A DNA stretch of 64,000 nt from Gekko japonicus (lineage: Eukaryota): assembly GCF_001447785.1 (NCBI RefSeq), contig NW_015168709.1, forward strand, positions 124,001 through 188,000, given 5' to 3'. The translations under genes and the position numbers were made by a program. The notes below the pieces were generated by a model. The model saw only the letters and a program-made list of their open reading frames with translations, was not told the origin of the DNA and searched no databases. Every line of letters starts with the position of its first letter. Position 1 is the first letter of the stretch. This document shows, in pieces, positions 1 to 64,000 of the stretch.

Positions 1-39
1 CAGGTAGTTTATAGTCCATTATGTTTTGTTGTTCTTCTT

Positions 40-419
40 GGCCCCGTTCACACGGCAAATTTGCCACGGAAGAGCCATGATGGAATGGCGGATTTTCCGG
101 GCGCGATCACACCACAACATCTGGCAAGTGGAGCGAACCCGTGGCCAAACCGTGGCATGCCGCCGAAAATGTGTGAAAAAACCCCCCTCCTCGAAGGTAC
201 TAGTAAACGGTTTGCCACGGGCTGCCTCTGGACTCCCTCTGTATGATCGTGCTGGCGTGGCTTTTCCCTCCAGCTGTCTTCGTTGCAGCGCACACGCCAC
301 GGGCCGGAACCGTGGGTTGCTGCTGACGTGTCTAATCGCGTTGTCGCGCGTCTTATTGCGGCGCTGCAAATAGCCATGCCTCCACCCCCCCGCGTTTTCT
401 GGCCCTTGTGATCGGGGCC
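40..419. mobile_element. PIF/Harbinger-type MITE
   Basis: TIRs GGCCCCGTTCACACG / CTTGTGATCGGGGCC; 3-bp TSD CTT (37-39, 420-422); CpG-rich. Confidence 0.85.
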
Positions 420-814
420 CTTGTTTATATTTCGCATTTACTTTTCTTGTATTTCAGTTGAACTTTAAGTCATTTAGGGGCATCCTCTCCTTTTTCTGAG
501 TCCAAAACCTCAGAGGTACTACCAGAACTGCTTGAGGTGTCTTCTGATTCACATTCACTTTTTTCTTTGTCTTGGATACTGTCCTTATTTTTCCTTTCCT
601 CTTTCATCGGGCTTTGCTGTTGTTCCAAAAAGTATTTTGCTTTCTGGGCATAGTCAATCCTGATCTTCTTATCATTATAATTAAAAAGAAGTCCTTCTGG
701 GAATATCCATCTATAGGGGGTTGAGTTATTTTGTAGGAAGGAAGTTAAGTCTTTGTATTGCCATCTTCGTTTTTGCACCTCAGTTGGAATATCTTCTAAG
801 ATTCTCACTTCTTG

Positions 815-1336
815 GGCCCCGGTCACATGGGCCGGATATCGCTGGGGGGGGGAGGCGTGGCTGTTTGCCCTGGAGTGAACTACCGCGCGGCAGCCGGATC
901 AAACGTCCCGCCCGACGTCCCGCTGACATCCCATGGTTGGGGGGAGGTGCCGATCATACCTCACTCCTGCAGCCCGGCAAAGAAGTGGCGCTGCGGGGGT
1001 TGTGGGGTTTTTTAACCCAAGTGTTCGCATGCGCCATTGGGTGCTTGTGCGCACCCGTGGAGACTTGACCAAAAAAAGGTTTTGCGACGGGACATGGGCA
1101 GGTGCCGGATGCCATGAGCTAACACCGGAAATGTGATCTGACGCCCGCCCTTGCCCTGCGGTTTCCGGAAACTAGTACCTCAGAGGTACTAGTTTTTTAC
1201 AGCGCATCTTCGGAGTGAAGCCTCGGGTGAGCCACGGGAGCCCTACGCTTTCCAGATGTGGCAGTGAGATCATGCCCGGAATATCCGCCTATCTTCCGTC
1301 TCTCTAGAATGCCTACTACTCCGTGTGACCGGGGCC
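815..1336. mobile_element. PIF/Harbinger-type MITE inserted in L1 ORF1
   Basis: TIRs GGCCCCGGTCACATGG / CCGTGTGACCGGGGCC; TSD TTG (812-814, 1337-1339). Confidence 0.9.
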
Positions 1337-1429
1337 TTGGTCTTTCACTTTCAGGGTTTTCCCAGATGTTGCTTTCAAGACTGCATCTCTAGTAGATCTT
1401 TTGGAAAATTTAACAAATATTTCACCAGG

Positions 1430-1724
1430 TAGCAGTTTGAGACCCGAGTGTGCTGAATCACGGAGTGAGCTCCCATCTCTAGTTCCAGCTCCTGCCAACC
1501 TAGCAGTTCGAAAGCAAGAAATCGCAAGTAGATAAATAGGTACCACTTCAGTGGGAAGGTAACAGTGTTCCATGCGCCTTGGTGTATAGTTATGCCGGCC
1601 ACATGACCACGGAAATGTCTTTGGACAGCGCTGGCTCTTTGGCTTTAAAACGGAGATGAGCACCGCAACCCTAGAGTCGGATTCGACTGGCTTTCGAGCA
1701 AGGGAACCTTTACCTTTACCTTTA
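1430..1724 (+). mobile_element. Sauria SINE (5'-truncated)
   Basis: Near-identical to the copy at 36305-36657; (ACCTTT)n tail. Confidence 0.9.
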
Positions 1725-3134
1725 AGTTCGATAGGCCAAGTCCATATCATTTTGTAATAAATCCTGTTTAAGCTCCATCACTGGTGCTAATGCTTGACTT
1801 AATAGTTCTTTTAATTTTCCCCCTTTCTGTTCTGGGATATCCTGGAAGCGTAGGACATACATTGATCTCTCCATTTGTAGTTGCAACAATTGTCCTTTAT
1901 CAGAAATTCACTCTTTTTCCACTTCTTCCAGCTTCTGTGTAATATCTTTAGTTTTTGCCTCCACTTTCTTAAGGACTATATCAGTCTTATCCGTTCTTTT
2001 GTCAATTCCCATCAGTTGCTTTTGAACACCATCGAGTTTGTTGTTGATGTTAGACATCTGCTCCAGTAGAGGGTGCAGTGCCGTTGCAAGCATGTTGGAG
2101 AAATCAGTAGCTGTTTCCGGCATTCCCGTAGGAGGTTTCTTCTCCGNNNNNNNNNNNNNNNNNNNNNNNNNNNNNNNNNNNNNNNNNNNNNNNNNNNNNN
2201 NNNNNNNNNNNNNNNNNNNNNNNNNNNNNNNNNNNNNNNNNNNNNNNNNNNNNNNNNNNNNNNNNNNNNNNNNNNNNNNNNNNNNNNNNNNNNNNNNNNN
2301 NNNNNNNNNNNNNNNNNNNNNNNNNNNNNNNNNNNNGCATTCCTGTAGGAGGTTTCTTCTCCGGCGCCATTTTTCTTCCTCTACCGGACATTGTTTACAC
2401 AAGAAAAAAGATTTTTAGTTTAAAGTAAAAGTTTTTTGATTTACATGTGCTTTGGACTTTTGCACCTTCCAGTTTTGTTTACAGTCTCTCTCGGTCAGTA
2501 TCATTTCCCCCCCTCTCAGCTTGTTGCTTGGGAACCGTTAAGTTTCATTGGGGGGGAATCCCCAACTCCTCCCCTCCCACTATTTTGCCTCATAGATAGT
2601 TCTGTTTATTTTAACTTGGCTCAACTGCTTTGAGGAGGATTGCTTAATTCACAGTTTATCGCTTTTGAAGTGTAGTAAGAACGTGTTTACACTTGATCTC
2701 TTGCCCACTCCATCCGGCAGTCAGCTCTAGATCCCATAACGGCTTTGCAACAGCAGGACTTCTTGGGGTAAGGAGAGCCTTAATTCCTTGGCCATCGCCT
2801 TGGAAGAGGCACCCCTCCGCACCCCAGGCAGAGAGCCCCCTGCAAGGGCTCCAGGGAGGTTCGGAATGATCCTTGGCGTGTCCTCATCAGAGCTCGATGG
2901 GACACGTCCGACCTGCGAGACACTAAAACTGGAAGTTTCCCGTGTCATATGTTAATTGGTATTTTTTCTTCTTCACTGTATATACATGTAAAACATGTAT
3001 ATGAGTAAAACATGTCCTGATCAAGTAAAATTAGGTGAGTTTCTTAGAATCTTGAGGGGATTAGAGGTGGTAATGGAGAAGAAGAGGGTGATCAAAGACT
3101 GGAATGTAACCTTGTATGTAAAGACTGTGTAGTG

Positions 3135-3400
3135 GCCAGTTTGGTGTAGTGGTTAGGAGCACGGACTCTAATTTGGGAGAACTGGATTTGATTCCCCACT
3201 ACTCCACATGCAGCTGCTGGTGTGACCTTGGGTCAGTCACAAGTTCCTTCAAAGCTGTTCTCTCAAGGGCAGTTCTTGAAAGAGCTCTCTCAGCCCCACC
3301 TACCTCACAGGGTGCCTGTTGTGGGGACGGGAAGGGAAAGGAGATTGTAAGCCGCTCTGAGACTCCTTCGGGTAGTGAAAATCCAATCTCTTCTCTTCTT
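3135..3400 (+). mobile_element. tRNA-derived SINE (Squam3-like)
   Basis: A-box TGGTGTAGTGG, B-box-like GATTTGATTCCC, core ACCTACCTCACAGGGT, (CTT)-type tail; many paralogs in the window. Confidence 0.8.
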
Positions 3401-4509
3401 CTATATTGGGATGCCACTTGCCTAGTATTCATAGTGGTGGCCGCTGCACCCTTTGTGTGATGTTTGTTGGTTCCTTAAAAACATTTGGTTAGTCATTGTA
3501 GACAATGGAATGCTGAACTAGATATATGCTGAGGTCATAGTTTGCCTGGGCCCCTCCCCCCAAAACTTTGGGCCAGCCTTAGATGGGTCACCATACCAAG
3601 TAAATTTGGACGTGTAGGTTATCATACCAAAAAGGATGGAAACCGCTGTCTTACAGCACCTCATATTCAAAGCAAGGAAGGAGTCATTAGTATAGGTTCT
3701 GTTCGGGAAAGTACATGCAGCACATTTAAGAGCCACAGGAGAAGGAGCTATCATGCTTCTTCTTCTTCTTTTTTTTAAGTAACTGCTCTCTCCCATTATA
3801 TCCTGGGCCAACCAAATTCAGAAATTCTGGATGGGAAAAAGCAGAGTTAAGGTCAAGAATGTATTCGTTGAGCAATCTGTGCTGTCCAGCCAGCTCAGTG
3901 CTTCATTGGACCAGGCTATAAGTTTTTCTGATAGTCATGAACACAAAGTAGGAGTTAAAAAGTATTATTCTTGTATTTTATAAATAATTTTAATATTTTC
4001 TTTCCTATTTCTGATCATTTAAATTTTGGATAATCTGAGAACCACACTATTCTGGGAACTATCAGTCGATAGGCAGTCTTATTTACAGATTTAAAACATA
4101 TAAAACCCTTTCTGGACCTTCATTGTAGCCAAAATGTGGAGGAAGGAATAGGATCACATTCCTTGTCCCCGTGAACCACCCTGACCTCCAAGCATTCATT
4201 GCAAAGCTGGAATAGAGCCTATGCATGTAGAAACATAAGCCTGTAGTTCCTGTCTGTGCAACTGGGGACCATTTAAAATGCTAATTTGGGGCTATGGTAA
4301 AGTAAGCTGGCACAGGGAATGAAGACCCTTGTACCCAGAGATGGGAAGGGAGCTAGATCACAGTTGATCCCTTCCTCAGGATGCCACAAGGACACTGACC
4401 TAAAGTGGTCCGAGTGGGAAGTGAGTTCCTTGTGGCCCTTTCCCCTGGTGTAGGAAGGTGACACTGCATACATATTTTCTCTGTCTCCCTTCTACAGTTT
4501 ACTCAGTGC

Positions 4510-5070
4510 TAGGGTGGACTACTCTGACTAGAGAAATTCCTGGAGATTTGGGGTTTGAGCTGGCAGAGGGGGGGGTAAGATTTGGGGAAAGGAGGGACCT
4601 CAGCAAGGTATAATGCCATAGAATTGCTCTCCAAAGCAGCCATTTTCTCCAGAGGAACTAGGGTTACCAAGTGCTTTTTGAGCCGCAGCGGGGGACTTCC
4701 GGCTGGCGATTGGAGAGTTTGCGCGTGCAAAGCGTGTGCGCACCGCACGCACGTCACCCAGAAGTGACGTGACGACGCTGGGCACACTGGGGGTGGGGCC
4801 ACGACCATCCAAGGGAAAACCATAGAGTTTTCCCTCAGATGACTGTGGCCCCGCCCCCAGCGTGCCCGGCGTGGTCACGTCACTTCTGGGTGACGTGCAC
4901 GTCGGGGTGGGGTTCCCCCTGGGGCCCGATCCTCCAGCGGCGGGGAACGGGCCTCTGGGGCGGGGGTTTCCCCACCCCCCGGGGGGACTTGGCAAGCCTA
5001 AGAGGAACTGATCTCTGTAATCTAGAGATCAGTTGTGATTCTGAGAGATCTCCAGCTACGATTGCCAGTC
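4510..5070. mobile_element. Older TAGGGTTGCC-family hAT MITE hosting a nested younger copy
   Basis: Matches 11558-11781 (CAAAGCAGCCATTTTCTCCAG..CTGATCTCTG) on both sides of the nested element; ends approximate. Confidence 0.65.
4659..5000. mobile_element. hAT-type MITE (nested), internally palindromic
   Basis: TIRs TAGGGTTACCAAG / CTTGGCAAGCCTA; perfect 8-bp TSD AGAGGAAC (4651-4658, 5001-5008); hairpin 4749-4898 centred on AAAACCATAGAGTTTT. Confidence 0.9.
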
Positions 5071-7507
5071 CACTGATGGGGGCAGGGAACCATTCCCTGC
5101 TCCTTTCTCACTTCTTGTTTCTTGGGACCACTCAGAGCAGTGGGGGGGGGGAATGGCAGTTGGTCCAGTGGCATGACATGACTTCTGGGTTTACCCTACC
5201 AGTGAATCTAGGAATCTCTGGAGACTCCATGGTAAAACCATAGAGTTTTTGGAGATTCCTCAAGAGGAAAGATGCCATTTCCAGAGGAAAGCCATTTGAA
5301 ACACACATTACTAAAAAGACAACTAGAACAAGACTGCCAGGACCGATCATCAGTGGGAAGGATCCAATTAGGCATGAAGGTGATTGATTTCAGAAGAGAG
5401 GCATGACATCATTTTCAGATTTTTTCCCCAGAAGTGATGTCATGCTGTCACCAGTGGCTACCTCCCATGTCCCCACCCCAGTCTCCCTCTGGTTGCCAAC
5501 CTTGTCTCCAGGCCCCACCTGGAGGCTGCCCACCATAGTCAGTGTTCTGTTTTTCCTCATTCAGAACCTAGGCTGAACTTCCCAACTGTCTCCTACCCAT
5601 CCAGCCACCTCTCAGCTAATTGCCTCCATTGGGCCTCATTCTGAAACTTATCTTCCTCTTCCTTCAAGTGATACCTCGCTCCTACTCCTGATTCCTTGTG
5701 GAAACTGTAGTAAAAGGGGCTTTCTTGTCATCGATGCTTCATACCATAAATGTTTAGGGCTAATTCTTATATTAACAGTTCTCTCTGTTAAAGTGGTCCT
5801 ACAAGTTTGTCTGGTTGTCTACCTATGTAACAAGAGTAGGGTATTCTTCCAAGAAAGACACTGAAGATGGGGGGGGGGGCCAGGGGGCTGGATCTGCAGC
5901 ACCAATACCTTTTTTTTTGGCAGCAGTAATATTTACTCACTTTTTCATTAAAGTTTAGTAGAACCACTCAGACCCATGTCAGGATTCCATTGAAAGTGTC
6001 AGAGTGGATTTTGGTATCTATTGGGTTTACATGTGCAAAAGTCACTAGAACATTGGGCAGTCTATGACAGCATTAACTCACGGCTCTATATAATACATCA
6101 AAGGCATCCTTGCATCTGCTGGGAGGCCCCCGGTGCATTATGCAGCAATGTGGGTTGTTGGTATTATTGACTGATGCAATGTACTGGAACCGCCACATGA
6201 ACAACAAAGACTTATGAAACTTGAGGAAATACTACAGTTGCTACACCTGCCTGGTTATTATATTTAGTATGGAGTTTAGCTGCAGAAATTAATGCTGACC
6301 TGTGCTAATCTCTGCAAACTAATGCTGATACTGATTTTGGTACTACTCTCACCATTGCATTATTTTTAAAGGCATTCTTCTGTTTGAGACCATTTCCACT
6401 CTCAGAAAATTTCAAACTTGGCTAGTGCCAAGGATACAGATGGTGGGGTCAAAGCAGTCTGTGTGCAGGACTACAGCTAATTCTATTAAAACTAAATAGA
6501 GGAAACCTCAGGGTCTAACAATAACTGGCAGCAGGGCAATCAATATGTTAGAACGCAGGTTGGGCTGACAAATTCTAAAGGCAAGGCGGGGGTAATTTAA
6601 AGCGGGGTAAAAACGTTTTAGGGTGCTAAAGTCTTTCCCCACTCATGCTTGCCTCCCCAGACGACATTCCCCGACTGTTCTTCTCCATGTGGGACTTACC
6701 AGTGAGAGAAAAGGGGGAAGCGTAGGTAAGGGAAGGATCCTGCACCCCCATGACAATGGCCTCTTCCACACCTGAAACTACACCCCCCAGCAGAGACCCA
6801 CTGTATCTGTTTTTGACAGTGACCCACCTTCTGAAATGCCTTGTGAAATCTATTGCCTTCATGCCTAATTGGATCCTTCCACTGATTATCAGTCCTGTCA
6901 GTCTTGTTCTAGTTGTCTTTTTAGTATTGTGTGTTTCGAATGGCTTACAATAACTTCTGCCTCTTCGTTAACTGATATTTTGATATCTAAATTTTCAGTT
7001 CTGCAAGCAGGCAGAAATAAGTTATACTGCTATTTAGAGAACATTGTTTTGGAAATATTTAAGTTGTTTCCACAGAAACCCCCATTCAAAAGAGGGCATG
7101 ATAGGGATCTGAACACCCAAAATGGGATTCTCCAGTTATTTCTGTCACATTATCGGTACTTTTGTGAGCCACTATTGACTTTGTGCTGGCGTTTTAAGAA
7201 AGAAAACAGTGCTAATTAAAATGCTGTAAGAGAATAAAGTATTCCACAGGATTAGTCTGTAATGGGCAATCAGGACACAAATGCACCACAGGAGTACAAC
7301 TTGTGGCAGTGTATTACATTCAGATCTCAGTATATAGAAAGACGATATCTAAACATTATCCTAGGGATGTAAATCTGTATTAATTCTGCCTGAATTTGTT
7401 TCCACTGGAGTGTGTGGAATACTGTAAGGCTTCTGTTGGATTAAGAATTGTTGAAAAACAAAAAGATGCTACCTGGGTGTGTCCAGTAGGGTAAAAAGCA
7501 GAACCCA

Positions 7508-8039
7508 GGCTGCGGTCACACGTAACAGAAGCCACACAAGTGAGACGGAAAACAGCCGGAGTTTCCGGGCGCGATCTCACCAGCACATCTGGGAAGCGTA
7601 GCACTCCCGTGGCTCAACCGAGGCTTCCAGCCGAAACTGCGTGGCAAAAAACTAGTACCTTGGAGGTACTAGTTTCCGGAAACTGCGGGGCAAGGGCGGG
7701 CGTCTGATCGCGTTTCCGGTGGCATCCGGCGCCCGCCCATGTCCCCTTGCAAATAAGGTGTTTTTGTTTTGTTCAAGTCTCTGTGGATGCGCATGCGCAC
7801 CCAACGGAGCATGCGCATTTGTCATGTACACAAAAATAAAAAACAGTTTGCCGCAGCGCGCGCTTCTTCGTTGTGCGCCGGCTTCTCCTGTGATCAGCAC
7901 CTCTCCCTTGCCATGGAACCTCCACGGTACCTCCACAGGACCTCCACAGGAGGTCTGATCGCGTAACTGCGCAGTAGTTTGCCCCAGGGCAAACAGCCAC
8001 GCTTCTCCTCTGCAGTTTCCTGCCCGTGTGACCGGGGCC
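7508..8039. mobile_element. PIF/Harbinger-type MITE
   Basis: TIRs GGCTGCGGTCACACG / CGTGTGACCGGGGCC; TSD CCA (7505-7507, 8040-8042); reverse-complement paralog of 815-1336. Confidence 0.9.
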
Positions 8040-8156
8040 CCAGTTCTGTTCATAGATACCCTGGAAACAAGGACCAGTGGTGTAAACACTATTCATGTGT
8101 GCCTCCCTTGCAACCCTGATGTTGGGACCCTTTAAATCTGTGTATAAACAGACATG

Positions 8157-8709
8157 GGCCCTGGTCACACGGGCCGGAAAATGCGGGGGGGGGGAGTGTG
8201 GCTGTTTGCCCCGGAACAAAGTAACGCGCGGCAGCCCGATCAGACATCCTGTCGAGGTCCCGTGGTTAGGCGTTAGGGTGTCGATCAGATGGCTAGTCTG
8301 CAGCGCGGCAAAGAAGCAGCACGGTGCATTCACACCGGCAATCGCGCTGCACTGCTTCTGTGGCAAACGGGATTTTTTGTTTGTCTCACCGAAGTTTGCG
8401 CATGTGCATGATCGTTTGTGCGCATCCTGTGGGAACTTAAAAAAAAATCTAGTTTGCAAGGGGACATGGGCAGGCGCCGGATGCCACGGGATTCCAGTGG
8501 AAACACAATCAGACGCCCGCCCTTGCCCCGCGTTTTCCGGAAACCAGTACATCATAAGTACTAGTTTTTTTACTCCGCATCTTCGGCGGGAAGCCACGGG
8601 TTAGCCACGGGAGCACTATGCTTCCCAGATGTTGCGGTGTGATCGCGCCCGGAAAATCCACCTATCATCCGTATCTTTAGCGTGGCAAATGCTCCGTATG
8701 AACGGGGCC
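8157..8709. mobile_element. PIF/Harbinger-type MITE
   Basis: TIRs GGCCCTGGTCACACGG / CCGTATGAACGGGGCC; TSD ATG (8154-8156, 8710-8712). Confidence 0.9.
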
Positions 8710-9482
8710 ATGACTGGTATTTACAAAAAGAAGAGATTTTTTTTCAGGTATAAGACTGACTTTATAGACTACAAGAAATAGAAAAGGTAAGAAAAGCGAA
8801 GCAAGTTCAGTACCCATATGAACCCCGCCTGCAGCTACATTCCTAGATTCCACACATGAACATTCCCAGAGAAACACGGACTGTAATGGCAAGGAGGGGT
8901 CTGAGGAGGAATAGCAGTTGGAGAGACTAGAAGGGGAAGTGTCTGGAGTGGCAGAACTGCTACATGGTTGTGGGGGGGAGATAGACAACTAGCAATAAAC
9001 ATATAACTTCCTGCTCCCCTCCCTGATGTTAAAATGCAAGTGACCTCTGTGAGTGGGAACATGAATGAGTCACCTAGAATACTCCCCACAATATTCCTTG
9101 GGCCTCAGAAATCTGCTGTTTGTATCACAGTAAGAGTGTGGTTCAGTGGTAATCCACATACTTTATATGCAGAATATTCTAGCTTCAGCCTTTGCACCTC
9201 CAGTTATGGCATATTTGGTTGCAGGTGTTAGGGAAAAACTTCCTGAGGCCACTACCAGTCAGAATATTGCACTAGATGGACCAGTCTTTAAAAGGACCTT
9301 GAAGAGCTGGAAAATATGCAGGCAAGGGCAACCAAAATAATCACAAAATTAGACTGCTATGATGAACCCCCTGTTACTTTCCCCACCCTGAAGCAGATTT
9401 TTTCCACCAGAATTCTTAGTTCCCTTCAGGTACTGAGCTGGCCCCCAGTAGTGTGATAATATTTGTGGCTTTATAAATCTAA

Positions 9483-9827
9483 GGCCCCGGTCACACGGAA
9501 GATTTTGGCCCGGGAGAGGGACGGATCGGGGGCACAGCAAACGGGGGCGATCTCACCGCAACATCTAGGAAGCGGCGCGCACCTGTCCCCGATCCGTCCC
9601 TAAACCTGGAAAAGCCGCTGCAAAAAAGAACCGCCTACAGAGGAGGACTTACCTGAAGCACCACAGCAAGTGTGGCCGTGGGATCGCCGCCGCACCCGTC
9701 GTCCGGAGCAATCCAGGCTCCCGGCCGAACTGCGCACGCACACACATGCGCCGTTCAGCAGCCTCGCTCTCCTTCAGTAGCTCCCCCCCTGGCAATTGAT
9801 CGTGCCGGGGAGGAACTGCGTGGCGGC
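9483..9827. mobile_element. Truncated Harbinger-type MITE
   Basis: One TIR GGCCCCGGTCACACGG after TAA; reverse-complement homolog of 52957-53399 that lacks the last ~100 bp. Confidence 0.8.
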
Positions 9828-10501
9828 CAAAAGGAATTGGATTATATTTTCAGGGAAGACATATAAGTCCTGTCCAGTTATACAGGGGATTGGCACTGAG
9901 GCAGTCCCTGATCTGTTGTGAAGGGAAATGGTTATAGACTGCTCAGGGGAAAGAAGACACATTGCAATTTCAGAATGGGGGAAGAATTTGATACACAAAA
10001 AAGTAACCTTTCCAGAAAACCTGAACAGTTTTATTATGAAACGATATGCAGAAACATTGTTACTGAAACTTAAAATACTCAGTCAACCATCTCACTGATA
10101 AGAACCAAGAATTTGTAAAAAAATTAAGCTGCTACAACACCATCTTGTCTGTCAACTGAAAAAATACTGTTTTGCCAACAACATTTACTTCAGCCTTTTC
10201 AATTCCTGACTACCCAATACCATCCCTGCCTATTAAATATTCATTATTGTTACACAGTCTCCAGTGCCATTTCAAGGGATCTAAGAAGAGGGCTCCTGTT
10301 TTCTCCTGACAAGTTCCTGGGCTGGGCAAAAGCCAAATTAGATACTGTCGCTGGGTGGGACATTTAGGCCCCCTGCCACACGGGGGGGGGGAAGTACGGC
10401 CAAAGTGCGGCTTTTTAAAGCTGCACCAAAAGAAACATATGGCAGCGGGATCACCTTTGCTTCCCACTGTCCTCAAAAGCCCGTTGCTTAGGTCACTATA
10501 A

Positions 10502-10642
10502 GGCTGTGATCACACACACTAAATAATCCACTTTCAATGCACTTTCAATGCACTTTCCAACTGGATTTTTACTGTGTGAACTGGCAAAATCCAGTTGGAA
10601 AGTGGATTGAAAGTAGATTATTTAGTGTGTGTGATCACAGCC
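10502..10642. mobile_element. Short palindromic Harbinger-type MITE
   Basis: GGCTGTGATCACACAC / GTGTGTGATCACAGCC, whole element a hairpin; paralog at 60225-60346; TSD imperfect. Confidence 0.85.
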
Positions 10643-11270
10643 TTGGTCAGTTGCAACTTGATGACACATACATATATACTGTATGTGAAATCAGCTCGGA
10701 TTAATATTTAGTATGGAACATTATGTGCTGACCAGAGTTCCAGTGTTCATATTGATGGTTTCTGGTAGTAAAATTTAAGGGATGGAGGACAAGATTATCA
10801 GAGAGGATTAAAATATTAGCTAATAAGAAAAGGCAAACATTTTGGGGAAATATGGTTCTTTGTTAACCAAACAAATTGGACTTACTGGGTTGGACAAGCA
10901 ATCTCGTTCCTGATCCAAAGGTCACCTTGTCGTTATAGTTCACACACAATGTTTTTTGCTTCTACGTAAACTTATGCAATGCTACATCTGCCAGGTTTCA
11001 AGGGAGGAAATGTCCCGGGATTCTTAACTGACAACAAGCACCAATCTGGTAAACATTAGACAAAAAAAATAACTAGCAATCATTTGGCAAAGCAGTTCAG
11101 TTCCAGGAGAAACCCACTTTTGTGATGTCCACAATTCAAATGATTTTTTGGAGGACTGAGGAATACGAACTTCCTTCTCCATAAATGTAAGATTCTGGCT
11201 GATTTTGCACCAGAGCTGCCTCGATGTTGCGCCACCATTTGCCCTGATACTATTGGTCAATTTCACACCT

Positions 11271-11405
11271 GAAGCTGCAGGGCTGCATTTGACCCGCGGC
11301 TTTGCCCGATTTCCCCCGCAGTTTCGTGATCCTCAAAAAACAGGATCACGAAACTGTAGGGGAAATCGAATGAAGTCGCGAGTCAAAATGCAGCCCCGCA
11401 GCTTC
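11271..11405. repeat. Long imperfect inverted repeat (MITE core)
   Basis: GAAGCTGCAGGGCTGCATTTGAC..GTTTCGTGATCCT caaaaaac AGGATCACGAAAC..GTCAAAATGCAGCCCCGCAGCTTC. Confidence 0.8.
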
Positions 11406-11557
11406 GGCCTGATTGGGAGCTTCAGCCTGCTACCCAGTCACTCTTTGCCAAAATTTCAAATCCCAGTTCTTGGTGTCTGTGTGAAAATGTACTTCAGCAT
11501 AAGCTGACACTAGACTCTGAATTCTTAGATGGAATTCTTTCTCAAGTTATGTTTAAC

Positions 11558-11781
11558 TAGGGTTGCCAAGTCTGGGTTGGAAAATACCTGGAGACTTTGG
11601 GGGTGGAGCCAGGAGAGGGTGTGGTTTGGGGAGGGGAGGGGAGGGGCCTCCGCATAGTACAATGCCATGGAGTCCACCCTTCAAAGCAGCCATTTTCTCC
11701 AGGGGAGCTGATCTCTGTCAGCTGGGTATCAATGGTAAAAGCGGGAGATCCCCAGGCCCCACCTGGAGGCTGGCAACCCTG
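11558..11781. mobile_element. hAT-type MITE
   Basis: TIRs TAGGGTTGCCA / TGGCAACCCTG; 8-bp TSD TGTTTAAC (11550-11557, 11782-11789). Confidence 0.9.
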
Positions 11782-12169
11782 TGTTTAACGCAGCTAAGAC
11801 CAGGAGTCTCCCCCTTAATTCAAAACATGATCCTGTCTGACAGACTTTTAGTCAGACTCTTCAGACATCCACTCCTGTAGCTGAACTTTTACTTTACTGA
11901 ACAGTAACTGCTGCTGAACTCCAAACAACTAACTACCCCTCAGCACTCAGCCGATCTTATATTTCCCTCAGTTGGTGCTGGCCAATCAGAGAAAAGGAGC
12001 AGCCTGTCACTCAAACTCAACATTCTAGAGTAGCGTTAACTATTCACCTCCCTTCTCTGATTTTACTGCATTAGCAAAACAGTGTTTTAAAAGTAGTCCA
12101 TCACACCTGCCCTATAAGGCAAGGCTGAAGAGTACAGGACTATTCAGTTTTATTTAAAAGGCAAACAAG

Positions 12170-12590
12170 GCATGGCATAGCAATATGTGAAATTATACAT
12201 GATGTAGAAACAGAGGACAGGGAAATTTTCCAACCTTTTCCATAATACTAGAACCCTATGAAACTGACTGTGAATAGATTCAAGACATACGAAAGGAAAT
12301 ACTACTTCAGACTGTGGAAAACTGACGTCTGGAACTTACTGCAATGAGATGAGTTGCTGGCAGCCGACTTAGATGGATTTTAAAAGAGGTTGGATAGGTT
12401 TAGGGAGGATAGGTCTATTTTAGATATTGGCCATGATAGATAAATGGGGTCTTTGGTTCCAGAGGCAGAATTGTTTGTCAGATGGTGGGGAGTAGCAGCA
12501 AGTGAAGGTTGTTGTCTAACATCCTGGCCTGTGGTATCTGACCAGGATGCTGGAATAGATGGATCATTAGTCTAATCCAGCCTGGCAATC
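12170..12590 (+). mobile_element. CR1 LINE 3' remnant
   Basis: Typical CR1 3' motifs (AATACTAGAAC, AAAGGAAATACTACTTC, TTAGATGGATTTTAAAAGAGGTTGGATAGG); decayed. Confidence 0.7.
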
Positions 12591-12929
12591 ATTAGTCCTT
12601 TGATTTGGTTTGAGTAAGATTTATATCATCTAAAAGTGTATGTGGAGCGATAACGTTTGGGGCTTTATACCTTCTGAAGGAAACAGAAGGTTTGAAAGCT
12701 AAACAATATTCTTTTCTTCCTTCTGCAAGAGGATGCAATATCTTCCAATCTACTGCATGAGCTACACCCATTCCAATAAGCAGCATGTGCTGGTGATGCT
12801 TCTGGTGATAATAATTAATAAGTATCATATGACAGTGTGTGTAGTATAGCCAGGAGATCCTAAGATTGTCTGGCAGCCAGAAGTTCTAACTCTTTTAGTG
12901 TTATGTATCACTAGGTGGTGAGCTAGACT

Positions 12930-13538
12930 TGTTTTTAAGGCAAGAGAAGTTTTAGAGGTGGTTTAGAGGAGAAGCCAGAGGAAGCCAGCCCCAGCCCTTG
13001 GATGCTGAAAAAAGACCTGCTGGACAAGGAGGTGCAGAGGGGGAGTGTTGGGTGAAGTCAATGTGCCACACCTCAGTCCCACAGCTGAAGCAAAAATCCA
13101 GCAGCCAGCAGCCTCACCCCCAGGGTCTCCAGAGCCCTTGGATTGCTGAAGAAGGTGGCCTGGAGGGAGGCACATGCAGTTGGCAGCCCAGCACCTGTCA
13201 ACCTCTGCCTGTGTGCTTGAGTAATCACAGGATCAGGACTGCCAGCCACTCAGCCATTGATGAGTTGCACCTTTCACTGGATGACTCAGTAGATTGATGT
13301 GTTGGGTCTGTCCCTGAATGACTCAGCGGGATCTTTCTGATAAAAGCAGCCAGGAAAGGGCAAGCTGGTGTGGAAGCATTTTGTCTACAATTTTTGTGTG
13401 GTTGTCATTGGGCTTTGGTTTATTCTAGACCCCAATGTGTTTGATGTTCTGGACTTCTGAATACCTGTATCATCCCCTGGACTGAGTTTTGACTATGCTT
13501 GTTGCCTCTTGTCTCAAGTGTCTGCTTAAACCTTGACA
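12930..13538 (+). mobile_element. Possible solo LTR
   Basis: TG...TGACA ends, TATA-like GATAAAAGC followed by a T-rich U5-like tract; no TSD confirmed. Confidence 0.35.
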
Positions 13539-13859
13539 GGCAATCAGAGGATTTTAGATTTTATGCATCTTCTGAATTATTCGCTCTCTGATATGATTAC
13601 ATTTTCATGTCTGTTTTCCCATGCTGAATTTTTGGGATAGGTCATGCAACTGTTATGTTGAGACTTTGGTCAGTGCACCATAACTTCTGAATAATTACAG
13701 TTCTTAAAGGTTCCTGTGTTTTCACACAGTGATATGGATTGGCCAAGGGAGTGATACAAATTCAGTTTACTGAGTGACTTTGAGGTGGTTACGGACAATA
13801 CTGGGCCAGAAGTAGCCAAGCATGTGGGAGCATTTGCACCTGAGCCCTGTTGGCTCAGG

Positions 13860-14230
13860 CTAAAGATCCATGAAATCCAGCATCCTGTTTCCTGCAGTGA
13901 CCAACCAGATGCCTTTGAAGACCCACTAAAATCTCCCCCTGTTGTTTCCCCCAGCTACTGTTGTCGTCCCCCCCCCCCAAAAAAAGTATGCTACTTCTGA
14001 AGATCAAGTTTCTATTTAACCAGCCTGGCTAATAGCCATTAATGGCCCCATTCTCCATGAATTTGTCCAATACCTTTTTTAAAAAGCCACCTATACGAAG
14101 GGCTGTCACTACATTCTATGGGCAGTCTGTTGCAAAAGTTAATTATACATACTGTGATGAAGTATTTTCTTTGTTCGGAATTTACTGTCCATCAGAACAT
14201 TTAACAGGATGCCCCTTAAGGTCTAATATT
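13860..14230 (-). mobile_element. CR1 LINE 3' remnant
   Basis: Reverse-complement CR1 3' motifs (CTCCATGAATTTGTCCAA..TTTTAAAAAGCC). Confidence 0.6.
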
Positions 14231-14836
14231 TTGGGTATATATGTATAAAACATAGCCTTCAGAATGTCTTCTTTTGGACTGAACCAAAGAAGAAAGCAAT
14301 CTTGCTCAGAATTATTTATTTAGCTAAAAATATACTAGTCTACCATTATTTTTAGAAACCTGTATATATCAAGCATATAAATTACCAGTGTCAATGTGTA
14401 TTATTAGGCATGGACTGTTGGTACATTTTGTAACAGGAAGCTGCTGGTTTTCCATTCAATAAGAACTGGAACATAGTCAAACACTCATTGCTTAAACTGG
14501 CAAGCATTTGCTGCTAAATTAGTTTGTACACATTTGATAGTTTAGAACAGAAACTGAATGGCTGAGTATAGCCTATTTTCCCCTCTACTATTGTATTATT
14601 CCAACTCCAGATTTTGCCACAGTTGTAGCATTTATTAAAACTATGTTTTTATTTGTAGTTAATTTGGGGGTTGTATGTAGTAACTGTGGACTATTATCCA
14701 CTTCCTTTAAAACTGAAATCTAGTGGAGAAAAGGAGGAAGAAAGGAAATTGCTTTCTTAAAAATACTAAAAGTCAATTTAGTGTGGGTTGCTAGGTTCTG
14801 TCTTTGTAGTTACAGTAACCTGGATTCTGATAAGTT

Positions 14837-15310
14837 CAAATTTATTTATTAAAATACTTGTACCCCATCTTTTGACTTACGTAGTTCACAAAGTGATTTA
14901 ACTTTAATTAAAAAATTAAAGTGAAGACTGCTAAAACTACATAGATACAAACAGTAGGAGAGATACAGCATCAAACAGTAGAACTAAGCAGACTGGTAAA
15001 GACAAGAAACAGATAATAATCATAAAAACTAGCTGAGAGTCCGGACAGCTGCCTTTAGAGCACTGTTTTACCCTGTAAGTGAACCGTCATTAAGGATAGT
15101 ACATGACAAGTATCCCTGGTGGCTAGTTGCATAGTTTTGGCACCACCACTGAGAAGGTCCAATCTTGTAGGTATCTTGCATACCCTGGAAGGGGTGGTCA
15201 CAGGCATAAGAGGTCCCCAAGGATGTTGTTAATATTTGGGTTCATTCAGTAAAAATGGACCCTTGCATACCCTATATAGGATTTTAAAAGCTAATACTGC
15301 CACTTTAACA
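14837..15310 (-). mobile_element. L2 LINE 3' remnant
   Basis: TTTATTTATT tail plus GGCACCACCACTGAGAAGG, similar to the other L2 pieces here. Confidence 0.55.
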
Positions 15311-15584
15311 TTGCAATCCTAAAATCACTCTCCTGGGAGTAAGCCACACTGAATCCACTTAAGACCTGATAGACCTGCTTAGAATTGCTAGTGCTGATTA
15401 ACATTTCACGATATCAGGCTAGTCTGCGCTATTAAGGATGCTACATGCTAGTATCCTTCCATTGCCCCGTCAGGGTCCAGAGACTCACCAGCTCCTTCCT
15501 GGTGGTTCCATGGGGTAGGAGAATTTGGGTGGCTGCGACACTGGGAGAAATGCCTTGAAGTAATGACATTCCCCAGCTATGTGC

Positions 15585-15715
15585 CAGAATGTTCAGGTGT
15601 TTCTTGAGACTACTAGGCACCAGTTCAAGGGCTCCAATTACACGTGGCACAATGGTAACCTTCTCTCAGAGGTACTCCAACTCTATTTGTAGGTCTTGAT
15701 ATTTTGTGATCTCCT
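15585..15715 (-). mobile_element. R4/Dong-clade non-LTR retrotransposon remnant (RLE endonuclease C-terminus)
   Basis: Minus-strand EITKYQDLQIELEYL*EKVTIVPRVIGALELVPSSLKKHLNIL matches the R4/Dong KYxDLxIE..VPVVIGALG motif. Confidence 0.75.
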
Positions 15716-16750
15716 ATTCCACCACCAATCTGCAAAGGAGACCAATACCCTTGTACCTTGCTAGGGTCTGGCAGAGTTGGAACAAAGTCCAGAGCTGTAG
15801 CACCCTTCAGTGTTCCCTTATTTTAGGTCTCATTGCAGAAAGAGCCTTAGACAGGGGCAGGGCAAGGAGCAGGTTTTTCCTTTCAGCATGGTCTCTTTCT
15901 TTCTCCAGTTGCCTTTTGCAGGATCTCTGGGGAAAGGTCTGGCCCTTGCCCCCTGACCTTCCCTGGGCTGGCCTAGTAACGTGTTCCCTGGGGGTGTGCT
16001 CTGAGGCTGCTGCTGGTGCATTTCTGGGTGTGGCCTCACCTTTCCTCCCTTCCCCCTCAGCGTCTGGTTGGGCTGCCTGCCTCATCTGTGCCTGGGCAAG
16101 GCTGTCCCCTGTTGGCATCTCCTCTGGAATAAGTGAATGTGGGAGTGGAGTCACCCCTGACATACCTTTAATATTTGCATAGAAAAGGAAATTTTGGCAT
16201 GTCGTAAAGGTTGAAAAATACTATGTCCTCCTGACATTTCCTTCTCTGTTCATCTATTGAAAGTGTGCATGGAGGACTGGTCCTGCTTTTCCTGTCAAAA
16301 CTTCATCTATAGCATAGTATGTTTGATTAACGGAAGATGGATTTGTTCCTGTAGATAGAGCATATTTCTCAGATTTGCCCTTACAGAGAGAAGAGCCTGC
16401 TATCAGTAAATCCTGGAAATGTCCTAGGGCTAGTATGCCAAATATCACTGCTGATGATTCTGGCCCGTGACCAAGAGCACTTGGCAAGCTTCAGTGTGCT
16501 TAGTCATTTAAGGGCAGGAGAGAAGAACGGGATTTGCTAATAGTTTGATGCACCCTCTTCTGGTTTGTGCCTGTATCTGCAATAAGCAGAACCAAACAGT
16601 AGGATCAATGTTTTAAAAAGTTTTAGAATATAAGAAGCCACACTACCTGATTCAAGGGAATCTTTACCTTGATGGAGGGACACACATTCAGACCTATGAA
16701 ATCTCTGTTACCAGAATAATTGGTGGAATTGATATGGCTATACCTATGGC

Positions 16751-16956
16751 CAGTGTTCCCTCTAAGCTGAGTTACTGTGAGCTAGCTCACAGTTTCTTAG
16801 CCTCCAGCTCACACATTTTTGTCTTAGCTCAGGAAGGAGAGCTCCAGAGCAGACTAATTTATGCAGTAGTCAAATGGCTCGCTCACAACTTTAATGCCAG
16901 CAGCTCAGAAAGAAGAATTTTTGCTCACAGGGCTCCACAGCTTAGAGGGAACATTG
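16751..16956. mobile_element. hAT-type MITE (CAGTGTTCCCTCTAAG family)
   Basis: TIRs CAGTGTTCCCTCTAAG / CTTAGAGGGAACATTG; 8-bp TSD CCTATGGC. Confidence 0.92.
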
Positions 16957-17089
16957 CCTATGGCCCATCACTAATACCAGTAATACAATTACAAATATAC
17001 AAGGAAACCACATCTGGTTCTAAGATATGAGTACTAAAGATCTTGTATACAGATCTATGAATGTGTGTCTATACTATATTGATAATTGT

Positions 17090-17131
17090 GACCACTGAGG
17101 AAGGCCCTTAGGGGCTGAAACGTGTTTGGTC
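17090..17131 (+). ncRNA. Minimal type I hammerhead ribozyme (Penelope-like)
   Basis: GACCA-CTGAGGA-A-GGCCC ttag GGGCT-GAAA-CGTG-TT-TGGTC: 5-bp stem I, full core, 5-bp stem II, near-palindromic short stem III. Confidence 0.75.
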
Positions 17132-17329
17132 TTCAGTAGGAAAGTGTTTACCCATCATATGTATTAATATTTGATAAGTTTTTATAAGTCTGATACTTAG
17201 ATAAAGATTTTAATCAGTATATGTTTTAACATGTGTACACCCTAATAAATACTTTTACTTTTATAATATACATTGTTAGCTTAGCCCTTTGGTTTGCAGT
17301 CTTATCTTGGGTTGAGTTTCTCTCCCCCC

Positions 17330-17853
17330 CCCCCTTTCTTCCTGAAGCAGCATCTGTCAAAATGTCAGGCAGTCATTTTGACAGATGCAGGTTCAGGAGA
17401 TCCAGGAGTGTATAGAACAGAACTCGTGCAAGCTAGAGACACCAAACTCATAGGGGATATCCAGCTGACTCTCCTCTACCTGCTCTCCAAGTTTGTTGAG
17501 GGTTGGATGGAAAAGGTCCGAGTTATGGCCCTCCTAAGAAAGTGCCCCAAGAAAGTGCTTTCTGGGGAAATGACAGGTGGTCATTTCCCCAAAAAACACT
17601 TTTTCTTTGGGGGACTGTAATTTGGACCCTGTAAATCCAACCCTCACCAAACCTGAAGGGCAGGTAAAGGAGAGTCAGCCAGAGATCCCTTGCGAGGTTG
17701 GTGTCTCTCACACGCTGGGGAGCCGTTCAACTGGGTCATGAACCTCACTGGTTTGTTTAGCTCCTAAAAGTTTGTGACGGTTCGTGGTTCATGAACCGGG
17801 CATGCCATGAACCATGAACTGATCTGCATGTTCCCAGTTCATGTTCATCCCTA
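17330..17853. mobile_element. Truncated TAGGGATG-family DNA transposon
   Basis: Ends GTTCATGTTCATCCCTA like 36077-37042; GAACC/GGTTC subterminal repeats; left end approximate. Confidence 0.55.
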
Positions 17854-20505
17854 GTCTTTAATATAGACCAAATATAGACCGTTTGCAATTAGTAGCCTGA
17901 GACAGAAGATGAGAGAGGCATAGTCATTTGTGATTCAAGGGAATAGGAATATGCATTCTGTATACTCCTTGTAGCAGAGATGGGCATAGCATAGCACTAG
18001 ATGTTCAATACCTTAATTCCTTCTGCATCTGGGATGTCTGATCCGGCAAAGAAATCTGCCAGTGGAAACCTCCCTTGTTGGATTGAAAAAATATCCACTT
18101 ATAATGTCAAGGGACTTAATAAAGGCTTTCATCCCTTCTAAGATCACTTTGCCCATGATTTCCTTTGGTGTTTTCAAGTTAGCTAGTTCAACAAATTTTA
18201 TTTAAAACTGTATGCATTTAGAAGTGCTCTTAAACTTGCTTTGTGAAACAAGACTCTCCAGCTTGCTTCAAAGAATGTGAAGTTACAAAATAAAGCTTTT
18301 ATGGTGCACTTTGAAGTTTTTGTGTTAATGTGCAACACTTTGCTCACCACTTGAGTTTCCTATTAATCCAGAGAAAAGGTTTTACTCTGAACTGTGGAAC
18401 TGATGGGGGAAATGGTAGGATATTCTTTTCTTGATTGCTTGTGACTTAAGCAGAATTATGTCCTGCATTTCATGGCCCTTTTACTTTTCTGTTTATAATG
18501 TGTTTTCAACTTTGTAAACATATATATAAATGCCTGCCTAGTGACAACCCATGTGCATTGAACAAAGTGGGTCTTAAGCTTCAGTTTCCCGTAACAGCTA
18601 CTTGGAAGCAGACTTCCACCACAGGGAGTTTGAAGGAGCAGCTCCAAAATGAATGATGTGATTAATTGTTTTGTAAAATACAAAAGAACGAGTAGTTTAA
18701 TAGTAAAAATGCTTTTCCGTTAATTTTAGGAAGACTGATATCCCCTTGCATGAGTGCATGGTGGGGAAAAAGAGAAAAGAAACACAGGGAAAAGATCTCT
18801 TTATAAACTTTAGCTAAAACAGGAACTAGAGGGGAAGAAGTTATCAGCATCTGGCCATGAAATCTTGGCCCAAATAGAAGACAGCTAGGATCTCTTGAAT
18901 GCAACTTAGAAGCAATATGTAGTTGCCACCCCAGAATGGCAGCCATATGTTGTAATACGTAGCATAACTTACTCCAGGCCATGACTTAAGGATGCTTGGC
19001 AAGTGTGAGAAAACATCAGCACATGATTACGTCATAACATGGTAAGTGACATAACATGTTACACATTACATGGAAGACTTTTTTTTTGGTCAACAGTTTA
19101 TTTCCACCCTTAATATCCCAATTAATTTGGACAGTGATCTGCTGATACATCCTTAACTATCCAGAACACTTTTCATTGTTGAACTGTTGGCTTTTCCTGA
19201 GTATATTCCATATGTGTTGTCAGTGCCTTTAATGTATTTAACTGAATTAGCAGTTATTCCAATATTCAAAAGCCTTGATCCACCAGCACAAATTCTTCCA
19301 GGTAATTTGATATCCAGTTGCATGCCTCCATTCTCTTTCCTCTTGCTCCTCTTTTGTCTTCCATCCAAAACGTTGCTCTCCTCATCTAACACATTTTAAT
19401 CTCACCTTTCTTTCAATAGGCAGTGTACAAGGTTTTGCCTTCCTCAGCTTTCCCCTTATAACAACTCTATGAGGTAGCTTAGGATGAAACACAATGATTG
19501 TTCCAAGATTAAACAGTTTGCTTTGTGGCCAGATGGGTATTTAAGCCTGGATCTCCCAGGTCCTACTGCAGTGTGCTAACCACTACACTATACTGTTTCC
19601 CTGCTTCAATACTCCTTGCCTACCTACCTGTTCATATTTTCTGCAATGAATTTCACAGCTCAGAAACGACCATGAGAGTACTGTAACTCTTTGTGGAGGA
19701 TATCTTTGGCAGCTTCTCCAGCAATTGTCTGAGTAGAATAGGTTCATTGTGCCACAGATACCGCATGCTGCCATTTTAACCTGTGTTCTTGCCCTCCCCT
19801 TAGTAGACTTGCTAAACCATTATTGGACCTCTTCTTTATGGTATAACTTTAATATTAAAAGGCCACAATCATGTCCCTGTTCAGTGTGAATTCTTCCTTG
19901 CAAAGCCAGACAGTTGTGTGATCATCCCATGAATAAAACTGCTAAAGACATTATTGGTAAAAAAAACCCCAAAAACCCTCATGAGTGGCACTAAGATAAA
20001 TTGCCCTTCATGGATCAGTCAGACTGTCATTTAAATCTTACCTTGCACATGCATGAATAAATTACTTTATGTGGTTATTAGTGTTCACACACACTGCAGG
20101 GCTGCATTTAATGAAATTAATGTCTGTTGCTAGCTGACTGAATTATATGGAATTAAGGAAAAACCAGGTGCAACATAACTATTACAGTGGCATAGATTTC
20201 TTGGTTCTTATTGTGTTCTTTTTTATTTGCCTTACTCCCATTCTGAGTGCCAGATCATGTTTCTTGAAGACATTGTTAACAGTGTGGATGACACCTTTCT
20301 CCTTGAGGCTGCTTCATTCCGGGGGTTCCTCACAAGACGCTTCAGATTCCAGTCCCATTAAGTGGTAATGTCCCATGAGCATTAGCTGTGTTGTGAAAGT
20401 ACCATTTGCTGTATATTGAAAGGAAAGCACTGTTAACACACACACACACACACAAACAGAGACACACACGCAGACACAGCTTTGCTCAGTATTTTATGAG
20501 ATTTA

Positions 20506-20592
20506 CAGTGCAGTCCTATACAAAGAGAAACTATTCTAAGTCCACTGGAGTCAGTGGGCTTCAAAAGGTGTAATTCTACTTAGGGTTGCATG
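20506..20592. repeat. Short palindromic element
   Basis: ACAGTGCAGTCCTA..TAGGGTTGCATGT; related decayed copy at ~15310-15390. Confidence 0.55.
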
Positions 20593-23559
20593 TTAATTGG
20601 ACATACTAGGGCGGCTTCAAATCACTTTCCTACTGAAGATATCCACTTTAAAAAGAACACCCATTATTATTTTTGTCCCTCTTGCATGCAAATACACTGT
20701 GTACATCCTTGAATCCTAAAAATTATATAAAGAAAAGATAAGAATCTAAATGGCCGGCACACAGAATTTCAAGCAGTAATGAGAGTTTGTGGGCTGTGGG
20801 TTACCATCTGCACTCTTCTTTGATGCCATCTGCCCACAAGCAGAATATCACCATAGGGGGAAATAGCAGGATGTCCTGAAATTATCAAACCACATAACCA
20901 CCAGTTACACAGGAAGACTTTCTGGGATTTGTAAGGAAATCTAAACCTATGATACAATCTCTTTGCAAAAAGAAAGGGAGGTAGGAAGCAGTGTATGTGG
21001 GGGGAGGGGAATCTTTGAAATTCTTTTGTGGTGGCCGAGGGGTGGGTTCCAGAAACTTCTGCATGGATTCATTGNNNNNNNNNNNNNNNNNNNNNNNNNN
21101 NNNNNNNNNNNNNNNNNNNNNNNNNNNNNNNNNNNTACTGTAAACTGAAAACTGTTGGCAAAGACAGAAATTATGGTAATTTTATGCAGTTCCCATTGCT
21201 GTGAGCGTTTAAAAATAGCTTCATTCCTAGCAAACTGGTGGTGCTACTGCACATATCAGTGCTCTGCAGGTTGACTTGGTGTGTGTAGCTTTTGCAAATA
21301 CTAACTGATTGAACACCAAGTGAAGCTACAATTATGTGAGCTGTTTCCATGCAGGTCCAACTGAGTAGCATTGTGCAGCTTATGATTTTCACTCAAGGGC
21401 TTGAAAGGAATTCATTTTTCTGACAGTTTGGAAAAGAATAGAGGAGTATCAGTGGCTGCTGTAACTAGTATTGCTATGGTGAATCAATTGGCTAAGTTCA
21501 GTGAAGGAGAGAGGTTATGCAAGTGGAGTTTATTTTCTATGTCAGAATTAGTGTTTGAAATATGTTAGATCTGTTTCTCTCTCTAGTAGTGCTAAAAGGA
21601 AATCTGACATGTGTTCTATTATCCCATGCACAATAGTTTTTAACAGCAATGAAGGTTGGAGGTAGTCAGAAGAGAAAACATACATGGCTTTGTTGTAATA
21701 AAAAAAAGTTTGTTTGTTTTGGTGGGAATGAATTTCCTGTGAATATAAATCTGAAAAAAGTAACAAATAGGTGCAAAATTTCATAAGTAAGCTGTGATCA
21801 ATGTTTTGATTAAAATTATATCTTTGAACATCTGTTAGAAGAAGCTAGGAATGCTCCTTTTACATTAAAGGAACAAAGGACTTTACTATGGTAGAAATCT
21901 GATTATATATTGGGTTGGATCCAATCTACTGTTCTGCAGGTGAAAAAGGATGGAGGGATTCTCTTTGACCAGCAAAAAGGCTGCATATGGATATAAAACA
22001 GCCACATGAACTGTAGGGAGTGGAACTGGACCAGAGTGAATGAAAAAGCAGGCTGGATCCAATTGATTGTATGTCTGGATTGTTAGGATGGATGTGTATA
22101 AAATCTCCTAATAATCTAAAATGCATGTTTTCACATTGCAATACTTTTATGATTTTAAGGTCATTGTGTTATAAATAAATATACAGACAAACAATAGTGC
22201 ACCTCAGAACTCAATAAATAGGAACTGGCATAGCATGGTGGTTAAAAAAACAAACTCTTACCGAATTCTCTTACTGGATTTCTCTTTTCCACAGGTTCAG
22301 TATTAACCTTAGACAAGTCATTTCTCCTAACAGCCGCCTCCCACTTTTCGGGTCTGTTGAAAGGTTTATAACTGCATGATATATGTGAACTACTTTGAAC
22401 ACAAAAACTGTTATCTAAATGCTCAGATTTCTAATGAACAACCCTGTTCTGCTCCAACAGTGGTATTAAGTCTGAAAGTCTTACCAGAGAGCACTGGCAG
22501 TCAATACAAGTGCTAGACCACGGTGGCAAGGCATGGGACATTGGTCCAGTTGCCCAGACAATAGAAATGTGCACCTCCACTCCAAGCAGCAGCATATTAA
22601 AGGAACAGTGCTTGTGAATAGTACCCAAAATGTACAAAAAGGGTGTTGGTGGGTTTATTTCTCCCATAACATTTGCATGTCCACCTGAAATGGCATGGTT
22701 TGTAGCAAAAATACAGAACAGTGAAACTTAAAAATGGCACCATATATCCATTTGGATATTTTTCTGTCACAGAATCAACAGGACTAAAGCATAAAGTATG
22801 GACGGCCATTATTTATGAAGTTCTGCTGAGGGGTGGTGAGAGAGGCTGCCCAAGGGGTCCTTCCCCCTGCCATTAATGCTGGTTGGAGCTGGGTGAAAAG
22901 AGCTTGGACTAAGCCAGTCTCCCGGGGCTTGGCATGCCACTCCAAGGGACAGTGGCTTGTGTGGAGAAGTGGCCACCGTTCACTGCCACCTCGGGAATGT
23001 GGAGGGATGGGTTTCTCCCCACCCCTACTTTCAAACCTTCCCACACACACTCTGTCTCTCTGCTGCCCAGGTTATACTTCCACAGCTTTGCTCCCTTCAG
23101 TTTGTTTTTAGTGTGCGCGTTTGCCTTGGCTTTCCCCTTCCTTTCGGCTACCCGGCCCACACGGTGAAGACTGTAGGTTCTGGTGTGGGGGGGAGGGGAG
23201 CTAGCTTGGGCTATCCAATTCAGGGCTTTTGCCCTTTAAAGAGCTTTTATTCTTTTCCCAGCAGCCATACTTTACTGTGCAGCTCTTAGGGGAAAGGGGA
23301 AGAGAGAAAGGAGGGGGGAAGGGGGCCCTTTCTCCAGCTCTTCCTGTCGCCCTTTTATTTGATTTTTTATTATGATGTTGGAGGTGATGTCATGCCCCCC
23401 CAGCGCTCCCCACTAAAACCTTTCTGGCTATGGGCCTGACTCAGGAGTCTTTGGAAAGGTACCTTGGCAAAAGCCCTTTGAAAGTCCAAGTATATAATGT
23501 CTACTGGGCCACCATTGTCTACATGCTTGTTCGCTTTCACAAAGAATGCCCTGGCCCCA

Positions 23560-23674
23560 CTGCTGGACCTCCTGATGGCACCTGGTATTTTCGGTCACTG
23601 TGTGACAGAGTTGTGGACCGGATGGGCCATTGGCCTGATCCAACATTGGCTTTTCTTATGTTCTTATGTTCTTA
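23560..23674 (+). mobile_element. CR1 3' end
   Basis: GATGGGCCATTGGCCTGATCCAACA followed by a (TTCTTATG)n tail. Confidence 0.85.
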
Positions 23675-23830
23675 AAAGGTTGGTGAGGCAGGACTTTCCT
23701 TTCCAGAAGCCATGCTGATTTCCCCTCAGCAGGCTTTGCTCCCCGTGTGCCTAACAATTCTATTTTTGATTACAGTTTTTACTAATTTGCTTGGGACAAA
23801 GGTTAGGTTGACTGGCCTGTAATTTCCTGG
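23675..23830 (-). mobile_element. CR1 reverse transcriptase fragment
   Basis: PGNYRPVNLT..NQHGFWKGKSCLTNL. Confidence 0.85.
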
Positions 23831-24020
23831 TTAGATGTATGATAAACATTCAGATCCTAAGGAAAATTGGTTTTTAACAACATTGCCATAGTTTGAATCC
23901 AGACAGCCCCAATACATTGCAGACCCAAAATAAATTATCTCAGTTCCCTCAGTTAGGCTCTAAATATGCACACGGTTAAATGTATTCTATTTCTGTAACT
24001 GTTGCCTGTCAGTCTAAGGA

Positions 24021-24228
24021 AAGAAGAAGAAGAGCTGGTTTTATACCCTGCTTTCCTCTACATTAAGGAGTCTCAAAGCGGCTTACTATCTCCTTCCCTT
24101 CCTGTCCCCACAACAGGCACCTTGTGAGATAGGTGGGGCTGGAAGAGTTCTGAGAGAACTAAGACTTGCCCAAGGTTACTCAGCAGACTTCATGTGGAAA
24201 AGTGGGGAATCAAACCCAGTTCTCCAGA
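24021..24228 (-). mobile_element. tRNA-derived SINE (Squam3-like), head missing
   Basis: Reverse complement of the 3135 family; (GAA)n tail. Confidence 0.8.
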
Positions 24229-24496
24229 CGGTGCGCCAGGGGCGGCGGGGGGGAAGAGCAGCGAGGGCCTAGCGGCGCGCCGTTCGGCCCCCGCTTCGGA
24301 GGCGGGGGGAAAGAGCAGCGAGGGCCGGGGGGAGAACCTGCAGGGAGAGGTGGGGGGGAAGAGCGGGGGAAGGCAAGGGGGAGGAAAGGCAAGGGGGGTG
24401 GAGGAGACGGGGGAACCAGCGGGATGGGGGGTACTTACCTCCTCCTGCTGCTTCCTCTGCCTCCCCCCCCGCGAGTATCGCGGGCCCCGCCCCTGG

Positions 24497-25893
24497 TAGA
24501 TCATCTATTTCCCATCTTGGCTTCTTAAAAACTCTCGGGTTGTATGCCATCAGGAAGTGGAGACTTGGTGGTTTTTAATTTCCCCAGTAGGTCTAGAACT
24601 TCATCTCTGGTCACCTCAATTTGTCTCAGTCCTTCATAGTCCTTTCCTGATAATAGGGGCTGTGGCATGAGTACATGCCCCACACTTTCCACTGTGAAGT
24701 AAAAAAGTAATTGAGCTTCTCTGTCATCTCCCCATCTTCCTTTAGCAAAACTTTTATTTCATTGTCATCCAAAGGCCCCACTGCTTCTCTGGCTGGTTTC
24801 CTGTTCTACATATATATTTTTTAAAATGTTTATTGTTTGTCTTGATGCTTTTAGCAATCCACTCCTCAAAATCTCTTTTTGCATACATAATGATTGACTT
24901 ACATTTCTTTTGGCAGAGCCTGTGTTACCTCCTGTTCAATTTATTGGGGCAGACTTTCCACTTTTTAAAATAACCCTCTTTACTTTTTATCATTTTTTTA
25001 ACTTGCTTTGTTAACCATTCAGGCCTTCTTTTGGACTTGGCAGTGCCTTTCCTAACTTGTGGAATGCATTCTATTTGCACTCCAATTAGTGTGGTTTTAA
25101 ATTGCTTTCAAGCATTCTCTAGGGATTTGACTCTCTTGTATTTCCCCTTCAGCTGCCTTTTTACTATTCCCCTCAGTTTTGTAAAGTTTCCTCTTTTGAA
25201 ATCAAATGTTACAGTTTTGGACTGTAGGGGTAACTTTCCATTGACCTGAATGCTGAATTTAATAGCACTGTGGTCACTGCTCTCAATTAGTGTAACAGCC
25301 TCTACATCTCTCACCAGGTCTTGAGACCCGCTCAGAACCAAGTCCAAAATCACTACCCCTCTGGTTGGCTCTATGACAAACTGTTCCAGTGCACAGTCAT
25401 TTATGATGTCTAGGAATCTCTTTTCCAGAGCATGTCTTGAGCACATGTTTACCCAGTCAATGTGAGGGTAGTTGAAGTCTCCTAGTATAGTAACGTTATC
25501 TGCTTTAGTCACCTCCATTATTTCCTTCTCCATCTGAAGATCAGCCTCAAGAGTTTGATGAGGTTAGTGGTAGTATATCCCCCACTTTTAAATAAGCGTC
25601 AGGGCCCTGTATTTTCACCCATATAGCTTCTTTTGGGGAGTTAATTCCCCTGATGTTTTCTAACATTTGATTCTATACCCTCTTTGATATAGAATGCAAC
25701 TGTTTCCCTAACCCATCCTTCCCTGTCCTGCCTATAGAGTTTATACACAGGAATGACTGTATCCCATCGATTTCCCCATTCCATCATGATTCTGAAATAC
25801 CTACAATATCTAAATTGTCATTGAACACCAAGCACTCCAGCTCCCTCATCTTGGCTTGGAAACTTCTAGCATTGGCATGTAGACACCTATAAT
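24497..25893 (-). mobile_element. CR1 LINE ORF2 5' half (APE endonuclease and linker), decayed
   Basis: YRCLHANARS..GDFNYPHIDW..EPTRG..LDLVL..SSDHSAIKF. Confidence 0.92.
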
Positions 25894-27112
25894 ATGTTTT
25901 CCTCCCCAGCAGCCTTCATACCAGACAGACAAGTCACCATGTGGTCAAAGCACCTGTTACAGACCCCATTCTTTATTTTTCTAATGATCGAATCACCCAC
26001 TACCAGATGCCCACCGCCTCCCAGACAGACCCAGGCAAAACCACCACTCTCCATCAGGCTACAAGCACTTACTCTCCCTCAAACTTTGTCCTCTCTCAAA
26101 GCAATCTCAGTTAATGCTCCCCAGTAGTTTAGCAGTTTAGGAAAGGCAAAAACAACAACAACAACAAACCACCTCACCTTCCCAGCAGCTCTCTCCTTTG
26201 TTCTTTCTCTCAGCCCAGTTAGCTCAGTTCTGTAGATACTCTCTGGTTTGATTTGAGTTCTGTTTGGCTTGGCACATTGGCTTGTGGTTCTGCTGGGATT
26301 ACTGGGCTCTTCAATGGTTCTGATAGGCTTGTTGTTGGTTCTTCCATGGGAGGCATTTGATCAGTGATTGCTACTTGCAGGCATGGCTTTAGCCCTGGAA
26401 GCAGCTTGGAGTCCGTCCCCCCCATAGGCAATAATGGCAAATGGCTGGAGGCACCCTGTTCAGACTCCTTGATCCAGTCTACTTGAAATTTGGTGGTTAT
26501 TTAAGGGACAGGCACCAGCAGCTCTGCTGCAATTTTGGTGCCTTTACCTTTTAAAAAAGCCATCCTCTAGCCACACAGAAAGTTCCCTCATAGGAAATAA
26601 TGGATCTCAAAAATTCAGAAACCTTAAAAAAACCCAAAAAACCCCTGACTCCAATACCATATCTTTATTTGGTATTCAATAGTAACAGGAATATCAATCC
26701 TTTTCAGGTCCAATATACTTATATACAAAAAATACTGGGTGTTCCCCGTACCTCTAATTGTTGTCCAAACATTCAGCACTCGGATACAGTGTCAGTGAGT
26801 TTGGTGCTTTCCTGAAGGCGAAATGCAGATTTTAAAGCACCGAATCAAAGTAACAGAGGCCTCATCTAATCTTCCATCCAGACATCCATCCATTCAAGCC
26901 TTTCCAGCACTATTAGCTTTGAATGTGGAGTTTAAGGAGAGGGATATTGGAAATAAGCTTCTTAATGTGGTGTATTTGCAGTTTATTTGTTGGCATACAA
27001 ATTGTATTTTGTAGACCACTAATCATGTGGTGCTTAATCAAATTTGTCAGCTGCTCTCAAATTACCCTTCTGCTCAATCTCTAGTTTGCTAGGTGAAGGC
27101 ACATAACAGAAA

Positions 27113-27131
27113 AGCGCCATCTACTGCCACA
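27113..27131 (-). promoter_or_regulatory. CTCF-like motif
   Basis: Minus strand TGTGGCAGTAGATGGCGCT, in unique sequence with its CpG retained. Confidence 0.55.
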
Positions 27132-27758
27132 GAGAAATATAGGCGTCACTGTTTTAAAAGTTTGGTTCAGTAATACTGTTTTTCAGCAAACTAATTCTTA
27201 TGGCAATGTCTAAATTTATTCTTCTCAGATTTTGTGGTTTGTAATCCCTTCTACCATTACAACCCACTCTGACAGGATGGGGTTATGTGGAAATGTTTTG
27301 CTTCCGTGTGAGGAATTCTGTTTTCTGCTGTAGATTGACATGGAAGAAGATGATTTTCACCCATTGCAGTGTTCTTCACATGCCGAATGCTGGTGGGGTT
27401 GGAGTTGCCTTAGAGAGAATGTTGGAAATAAACTTTTGCTGTAGCACAGCTCGTGCCTCATTTTCACCAGTCAATAAGGTGTGGCTGGGTGACTGAAGTA
27501 AGACATACTCCACCCTTGGTGTCCTTAATCTGTAGCCTTCCTCCCATTCGATGCTGGCAGTTTAGGAATTGATGGTGGTTTCCTAAAAGAGGCTGAGTGG
27601 AAAGTTTTGAGGTTTCAACCTGGATATGAACTTGACTGAGGGCTTTTTAGTTTCCTATTCTATAGTTTCCTGTTCTGTATTGCAGCATGCTCAGTGTCTG
27701 GCTGGATGGCGATTACTCTGTTCAGATGGGTCACACTGGAAGGCTCAGAGGTGCTTGG

Positions 27759-27964
27759 CAGTGTTCCCTCTAAGCTGAGTTAGTGTGAGCTAGCTCACAG
27801 GTTTTTAGCGTCCAGCTCACACATTTTTGTCTTAGCTCAGGAAGGATGGCTCCAGAGCAAACTAATTGATGCAGCAGCCAAACTGCTCACTCACAACTTT
27901 AGTGCCAGTAGCTCACAAAGTAGAATTTTTGCTCACAAGACTCCACAGCTTAGAGGGAGCATTG
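27759..27964. mobile_element. hAT-type MITE (CAGTGTTCCCTCTAAG family)
   Basis: TIRs as in 16751; 8-bp TSD GTGCTTGG. Confidence 0.92.
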
Positions 27965-29083
27965 GTGCTTGGTGTGGAAATCACAGAGGGGAGAACAATT
28001 GGGAAGGACCCTGAGGTTACTGAACCTCATAAGCAAACCTCTTTTAAATTAGTGGCTCAAGGGAGCTTGGTGAAGGGAGCTGGCTCTGGAGGCCACACCA
28101 AATGCCCAGGGTCTCTGATGAGAAGCCTTGGGCCTCCTCTGCACCTGGTTCTTCTGCACAGTTTTTGAAGAGTTAGGCCAATGCCGATCTTGAGCTTGAA
28201 GCTGGAGTGGAGTGCCCAAATACGGAGTTAAGAATCTTGATGTTTCAGCTTGATGGCTCTCATTTAATTATTGAGATATTGCAATTAGGACTTGTAATTA
28301 ACAAAGTGTGTCCCATAGCTCATCTAATATAATGATCTTGTGTCTATACTCTGGCATATGTGGGGCCAGTGAACAGCCTTCCCCAGAGTGGGCATAGGCA
28401 TTAGTTGTTCATTCTGGCATGGTTGTCACAACTGTCAGCTGTCAGAGCTCAAAATCAGGGAGAGGTTAATTAAATTCAGGCTGACTAACTGTCCTAAGGC
28501 ATCTACTAAAAAGCAGGGCTAGAACAAGCCTTTCTCCACAAGACTGGCACAGAATGGAGTGGGCTACCAAAAAACTTGGAGCACTTAACATGCCTCCAGT
28601 CACACTTTGCAATCGGTGAAGCCGGTGGGGACCACAGTGTGGTACAGTGCCTGGAAACCCTGTTAGTCAAGTTGCTGCATTCCAGTATGCATCGGAAAGC
28701 TTGACATAACAGCCTGAATGAGGCTCTTTCCCCCAGGGTTCAGCAATTAGGCTAGACATACACTTCAGCCATGCTGCAGGTCTTTAATAAAGTTGTGACG
28801 TCGCTTAAAACCCAAACTTGGTTTGTCATCCTTCCTGGAATCCAGGGGCAAACAGAGAGACTCAGTACTATATTTCAAAGATAATTGCCATTGGTGAGGA
28901 TGCATTTGCTGTTAGCCAGCATCACTGGAATCCCAACTGCTGAGAAAGCAGCCATATGGTCTCCTTTTTTACACATGATTAGGTTGACAGCAAGTTTAAA
29001 GGCTAGAAAATTAAACCGCCTCCTTCTGCATGTTTAGGGAAATAAAAGAAAAAGTCACCTGTCCTCTGGGTAACTTGGTTGCT

Positions 29084-29115
29084 GGTGCCACCTGGTGGGT
29101 TTAAGAGAAAATGCA
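29084..29115 (-). promoter_or_regulatory. CTCF-like motif with upstream module
   Basis: Minus strand GTGCATTTTCTCTTAAACCCACCAGGTGGCAC: core CCACCAGGTGGC plus an upstream TGCA module. Confidence 0.6.
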
Positions 29116-29744
29116 CAAACCCCATTCTGCTGGATGTATTTTCCTTTAAAGTTGTCCTGACACTGAGTATGAAGGCGGAATATTAGTATTTCATTAAGAA
29201 GCATACACCTGCTAAATGTTATGTGCCAAATGTAAAAATATTAAGTACATTTGGGATCTCGGTTTCTATGGCAGAAATTCTATCACCAGAAATGGAACAA
29301 AGATTGCAATTTAATAGAGAAGTCAAGAGCCCTTATCTCTTGACAATTCTGGCCTTCCAGTGCAGAAGCTGAGATCAAGAAACAGTGACGCTGAAGTTTT
29401 GTGTGTGTGGGGGTGTAACCTTGGACAATGGGAAACCACCAAATTAATGTCTCACATAAAGCAACATGGGTATTAATGGTAGTTTTAGAAACATGGTTAG
29501 GGGGCATAGGCAAACCTACCTGTGTCACCCCAACATTGGTGACTCCTGGATCAGGCAGGAGATCCCATCTCTTGGCACAGTAATTTCTGAAGGAATACTG
29601 CTTTATATTAATCTACTATTATTGAAGGAGTTACTTGGAGACACTACTAAGCAAGATACAGATACTGGGGTTTCTTTTTCTATTTGGACATTGTGTCCCC
29701 TTTCTGACGGAAATCACTGCAATCCATAGCCCCCTCTTTCCTTA

Positions 29745-29903
29745 TGGGTAGCCATGTTGGTCTAAAGCAGCAGAACAAAGTGTGAATCCAGTGGCACCTT
29801 TAAGACCCAACAAAATTTTATTCAATGTATAAGCTTTTACATGCACACACACTTCTTCAAACACAGTGGAACAGGTCTTAAAGGTGCCACTGGACTCAAA
29901 TTT
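29745..29903 (-). mobile_element. Penelope-like pLTR fragment with inverted partial copy
   Basis: CAGTGGCACCTTTAAGACC and its inverse GGTCTTAAAGGTGCCACTGG; degenerate hammerhead core; same family as 63860-63990. Confidence 0.7.
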
Positions 29904-30956
29904 CATTGTCTGTATGTTTACAAAAACACACACTTCTTGTAATTCTGGATTTTTAGTTTGTGCATAATTACTATGTTTTGTCATGCATCTTTTGGTGAAT
30001 AGAGACAGATAGATAGATATGGCAGAATAAGGCAGGAGGAAACAAGAAGTGAGTCCCTAGAAAGGAACAAGACAGAGAGGGAAATTTCCATACTCTGACC
30101 ACAGGACCCTTGCACACCCCTGCCCCACTATCTGAGCTTTTAACAGAAATTTCCCATATGTTTCATAGGTTTTTAAAACCAGCCATGGGAGATATGAATT
30201 GTGTCCTTTGGGAAGGGGGGAATCTTGAAAGCTGAATTTCTCAAGATCCGTATAAAGCTCTCAGATTTTGGACCACCCACACTTCTAGTCCTCCTGGGTA
30301 TAACACACACACACCTGGAAAACTCACTTTAGACAGTTTTAGAACCAGAGAAAAAATGTTTTGGTAGAAAATGTCAAGAAGGTTTGAAAGTTGATGTAAA
30401 TGAGTGTTAAAAGCCAACCATTTCTCAACAGTTTGAGTAACTGGGTGGGGAAAGCCTAGTCTGGAGGGAAAGATCTCTGTACTACACCTGAATGAACTTG
30501 AATTAGTCTCCTTAAGAGCCAGGATAGTGTAATGGATAAAGTACTGGATTCAGGCCAAGAAGACCTGGGTTTAAGTCCCTTCTCATCTATGAAGCTCAGT
30601 GGGTGGTCCTGAGCAAGTTACCATCTCTCAGTTTAAGCAACTCCAGGGCTGTTGAGAAGATGAAATAAGGAAATCTATTTTATCCGCACAACTGAACTCT
30701 TGGAGAGAAATCCAGACATTTACAGAGGAAATAATATTTCCAGAATAACTCCAAGAAGCTCAGAAACTTCCAACAGATTTTGTGGATCCTCACTGTCCTA
30801 GGTGTCCTAGATGAGGACTAGCACAGCCTACGCAACCTCACATGACCAAAGCTCTTTGGTGAGAAGCTAGTTAATGTGGATCATATCTACCTTTGTAAAC
30901 TCTGAGTTAGGCTACAATTTCCACATACTGGAATATTATTTCCAAATTGTTCATAT

Positions 30957-31085
30957 GTTTATTTATATTCTACCTTTCTTACAACATGGAGCTCAAAATG
31001 GTATTCACAGGATACCAAGGAGGTATCCCATCAGGCACTGACCAGACCTTAACTTCAGTATGATGGCTGTATTATATGCCTTACA
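30957..31085 (-). mobile_element. Old SINE-like element with 5S rRNA-derived segment and L2-type tail
   Basis: CCAAGGAGGTATCCCATC.AGGCACTGACCAGACC..TTAACTTC resembles the reverse complement of 5S rRNA; TTTATTTATATT tail. Confidence 0.45.
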
Positions 31086-31107
31086 ATCATGCCATTGATA
31101 GTTAATT

Positions 31108-32654
31108 CAGGGCTCTTTTTGTAGAAAAAGCCCAGCAGGAACTCATTAGCATAATAGGCCACACCCCTCACAGTGCAGAACTGCCCTCACAGAGGAGGGA
31201 GAGCTTGTACCTGAATAAACCTTGGTCTTAAAGGTGCCACTGGACAATTTTGGATTGCTAGCTGGGGGGGGGACGTGCAGATCTGCCCTCACAGAGGAGG
31301 GAGAGCTTGTACTTGAACAAACCTTGGTCTTAAAGGTGCCACTGGACTCTTTTGAATTGCTAGCTATCTCGAAGTCTAAGGGGGGTCTCTAAGACATTAC
31401 TGGGCTCGAATCTAACAAGTTTCATCATGATATAACAAAAGTAAAACCTAGTATTATTTATTTATTTATTTATTTGGGATTTATATCCCGCCCTACCCAA
31501 GCAGCCCCCCCCAAAAAAATTATCTAAAAATCTCAAGCCAGCTGCACCCCAGATTCAACCAGGGCTGCATCAAGAAAGGGGAGGCGTAATGGAACCAGTA
31601 TCCTGGAGTCTCAGCCACCACTGTTTGCTTGCCCCCCATATGAAATCCCCCTAAATTTGCTTGCCTCCCAACCAGAACCCTACATTTACAGATTTTAAAG
31701 GTACTCTGAAACAGACACACTTCCAACTAGTCAGCAAGAGGTCTAAGAGTGATGTCTAAGTGACCCCCTCCCCACAGGAAGTTCCAGTCTGACCGACTCT
31801 CTCCTCCCCTCTGCGTGCCCCAGCAAGCTTCCATTGGACTTAGCAAACTGCACATCCATGATCCGCTTACTAGAAGGCACACAGAGCAAAGGCAGCTGTC
31901 GGGCGGCCGACAAGCCCTGGCAGGGGGGCAGGGGAGTTCCCTTTCCCAAGCCAGACTCTCTTCAAAGCCCTCTTAAATTTAGAGTCGCACCAGCAAAACG
32001 GCATCAGTGCTGCCACTTGAGCCTCCTGGCCCGTGATTTCTGTTCCCACGCCACTTAAAGTGCACTTTTCTGCTCACCCCGCATCGCCAAAAGTTCCTTT
32101 CTCCTTGTGCACAAACCCCCGCAGCCCAACCCCGATCATGCTCTGTCTTTGTGCCATTGGGCCAGCCTTGCCTTCCTTTCTTCCTCCTGCCACCGCCCTC
32201 TCCTTCCCCCGCCCTGCCAAGTCAACACCCTTCAGCTTCTTCTTCTCCTCCCTCTTTTCGGAGTGCCCGTGGAGTGGAGCTTGTCCCCATCCCACCACAG
32301 CTGAGGAGAAAGTAACCGCCGCCCACCATTTACCGTCGTCTGGAGGAGCTCCTGGCGCCCGACCATGCTGCTGGCTCTGCTGCGTCCCTCTCCAGCGGGG
32401 AGCCCTGCTTGGCGGTGGCGGCCCTGCTGTCAAGGAACAGCCTGGGGAGGAGGCCCTGGGAAGGCGCCCCCTGTCCTGCAGCCAGCTGGTGGTGCTACAG
32501 CCAGGCCGTCGAGCGGGAGGACAACGACCCCAACTTCTTAAAGATGGTGGAGGGCTTCTTTGACCGGGGTGCCAGCATCATGGAGGACAAGCTGGTGGAG
32601 GGCTGCTGGGAGCAGGGGGTGTGGCCAAATTGGAGGGCAGCCAGAACACCGTTA
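31108..32654 (+). mobile_element. Non-autonomous hAT-type element carrying captured DNA (GLUD1 5' end); right TIR lost
   Basis: Left end CAGGGCTCTTTTTGTAGAAAAAG, the internal repeat unit and 24/24 nt at 32598-32621 are all shared with sibling 40135-40552 (reverse complement). Confidence 0.7.
32328..32600 (+). pseudogene. GLUD1: Glutamate dehydrogenase 1 exon-1 fragment, non-functional copy
   Basis: GCCGCCCACC-ATT(=ATG)-YRRLEELL...YSQAVEREDNDPNFLKMVEGFFDRGASIMEDKLVE; frame open for 91 codons; CpG-type changes (RRR to WWC, V to M); truncated mid-exon. Confidence 0.92.
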
Positions 32655-35600
32655 TAATAATACATCTCATTGCACAAATCACATACAATATGTATTTTAC
32701 TTATTTGCATGGAACTCCAGGAATTAGATTAGGCTCCAAGACTCAACTGCTAATTATGGATTGGATCTACTGGAACATTTCTACAGATGGAAGGATTTGT
32801 GCCCACAGAACTTGACTTTCTCATTTTGGACATTTTGGGCAACAACAGGAGGAGGAGACAAGAAAGACAAGCTCTGTGGGAAGAAATCCCTTCCATCCAT
32901 GAAAATGCTCCAGTGTATCCAAGCCCATGAATCTTACAGGGAGAGTTGAGGAACTTTAATCTCCCTACCACTAAGCTGACAAGACTGATGAATGAGCATC
33001 ATCTCCTTTTCCCTCTGAGTCTTGAACAAGGAACTACATCCCAGTTAGTGATGCCCAGCCAGGAAAGTTTGAACAACCATTGGTTCAGCTCATGCTCTGT
33101 TCACCAGTTGTGCACAGGAAGATAATTGTTCAGTGGACTGTTTGTCATCTTGTTCCTGCTCAGCAGGTGGTTTCGCTGGATTTCTTCCGAACAGGTGCAG
33201 TGCAATACAGCTCGCTTTTTCTGCATGCATGTTCTCACACAGCCTAGTTGAGTTCTACCTCCCCCGTCTTTGCTGTGCTGTTGCTACATTTGGCAGGCAG
33301 TTATTTAAATGAACAGTTATATTAGTCACAAATCATAGAAATAAATCATAAATACATGCTGTTTTTAAAATAATCCCACCACACATTGTTCATCCAACTA
33401 ATCTTTGGCAACATTAATGGCTGCTGATCTATTCGAACTAACAACATTCTTGCACATGCGTAGGACTTTTTACTTTTTTTTAGAGAGAAAACATGTTCAG
33501 AAGGTGATTGAGTCATTCGGCACCTTACTAAACAGACCCAGTGATCAGCAACTCTACCCATGTTTGAGCGTCACAGTCAAACATGTTGGTTTCAACTATT
33601 GTACATTCTTATTGCAAAATTCACAGCATCCCTAATCCAAGCCACTGTCTGCAGTATATGGAGCTCCTGCATCAGGGTACTGCTGGAAAGAGGCAAGTGT
33701 ATATCCAGTTGTCCTTTAAATGCCAAGTTGGAGGGAAATTTATCTTTTGGAAGTTCAGACCTTTCTTTAGTACCTTTGAACAGCCTCCTGCTCCTCTTTT
33801 CACCAGGCTAAAGTATTTCATTTTTCTTCATTGTTTTCTTAATTTTCCCTGGCATGAACCATTAATCTGACACAGAGGTCAGATCCAAAAGGAATGAATC
33901 ACATTAGACTATACATGTCCTCGATTAATATTCTCTGTAGAACTTGCCTTCTGTTGTTATCCAACCTTGACATCATGTTAGATTACTAATACAGGATAAT
34001 ATTTTGGGCAGAAAATGTAGTTATTCCTGAACTTAATAACTTTTACCAGCAAGAAGAGAGGAGAGAGTCATACCAGCAGGAAACAGAACAGTCAGCTGTG
34101 CGTGTGTGGACCACATGAATTAGTAATATTTCCTGAAATGAAAGCCAACAGTATTTTTTCATTGCTGACCTTCCTTCCTTCCATCTTCAATTTGTTTGTT
34201 CTCTGCACCCTTCAAAAACAATGGCATAAGGATCGTATAACTCATGCTATCCAAGCCACCCCTGTATAGCAGTGTACAATTTAGAGTGAACCAAAGCAAA
34301 CATGGTACTCAATACATATTTATCTCAGCAGAAGCTGTGGTTGAGGATGAATAGTTTGTGCTCTTTAATGGCATACAGAAAGTTCAGTACAGGAAGGATA
34401 GGAGTNNNNNNNNNNNNNNNNNNNNNNNNNNNNNNNNNTTCAGAACAGGCAAGATAGGAGTTGGCAGCAATGCTAAAGGAGCTGCAAAAAGGTTATACTT
34501 CTGAAAGACTGATTCTGTTCACCAATTGTGTAAACTTGCTACAGTTGGAACAACTCTTCTGTGAGACAAATGGCTACTGTCATGATCAAAGGTGTCTTAC
34601 GTGAGTAAACGTTCATTGGGCAGCAGCTGAAGATGTGAAATGTTGTCACAGTAACAGTTGTTTGTTTTAAAGTTAGGAACTCCATTGAACCTGAAGCCTG
34701 CTGATATGCACAAGTTCTCTTATTCAGTTCTTGCAGTCTCTCTTCTCTCAGGACAGAATCAAAAGTGGTGCTGTAGTTGTGCCAGAATCAGCATGAAATG
34801 CCCAGTGGATGAGGAAGCTGTTTTGTAGCTGGAGGCCGACTGGCCAGCAGTGGTATTAGGGCTACAGAGAGAACGGAGTGAGAACTGCCCTGATCATATT
34901 GTGTTCATCATAAAGGATGAAACCTTGGGATGCAATATTTAGCTAAACTATCTTCCTGTCATAGGTGGGGAAAGGGTGGGATAAATTGAGCATAAACGTC
35001 CTCTCTATTTTAGCTGTACCTTAGCTTTCAAGCGGCCCAGTGGAATTGTCTTACAAGAACGATATCTGACCTAAATGTTTCAAATGGAGACTGTGGTTAG
35101 TTATGATTGCAAGCTTTAATCACCAGTTTGTGCAGCTTTACATGCAGATTCCAAAATCTGAAACCCAAGGCAGCCCTAACTTTTACTGCAAGAGTTAAGT
35201 AAGTATGGCACTTGCATTAATTGTTGTAAATAGTTTTTAAAATGATTGTATGTTGTATTTTTCGTCACCCTCATTCTCAGACAAAAAAGGGGTTACAGAA
35301 ACCTTGTATGTCTTATAGTGAATGCTGTTTGAAGGAATGTTTTCTGCATAGCTGTGGCTTTGAAGGAATCATGTTATATCCTGTCGGAAACATTTTCTGT
35401 GGATTGGTGGAACACGAATAAGCCAGCAGAAGAACTGTATATCCTTAGAACAAATTAACTTCTACTTGTCAAATATTACCACGATGGCCTCATATTCACA
35501 TACCCAGTTATCTGTCCACAGTATATTGAAATTCAGCAGTAGTGACTATTCTGCCTTTTCCCCGTATATGTCTTGCAGTGCTTTCATACCTCCTGATGCC

Positions 35601-36076
35601 TAACAGAAGCAGAATCCAAGTTTCTTGTAAAATAATAAGGTCAAAAGTTCTGAGATAAAGACAAAAACCTGCATCATTGATTTTGTTCCTCCACCCCGCA
35701 ATATTCCAGGACAGGACTTTTAAATTGGGCGAAGGAAAGTCCTTAAACAGTCAATCAATTCCACTTTGTTGAGCCAGCTGTTTATTTGGATCTGATTAGA
35801 CACTAACCTCTTCCAGAGGCTGAAGCAGAATTAATTCTGTAAATAAGCCAAAATTTGCTTAATTTTCATAATGCATAAAAGTTGCAGATTTTGACATTTC
35901 TTGGGGGAAAATTTGTTACTTCGGCACTTTGGTTACCTTATTTTATTAAGTACAATAAACATAACCAGCATTCTCATGAAACTACAATTTGCAGGATCCT
36001 TTGATGGAAATCATAACATGGATAACCTGAATCAAATCAACTTGGATTCAGATTGGTTTATGATTGTGGTGTACAT

Positions 36077-37042
36077 TAGGGATGGGCAAGAACCAAGAAA
36101 ATTGAGGTTCTTCCCGGTTCATGGTTTGTGAGGTCCCACAAACCAGAACTATCCTCCCCCGGTTCATGAGCCAATTCCGTTTGTGAGGTTTGCGGATCAT
36201 CCCTCTCTCCTTTCTGCTGGCAGCAGCTCCCTGAGGCCAGCAGAATGGTAGGGGGGGGGAGATAGTTTATCTGTAGTTTTAGCTTGTTGTTAGCCGCCCT
36301 GAATGGAGCTGCGGTGGCTCAAGTGGTTAAGACGCTGAACTGCAGGCTGTGGAAGGTCAGTAGTTCAGCAGTTCGAGACCCAGGTGCCGCATGATGGAGT
36401 GAGCTCCCATCTCTAGTTCTGGCTCCTGCCAATCTAGCAGTTCGAAAGCAAGAAATTGCAAGTAGATAAATAGGTACCACTTCGGTGGGAAGGTAACGGC
36501 GTTCCGTGCGCCTTGGTGTTTAGTCATGCCGGCCACATGACCACGGAAACGTCTTCGGACAGCGCTGGCTCTTCGGCTTTGAAACGGAGATGAGCACTGC
36601 AACCCTAGAGTCGGACTCGACTAGCTTTCGAGCAAGGGAAACCTTTACCTTTACCTTTAGCTGCCCTGAGCCGGCCATGGCTGGGAGGGCGGGGTATAAA
36701 TATAATAAATAAATAAGATCGTGCAAAAACCATGTAAAGGGAATGTTCCCTTTATATGGCTTTTGCAAGTCATTTCAGCAGTCCCTTTCACTCCCCCTGC
36801 TTCCAAGCAGTTCAGTTGTGAGTTGCCGCTGTGACAGTGTAGCTTGGAGAAGTCTCTTTAAATGCCTTCTCCAAACCCCACTGCTGGTGCCAGCGTGTCT
36901 GTTGACATGAACCACACGAACCCATCTGAAAAGTTCGTGGGGCTTGTGAGGGTGGGATGGCATGAACCAAGGTTCATGAACCACAAACTGGGCCAAGTTC
37001 ATGATGAACTCAGGTTTGTAATTCAGTTCGTGCTCATTCCTA
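36077..37042. mobile_element. TAGGGATG-family hAT-type element with nested L2 tail and Sauria SINE
   Basis: TIRs TAGGGATGGGCAAGAAC / GTTCGTGCTCATTCCTA; TSD GTGTACAT / GTGTGGAT (6/8). Confidence 0.75.
36305..36657 (+). mobile_element. Full-length Sauria SINE
   Basis: tRNA-derived head (TGGCTCAAGTGG, GTTCGAGACCC), (ACCTTT)n tail, TSD TAGCYGCCCTGA (36291-36302, 36658-36669). Confidence 0.95.
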
Positions 37043-37468
37043 GTGTGGATGCCTATATTTACTTGAAACTAATCTGTGTTTAAATTCTTCGTGTCCTGTC
37101 TTTTCTTTTGCATAAGATTATCAGTGGAGGGGTTGGCGTGTCTGAGTATGTTTCTATTTGATGAAGCATAGATTCTTTAAATTATGTAAGCTGCCCTGAG
37201 CCCGCTTGCGGGGAGGGTGGGGTATAAGTGAAATAAAATAAATAAATAAATAAATATGTCTTCTGAAGAAGGCATTCCAACCAGTCATTACAGAATGATT
37301 ACATATGTCTTCTAAATGCCTGAATTTGCTTGTTTTCCTTTCCATCCCTTTCCTTCTCATTCCCTTTTTTTGGTGTTGTATATGTTATATTGTAGGTTGT
37401 TAAATGGTATGCTGTAGCTTTGGAAGAATTGGTGGAATGGTGGTATAATTTTTAAAAGAATATATACT

Positions 37469-38810
37469 AAAAATATGTTAGAACGCTCTAAAATCAGGGA
37501 ATCCACATCTAGATCATGTACCGAATTTGAACTACTTTTTAATGTTGTGTCAACATTGCAGAACGGTATTATTTCAAAAATCTGTAGAATTTTACTAATT
37601 TAGTACAGTGGGGGCGAACCTATGGCACGCGTGCCAGAGGCGGCACTCAGAGCCCTCTCTGTGGGCACGCGTGCCATCACCCCAGCCAGGCCCAGACCAT
37701 CATTAATGTGTCGAATTCTCTGCCAAATAATTTTAAGTAAATGAAAGCATTTGGGATTGCTTTCCTTACTTTGTTTGGATCATCTTATGTTAATGTGTGA
37801 GTTGTTTTTTCTAAAGTAAAACCTCAGTATTCAGGTTAAATTGCCGTGTTGGCACTTTGCGATAAATAAGTGGGTTTGGGGTTGCAGTTTGGGCACTTGG
37901 TCTCTAAAAGGTTCACCATCACTGGTTTAGTACCACCCGCAAATCAGACTAAATGGCAAACTGAATGTTCCATAGAATTTACTGAGGCTTAATGAACAAA
38001 ATCTGGCATTCTTCCATCTCTGCTTCAAAAGCCATAAACACTGGATTGACTTTTTTCAAAATGGTCACACGCTGGTACATTGCCCTCTTGAGGTTGCATC
38101 AAATCAATCCTGCAAAATCTAGTAAGTGTTGGGAGCAGTGTGGAGAAACTGGCTCCAACATACACTGCTGGTGGAGCTGTAAGTTTATTTCTAACTTTTG
38201 GCAACAGGTCATATTCTGTATACAGCAGATTACTGTGCACACCATGATGTTAAGATCTGAATATGTTCTGCTTCATCTCTGGGACAATCCCTCTACTTTA
38301 CGTTCTAACAAAGACCTGATAAATACAATGCTAATTGAAGCTAAATTAGCAATAGCATCAAAGTGGAAATAGAAAAGCTGCCCCACAATTAAGCTCTGGT
38401 TTGCCAAACTATGGGACTGCTATCATGGAAAAACTAACAGACTAGATAGTGCATTTGGAAAGCAAAGATTATCGGTCTTATTTTGCAATGAGATGGTTTC
38501 TAATATTGGAGTTTATGGCAAAGTATGAGATTCTTCTTTCAAAATCAAGCCCAATAGACTTACTTCTTTTATAATAAGATTTAGCTAAACTGGTGTCAGA
38601 TATGGTATTCTGTTCAAATTAGCTATACTTGTAAATTGTGGATTCCTCATGAATAGCATAAGAGATTTAAGTCTCAACATGTTTAAATTCCTTTATTGTT
38701 CGAGTTTGTATTCTGATATGTATCATTTACCAAGTTCATATTGTGTTTGCATTTTGTTGAATAGTAATTGTTGTATTTTTGTGTAAATTGAAAATGTTAA
38801 CTAAAAAAAG
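37469..38810 (+). mobile_element. 5'-truncated L1 (ORF2 C-terminus, 3'UTR, short polyA)
   Basis: CWEQCGETGSNIHCWWSC (CCHC knuckle); 12-bp TSD AGAATATATACT (37457-37468, 38811-38822) at a TTTT/AAAA site. Confidence 0.9.
37606..37924. mobile_element. hAT MITE nested in L1
   Basis: TIRs CAGTGGGGGCGAACCT / AGGTTCACCATCACTG; TSD ATTTAGTA / GTTTAGTA. Confidence 0.88.
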
Positions 38811-39102
38811 AGAATATATACTGATAGTGAAAAATCTCTGGATACTTAAATCCAGTGACTGAAACTGTTCTACAAACCTAAAAAGGTACCCAGGTTTGCA
38901 GAAAAATGTGAAATTAAAAAAAAAACATTGGGGGTTAAAAACTCGAAAATGATAAAAGGAGGGTTTGTAGCTTTTAGAAATGGATTCCCTCAGTAGCTGT
39001 TGCTAGGCAGTTACAGTATTCCAGGCTGGAGCTTCTGTGAGTAAAAGGCAGAGAGAGGGAGAAGGACCCTTTCCAGGCCTATTTTGACCTTTGAGGGAGG
39101 AC

Positions 39103-39390
39103 TAGGGTTGCCGGATCCAGGCTGGAAAATTCCTGGAGATAACCCAGAATTACAACTGCTGTCCTGAGCAGAGAATCGGTTCCCCTGGGGAAAATGGCTG
39201 CTTTAGAGGGTGGACTCTATGGCAGTATACCCTGCTGAGGTTGTTTCCCTCCTCAAACCTTGCTCTTCCAAGGCTCCATTCCCTAATCTCCAGGAATTTC
39301 CCAATTTGGAGCTGACAGCCCTAAGGAGAACTGATCTCTGCAGTTGGGAGATCATTATGATTCCAAGAGATCTTCAGGTTGGCAACCCTA
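39103..39390. mobile_element. TAGGGTTGCC-family hAT MITE (rearranged)
   Basis: TAGGGTTGCC...GGCAACCCTA; internal similarity to 11558-11781. Confidence 0.7.
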
Positions 39391-40134
39391 GAAGGAGAGA
39401 AGGAAGCAGCAAAGGAAAGAGGCTATGGGGGCTTTCAGGAAAGGGAATAGTGGGGAAGGGGAAGTGAGATGCCTCCCGCAAGTCCTTGCAGGTTCCCTCT
39501 TGTGCTACTGTAATAGTTAAAATTCTTATTGCTTACATTGTATTTTCTAAGTATCAATTGGTTACAAGATTAATATAGTTAGAATTTTAATAGGAAATCT
39601 CAGGGCTTTAACCCTAGTCAAAGCCTGCTCAAATCTTCAGGGGCTTTCCTCCACTGTGGATGAGCTGACTGGCGGGGGGAACCTCCCCCTTAAACAGGGA
39701 CGTCATGTGGGAATACGCCGGTATTTGGGCAAACTCTATGGTTTGAGGGTGAAAAAACCATAGAGTTTTTCACAAATACCAGAGTGTTCCTGTGCGACCT
39801 CCCCAACACAATGACATCATTTCTGGGTGGCGTCATTATGTCAGGAACATTGTGCAACATCCCTGTCCACCCCTGGAAAGCCCCCCCAATCACCCCACTG
39901 GAGCAACGAGTGGACCTGGCAATGCTGCTTACTAAAGAAATTGGAGAGAAGAGCAGAGCCCTAGGAAGTGAGGTATTGAACAGGCGATTGACTATTTCTT
40001 GGTGCAAGTGTGTTTCGAGCTTGCCCTGCCATTCTTCCCTGGTAGTGAGAACTACTTTCTTTTTGTTGGAATGGAAGAATGAAGCAGCAGTTGCTATGTA
40101 AATCCTGCAGGATGACTGTAATTAAAGGCTGCAC

Positions 40135-40552
40135 CAGGGGTCATTTCCTGCAGGAGCGCACAGGAGCGGAGCTCCGGCAGTAAAGAGCCCAGCGGGCGGG
40201 CACATGCAACAAGCCCCACCCCCTGCTCCCAGCAGCCCTCAGTCAGAGCAAGAAGCAGCCAGGTAAGCTGCAGCGCTCCCCCCCCCCGGCCCCCTGGTCC
40301 AAAACAGTCCAGTGGCACCTTTAAGACCAAGTTTTATTCAGTTACAAGCTCTCCCTCCTCTACGGGGACAGATCTGCACATCCCCCCCCCCAATAGCTAG
40401 CAATCCAAAACAGTCCAGTGGCGCCTTAGTGGTGGCTGTTGCCTTCTGACACACTTCCAGTGATGTCAGGGTGTGTGGCATATGCAAATAAGCTATGCTG
40501 ATTAGTTATGTTAATGAGCTCCTGCCCCTCTTTTTCTACAAAATGACCCCTG
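40135..40552 (-). mobile_element. Non-autonomous hAT element (cargo-free sibling of the GLUD1 carrier)
   Basis: TIRs CAGGGGTCATTT / AAATGACCCCTG; perfect 8-bp TSD GGCTGCAC (40127-40134, 40553-40560). Confidence 0.92.
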
Positions 40553-40941
40553 GGCTGCACTAATGTCTGCTGCAGCACTACCACAAGTTCTACCTGACGC
40601 CCAGTCCATCCCCCTTTCTGACTGGGAGTTGATGATTTTACCATGACTGAAGTTTCAAGGGTTCTGGTAAGAAACTCCTAATTTTTATATTAGATTGTTA
40701 TTATTTGCTGAAATCGGAATTAATCATCACAGTTGAGTGTGTAACTCAGTCAGTACATTTTGCTATGACCTGAAATTTCCTTATAGCACTGAAAATATTA
40801 TCAAATATTGGTGCCAACTGACCATTCCCTCTGTTTTGAAATGGTCAGGTCTTGAAAATTAACTGAAATAGCTAAGCACTGGCAAAATGTAGTTAAGGAG
40901 TAAGAGCAGTTCTGTAAATCTTTCCTGCAGGCTTGTTATCA

Positions 40942-41155
40942 GTGGTGTAGTGGTGTATTGGACTAGGATCTGGGAGACCCAGGTTTGAATCCCCACTCTG
41001 CCATGGAGGTTGCTGGGGGACCTTGGACCAGTCACACACCTGCAGACCACCTACCTCACAGGGCTGTGTGAGGATAAAATGGAGAAGAGAACAATGTAAG
41101 CTGTTCTGAGTCCCCATTGGGGAGAAAGGCAGGATATAAAATAAATGAATAAATA
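40942..41155 (+). mobile_element. tRNA-derived SINE
   Basis: TGGTGTAGTGG..GGTTTGAATCCC boxes, ACCTACCTCACAGG core, (TAAA)n tail. Confidence 0.8.
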
Positions 41156-42518
41156 GCTTTTATAGACTATTCATTTTAATATGGCATCTTATAGATTGTT
41201 TTTGTATGTTTGATACTAAATGGATTCTTTTGTCATTTGTAGTTGCTGAGTGTTCTTGAATATTGAATATTTTTATTTCTTAATAAACTTCAAGAAAATT
41301 CAGTCATTGGCAAATATGTAGCCAAATTATGCATAGGACTACAGTGTGGTCCTTTTGAAGAATTAAGCATTATATTCAGGTAAAGTATATCTCCTGATCT
41401 TTCTCCAGCTCTGTCTACATTAGACCAGCCAGAGTGTGCCACCATTATGCAGATCTCCAAATAAGGCCCGCTTGTGCACAAAGACATCGTTAATTTTGCT
41501 ATATAACACTTAACTCAGTAGAAATCCTTCTGCTGGCATTTTTAGTTGACAGTGGAAACAAGTGGTTAAAACACAGGCAAATACTAGCAGAACCTGAAAA
41601 ATTGAATAGGCACTGACCAGAAATTGAATAGACACAATTACTTCCCCTTGACCTCTTGTCATTGGACCATGATGGTGTCCCAAAAGACTTTAATCCTACT
41701 CTCTGCTCAACAGAAATGTGTCTTTATTACCAGAACTTCCTCATATCATAGAGTAATAGATGTCAACTGGGTGGGGGAAATCGTCTCTGCATGCTGAGTT
41801 ATAGAACCTTTTTTGAGGATGCAGTGACATTTCCTCCTGAAGTTAAACCCGTTTTGTAATGACAAACTTGTATTACTAGGCAATCTGGTGCGAAGATAAC
41901 TGTCTGAATACAAATAAGCACTATTCTTGGCACAAGAAAATGCATGGCTCCAAATGTTTTCTGTTACAATTCGATTTATCAGCATTTTCTAATGGGAATG
42001 TGTTCATTGGAATTTATGATGTTGCTGGTCTGTGAAGGACGGAGAAAATAAAAGCTCTAGCTTAGTTACTGGGGAGAGCAATCCTGTGTTGTGCCTGTGC
42101 AGGAGTGGTGGCCAGCTACAACACAGATGCGGTGCTGCTGCTATTGTACTTCCTAAGGGGATAGTTGCACAGTGGCCAGATGGGGAAAAGGTGCCCCAAC
42201 AGTGTTCCTGCTGCTGTGTCTGTGGTGGTTTCGCCACAGCATTCCATTGTGGCACTGTTGCAAGGTGGGGGTGGCATGATGGACAGGGCAGGCATGGCCA
42301 ATGAGAGTCATGAGTTGAGGAGGCCGAGCCGGGCATCCGTCACCGGCAAGGGGCAGAATGATGTTTTGTGCTTTCATGCCAATAAAGATTTTGTGTGTGT
42401 GGCAAGGGGCAGAGAAGGGCAGGCCACAGGAGCAATGCTCCTCCTTTGCCATAAACACACCCTTAAAGAGACCAGCTCCTGTTACAAGCCCTGGCCACTT
42501 GTCAGTGCAGACGGGGGC

Positions 42519-43105
42519 CATTAAATACTGGGTTCAAGATGCATTGCAGTGAACAACTCTACTTTATTAAGTGATTTCAGGAACAAGACTAAAAACACCA
42601 GGGCAACAGCCCTGTTTAAATAGCATGCAAAACCCACACCGAAACACACCCAACTTCCAATGATAGGCTATTTACATAACGTTAGTTTCTCATTGGTCAC
42701 TTCCGGAGTCCTGGTGGGCTATTGTTTAAGAGCTCCAAGTTCAGCCAGTCTCTGGTAGATAGTCCTGGAATGTTCCATACTTAATACATAACACCCCTGC
42801 CCCCTAAGTACCAAGGCACCTTAACACACATAGTCCTCAAGGTACGCTGGCCTGCGCCTTTCCCGCTGAGAGTGTCTCAGCTCCGATGGTGTGGGCGCAG
42901 TCATGGGGGCCCTGTCTGGGGTCTCAGCAGCAGCACTGGGGAAGGATGGCGGGTCAGGAGCAGAGTCCTGGGGCTCTGGATCAGTCTGTGTGGGTGTGGC
43001 CGACTCCATGCGGTCAGGACGGTCCCCTGTGCGCAGTGCATCCCCCTCCCCACTGTACTCAGGTGGTGGTAGTGGTCCCTGGCAGCTGGCCTCCACTGCA
43101 GCTGG
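42519..43105 (-). mobile_element. Gypsy/Ty3 LTR retrotransposon 3' end (pol C-terminus, PPT, 3' LTR ~42519-42793)
   Basis: ..ELRHSQRERRRPAYLEDYVC* followed by PPT AGGGGGCAGGGG abutting TGTTATG; AATAAA within the LTR. Confidence 0.85.
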
Positions 43106-44784
43106 TGCTGGGTGAGTGTGGGCACACGTTTGGCAACAGAGGCATCCTAATGGCCACGCCAGCAGTTGGGGGCCTCTCCTCGTGTCAGCACAGATGGGGA
43201 ATGATGGCCTTGCTGGTGGCCTGCCCATCATGCCTAAGCCACACCATGGTGCCTGGGGGAGCTACTACCCCTGTATGGGCTTCCGCCAAAATGAAGGCTG
43301 GACTCCCCATCAAATGCCTCCATTCAGGTGTTACTGGAAATGACAGGGTGGTCTGCTTGCCAGTATGGATCGAACACAGTGCCACCCCTGGGTGCACGCT
43401 GCCAGGTACAGAACTTGGTCAGGTTTATACATATGTGCTTGTGACCCAGCTGCCAGAGCCATGGTGGCCTCTGGCATCCAGAGGGATCGGCGAGGCTGCT
43501 GCCATGGTAGCCATCTGCAGCTGCCCCCCCCCCCGTGGCTGTGGCCAGGCCCTGTTAGCCATTCTGTTTTTTCACATTGCTTAGGATCTCCCCAAAAGGG
43601 GAAGGGATGACAGTGACTACAGAGCTAGGAATTTCCACCAGGTAAGTCGGTTAAGCCACGTGTCAGTTACACCTCTGGCCAGCCGGCTGAGATGCCAGTT
43701 TTGCAAGCAGAATGGAGAAGGGTATTTGTGTCGTGGTGTGCCGTAGCTCTGTGGTGCTCCTAGCTCTGTGGTCATTAGGCCCCAGGATGCTAGTGCGTTT
43801 CTGGAACCTAGTCCCAACAAGCAGCAATGGCATTTACTGTCATGGTTGCCATTCTGCTGGAGGGCCATCTAAAAGAGCGACACACATATGATTCACAGTG
43901 CCCATCACCAGTGCTCTGGGCAGCTGACATTGCCCAGTTGCCACTGTTGTTTGCTACTCAAGCCCCTTATTTGCATAGTCAAATATTGCCCAGGGTGGCT
44001 GGGATCTGGATGGCCCTAGTGATGCTCCATAGGGCTATGTCCTCTGAAACTGACCATATCCACTCTGCAGTGCTTTCAGCTATTGGTCATACCTCACTGT
44101 GGTGGCAGCCCTTTATGCCAACAGCTTTGTTCCAACAGGGGGTACAGCACTCCTTATCGGGACACGGCAGCCCACTGGCACCAGCCACCTCCCCCAGAGC
44201 TACTTTGGAAGCGACCACCCATGGCATTTCCCCCATAGAACCCTGCTCTCCCAGGTTGCCTCCTTCCCTTTTTCCACAAGGTGAGTTGGCTGACCCACCA
44301 ATCATGCCTGTGGGGCTATGGTTGGGGAAACATCAGTCTGTCCCTTGACTTACCCTCCCGCCCATCTGTGTCCATTTCTGTTGCCAGGATAAGGCCTCTA
44401 CCTCTGTTGTGTCCACTGAGTCCTTGTTGCTTCTTCAACACCCTCCTGCTGCTAACTCCCCCATCGGTCCCCAACAGACACCAACACGTCAGACGGGCCC
44501 TGGAGCACAAACAGGCTGAGGACCACCCTGCTGCTGCCTCCCAGCACTGGTATTCAGAGGTTTGCTGCCTCTGGATATGGAGGATCCCTTCAGTCACCAC
44601 GGCTAGTAGCCATTGATGGACCTCTCCTCCATGAGTCTAACTCCCTTTTACAGCTATCTGTTGCCAAATGTGGTCTTAGTATAGGAGTGACATGGTCTCG
44701 TCTGTTGGCTAGTCCCAGATAACAGAGGAGCCGCCACATTTGGCACAGTTGCAGCTGCAACAAGGCAGCCCTTGAAGAGCACAT

Positions 44785-45782
44785 TGTTAGCCGGATTGCC
44801 TCAAATTCGTATTGATTTTAGGGCAATTATGATATTAAGAGAGGCAATGGGTAAATAAGGGAGCAATCACCTATGTATACAGGAATCCCGCTTCTTCCAG
44901 ACGCATCAGAAACAGACTCAAGGCTGGCTTCAGTATAAAATGGTTTTGTTTACTGATAATATTTCTCAAGCATACAATAATTCAATCACACTCATAGGTA
45001 TACAGTTCTAGGAAAATTAGAGAGAGGAGGATAGCATATTCACATTAGCAGGATAATTGTTGAGGGGGTAATGCTTTACTTGTCCTCGGCGGGATGAAGC
45101 AATCCTTAAGAAGAATAAGGGAGACTATGGGGTATTAGGGTGGTGTCCTGAACCAGCAGAAACACGTGGAGACTCTGGCAGTGCTAACTGAGAGTTGTGG
45201 AGTTAGGATGGGTTTAGGTCAGAGGAGAGAGAGAGAGAGAGAGATGACGGGGTGCATCGCTTTCTGTAAGGGGGGCTTGGGGGGTGGACTAGGCTGGCCA
45301 CATCCCCTGGCACACCTCCTGTTGGTCCGTCCCCAAAAACAGACTGATTGGATATGGGTTCAAGGGGGAAGGATCTAAGGAGGGTGGTCAGTATTCAGAT
45401 CTAGTAATCCTGTGCGAGACAGTGGCACCTGGAAGGATGATGACTCATGCTGTCATTGATATTTCCTTGATTGTCTTATGGCTGCAGCTTCAGCGAGGTG
45501 AGGCTGGGTGGGGGAGGGAGGGAATGTTGCTTGTGTGCAAGGAAGGAAACTCCGCATGGAGTTTGAATCCTTTGTTTTAGGTCTTCTGCCTTGGCATGGC
45601 ATCTGTCTGGCGTTCAGTGCTTCATGTAGCTAGGGAGCTAGTCCATCTTACTGCAGGTAAGAGGGTAGGTAACCTCTGGAACCATAGGCACATCATCCCA
45701 CAGGAAGGCTTCCTTCTTCTGGGTGTGTGTTTGTAACTGGCATCACTATTGGATCACCACACAGTTCAGTCCTTTCTGCACA
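44785..45782. mobile_element. Probable ~1-kb solo LTR lying between L2 remnants
   Basis: TG...CA ends; L2 RT-like sequence on both sides; TSD not clean. Confidence 0.45.
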
Positions 45783-45849
45783 CTATTGGCACAGTCCAAG
45801 TTTTATTACTTGTGAACAATGTCCATAAGAGCGCCATAGGTGCCTTGCA

Positions 45850-46270
45850 GGGCAACACCATTACAGTAATTTAGCCACGAGGAAACTGAAGCATGGATAG
45901 TCATGGCCAGATCAGGCATCTGCAAATAGAGGGCCAGCTTCTTAACTAAATGTAGCTGGGGAAAGATCACTTTGCTGTCACAGAAATCTGTTTCTCCAAC
46001 AGGAGACCAGGATCCAACAAACAAACCCTAAACTCTTGACATAATTTTTCAGTGAAAACTGCACACCATCAGTGGTAGGAAGCATAATGTGATTTAAATT
46101 AATATCGCTTCCTGCCAGTATCCCCTCTGTCTTATCTGGATTCAACTTGTTCTCCAAACCAAGCAAAGCAGGACATTGATCTAGATTACAAGCAGTGGCC
46201 CTCAAATTCCCCAGAACATTGTCGCCATCACTCAGGGAAACCAGCCTGAACTGATCCAAGCAGTAGTGAC
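45850..46270 (-). mobile_element. L2 LINE RT remnant (related piece at 44660-44784)
   Basis: NKLNPDKTE..VKSLG..PDLAMTIHASVSSWLNYCN; RDHVTPIL. Confidence 0.75.
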
Positions 46271-46832
46271 TAGCTGGAGCAACAGACCTCTACAGTCTGT
46301 ACCAATTGACTCAGCATCGAAGTCAGAACAGCTCTGAGAGACTTTATCAGCAAGTAACAATGCAAAAACATCAAAATATTAATCTAAATGCCAAATACTA
46401 GCATTTAGAGACTTACCACTGAGAGTTACCAAGTACCTAATTATTCAAAATAAGTGGATTTGGTTCATCTGATGCAATGGAACGACACCCAACTTATCTG
46501 TGAACATGGAGACAGGAGTTTTATTTGAAGGGGGCTGAGAACACCTGGGGATGAGCCTGCCTATCATCTGGTAGAGCTTGTCATTCCAACCTCCCACCAG
46601 AAATTCCACAGAATCACTAACTGGGCTTCCCAACCCTGCACACACACCCCAGCATTTCTTGGAATCTCCTTGAATCTATTATGTAATTGGTCCACTACTT
46701 GGACATAGGTGAGGTGCCATCATTACACGGCCCCTCAGTAGATAATGGTCTGACATGGAGCCTTTTGGCATAATTTTGACACTTTCTTCTTCAATACAGT
46801 ATTTTTATTTTTTATTTTCCATAATAGTTTAT

Positions 46833-46833
<1 letters not shown>

Positions 46834-46901
<68 letters not shown>
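46834..46901. repeat. (ATC)n microsatellite
   Basis: About 22 perfect TCA units. Confidence 0.98.
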
Positions 46902-49900
46902 GTTTATTTCATAAAAGGTGCCCCCCAATTTGGTATAACTAACAGATAATAAAAGTAATTGATATTTTCCTTTTATCTGTATGTATGTAATTTAATTGAT
47001 TTGTATTATACCGTATCAGATGAATACAATTTTATTTTATATGTCCAAGATTAGGGCTTTAGGTTTTCCTCATTGCAATTTAAATTAGAAGTTTATGCAT
47101 GCTTTGTAATGGAAAAAGACTCTGATAATAGGGCAAATTAATCCTTTCCAGCTGGAAAGCTTTGGAAAGGAAAAAAACCAGTTTGATGCTCTGATACATC
47201 AGCAAGATACACATTTGTTTTGAAGCTGAGGGACTAAAACACATAGATTTGCTTCAGCATTTCAATGCTATGCTGTTTTGACTTTGTTGCTTTGCAAGAC
47301 CATTGGGAAACCAAAATTTGCCTCCATAAACTTTTAGATGTAAGACTTTAGCCACTGGTCAGACTTGTAAATAATTCTGAGGTTTTCATTTTTAATGCCT
47401 CACAAATTGTTTGTAAAAATGATATTTAGTAATGCATTGGGAAGTACCACAAACTGCAGTGAAGAACTAGAATGTTAGAAACAAGAACTGTTTTAAGAGT
47501 GTCTCCTGTTTTTAATCTTGTGTGAGAAAGTGGGATTGTTTACCTTCCAGCCCTCCTTTTTATATTTTTTTAACGTTGGTGCCAATTGTAGGCACCATCT
47601 CATGTACCATGTGATATTTCTCTGCTAACAGCCCTGCTCCTGTAGACTGTGCCAGTAAAAGATAAATGTATTAAAGATTAGTAAGCCAGACATGGTGCCC
47701 CCTTCCTTCAAACATACAAGGGCTGGTGTCACTTTTCTCATGGCAAACTCACATTCCACTAGTAATCTAATAGTTGAAGAAAGGAGTGTACCTCCTAGTA
47801 GCTTGGACCAAAATGGCCATAGTGAAACTAATTTTATACAAAAACGTTTTGCTTTTGCAACAAATTTTTAATCTTTAAGACAAATACATTACTAAATATT
47901 TCCTTCCAGACTAAGGGCCCACAACAAAATGTTGCAGATTTGTAGCTCACTTCTTCTCATCTATTCCATAAATTCAGATGTATTTTTAAACTGCAATTTT
48001 GGAATTGAATTATGGAGATGATGTAGAGGAAGGCTTTTTAAAAACATGACATTTGTTACACATCCTAGCAAAATTCCTATTCGCCTCTGCAGGTCTCCCC
48101 TTTTTTTTCTCACTCCAGTCTTGCTTTTCCACTTGCTTTAGAAATCTGCTCCCCCCCTTAGTCCCAGTCTTACCCTTGATGACTGCCATAGTGTAGACCT
48201 TGAATGCCATTTAAAAATGCTCACATCTAAGACATTAGCCATCAAATCTATTTTAAGATCTGATGTACATGAGCTACATGAAAACCTAAAATTTACTTCT
48301 TGTCATTCTAGGAAAGCTGTTTTTATCTGATCTCCATTGAAAGGGAACATTCATTTTGCTGCCATTCCAGAACTACCATGTTAGGACTCCCAGTCTATTT
48401 ACTTAATACACTAATTGATTCTTGACCAGATGGTTAAAAAAAATATTTTAAAGGTGATGGAAACAGGGGGTTGGGAAACATGGGGATTTAGATTAACATT
48501 TTTATTGTTCATTAGCACGGCTTATTGGACAAAACTAGTCCGTGTGATTTTTGTCAAAATCCGCTAAAAGCTAAGGCTATTCCTTCACCATTTGTATCTT
48601 TGAGGGAAAAGTTGATTGCTCATCCAAATCTCCTCTGTCATTTGTAGAGAATGCACTGCCTACACTTCAAGGCATAACCCATGGAAGTCATTTATCTTAA
48701 TTCTGTATCTTTGTTGAATTTCCTTGTTTTATTACAGGGAACGCATATATTGCAATCTCTGCTCTGCAGGGAGAAACTTCCTTGGGCTATTTCTATTACT
48801 AAAGCATCCTGTGACCTTTGTGTGGCTTTCATTTTATGTTCCAGAGAGGTCTGGAATGTTCCCTTTTCTTCCCCACAGAAATTAACCTGGTTTATTCTAA
48901 TTTTGGTTGGTTTTTCTCCTTGGTAAAGTATGTATTTTTATATTGTTTTATTTAAATCTATTGTAAGCTGCTTCGTGTACTTGTCTGAGAACCACCTTAA
49001 ATAAATAATGGCTGGCTGATGTTATAACTCCCCTTGGGCTTGTAGACAGTATGTTCCTTGATTTGCTCATAGACAAAATCCTGGATATACCAGCTGAATA
49101 ATGAGGAAAATTGTGGAGATCTCATTAGAACCAGAAAACCGGCTATTCATTTCTATTCAGAATTAGAGCTATAAACCTATTAGAATGTATTGGAATTGTA
49201 GAGCCACATCTGTTATAGCAATAGAAAGATTAAACATTTATAGTAGATACTGTTAAAAGATGATATCTTTAGAAAATATGGGCATCCAATAATAGAACTT
49301 TTTATGACTTCTGAAATTATTTTCAAGATTAGAAACAACAGTGAATAATTATCCTTACTCCAATGCAAGAACCGTTTCCAGATCCTGTGAAGGCTGGTGT
49401 ATCTTTAAGACATGCACAAATCAGAACATTCTGAAAAGTGGAGCATTTCCTTTCACAGTATTGTTCTAGAGGGTGAACGCTGTAAATCTCCTTGTACAAT
49501 ATTTACAGATAGAGGAGTGCACATGCGTCTGCGCGCGCGCACACACACACACACACAAACTGGTCTATCCAAGCAATCCTGCAGCCAAGAAATGTTCGGT
49601 ATTCAAGTTATTCCATAAGCAGTATGTATATGACAGGATTTTCCCATTGGCTTGTTCAAAATTTCCCATTGTCTGGGTATTCCACTGAGGGTTTCCTAAA
49701 GGTCCCCTGCATTTCACAGATGGCTTGTCATGCGGCAAGGATAGCTGCAATCAGAAGCCAAGCCTCTAAAGCCCTGCTATGCAAAAACTGTACAACACTT
49801 GAAAAGACAGTGTGGTGTAGTGATTAGTGTCACAAACTAACATCTGGGAGTCCTGGGTTCAAATTTCCACTCTGCCTTTTAGTTCGCTAGGTAACCTTAT

Positions 49901-49964
49901 GCCAGACGTTCACTCAGACTAACCATCTCGGTCAAATGGGATTATTATTTTGAGGATAAAATAT

Positions 49965-50790
49965 TTATTTATTTATTAGCTGCCTTTCTTCCTTACAGAG
50001 CTCAAGATGGGTTACAATATTAATAAAATGCATAAAATAGATTACATAAAACCATAAAACCAAAATTTAAAACACAATCTAGGACTGCTTTAATCAAATG
50101 CAGCCCTAAATAAAAACATCTTCGACCGCCTCCTAAAGACAGAACCTGAGGGGGCCAAGCGCACCTCCCTGGGGTGGTGGTTCCATAATTGTGGGGCTGC
50201 CACTGAAAAGGTTCTCTCTCATGTACCCATCGAACAGGCTTCTTTGATTGATGAGAAGTCAGGAGGGCCTCTCCCTGTGATCTTCATCCCCAGAAGAAGA
50301 GGAGATTGGATTTATACCCTGCCCTTCATTCGGAGTCTCAGAGCGGTTTACAAACTCCTTTCCCTTCCCTTCCCTACAACAGACACTCTGTGAGGTAGGT
50401 AAAGAACAACTCCGACAGAACGACGGCTTGCCCAAGATCACCCAGCAGCTGCATGCGGAGGAGTGTGAAATCAGACCCGGTTCTCCCAGATTAGTGTCCA
50501 CACACTTAACCACTACACCAGACTGGCAGAAACACCAGGAAGAAACATGAGAAAAAATAGTCTTTCAGATACCCCAGTCCCAAGCCATATAGAGCTTTAA
50601 AGGTCAAAACCAACACCTTGAGCCGGGCTTGGGAGTGGATCAGTAGCCTGTGTAATTGCTGTAATATCAGGGTAACATGCTCCCAATAGCTGCCCCAACC
50701 AACAGTCTAGCTGCAGTGTTCTGCAGTAGTTGCAGTACTCTTCAAGGGTAGTCCCAAGAAGAGCACATTGTACTACTCCAGCAATACGTA
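49965..50790 (-). mobile_element. L2 LINE 3' remnant with nested SINE (50292-50527)
   Basis: L2 3' motifs and tail; nested Squam3-like SINE ending CACTACACCAGACTGGC. Confidence 0.75.
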
Positions 50791-52956
50791 ATAAAGACCC
50801 ATGAAGCTCTTTGGAGGAAGGACATTGTATCCAAAACTTGAACCCAAGGGCTGGCTAACTATGCAGGAACCAGCTTTTCTGCCTTTGCAATACAATATGT
50901 AAGGAGAGAAGGTGCATGTGCCAAAAGTATCCCTCCTCACCATCCAGTAAAGAAACTGTAGCCTGTGTGGAATTTGGTAACTGTACTTAATCCTTCTTTT
51001 CTCTCTACTGTGTTACTGTTCTACTGTGGACTCTTATCTGGGAGGTTGGTGTGCTCTGTCCACACTGAATCTTGTTCATTAAAAACCTTCCTGTCTGTTT
51101 CACTCTATAAACACTTACTTGTTTTGTTGGTTTCTTTGTAAGAATTTCTCCTGGGGGGTCACTGACAGCTTAAATTGTTTGAAAGGGCTTCAACGATGTA
51201 GCCCCAAACTTTGCTGCTCTTGCCAGAGCTTAATTGCTTTGCCATGTCAGAGTACAATCAAAGGAAAGGAAAACACAGAGGAGGTGATAATCTGGTAATT
51301 GAGCAAACAGTTTCAGAGAAAAAGAAAGTTGATTATACATTCAAGAAGATTGTAACTAGAGTCTCTGTAATTGAGGCTAATGAAAGTGCAACTGGTTTTT
51401 AAAATTTGGAAGTATTAGAGGGCTGCCTGACGAAGTGTAGCACATTGTGCTGAGAAATTTACATGACATGGTTATTTTTACTGCAGGTGGTTTGGAGAAG
51501 AGAATTAATGAAGGCATAGCAGAAAGTTCTATGTTGAATAAACTAATACATTTATATTTCAGAAAATCTAAGTAAGTTACAGCATTTTGACCTCCCAAAG
51601 GTTTCTGGTGAAAGGTGTAAATCAAATGAGTTATCCAATAGTTCATTAAAAATGATCATTAAAATCTTTGTCCAATTCTGTGGTAACCCCAGAATACAGT
51701 TCAAGATTTCCCCCTATCCATTCATGTCCTTTTATCTGGCCCTGTTACTTCTCATCTACCCACTTACACCTAGACCAGTATTTTCCAGTAATCCCCTTTG
51801 AAATAAATAGGTCAACCATTTCACTAGTATGTGACTGCACATTAAGATTAGATCTTCTAAAACTAGCTCTTTGTTTGCCAGACCGTTTGAGCCCATTAAA
51901 GTCTGGTTCTGATTATGATTTAGGAAGGAAAAGATGCATCTCAGTCAAGATCTTCTCTAAACTGGGTAAGAAAACTGTGAGCAAAGTGTGGGTTATCTGT
52001 AGCTCTGAGTAATCTCTTTGAGCATGGGAAGAGGCGGAGTAGGAGTGAAAAAAATCTTTGAAGTGGAATTAATGGAACTGTCCAGCTTGGGGGATGCTGA
52101 TGTCATCCAAGGGATCTCTGACTGATAAGCGCCAGTAAATCTGATGAGTCACTGCTGCATAATATGAAGGACAAGAGAACACTGAATGCTTTCAAAGATA
52201 GCATCCTAATAAACAACCCAAAATAAATGGGTGTGCCTTTCCATCTTTCAAAGCAACACATGCTGATGCAGTCATGATGAAGCATAACAACAACTGAAGA
52301 GTCCTGTGACCCATTATTAGAATTGGCCTGACGTTTTATAGGTTGGTGGAGCAGCCACAGAAACTGTTAACAAACAAGGGCATCTGTTTTCCCAGCTGGT
52401 GTGCTGTCAACTGAAAACCAATGATATATTCACTAAAGCTTTTACACTCAGAGGGTGCTCTTACTTAAACCACTTACATGCTGGATAGATTCTTGCTTGT
52501 ATGAAATGAGTTATATGATCTTGTTTTAATGTTAGTAGCTGAATACTTAATTCTGGGAGGACTCCCCTCCCCCATTGCTTCAAAATGTCCTCCAAACTAG
52601 TTCTCAGAGTTGAATTTTGAAATATTGGGACGCAAAATACAATATTTTGATAGAAGTAAGGTGTTTGATTTGCTTTTGCTCTTATTGCACATAGAAATCA
52701 ATATTCTGACTATGAGTGCCCATAGAACAGATGTCAAACCCCTCTGTATCTCTACTTAGCAAAAACGTTCAATATATTAAAGGATGTCTATTTCAGTTTA
52801 GCTTCTGGCTATATTGCTATAAGAAGCACTCTTAATAATATGCTCTCCAAACTTCCTGGGTTAGCAAATACCACTTAGCCACTCCAGTAGTAAACATGAA
52901 TAAGGTGTATTTTCAGTGAAGTTTTTCCCTATGCCAAACAGAATCTGTTAGACAAT

Positions 52957-53399
52957 GGCCCCGGTCACACTAGGGGGAAAGGCATGGCTGAAGTGTGGCT
53001 TTTTAGAGCCACATCAAAAGAGAAGTGCGGCTGCGGGATCAGACAGATCCCCCCAGCCGCCGCTCAGTTCCTCCCCGGCATGATCAGATGCCAGGGGAAG
53101 CCACAGACCAGAGAGCGAGGCGAGCCCGCTGCGCAAGCGTGTGCATGCACAGTTCAGCAGAACCTCGCATGCTGCAGGAGAGACGGGCGCGTCGGCGATC
53201 AGACGCCCGCCCCTGCTGCGCGGCAACCAGTAGGTAGTACTCTTTTGGTGCTACCTTTTTGAGCCGAATCTTCGCCCGGAAGGGACGGATCGGGGACGGA
53301 TGCGCATCGCTTCCCAGATGTTGTGGTATGATCGTGCCCACTTGATGCGCCCCCGATCCGTCCCTCCCGCGGGGCAAATCCTCCCTTGTGACCGGGGTC
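52957..53399. mobile_element. PIF/Harbinger-type MITE
   Basis: TIRs GGCCCCGGTCACAC / TTGTGACCGGGGTC; TSD AAT (52954-52956, 53400-53402). Confidence 0.88.
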
Positions 53400-53761
53400 A
53401 ATATGCTGCATTGTTGTATATGCACCATTAACTTAATATCTTTAGTACAGGATAAGATATGACATTCTTACACTTTTTCTGTCTAGGAGTTTTTGAAAAG
53501 TACTTTGTCTGCCATTTAGCAGTAACAAAAATATTCAGCCTTAACAGATGGACCATATATGATCTCACTGCCTATTTGAATGCAATGGGTCTAGAAGGAA
53601 TTATTTTTCCCCCCTGCTTGCCCCAAATAGGGCAAGGTTTATTAAAAGTTTTACAAATAAACATTCACAAACAGTAACGCACACACAAAACACGTATCAA
53701 GTTTCTGGGATGAAAATATTTAGTTATATGTTTAAAATACTGATGTTCCAGCCTTTCTCTT

Positions 53762-53868
53762 TTTTTCTTTTTCTTTTTTTTAATTAAAAGTTTTAATAAC
53801 AACATACTACATCAAAAATACCAAAACCAAGCAGAGTATAAATACCAAACAGTAAACACTTTGCTTTA
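53762..53868 (-). mobile_element. 107-bp retroposed tail (extremely 5'-truncated LINE or mRNA 3' end)
   Basis: PolyT tract with a 14-bp TSD CCAGCCTTTCTCTT (53748-53761, 53869-53882). Confidence 0.8.
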
Positions 53869-53889
53869 CCAGCCTTTCTCTTGAGCATC

Positions 53890-54790
53890 CCAGGTCGCAA
53901 GGCAAGTAACAACGATGTAAAAAAAAAGCAATTTTATATATAAAAAAGTTAAAAACAACACGTTAAAAACAACATTGAAAACTTATGACCCCATTCCAGG
54001 TTCAAGCTGCCCCAAAAGCTCTTTAGAACAGCAGTGTTATGCAACCTCACCAAAAACCTGGAGGGTAGGAGCCCTCCATAGGAGGCTGTCCCAGAGGTGG
54101 ACCATGGTAGAATGTGCCTTAGACACTGATAATAGACTTTGCTGGGATGAATGGAGCAGCCACACGGGAACATGCAGGGAGAGGCGATCTTTCAGTTAAG
54201 TGGGTTTCGGGTCATGTAGGGCTCTCAGTGAGAGAAGCAACATGTAGAATTAGATCCCAAAACTAATTGGATGCCAGTGAAATGATCTTAGAATAGGACA
54301 TGGTCCTAGATGACTCCTGGTAACAGACAAGCTGCTACATTTTGCACCAGTTGCAGCTTCCAAATTGTCATCAAGAGCAGCCCTATATAGAGTATGTGAT
54401 AGTAAACTAGCCTCAAAGTAGCTGAAGCATGAATCAACATGGCTAGATCAGGCAAACAGGAAGAACATTTCCTAATTGCTGCAGATAACAAAAAGAATTT
54501 CTGGTTTCATGGACACCTGTTTCTTCAACAGGAAACCAGGATGCAAAAAGTTCCTATTCTTCTTTCAGTAAAAGCTGCACCTTATTGATGATAGGCAGAA
54601 CAATCTCGTTTAAGCCAGTAGCTCTTTCAGCCAGTATAATCTACTTCCTATATGGTTTAACTTCAGTTTGCTCTTCCTCAGCCACTTGACCACCACATTC
54701 AGACACTGGTCCAGAACAGAGGCAATAGCTGCTGGTGGCTTTTTCAGGATACTGTGTAGGTGGGTATCATCAGCATATCGATGCCCACCT
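53890..54790 (-). mobile_element. L2 LINE remnant
   Basis: DLAMLIHASATLRLVYYHILYIGL..KLQLVQNVAACLL. Confidence 0.75.
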
Positions 54791-57443
54791 ACTCCAAAAA
54801 TTTGGGTGATTTATTTATTTACCTGTTTATCAAAGTATTCCACCTTTCCTCTTGGCTCTAGAGCTGTCTCGTTAAGGGGCCTCACATAGATTTTTTAAAA
54901 ATTAAGCATATATTCTCAAATTTGAAATAGCAAAAGTTGGAACACACATAACCAAGGGGTATGGGTCTTCTCTCTGGGCTTATTTACTTTTGTGCCTGAA
55001 AATACTATCCCAGTAAGTCCTAGTAGATAAGAGGACTTCCAATTCGTGAGAAAATCCTGATGAGACCATCCTTGTTTTGATTGTCTTCTTTTTTGAACTC
55101 AGAGCATATTTTTAATCCTACTGGAAGTTGACATTCAGTTCGTATGGGCATAAGCTGTATCCTTAATTATTGTGCTAACCTCATCCCAAAGGTATGTAAG
55201 GTTGACACAGTTATTAACAAAACAAATGGTGGACCTGTCCTGCACGTAATTGTGGGGGGTATCACATTTCCCCATCCACCATTATTTCCTGTTCCTCTTC
55301 CCTGAAAGCAACCAGTTCCTTATTCAAATCTCCTTAGAAATAGAGGCCTCTTGGAGGCACTCCAAATAGAAGGATGTGGGGCCAGAACCAGTGTTTGGAC
55401 TGGGCAGTGCTGTATGTCTCCTTGCAGAGGACAGTCCCCAAAGTGTGGTGATGTGTCATTTGGGGTGGTTCAAAAATTGGTTGGTGCAGCCAGGGCCCAG
55501 TGTCTGCCTGTGCGATTGTCTTGGGGGCACCGCACTTTGGAGCAGCTGGTACAAGAACTGTGCTTTGGACCAGGAAACAGGATATATCTTCTTGAAGGGG
55601 AGAGTCCCCTGAATCTGGGGGTATATAATATGTGGTGTTCCTGACCTTATTTTGGGGTTCAGAGCTTTCCAACTATCCTCAGTGTTTGTGGATGAATTCA
55701 TGAGTAAGTCACGAATAAGGAATGAATAAGGAACTGCGAATAAGGAACCAACTTCAGCCTCCTCCAACCTACCTTTTGTCTCCTCCATCTTTAGCTGTGT
55801 TTATTATTTACTTCATTTACACCCCACCTTTCTCTACAATGGAGACCCCCAAAGCAGCTTACATTGTTGTCTGCTCCTCCATTTTATCTTCACAACAACC
55901 CAGTGCGGTAAGTTAGACTGAGAATGTGTAACTGGCCCAAGGTCTTCCATGGCACAGTCAGGATTCAAGCTTGGGTCTCCCAGATCCTAGACTGAAACTC
56001 TAACCACTACAAATACTGGCTTTCATGGGGTGGTTGCTGCTGAACAGTAGCAAGCAGCCAGTCCTGGGTGAGTCATGCAAGTTGTGTGGTATCAGGTTTT
56101 TTAGTCATTGTTGCTGGGCCTGGCCCCAAAGAGTTCTCCCTCAAAGGACAAAAGAGCCCTGAAAAGTGCCCTCCCCCCTTTACTGACAGAAACCAAGGTT
56201 TTTAAACTGCAATACTGGTGTGGTTGCCTAGCAACAGCCACTGACGACATTCATTTCTTAACTGTTCATATGGTGCTTTTATTATTTTCTAGGATTTTAA
56301 CTCCCCAATGTATTTTTAAGGGTTCAAATTATTTTGCAAACCTGGGGCATTTTTCAGGTTTGTAGTTAATGACTCAAATCTCTGGATTAAATATCCACAG
56401 ATTTGGCCATGTTGGGAAAAGTGGGGAGGGGGCCGCATGGACTTGTGGGGAGTATTTCATTGTCCCTTCCCCCAATATTTCCTCTTTTCCTTCCCTGAAA
56501 GCCACACAGCCTTTTCCTGCCTCCTGCTCTACATCTCACCTACCAGCCAATCTACCTTTTGTCTCCCCCATCTTCAGCTATATTTATTATTTATTTACTG
56601 CATTTATATTGCCACTTTATCCACAGTGGGGACCCAAAGCAGCTTAAATAATTTTATCTTGACAACTACCCTGTGAGGTAGGTTAGGCTGAGAGTGTGTG
56701 ACTCGCCCAAGGTCACTCAGTGAGCTTCCACAGTATAGTGGGGATCAGAATTTAGGTCTCCTAGATCCTAATCTGAAACTCTAACCACTACAATAGACAG
56801 GCATTTGTGGGGTGGCTGCTGTTGGATAGTAGTGATCAACTGGACTTGGATGAGTCATATGAGCTGCATGATATCAAGTTGCCTGGTGGTTGCTGCCAGG
56901 TCTGGCCCCTATGAGTCCTCTCTCAAAGGTCAAAACAGCCCTAGAAAGAGGCCTGACCTCTACCCCCGCCCTTTCCTGACAGAAACCAAGGCTTGAAGGC
57001 TAGCAATACTGTTGTGCTTGTCTAACAAGCTGCAGGCACTCCTTTTATGGGGGGGTTAACTTCTCAATGTATTTTTCTTAGATTTCAGAATTTTCTACAA
57101 ACTTGGTGCTTTTTTCAGGTTTGCAGAAAAATCTTTCTTCTCTGTCCATGACCCCAAACTCTGGATTTAAGTATCCACCAATGGGATCATGTGGACAATT
57201 AGATACATTGATTATTACTGTATGCCCATTTTTGCTGTTTTCCCCCCCAAAAGGGCTAACAAATCTTGTTGGCTCAACATAACAAATTGACTGTTAGTGT
57301 CCCTGTATTACAAACACAGGGAAAATACTGGCCTTTAGTCCCACACACGTGAAACCAATGAGTTTTTGTTTCAAGTATATGTGTGCAAAACTAAGACTCT
57401 GAATATCTAACCTGCAGATTCTCAAATGAAAACCATTCAAACA

Positions 57444-57630
57444 TATGTTGTTGAAGGCTTTCACTGCCAGAGTTAATTAGTTGTTGTAGATTTTCCGGAC
57501 AATATGGCCGTGGTCTTGGCATTGTAGTACCTGATGTTTCACCAGCAGCTGTGACTGGCATCCTCAGAGGTATAACACAGAAAGATGGAATACCAAGACC
57601 ACGGCCATACAGCCCGGAAAATCTACAGCA
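57444..57630 (-). mobile_element. Penelope-like pLTR with inverted partial repeat
   Basis: TGTAGATTTTCCGG..GGCCGTGGTCTTGG is inverted as CCAAGACCACGGCC..CCGGAAAATCTACA and encloses a hammerhead. Confidence 0.85.
57528..57572 (-). ncRNA. Minimal type I hammerhead ribozyme of a Penelope-like element
   Basis: Minus strand TACCT-CTGAGGA-T-GCCAG..CTGGT-GAAA-CA-TC-AGGTA. Confidence 0.75.
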
Positions 57631-59957
57631 GGGGTGGCTAAATTGCAGCTCTTTCACACAGGCTTTCATGGCCAGAGTTCATGTCGTATGAGAACCAACT
57701 ATAATCCTTGCTTGAGCCCTGCAAAATACATTCTAAAGGAGTGATTGTGTTAGTCTCTTGCAGCAAAAAAAGAACCTTGTGGATCTAGGACAAGCTTTCA
57801 TAGGTAAGAGCCAAGATCCATTGAGAAGCCCATATTTAAGGGCTGGATCAAAGGTTAATTGGGGCCTCAACAGAGTATACAGCAAAATATCCCATACATT
57901 CCATGAATTGATGAATTGCAATGAGTGATCAAAAGGCTAACTGTGATGAATCCAATTTGATGGAATAATGCAAATGCTAAAGAGCCAGCAGTTGTCATGT
58001 GTGTTTTTCATGGCAACAAAATTGATTACTAGTTAACATTTTTCTGAGCTTTCCCTGTAGCAACTGATGTATAGGCAATGTTTGTGCTCTCTGAATTTAT
58101 CCATAATTCCCCTCCAAACATCTGTTTCCTCCTGTTTTCCCAACAGTATTCTTTGTGTCCTGGGAGCTACAATTATATTCACTAGGGTGCTGAGTGCAGG
58201 AGGCATACCTGTTTTCTATATCATTGAAGACCCATCAATGAATAACAACAGCATTGTTTTGCACATTAATTGGGACATTAAAGTGCCCATTAACATCCCA
58301 TTAGAGCTGTTAACGAGCGTTTTAGCCCAATGTGCCTTTCAGCTCCCTCTGCTACCACCTCTGTCATCACTTGCTAAGTGCCAATGGTTATAATAACAAA
58401 GGCTTTATGAAATTCTGATACATGTCGGGTTTTTTGCAGGAATATGTCATTTGGTCCTGAATGAGGACTGGAGTTGTGAGGGAGCAATCCCTGTGCAATC
58501 AGGGCAGGGCATTCAAGGAAGACTGGTCCCAAGGTTTCTTGTGGGGTGGTGAAAAGGTCAAAGCAAGAATTTGGCCAGAACTACTTTCAATCTTATCTCT
58601 TCCAGTTTGTTCAAGCAGCTCCTTAATAGGGAGACTCTGCAGAGGATGAAAGGCACTCCCAAGTCATCCTTGTTCTTCTTTTTGTAGAAAGAAATGAGTA
58701 TTGATTACACCTAGCAACGTTATCAGGATTCTGGGCATAAGCCTTCCACATTTGATTTCAAAGTGCTCCTTTAAATGAATGCCAAAATGTCTAAATAAAG
58801 TGCCTAAAGCTGAGAGCCTGTGGGATACTAGATTAGGTTGTTGAATTTAGAAAGCAATGGGATTTGTGGTTTAATCTTTCCTAGTGTCACTGTATTCAAA
58901 TACATTCTGGGGCTGATGAAAGGCCTTGAGTTCTTTTACACTTCTCTTGTATATATCATAAGAATAGCACTCACTCACTGGTTGAAGCACCAGCCATAGA
59001 TTCTTCCACACACCCCCACTGTGGAAGCGATTCACACATCACTTGATTTCTCATCACTTGATTGCAGCAGAATGTTTGAACTGATCCCATGTAGGGATTT
59101 ACTCCATCTATAGCAAGATAAGTTGTGGTGAAACAATTACTGAGCATTGTACCATGAGCCAGGTAGTAATTTGGCACTGAACTTCCAGAAGATTCAAACT
59201 GGCCAGGCAAATCAATTTCCCACAAATGAAAAATAAGCAGTAAACAAAGGGCCATATGGAGTGTTTATTTGAATTGCTGAATGTATTGGTTATTAGCACA
59301 TGGTCACCTCAGCATGGATCAAGCAATTTTGTTCCCTGTATTACTGAAAGCCTTTAGTTTGAATGTTTGTGCTGGTAGGAAGCACACTGCCCAATGCATA
59401 TTCTATATGGTAAACCACTACATTAACCATTTATCACTGAAAGGAGATGTACATGGATGCCAGTTATAAGTTATATTTTTTTATGATGAGTGTGGTTGCC
59501 AAATATAGTAGGGTTCAGGGGAGAGATGGATTCATTGACTTTTCTGAACCCATCTCTTCCCCACTAAATAGAGTTGGCTGCCACAAGTGGCATGCCTTAT
59601 AACCACGTGTTGATAGTCATCATGTGTAGCAATTTAAAACTTACACATAAACAGTTCATGATGTGGTGACAGCCATTATGCAAAGGGATGGAAAACAGCC
59701 TCCATGGAACAACCTCAACATCTAAAGGGCCCACATTTGAATGAAGTGGGGAGGTTCTTGTTTCTTTATTACTCATTGCTTGTAGTATAAATTCATGTCC
59801 CATGTTTGTTATTGAGCTTTCAGAGATTAATCATCACAGATGGAGCATTGTCTACTCAAATGCAATGGCTTTTAGAGTTTATATATTTAACCCAGAGCCT
59901 TTGAATGATGAGGGGTGAAATGGTCTGTGAACTAGCCTCTAGAATAATGTCAAGATT

Positions 59958-60054
59958 AATAGTGGTATGTCTGATTGCTCTGGGCTGATCCTGCATTGAG
60001 CAGGGGGTTGGACTAGATGGCCTGTATGGACCCTCTCAACTCTGTGATTCTGTG
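59958..60054 (+). mobile_element. CR1 3' end
   Basis: GAGCAGGGGGTTGGACTAGATGG..CTCTGTGATTCTGTGA tail. Confidence 0.85.
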
Positions 60055-60224
60055 AATAAGCACTGAAAGTTCTTGGCTGGAACTAGTGGGTGAAAATGTC
60101 CAGCGAATAACTTTAAAACAAATGTCCGAGTGCATGCATGCTACCCCTTCCACTTCTGTGCCCTGTGGAACTATATGAGGAAATCCCTGTTAAGCATGTG
60201 GAGTGGCAGACCAGATGAGCCTTA

Positions 60225-60346
60225 GGCTGCGGTCACACACACTAAATAATCCACTTTCAGTGCACTTTCAATGCACTTTCCAACTGGATTTTGCCAGTTC
60301 TGGAAGTGAATTGAAAGTGGACTATTTTGTGTGTGTGACCGCAGCC
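60225..60346. mobile_element. Short palindromic Harbinger-type MITE
   Basis: GGCTGCGGTCACACAC / GTGTGTGACCGCAGCC; TSD TTA. Confidence 0.9.
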
Positions 60347-60823
60347 TTAGTGTAGCGTTGCTAAGACAGAAGGCAGCACCAGCAGGTGAACTCTGAAGCC
60401 CATTCACAGTATAGGAAGGAAGGACAGAGGTCATGAATGAGGGAGGTCACAGAGAGGGGAGGCAAGGGTCACTGTTGGATGGGAAGCGAAGCAGGCACTA
60501 GAGAGTGGGCTGTAGAGACTACAGGGAAAATAAAATAGAGAATGTAGCAGAGAAAATAAGAAGTAAATGTAGTGAAAAGAGGCAATGAAGGAACAACAAA
60601 TGATTAAAAGGCTAGAGTAACAGTTGTATTAAATGTCTGAGAAAGCAAATAGGTGTTATTATAACCTAGCACATTTGGTTGATTTTAATCTATAATTCAT
60701 CAGCAGAGTAGAGGCTTAGAGTGCCAAAGGACTCATTAAGGATTGATTTTTTAGGGTTCTGTTTTAGGAGGCCATTAAATCTGTTGTAAAGTCCTTGTAA
60801 ATTTGAGCAACCCTGGCTAGCAC

Positions 60824-61029
60824 CAATGTTCTCTCTAAGCTATGGAGTCTTGTGAGCACAAATTCTGCTTTGTGAGCTACTGGCATTAAAGTTGTGAGCG
60901 AGTGATTTGGCTGCTGTATGAATGAGTTTGCTCTGGAGCCATCCTTCCTGAGCTAAGACAAAAATGTGTGAGCCAGAGGCTTAAAAACTGTGAGCTAGCT
61001 CACACTAACTCAGCTTAGAGGGAACACTG
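60824..61029. mobile_element. hAT-type MITE (CAGTGTTCCCTCTAAG family, inverted)
   Basis: 8-bp TSD GCTAGCAC. Confidence 0.92.
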
Positions 61030-62594
61030 GCTAGCACCTAATTTACTTAAAGGTGTTTCCGCAGAAAAAGACTATAGAGATAGATAGGACCAAGGGCTCT
61101 CTTCTGTCCTGCTTTCCCTTCAAGCAAAATCAAGAGAAGTGGCAGCAGTCTATCTGGCAGGCAGTGTCATGTTTTCACCAGGTCAGCAGCACCACAAAAG
61201 GGACGCAAAATTAAACTCTAAGGAAAGCTCTAAAGGCACTGGCAGTTTGGATGAGCACAGCTTACATAATTCCCTTTAAAATCCCTTCGGCCTTGCATTT
61301 GACTTCTCTCTCATGCCTGTATTCATTTATCTGTTCATTTGTCAGTGGCTTATTGTAGCTGCCTTTGACCCTCCTAAAGAGCATGCATCTCATTTTCAAG
61401 CACAACAACAGACTGTGATCCTCTCCTTCGAATTTTGAACATCTTAGAATTGACCTTTTAGTGGAATACTCGGGTAGCGAACTGGCTGGGAAGATGTTGC
61501 AGCACCAAGCGCTTTTGTGGCCACCAAAGCAAAGGAACAAGCGTCCTTTATCAATGAGAAAAAGATGAAATGTTTGCTCTGTAATGTTCTGCTGTAATTT
61601 GTTGTATTGAAACTTTACTATGCGCAGGTATTTAGTATTATCGGCTTAGATTTAGAAGGTATATTACTGTGGAAACATTCTGTCTTTATTGCCCATTTTG
61701 AATGAAAAGGCATAACATAGTAATCAAGAAACCGAACCGTGATTCAGGAGGTCACTGGTTTAAATGTAATATAAGCCATTTAGGAATAATAATCTAACCT
61801 ATTTTTCAGGTCACCTCCAAGCAGCTGGGGAATGGCAGTGGACTTTCTAGTAGAGAAGAGCAGGTGGGAGAGGGCTGCCTTCCTCTGTCAGCCTCTTTCC
61901 CCCAGGACCCCTGCCACCTGCCCATTCGTTGGGTGCAAATAGTACAAAATGGTCTGTTGAGGAGGATGGGTGGGTGTATTCCAAAGGAATTTCTTTACCA
62001 CCATTTCCCAAGTGTTCAGTGGTAGCCCAGGTTTTTGGACCATGGCTGCTCCTGAACATGTAGTTTATTTATTTTTATTTATCTATTTGGCGTCTAGCCT
62101 GCCCTCCCCCACAAGCCAGGCTCAGGGCGGGTGACAACAGTATATAAACAACATAAAACAACCAATCAAAACATAACAAACTATCTCAATTTATACTAGT
62201 TAGATCTTTGAATGCATTCATACAGTACCACCATCGTTAAGCAATTAAATAGACACTGCTAGTGCTTTATATTGAGTTGTTTTATAATTGAACTGTTTTT
62301 AGATGATTTTATGAGAAATGTAACTGTTATTTATGCATTTACTTTTCTGTAAGCCACCCTGAGCCTGCCTCAGTGGGGAGGGCGGGGTATACATTGAATA
62401 AAATAAATAAATAAATGCTAATAAACTACTGTCACCAATAATTCATCTGCTCCTGGAGGCTCCCTATATGTGTGCAATCGGGGGGAGGTCAGTTTATTTA
62501 TTTTTTATTTATCTATTTGGCGTCTAGCCCGCCCTCCCCCACAAGCCAGGCTCAGGGTGGGTTACAACAGTATATAAACAACATAAAACAACCA

Positions 62595-62867
62595 GCCAGT
62601 TTGGTGTAGTGGTTAAGTGTCTGGACTCTAATCTGGGAGAACTGGGTTTGATTCCCCACTCCTCCACTTGCACCTGCTGATGTGACCTTGGGTCAGTCAC
62701 AAGCTCTGGCACAGCTGTCCTTGAAAAAGAGCAGTTTATGTCAGAATTCTCTCAGCCCCACCCACCTCACAGGATGTCTGTTGTAGGGAGGGGAAGGAGT
62801 TTGTAAGCCGCTCTGAGACTCCAAGTGAAGGGCGGGGTATAAATCCAATCTCCTTCTCTTCTCCTTC
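62595..62867 (+). mobile_element. tRNA-derived SINE (Squam3-like) inside an L2 3' end (62491-~63195, minus)
   Basis: Close paralog of 3135-3400. Confidence 0.85.
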
Positions 62868-63859
62868 TGCTTAAAAACCACTAGGGGGCCGGGCCCCATG
62901 GGCCCTGTGGTAGCTACAGGCCTGCACCTCAGCCATAGGCCTGGTGGAACATCTCCATTCTGCAGGCCCTGCAGAACTGCAATAAGTCCTACAGGGCCCA
63001 GTTCTCACTCAAGAGACTGTTCCACCAGCCCAGTGCCAGAGCTGAAAAAGCTCTAACTCTGGTTGAGGCTATGCGGACATCCTTCAGGCTGGGCATCACC
63101 AGTAGATGTTCTATAGAGTGTGATGCTCTTTGGGGGACGTATTGGGAGAGACGGTCCTGAAGGTATGTTGGTCCCAGACTGCATAGGGCTTTTGTTCTGG
63201 ACCATGGACTAAGAGCTGAAGAATCAGGCCTGTAGTCAGGATTTTTTATTCTGGGGGGGATGCTGGTGCCAGGGGGGCTTAATTTGTCAAGGGGAAGAGA
63301 GGAAGACTGTGGGTCAGCCTTATTGCCAGCCAAGTGCCACTGTGGTGCGACACCAGAGAGGGGGGTTTAAACTTTAACCCCCCCTCTCTGCTCAGCTGGC
63401 TGGTGGGGGAAGAGAGGGGGCCATGTGGCCTCTGTTGCCAGCTGTTGAGTCGTCTTCTTGCTAGCAAGCAGGGAGAAGACTCCGCTGACAAGGGAGGAGG
63501 GAAGTCTTGTGGGGCTGTCCCTTTAAGGAAGGGGGCAGAGCCCCCAATAGCCCCACCGTAGCTTTGGGCCAGTGAAGAATTATACTTTTCTCCATAGCAG
63601 GAAAGCAAGGTAGTGATGCATTACAAGATTTCAGTATTTCTCCTTCTCATGCCTTGCAGAGCACTAGGGGCAATAGATGCAGAGAAAGAGAAGATAAAGA
63701 GAGTATCCCTGCCGGAGTTCTTGGAGAGCCCAGGCCAACCTGGAGCGAGAAGCCTGGACTAGAAGGAACAATAGACTGGCAGTATAAGAAAGTTTAGAGG
63801 TCTTGGGGGGTAGGAATTCTATAGTTTCTGGAGCAGCTACACCATTTCTTCTTCTTGCA

Positions 63860-63990
63860 TTGTTGGTCTTAAAAGTGCCACTGGACTTTGATTCATTTGG
63901 GTAGCCCTGTTGGTCTGAAGCAACAGAACAAAATTCTACTCCAGTGGCACCTTTAAGACCAACAAGGTTTTATTCAAGGTATAAACTTCC
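63860..63990. mobile_element. Penelope-like pLTR fragments in inverted arrangement
   Basis: GTTGGTCTTAAAAGTGCCACTGG / CCAGTGGCACCTTTAAGACCAAC. Confidence 0.7.
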
Positions 63991-64000
63991 ATACCCCCAC

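What the first reader, a model, noticed from the sequence alone, without database searches (positions are those of the whole stretch)
31108..32654. Pack-TIR-like hAT transposon that captured the GLUD1 5' end
Seen: a GLUD1 exon-1 fragment (32328-32600) sits between sequence matching both arms of the complete, TSD-bounded hAT element at 40135-40552. The shared parts are the left end CAGGG..TTTTGTAGAAAAAG, the ~95-bp internal unit, and a 24/24 match GAGGGCTGCTGGGAGCAGGGGGTG (32598-32621 vs 40217-40240, reverse complement). That match begins exactly where GLUD1 similarity stops. There is no polyA and no exon 2. Known: Pack-MULE/Pack-TIR elements acquire host DNA and are much less documented in vertebrates than in plants. 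Inference: DNA-level capture by gap repair, probably through GAGGGC microhomology (KLVE-G), taking upstream promoter/5'UTR DNA too. The right TIR is missing, so this copy is immobile.
Basis: partly seen in the sequence, partly recalled or inferred. Interest (0 to 1): 0.85.

Follow-up and report, generated by a model that had tools for sequence, protein, structure and literature searches.

The report
Dead GLUD1 fragment beside broken hAT
A decayed copy of the first 90 codons of the glutamate dehydrogenase gene GLUD1 lies between two pieces of one small hAT transposon in a gecko-like genome. It is most likely a one-off DNA-repair patch of a kind already catalogued in animals, and the decisive comparisons could not be run here.

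Summary
Window 40135-40552 is a complete 418-bp non-autonomous hAT with a 12-bp TIR and an 8-bp TSD. Window 31108-31367 matches its positions 1 to about 253 in reverse complement. Window 32598-32625 matches its internal positions 313-340 at 27/28, with no chance matches in shuffles.

Window 32328-32603 is GLUD1 codons 1 to about 90, closest to gecko GLUD1 at 69%. The start codon is ATT. The copy stops about 55 codons before the real end of exon 1, exactly where the hAT match begins, with a six-base overlap (GAGGGC). No other GLUD1 exon lies in the 64 kb.

- The right "arm" is 28 internal bases.
- The last 78 bp, the right TIR and the TSD partner are absent.
- About 380 bp of unassigned DNA and a retroposon tail separate the left arm from the GC-rich block.

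Pack-TIRs, mostly hAT and mostly single-copy gap fillings, are already documented in animals (PMC8277862). First-stage notes of this scan list about ten similar unverified claims on other DNA of this genome. Interest is low to moderate.

The parts
31100..31107 (.). The 8 bp (AGTTAATT) next to the hAT left terminus; a candidate half of a TSD, with no partner found
   Evidence: no copy with up to 1 mismatch preceded by a hAT end anywhere up to 37000.
31108..31154 (-). hAT terminus (TIR CAGGGCTCTTTT) plus subterminal DNA, in reverse complement relative to hat40
   Evidence: 83% over 47 bp to 40506-40552; collinear alignment.
31173..31367 (-). Two tandem copies (spacing 102 bp) of the hAT internal unit of about 95 bp; hAT similarity ends near 31352-31367
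   Evidence: the units are 93% alike; 87-89% to 40298-40427..
31368..31448 (.). Unassigned DNA directly after the hAT left part
   Evidence: no match elsewhere in the window; no match to hat40.
31449..31540 (-). 3' end of a retroposon on the minus strand, with an (ATAA)n tail and a GGGCGGGATATAAAT motif
   Evidence: the same motif lies at 37210-37256 and 62374-62547; read on the minus strand. The right boundary is approximate.
31750..32327 (+). GC-rich block with raised CpG; inferred to be GLUD1 promoter/5'UTR DNA, origin not shown
   Evidence: GC 0.53-0.63 and CpG o/e 0.23-0.60, against 0.36-0.48 and at most 0.18 in the flanks; no Rfam or Pfam match. The left boundary is compositional only.
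32328..32603 (+). GLUD1 exon-1 coding fragment, codons 1 to about 90. The start codon is ATT, three Arg codons read TGG/TGG/TGC, and there is one extra codon. It is cut about 55 codons before the exon's real end.
32598..32625 (-). 28 bp of hAT internal sequence (hat40 positions 79-106). It overlaps the last six GLUD1-like bases (GAGGGC).
   Evidence: 27/28, E = 2.8e-7; 0 of 100 shuffles give a match.
40135..40552 (+). Reference copy: a complete non-autonomous hAT (418 bp) with an 8-bp TSD, GGCTGCAC, at 40127-40134 and 40553-40560

Best explanation
A resident copy of a small non-autonomous hAT element suffered a break in its interior. The break was mended by copying DNA from elsewhere (synthesis-dependent repair with template switching, also called gap filling). 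The filler ended with the CpG-island 5' end of GLUD1: probably promoter and 5'UTR, then the first 90 codons of exon 1. Synthesis switched back into hAT sequence at a short shared stretch (GAGGGC).

The result is a single-copy, Pack-TIR-like patch that probably never moved as a unit. Later the last 78 bp or so of the element, with its right TIR and TSD, was lost or was never restored. The GLUD1 piece then decayed as methylated, non-functional DNA: ATG became ATT, and CGN arginine codons became TGG/TGC.

Shown:
- the pieces, their order and their orientation;
- the mid-exon cut-off coinciding with the hAT junction;
- the decay.

Inferred:
- that one repair event joined the pieces;
- that the upstream GC-rich DNA comes from GLUD1;
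- the microhomology at nucleotide level.
For: - The hAT pieces are collinear and in the same orientation, at hat40 reverse-complement positions 1 to about 253 and 313-340.
- The 28-bp match is not chance.
- GLUD1 homology runs from codon 1 to KLVEG and stops where the hAT match starts.
- Real exon 1 continues for about 55 codons, so the end is a rearrangement breakpoint, not a splice site.
- GC and CpG are raised from about 31750 to 32620.
- There is no polyA, no flanking direct repeat of 9 bp or more, and no other exon.
- Tan et al. 2021 find that animal Pack-TIRs are mostly hAT, mostly single-copy, made by transposition-independent gap filling, with microhomology at 67.6% of cases and breakpoints inside the TE.
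- An 11-bp exact inverted match links the left arm (31157-31167) to the right piece (32616-32626); 1 of 2000 shuffles reached it.
Against: - The right-hand hAT piece is only 28 bp. Nothing of the remaining 78 bp follows it (local score 14 against 12.8 +/- 1.8 in shuffles).
- No right TIR and no TSD partner were found, so a second event has to be assumed.
- Same order and orientation of two independent fragments would arise by chance about one time in four.
- 31368-31750 is unassigned and holds a retroposon tail. The left hAT/cargo junction is therefore not shown to be a hAT/GLUD1 junction.
- The 11-bp inverted match depends on one substitution relative to hat40.
- The parent locus was never seen.
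Confidence: 0.45

Rival explanations
1. Unrelated juxtaposition. A DNA-level duplicate fragment of the GLUD1 5' region landed by ectopic repair or segmental duplication, then eroded by deletions, next to an already truncated hAT copy. The 28 bp is a scrap of filler copied from some other hAT copy, or the remnant of a separate hAT reached by a microhomology-mediated deletion. The transposon had no causal role.
For: - Only 28 internal bases stand for the right arm, and there is no terminus or TSD.
- 380 bp of unassigned DNA and a retroposon tail lie between the left arm and the GC-rich block.
- The 28 bp is 96% identical to hat40 while the left arm is 83-89% identical. The difference is not significant (my binomial estimate: P about 0.1).
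Against: - A hAT-internal sequence begins at exactly the base where GLUD1 stops.
- That sequence lies in the order and orientation expected for the same element as the left arm.
- This family is sparse in the window: one complete copy in 64 kb.
Confidence: 0.3
2. A true mobile Pack-hAT. The cargo was acquired once, the composite element transposed, and this is a truncated member of a multicopy family.
For: First-stage notes on other pieces of this genome claim several hAT elements with first-exon cargo. They are unverified. Multicopy hAT Pack-TIRs exist in frog and alligator.
Against: - There is no second copy in the window and no right TIR or TSD here.
- Only 1.4% of animal Pack-TIRs were multicopy.
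- The one follow-up in this genome favoured a one-off repair patch.
Confidence: 0.1
3. An RNA-mediated chimera. Reverse transcriptase switched from a hAT-containing transcript onto GLUD1 mRNA and ran to its 5' end, so the copy would start at the transcription start site.
For: Only exon-1 sequence is present, so intron loss cannot be checked. The GLUD1 part includes the very start of the coding sequence.
Against: - There is no polyA or microsatellite tail and no flanking direct repeat of 9 bp or more.
- GC/CpG-rich DNA extends about 550 bp upstream of the start codon. That is longer than the roughly 100-nt 5'UTR I recall for vertebrate GLUD1 (my own knowledge, not tested).
Confidence: 0.07

Closest known systems
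Animal Pack-TIRs (Tan et al. 2021, Nat Commun 12:4280, PMC8277862). One example is hAT-N8_XT, which carries 291 bp of the CAPSL 5'UTR in Xenopus.
   Same: A host gene 5' fragment sits inside a non-autonomous hAT. The breakpoints are internal to the TE. There is a possible microhomology at a junction. The case is likely single-copy and transposition-independent.
   Different: Their definition needs both TE terminals (at least 10 bp each) and an identified parent at 90% identity or more. Here the right terminus is missing and the parent was not seen. The filler is long (1.23 kb) and composite.
Rice Pack-MULEs (Jiang et al. 2011 PNAS 108:1537, cited in PMC5861414)
   Same: Acquisition of GC-rich gene fragments by a TIR transposon, which raises local GC content as seen here.
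   Different: A different superfamily (Mutator, 8-11 bp TSD, long TIRs). They are often multicopy and transcribed. Neither mobility nor expression is shown here.
GLUD2, the hominoid retrocopy of GLUD1 (my own knowledge: Burki and Kaessmann 2004)
   Same: A duplicate derived from GLUD1.
   Different: GLUD2 is a full-length, intronless, functional retrogene. This is a 5'-only, mid-exon-truncated, start-less DNA fragment with no sign of retroposition.

Membership tests
hAT superfamily, non-autonomous element (reference copy 40135-40552) | 8-bp target site duplication | tested here: met
   GGCTGCAC on both sides.
hAT superfamily, non-autonomous element (reference copy 40135-40552) | Short terminal inverted repeats beginning CAG/YARNG | tested here: met
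   Perfect 12-bp TIR, CAGGGGTCATTT.
hAT superfamily, non-autonomous element (reference copy 40135-40552) | Relation to an autonomous element encoding a hAT transposase | not testable with these tools
   The 10 longest of the 194 open frames of 75 or more codons gave no transposase domain.
Pack-TIR (criteria of Tan et al. 2021) | Non-TE insert of 100-5000 bp flanked by two pieces of the same TIR element | tested here: inconclusive
   The left piece is 260 bp and the right piece only 28 bp. They are collinear and in the same orientation. The insert is 1230 bp.
Pack-TIR (criteria of Tan et al. 2021) | Both flanking pieces cover at least 10 bp of the TE terminals | tested here: not met
   The left terminus is present. 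The right terminus is absent.
Pack-TIR (criteria of Tan et al. 2021) | A unique parental copy elsewhere (at least 90% identity, length ratio 80-120%) | not testable with these tools
The parent is not within the window.
Pack-TIR (criteria of Tan et al. 2021) | The parental copy has no TE within 100 bp (excludes segmental duplication) | not testable with these tools
   For the same reason.
Pack-TIR (criteria of Tan et al. 2021) | Not a retroduplicate | tested here: inconclusive
   There is no polyA and no flanking repeat, and GC-rich DNA lies upstream. With only exon 1 present there is no exon junction to inspect.
GLUD1 (functional gene) | Start codon, complete exon 1, further exons, catalytic domains | tested here: not met
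   ATT at the start. The copy is cut at codon 90 or so, and no other exon lies in 64 kb. It is a pseudogene fragment, not a gene.

The most novel reading that the evidence does not exclude
This hAT family in this gecko-like genome repeatedly picks up CpG-island first exons. First-stage notes claim PTPN1, a 5' end upstream of SORCS1, and others. That would be a vertebrate counterpart of the GC-rich, 5'-biased acquisition of rice Pack-MULEs, and this locus would be one eroded member of the set.
Probability: 0.1. Interest if true: 0.6.

Novelty: new member of a known kind. Interest (0 to 1): 0.27.

Why it matters
If the single-event reading is right, this adds a squamate example to the catalogue of animal Pack-TIRs. 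It would show a promoter plus first exon of a housekeeping gene copied into a transposon by break repair. On its own the copy is dead (no start codon, truncated, CpG-decayed) and immobile, so it has no evident consequence for the organism. Its main value would be as one data point in a genome-wide test of whether this hAT family is biased towards CpG-island 5' ends.

Tried and rejected
- **The search for homologous proteins with the 91-aa fragment:** no hit in the allowed length range.
- **Read laying on 29900-34400 with runs X1, X7, X4 and X5:** There is therefore no read or contig evidence on copy number, orthologous sites or expression.
- **The search of earlier findings:** blank by place, by sequence and for GLUD1 or glutamate dehydrogenase.
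- **Right TIR and TSD partner:** none found. The candidate at 56150 is not a hAT end on reading.
- **Residual right arm after 32625:** none.
- **LINE-type flanking repeats:** none of 9 bp or more.
- **Rfam on 30800-32520 and Pfam on open frames of the cargo and its flanks:** blank.
- **GTGGC motif as a shared transposase-binding site of the two pieces:** rejected. The motif in the right piece has the wrong orientation and arises from one substitution.
- **Literature search for gecko hAT families:** returned noise.

Full report
**What is in the sequence**

Window 40135-40552 is a complete 418-bp non-autonomous hAT element ("hat40"). It has perfect 12-bp terminal inverted repeats and an 8-bp target site duplication, GGCTGCAC, on both sides.

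BLASTN of hat40 against the window and of 31000-32800 against the window place three hat40-related pieces in the finding's range. All are in reverse complement:
- 31108-31154: the terminus plus subterminal DNA, 83% over 47 bp.
- 31173-31367: two tandem copies of the internal unit of about 95 bp, 87-89% to hat40 and 93% to each other.
- 32598-32625: a 27/28 match to hat40 positions 79-106.

The exact 24-mer occurs only at these two places. None of 100 dinucleotide-preserving shuffles of the window gave a match, even with three mismatches allowed.

A global alignment shows the left piece is collinear with hat40 (reverse complement) positions 1 to about 253, with a few indels and one extra unit. 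The right piece is positions 313-340. About 59 bp of the element would lie between the two breakpoints, and positions 341-418 are missing.

**The GLUD1 piece**

The frame starting at 32328 reads as the GLUD1 N-terminus, through the presequence and the conserved DPNF..KMVEGFFDRGAS..EDKLVEG block.
- phmmer against 1.84 billion representative proteins gave GLUD1 exon-1 products, best E = 1.7e-11.
- Among named squamate GLUD1 proteins taken from a 90% cluster, the closest N-termini are geckos: Paroedura picta 69% and Gekko japonicus 66%. The window therefore comes from a gecko-like squamate.
- Position 32328 is ATT where all GLUD1s have ATG.
- Where geckos have RRR(Y), the copy has WWC(Y) from TGG TGG TGC. 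This is the CGN-to-TGN pattern of methylated CpG decay.
- One extra codon is present.

Read-through products of exon 1 in other vertebrates all continue to ...HRTPCKGG before diverging, and full-length squamate proteins continue LRTRES... after KLVEG. The copy therefore ends about 55 codons before the true end of exon 1, at a rearrangement breakpoint and not at a splice site.

tblastn with two gecko GLUD1 proteins finds only 32328-32603 in the 64 kb. There is no exon 2, and the parent is not within about 31 kb on either side.

**The junctions**

The last six GLUD1-like bases (GAGGGC, codons E-G) are also the first six of the hAT match. A microhomology of up to six bases or more is therefore possible. 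Its true length needs the parent's nucleotides.

After 32625 nothing resembles the remaining 78 bp of the element: local score 14, against 12.8 +/- 1.8 for shuffles.
- No right TIR, and no partner for the 8 bp next to the left terminus (AGTTAATT), exists downstream.
- There is no A-run.
- No direct repeat of 9 bp or more flanks the block.

On the left, hAT similarity ends near 31352-31367. It is followed by about 80 bp of unassigned DNA. Then comes the tail end of a minus-strand retroposon, with an (ATAA)n tail and a motif shared with 37210-37256 and 62374-62547. More unique DNA follows.

From about 31750 to 32620, GC is 0.53-0.68 and CpG observed/expected is 0.23-0.60. The flanks show 0.36-0.48 and at most 0.18. 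This looks like a decayed CpG island extending about 550 bp upstream of the start codon. Neither Rfam nor Pfam recognises anything in it.

**How it most likely arose**

The coincidence of the GLUD1 breakpoint with the start of hAT-internal sequence matches the picture drawn for animal Pack-TIRs by Tan et al. 2021 (PMC8277862). So do the shared orientation and correct order of the two hAT pieces. That paper reports:
- 370 cases in 100 genomes, 208 of them in hAT elements;
- 98.6% single-copy, attributed to transposition-independent gap filling of breaks inside resident TE copies;
- microhomology at 67.6% of cases;
- breakpoints skewed to the TE interior.

I therefore favour a one-off repair patch in a resident hAT copy, followed by loss of the right end and by neutral decay (confidence 0.45).

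The main rival (0.30) is that the transposon is a bystander. In that reading the left arm is an independently truncated copy, and the 28 bp is filler or the remnant of another copy. The missing terminus, the missing TSD and the 380 bp of unassigned DNA on the left all keep this reading alive. The order-and-orientation argument alone is worth only about 1 in 4.

An 11-bp exact inverted match between the left arm and the right piece (1 of 2000 shuffles) is weak extra support for one element. It hangs on a single substitution relative to hat40.

A mobile multicopy Pack-hAT (0.10) and an RNA-level chimera (0.07) are less likely, for the reasons given under the rival explanations.

**What could not be done**

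The decisive comparisons were out of reach: the species' own GLUD1 locus, other copies of the junctions, and orthologous sites in relatives.
- The look-up of sequencing runs found two DNA runs of the source organism holding 72-76% of the words. Three related organisms held 7-15%, and several RNA-labelled runs held 5-7%.

**Comparison and novelty**

The locus works like an animal Pack-TIR. It fails one tested criterion of the published definition (both TE terminals present), and the parent-copy criteria could not be tested. I file it as a probable, eroded new member of a known kind, not as a confirmed one.

First-stage notes of this scan list about ten further "Pack-hAT" claims on other pieces of the same genome, several with first exons. 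The one follow-up (BMPR2 exon) also concluded a one-off repair patch of a documented kind. These are leads, not evidence. They motivate a genome-wide test of whether this family is biased towards CpG-island 5' ends, as rice Pack-MULEs are towards GC-rich DNA.

Noticed in passing
window 40135-40290: On the + strand, the left 130 bp or so of hat40 reads like a non-coding first exon ending in a consensus splice donor (CAG|GTAAGC, near 40262-40270). The 28-bp match at 32598-32625 lies inside this 'exon', antisense to the GLUD1 piece. It could be the 5'UTR exon of the family's autonomous ancestor, or itself cargo.
   Followed up: no
window 29787-29897 and 63863-63987: Another repeat family shares a module of about 45 bp (CCAGTGGCACCTTTAAGACC...) with the hAT internal unit. 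The hAT's 95-bp unit therefore seems itself to derive from, or to be shared with, a SINE-like repeat.
   Followed up: partly
window 25111-25563 (minus strand): An open frame with the endonuclease domain of a LINE (PF14529, E = 2.9e-09): a LINE fragment.
   Followed up: partly
window 30800-33000: About ten RNA-labelled runs of the source organism, from several studies, hold 5-7% of the sampled 31-mers of this stretch. Three related organisms hold 7-15%. Which part they hold could not be determined.
   Followed up: no
window 2147-2336, 21075-21135, 34406-34438: Runs of N (190, 61 and 33 bases); left as they are.
   Followed up: no
window 32328-32657: The GLUD1-derived frame stays open for 110 codons and runs 18 codons into the hAT-derived and flanking DNA before a stop. 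In DNA with 65% GC this is only mildly unexpected (about 6% by my estimate) and is not evidence of selection.
   Followed up: partly
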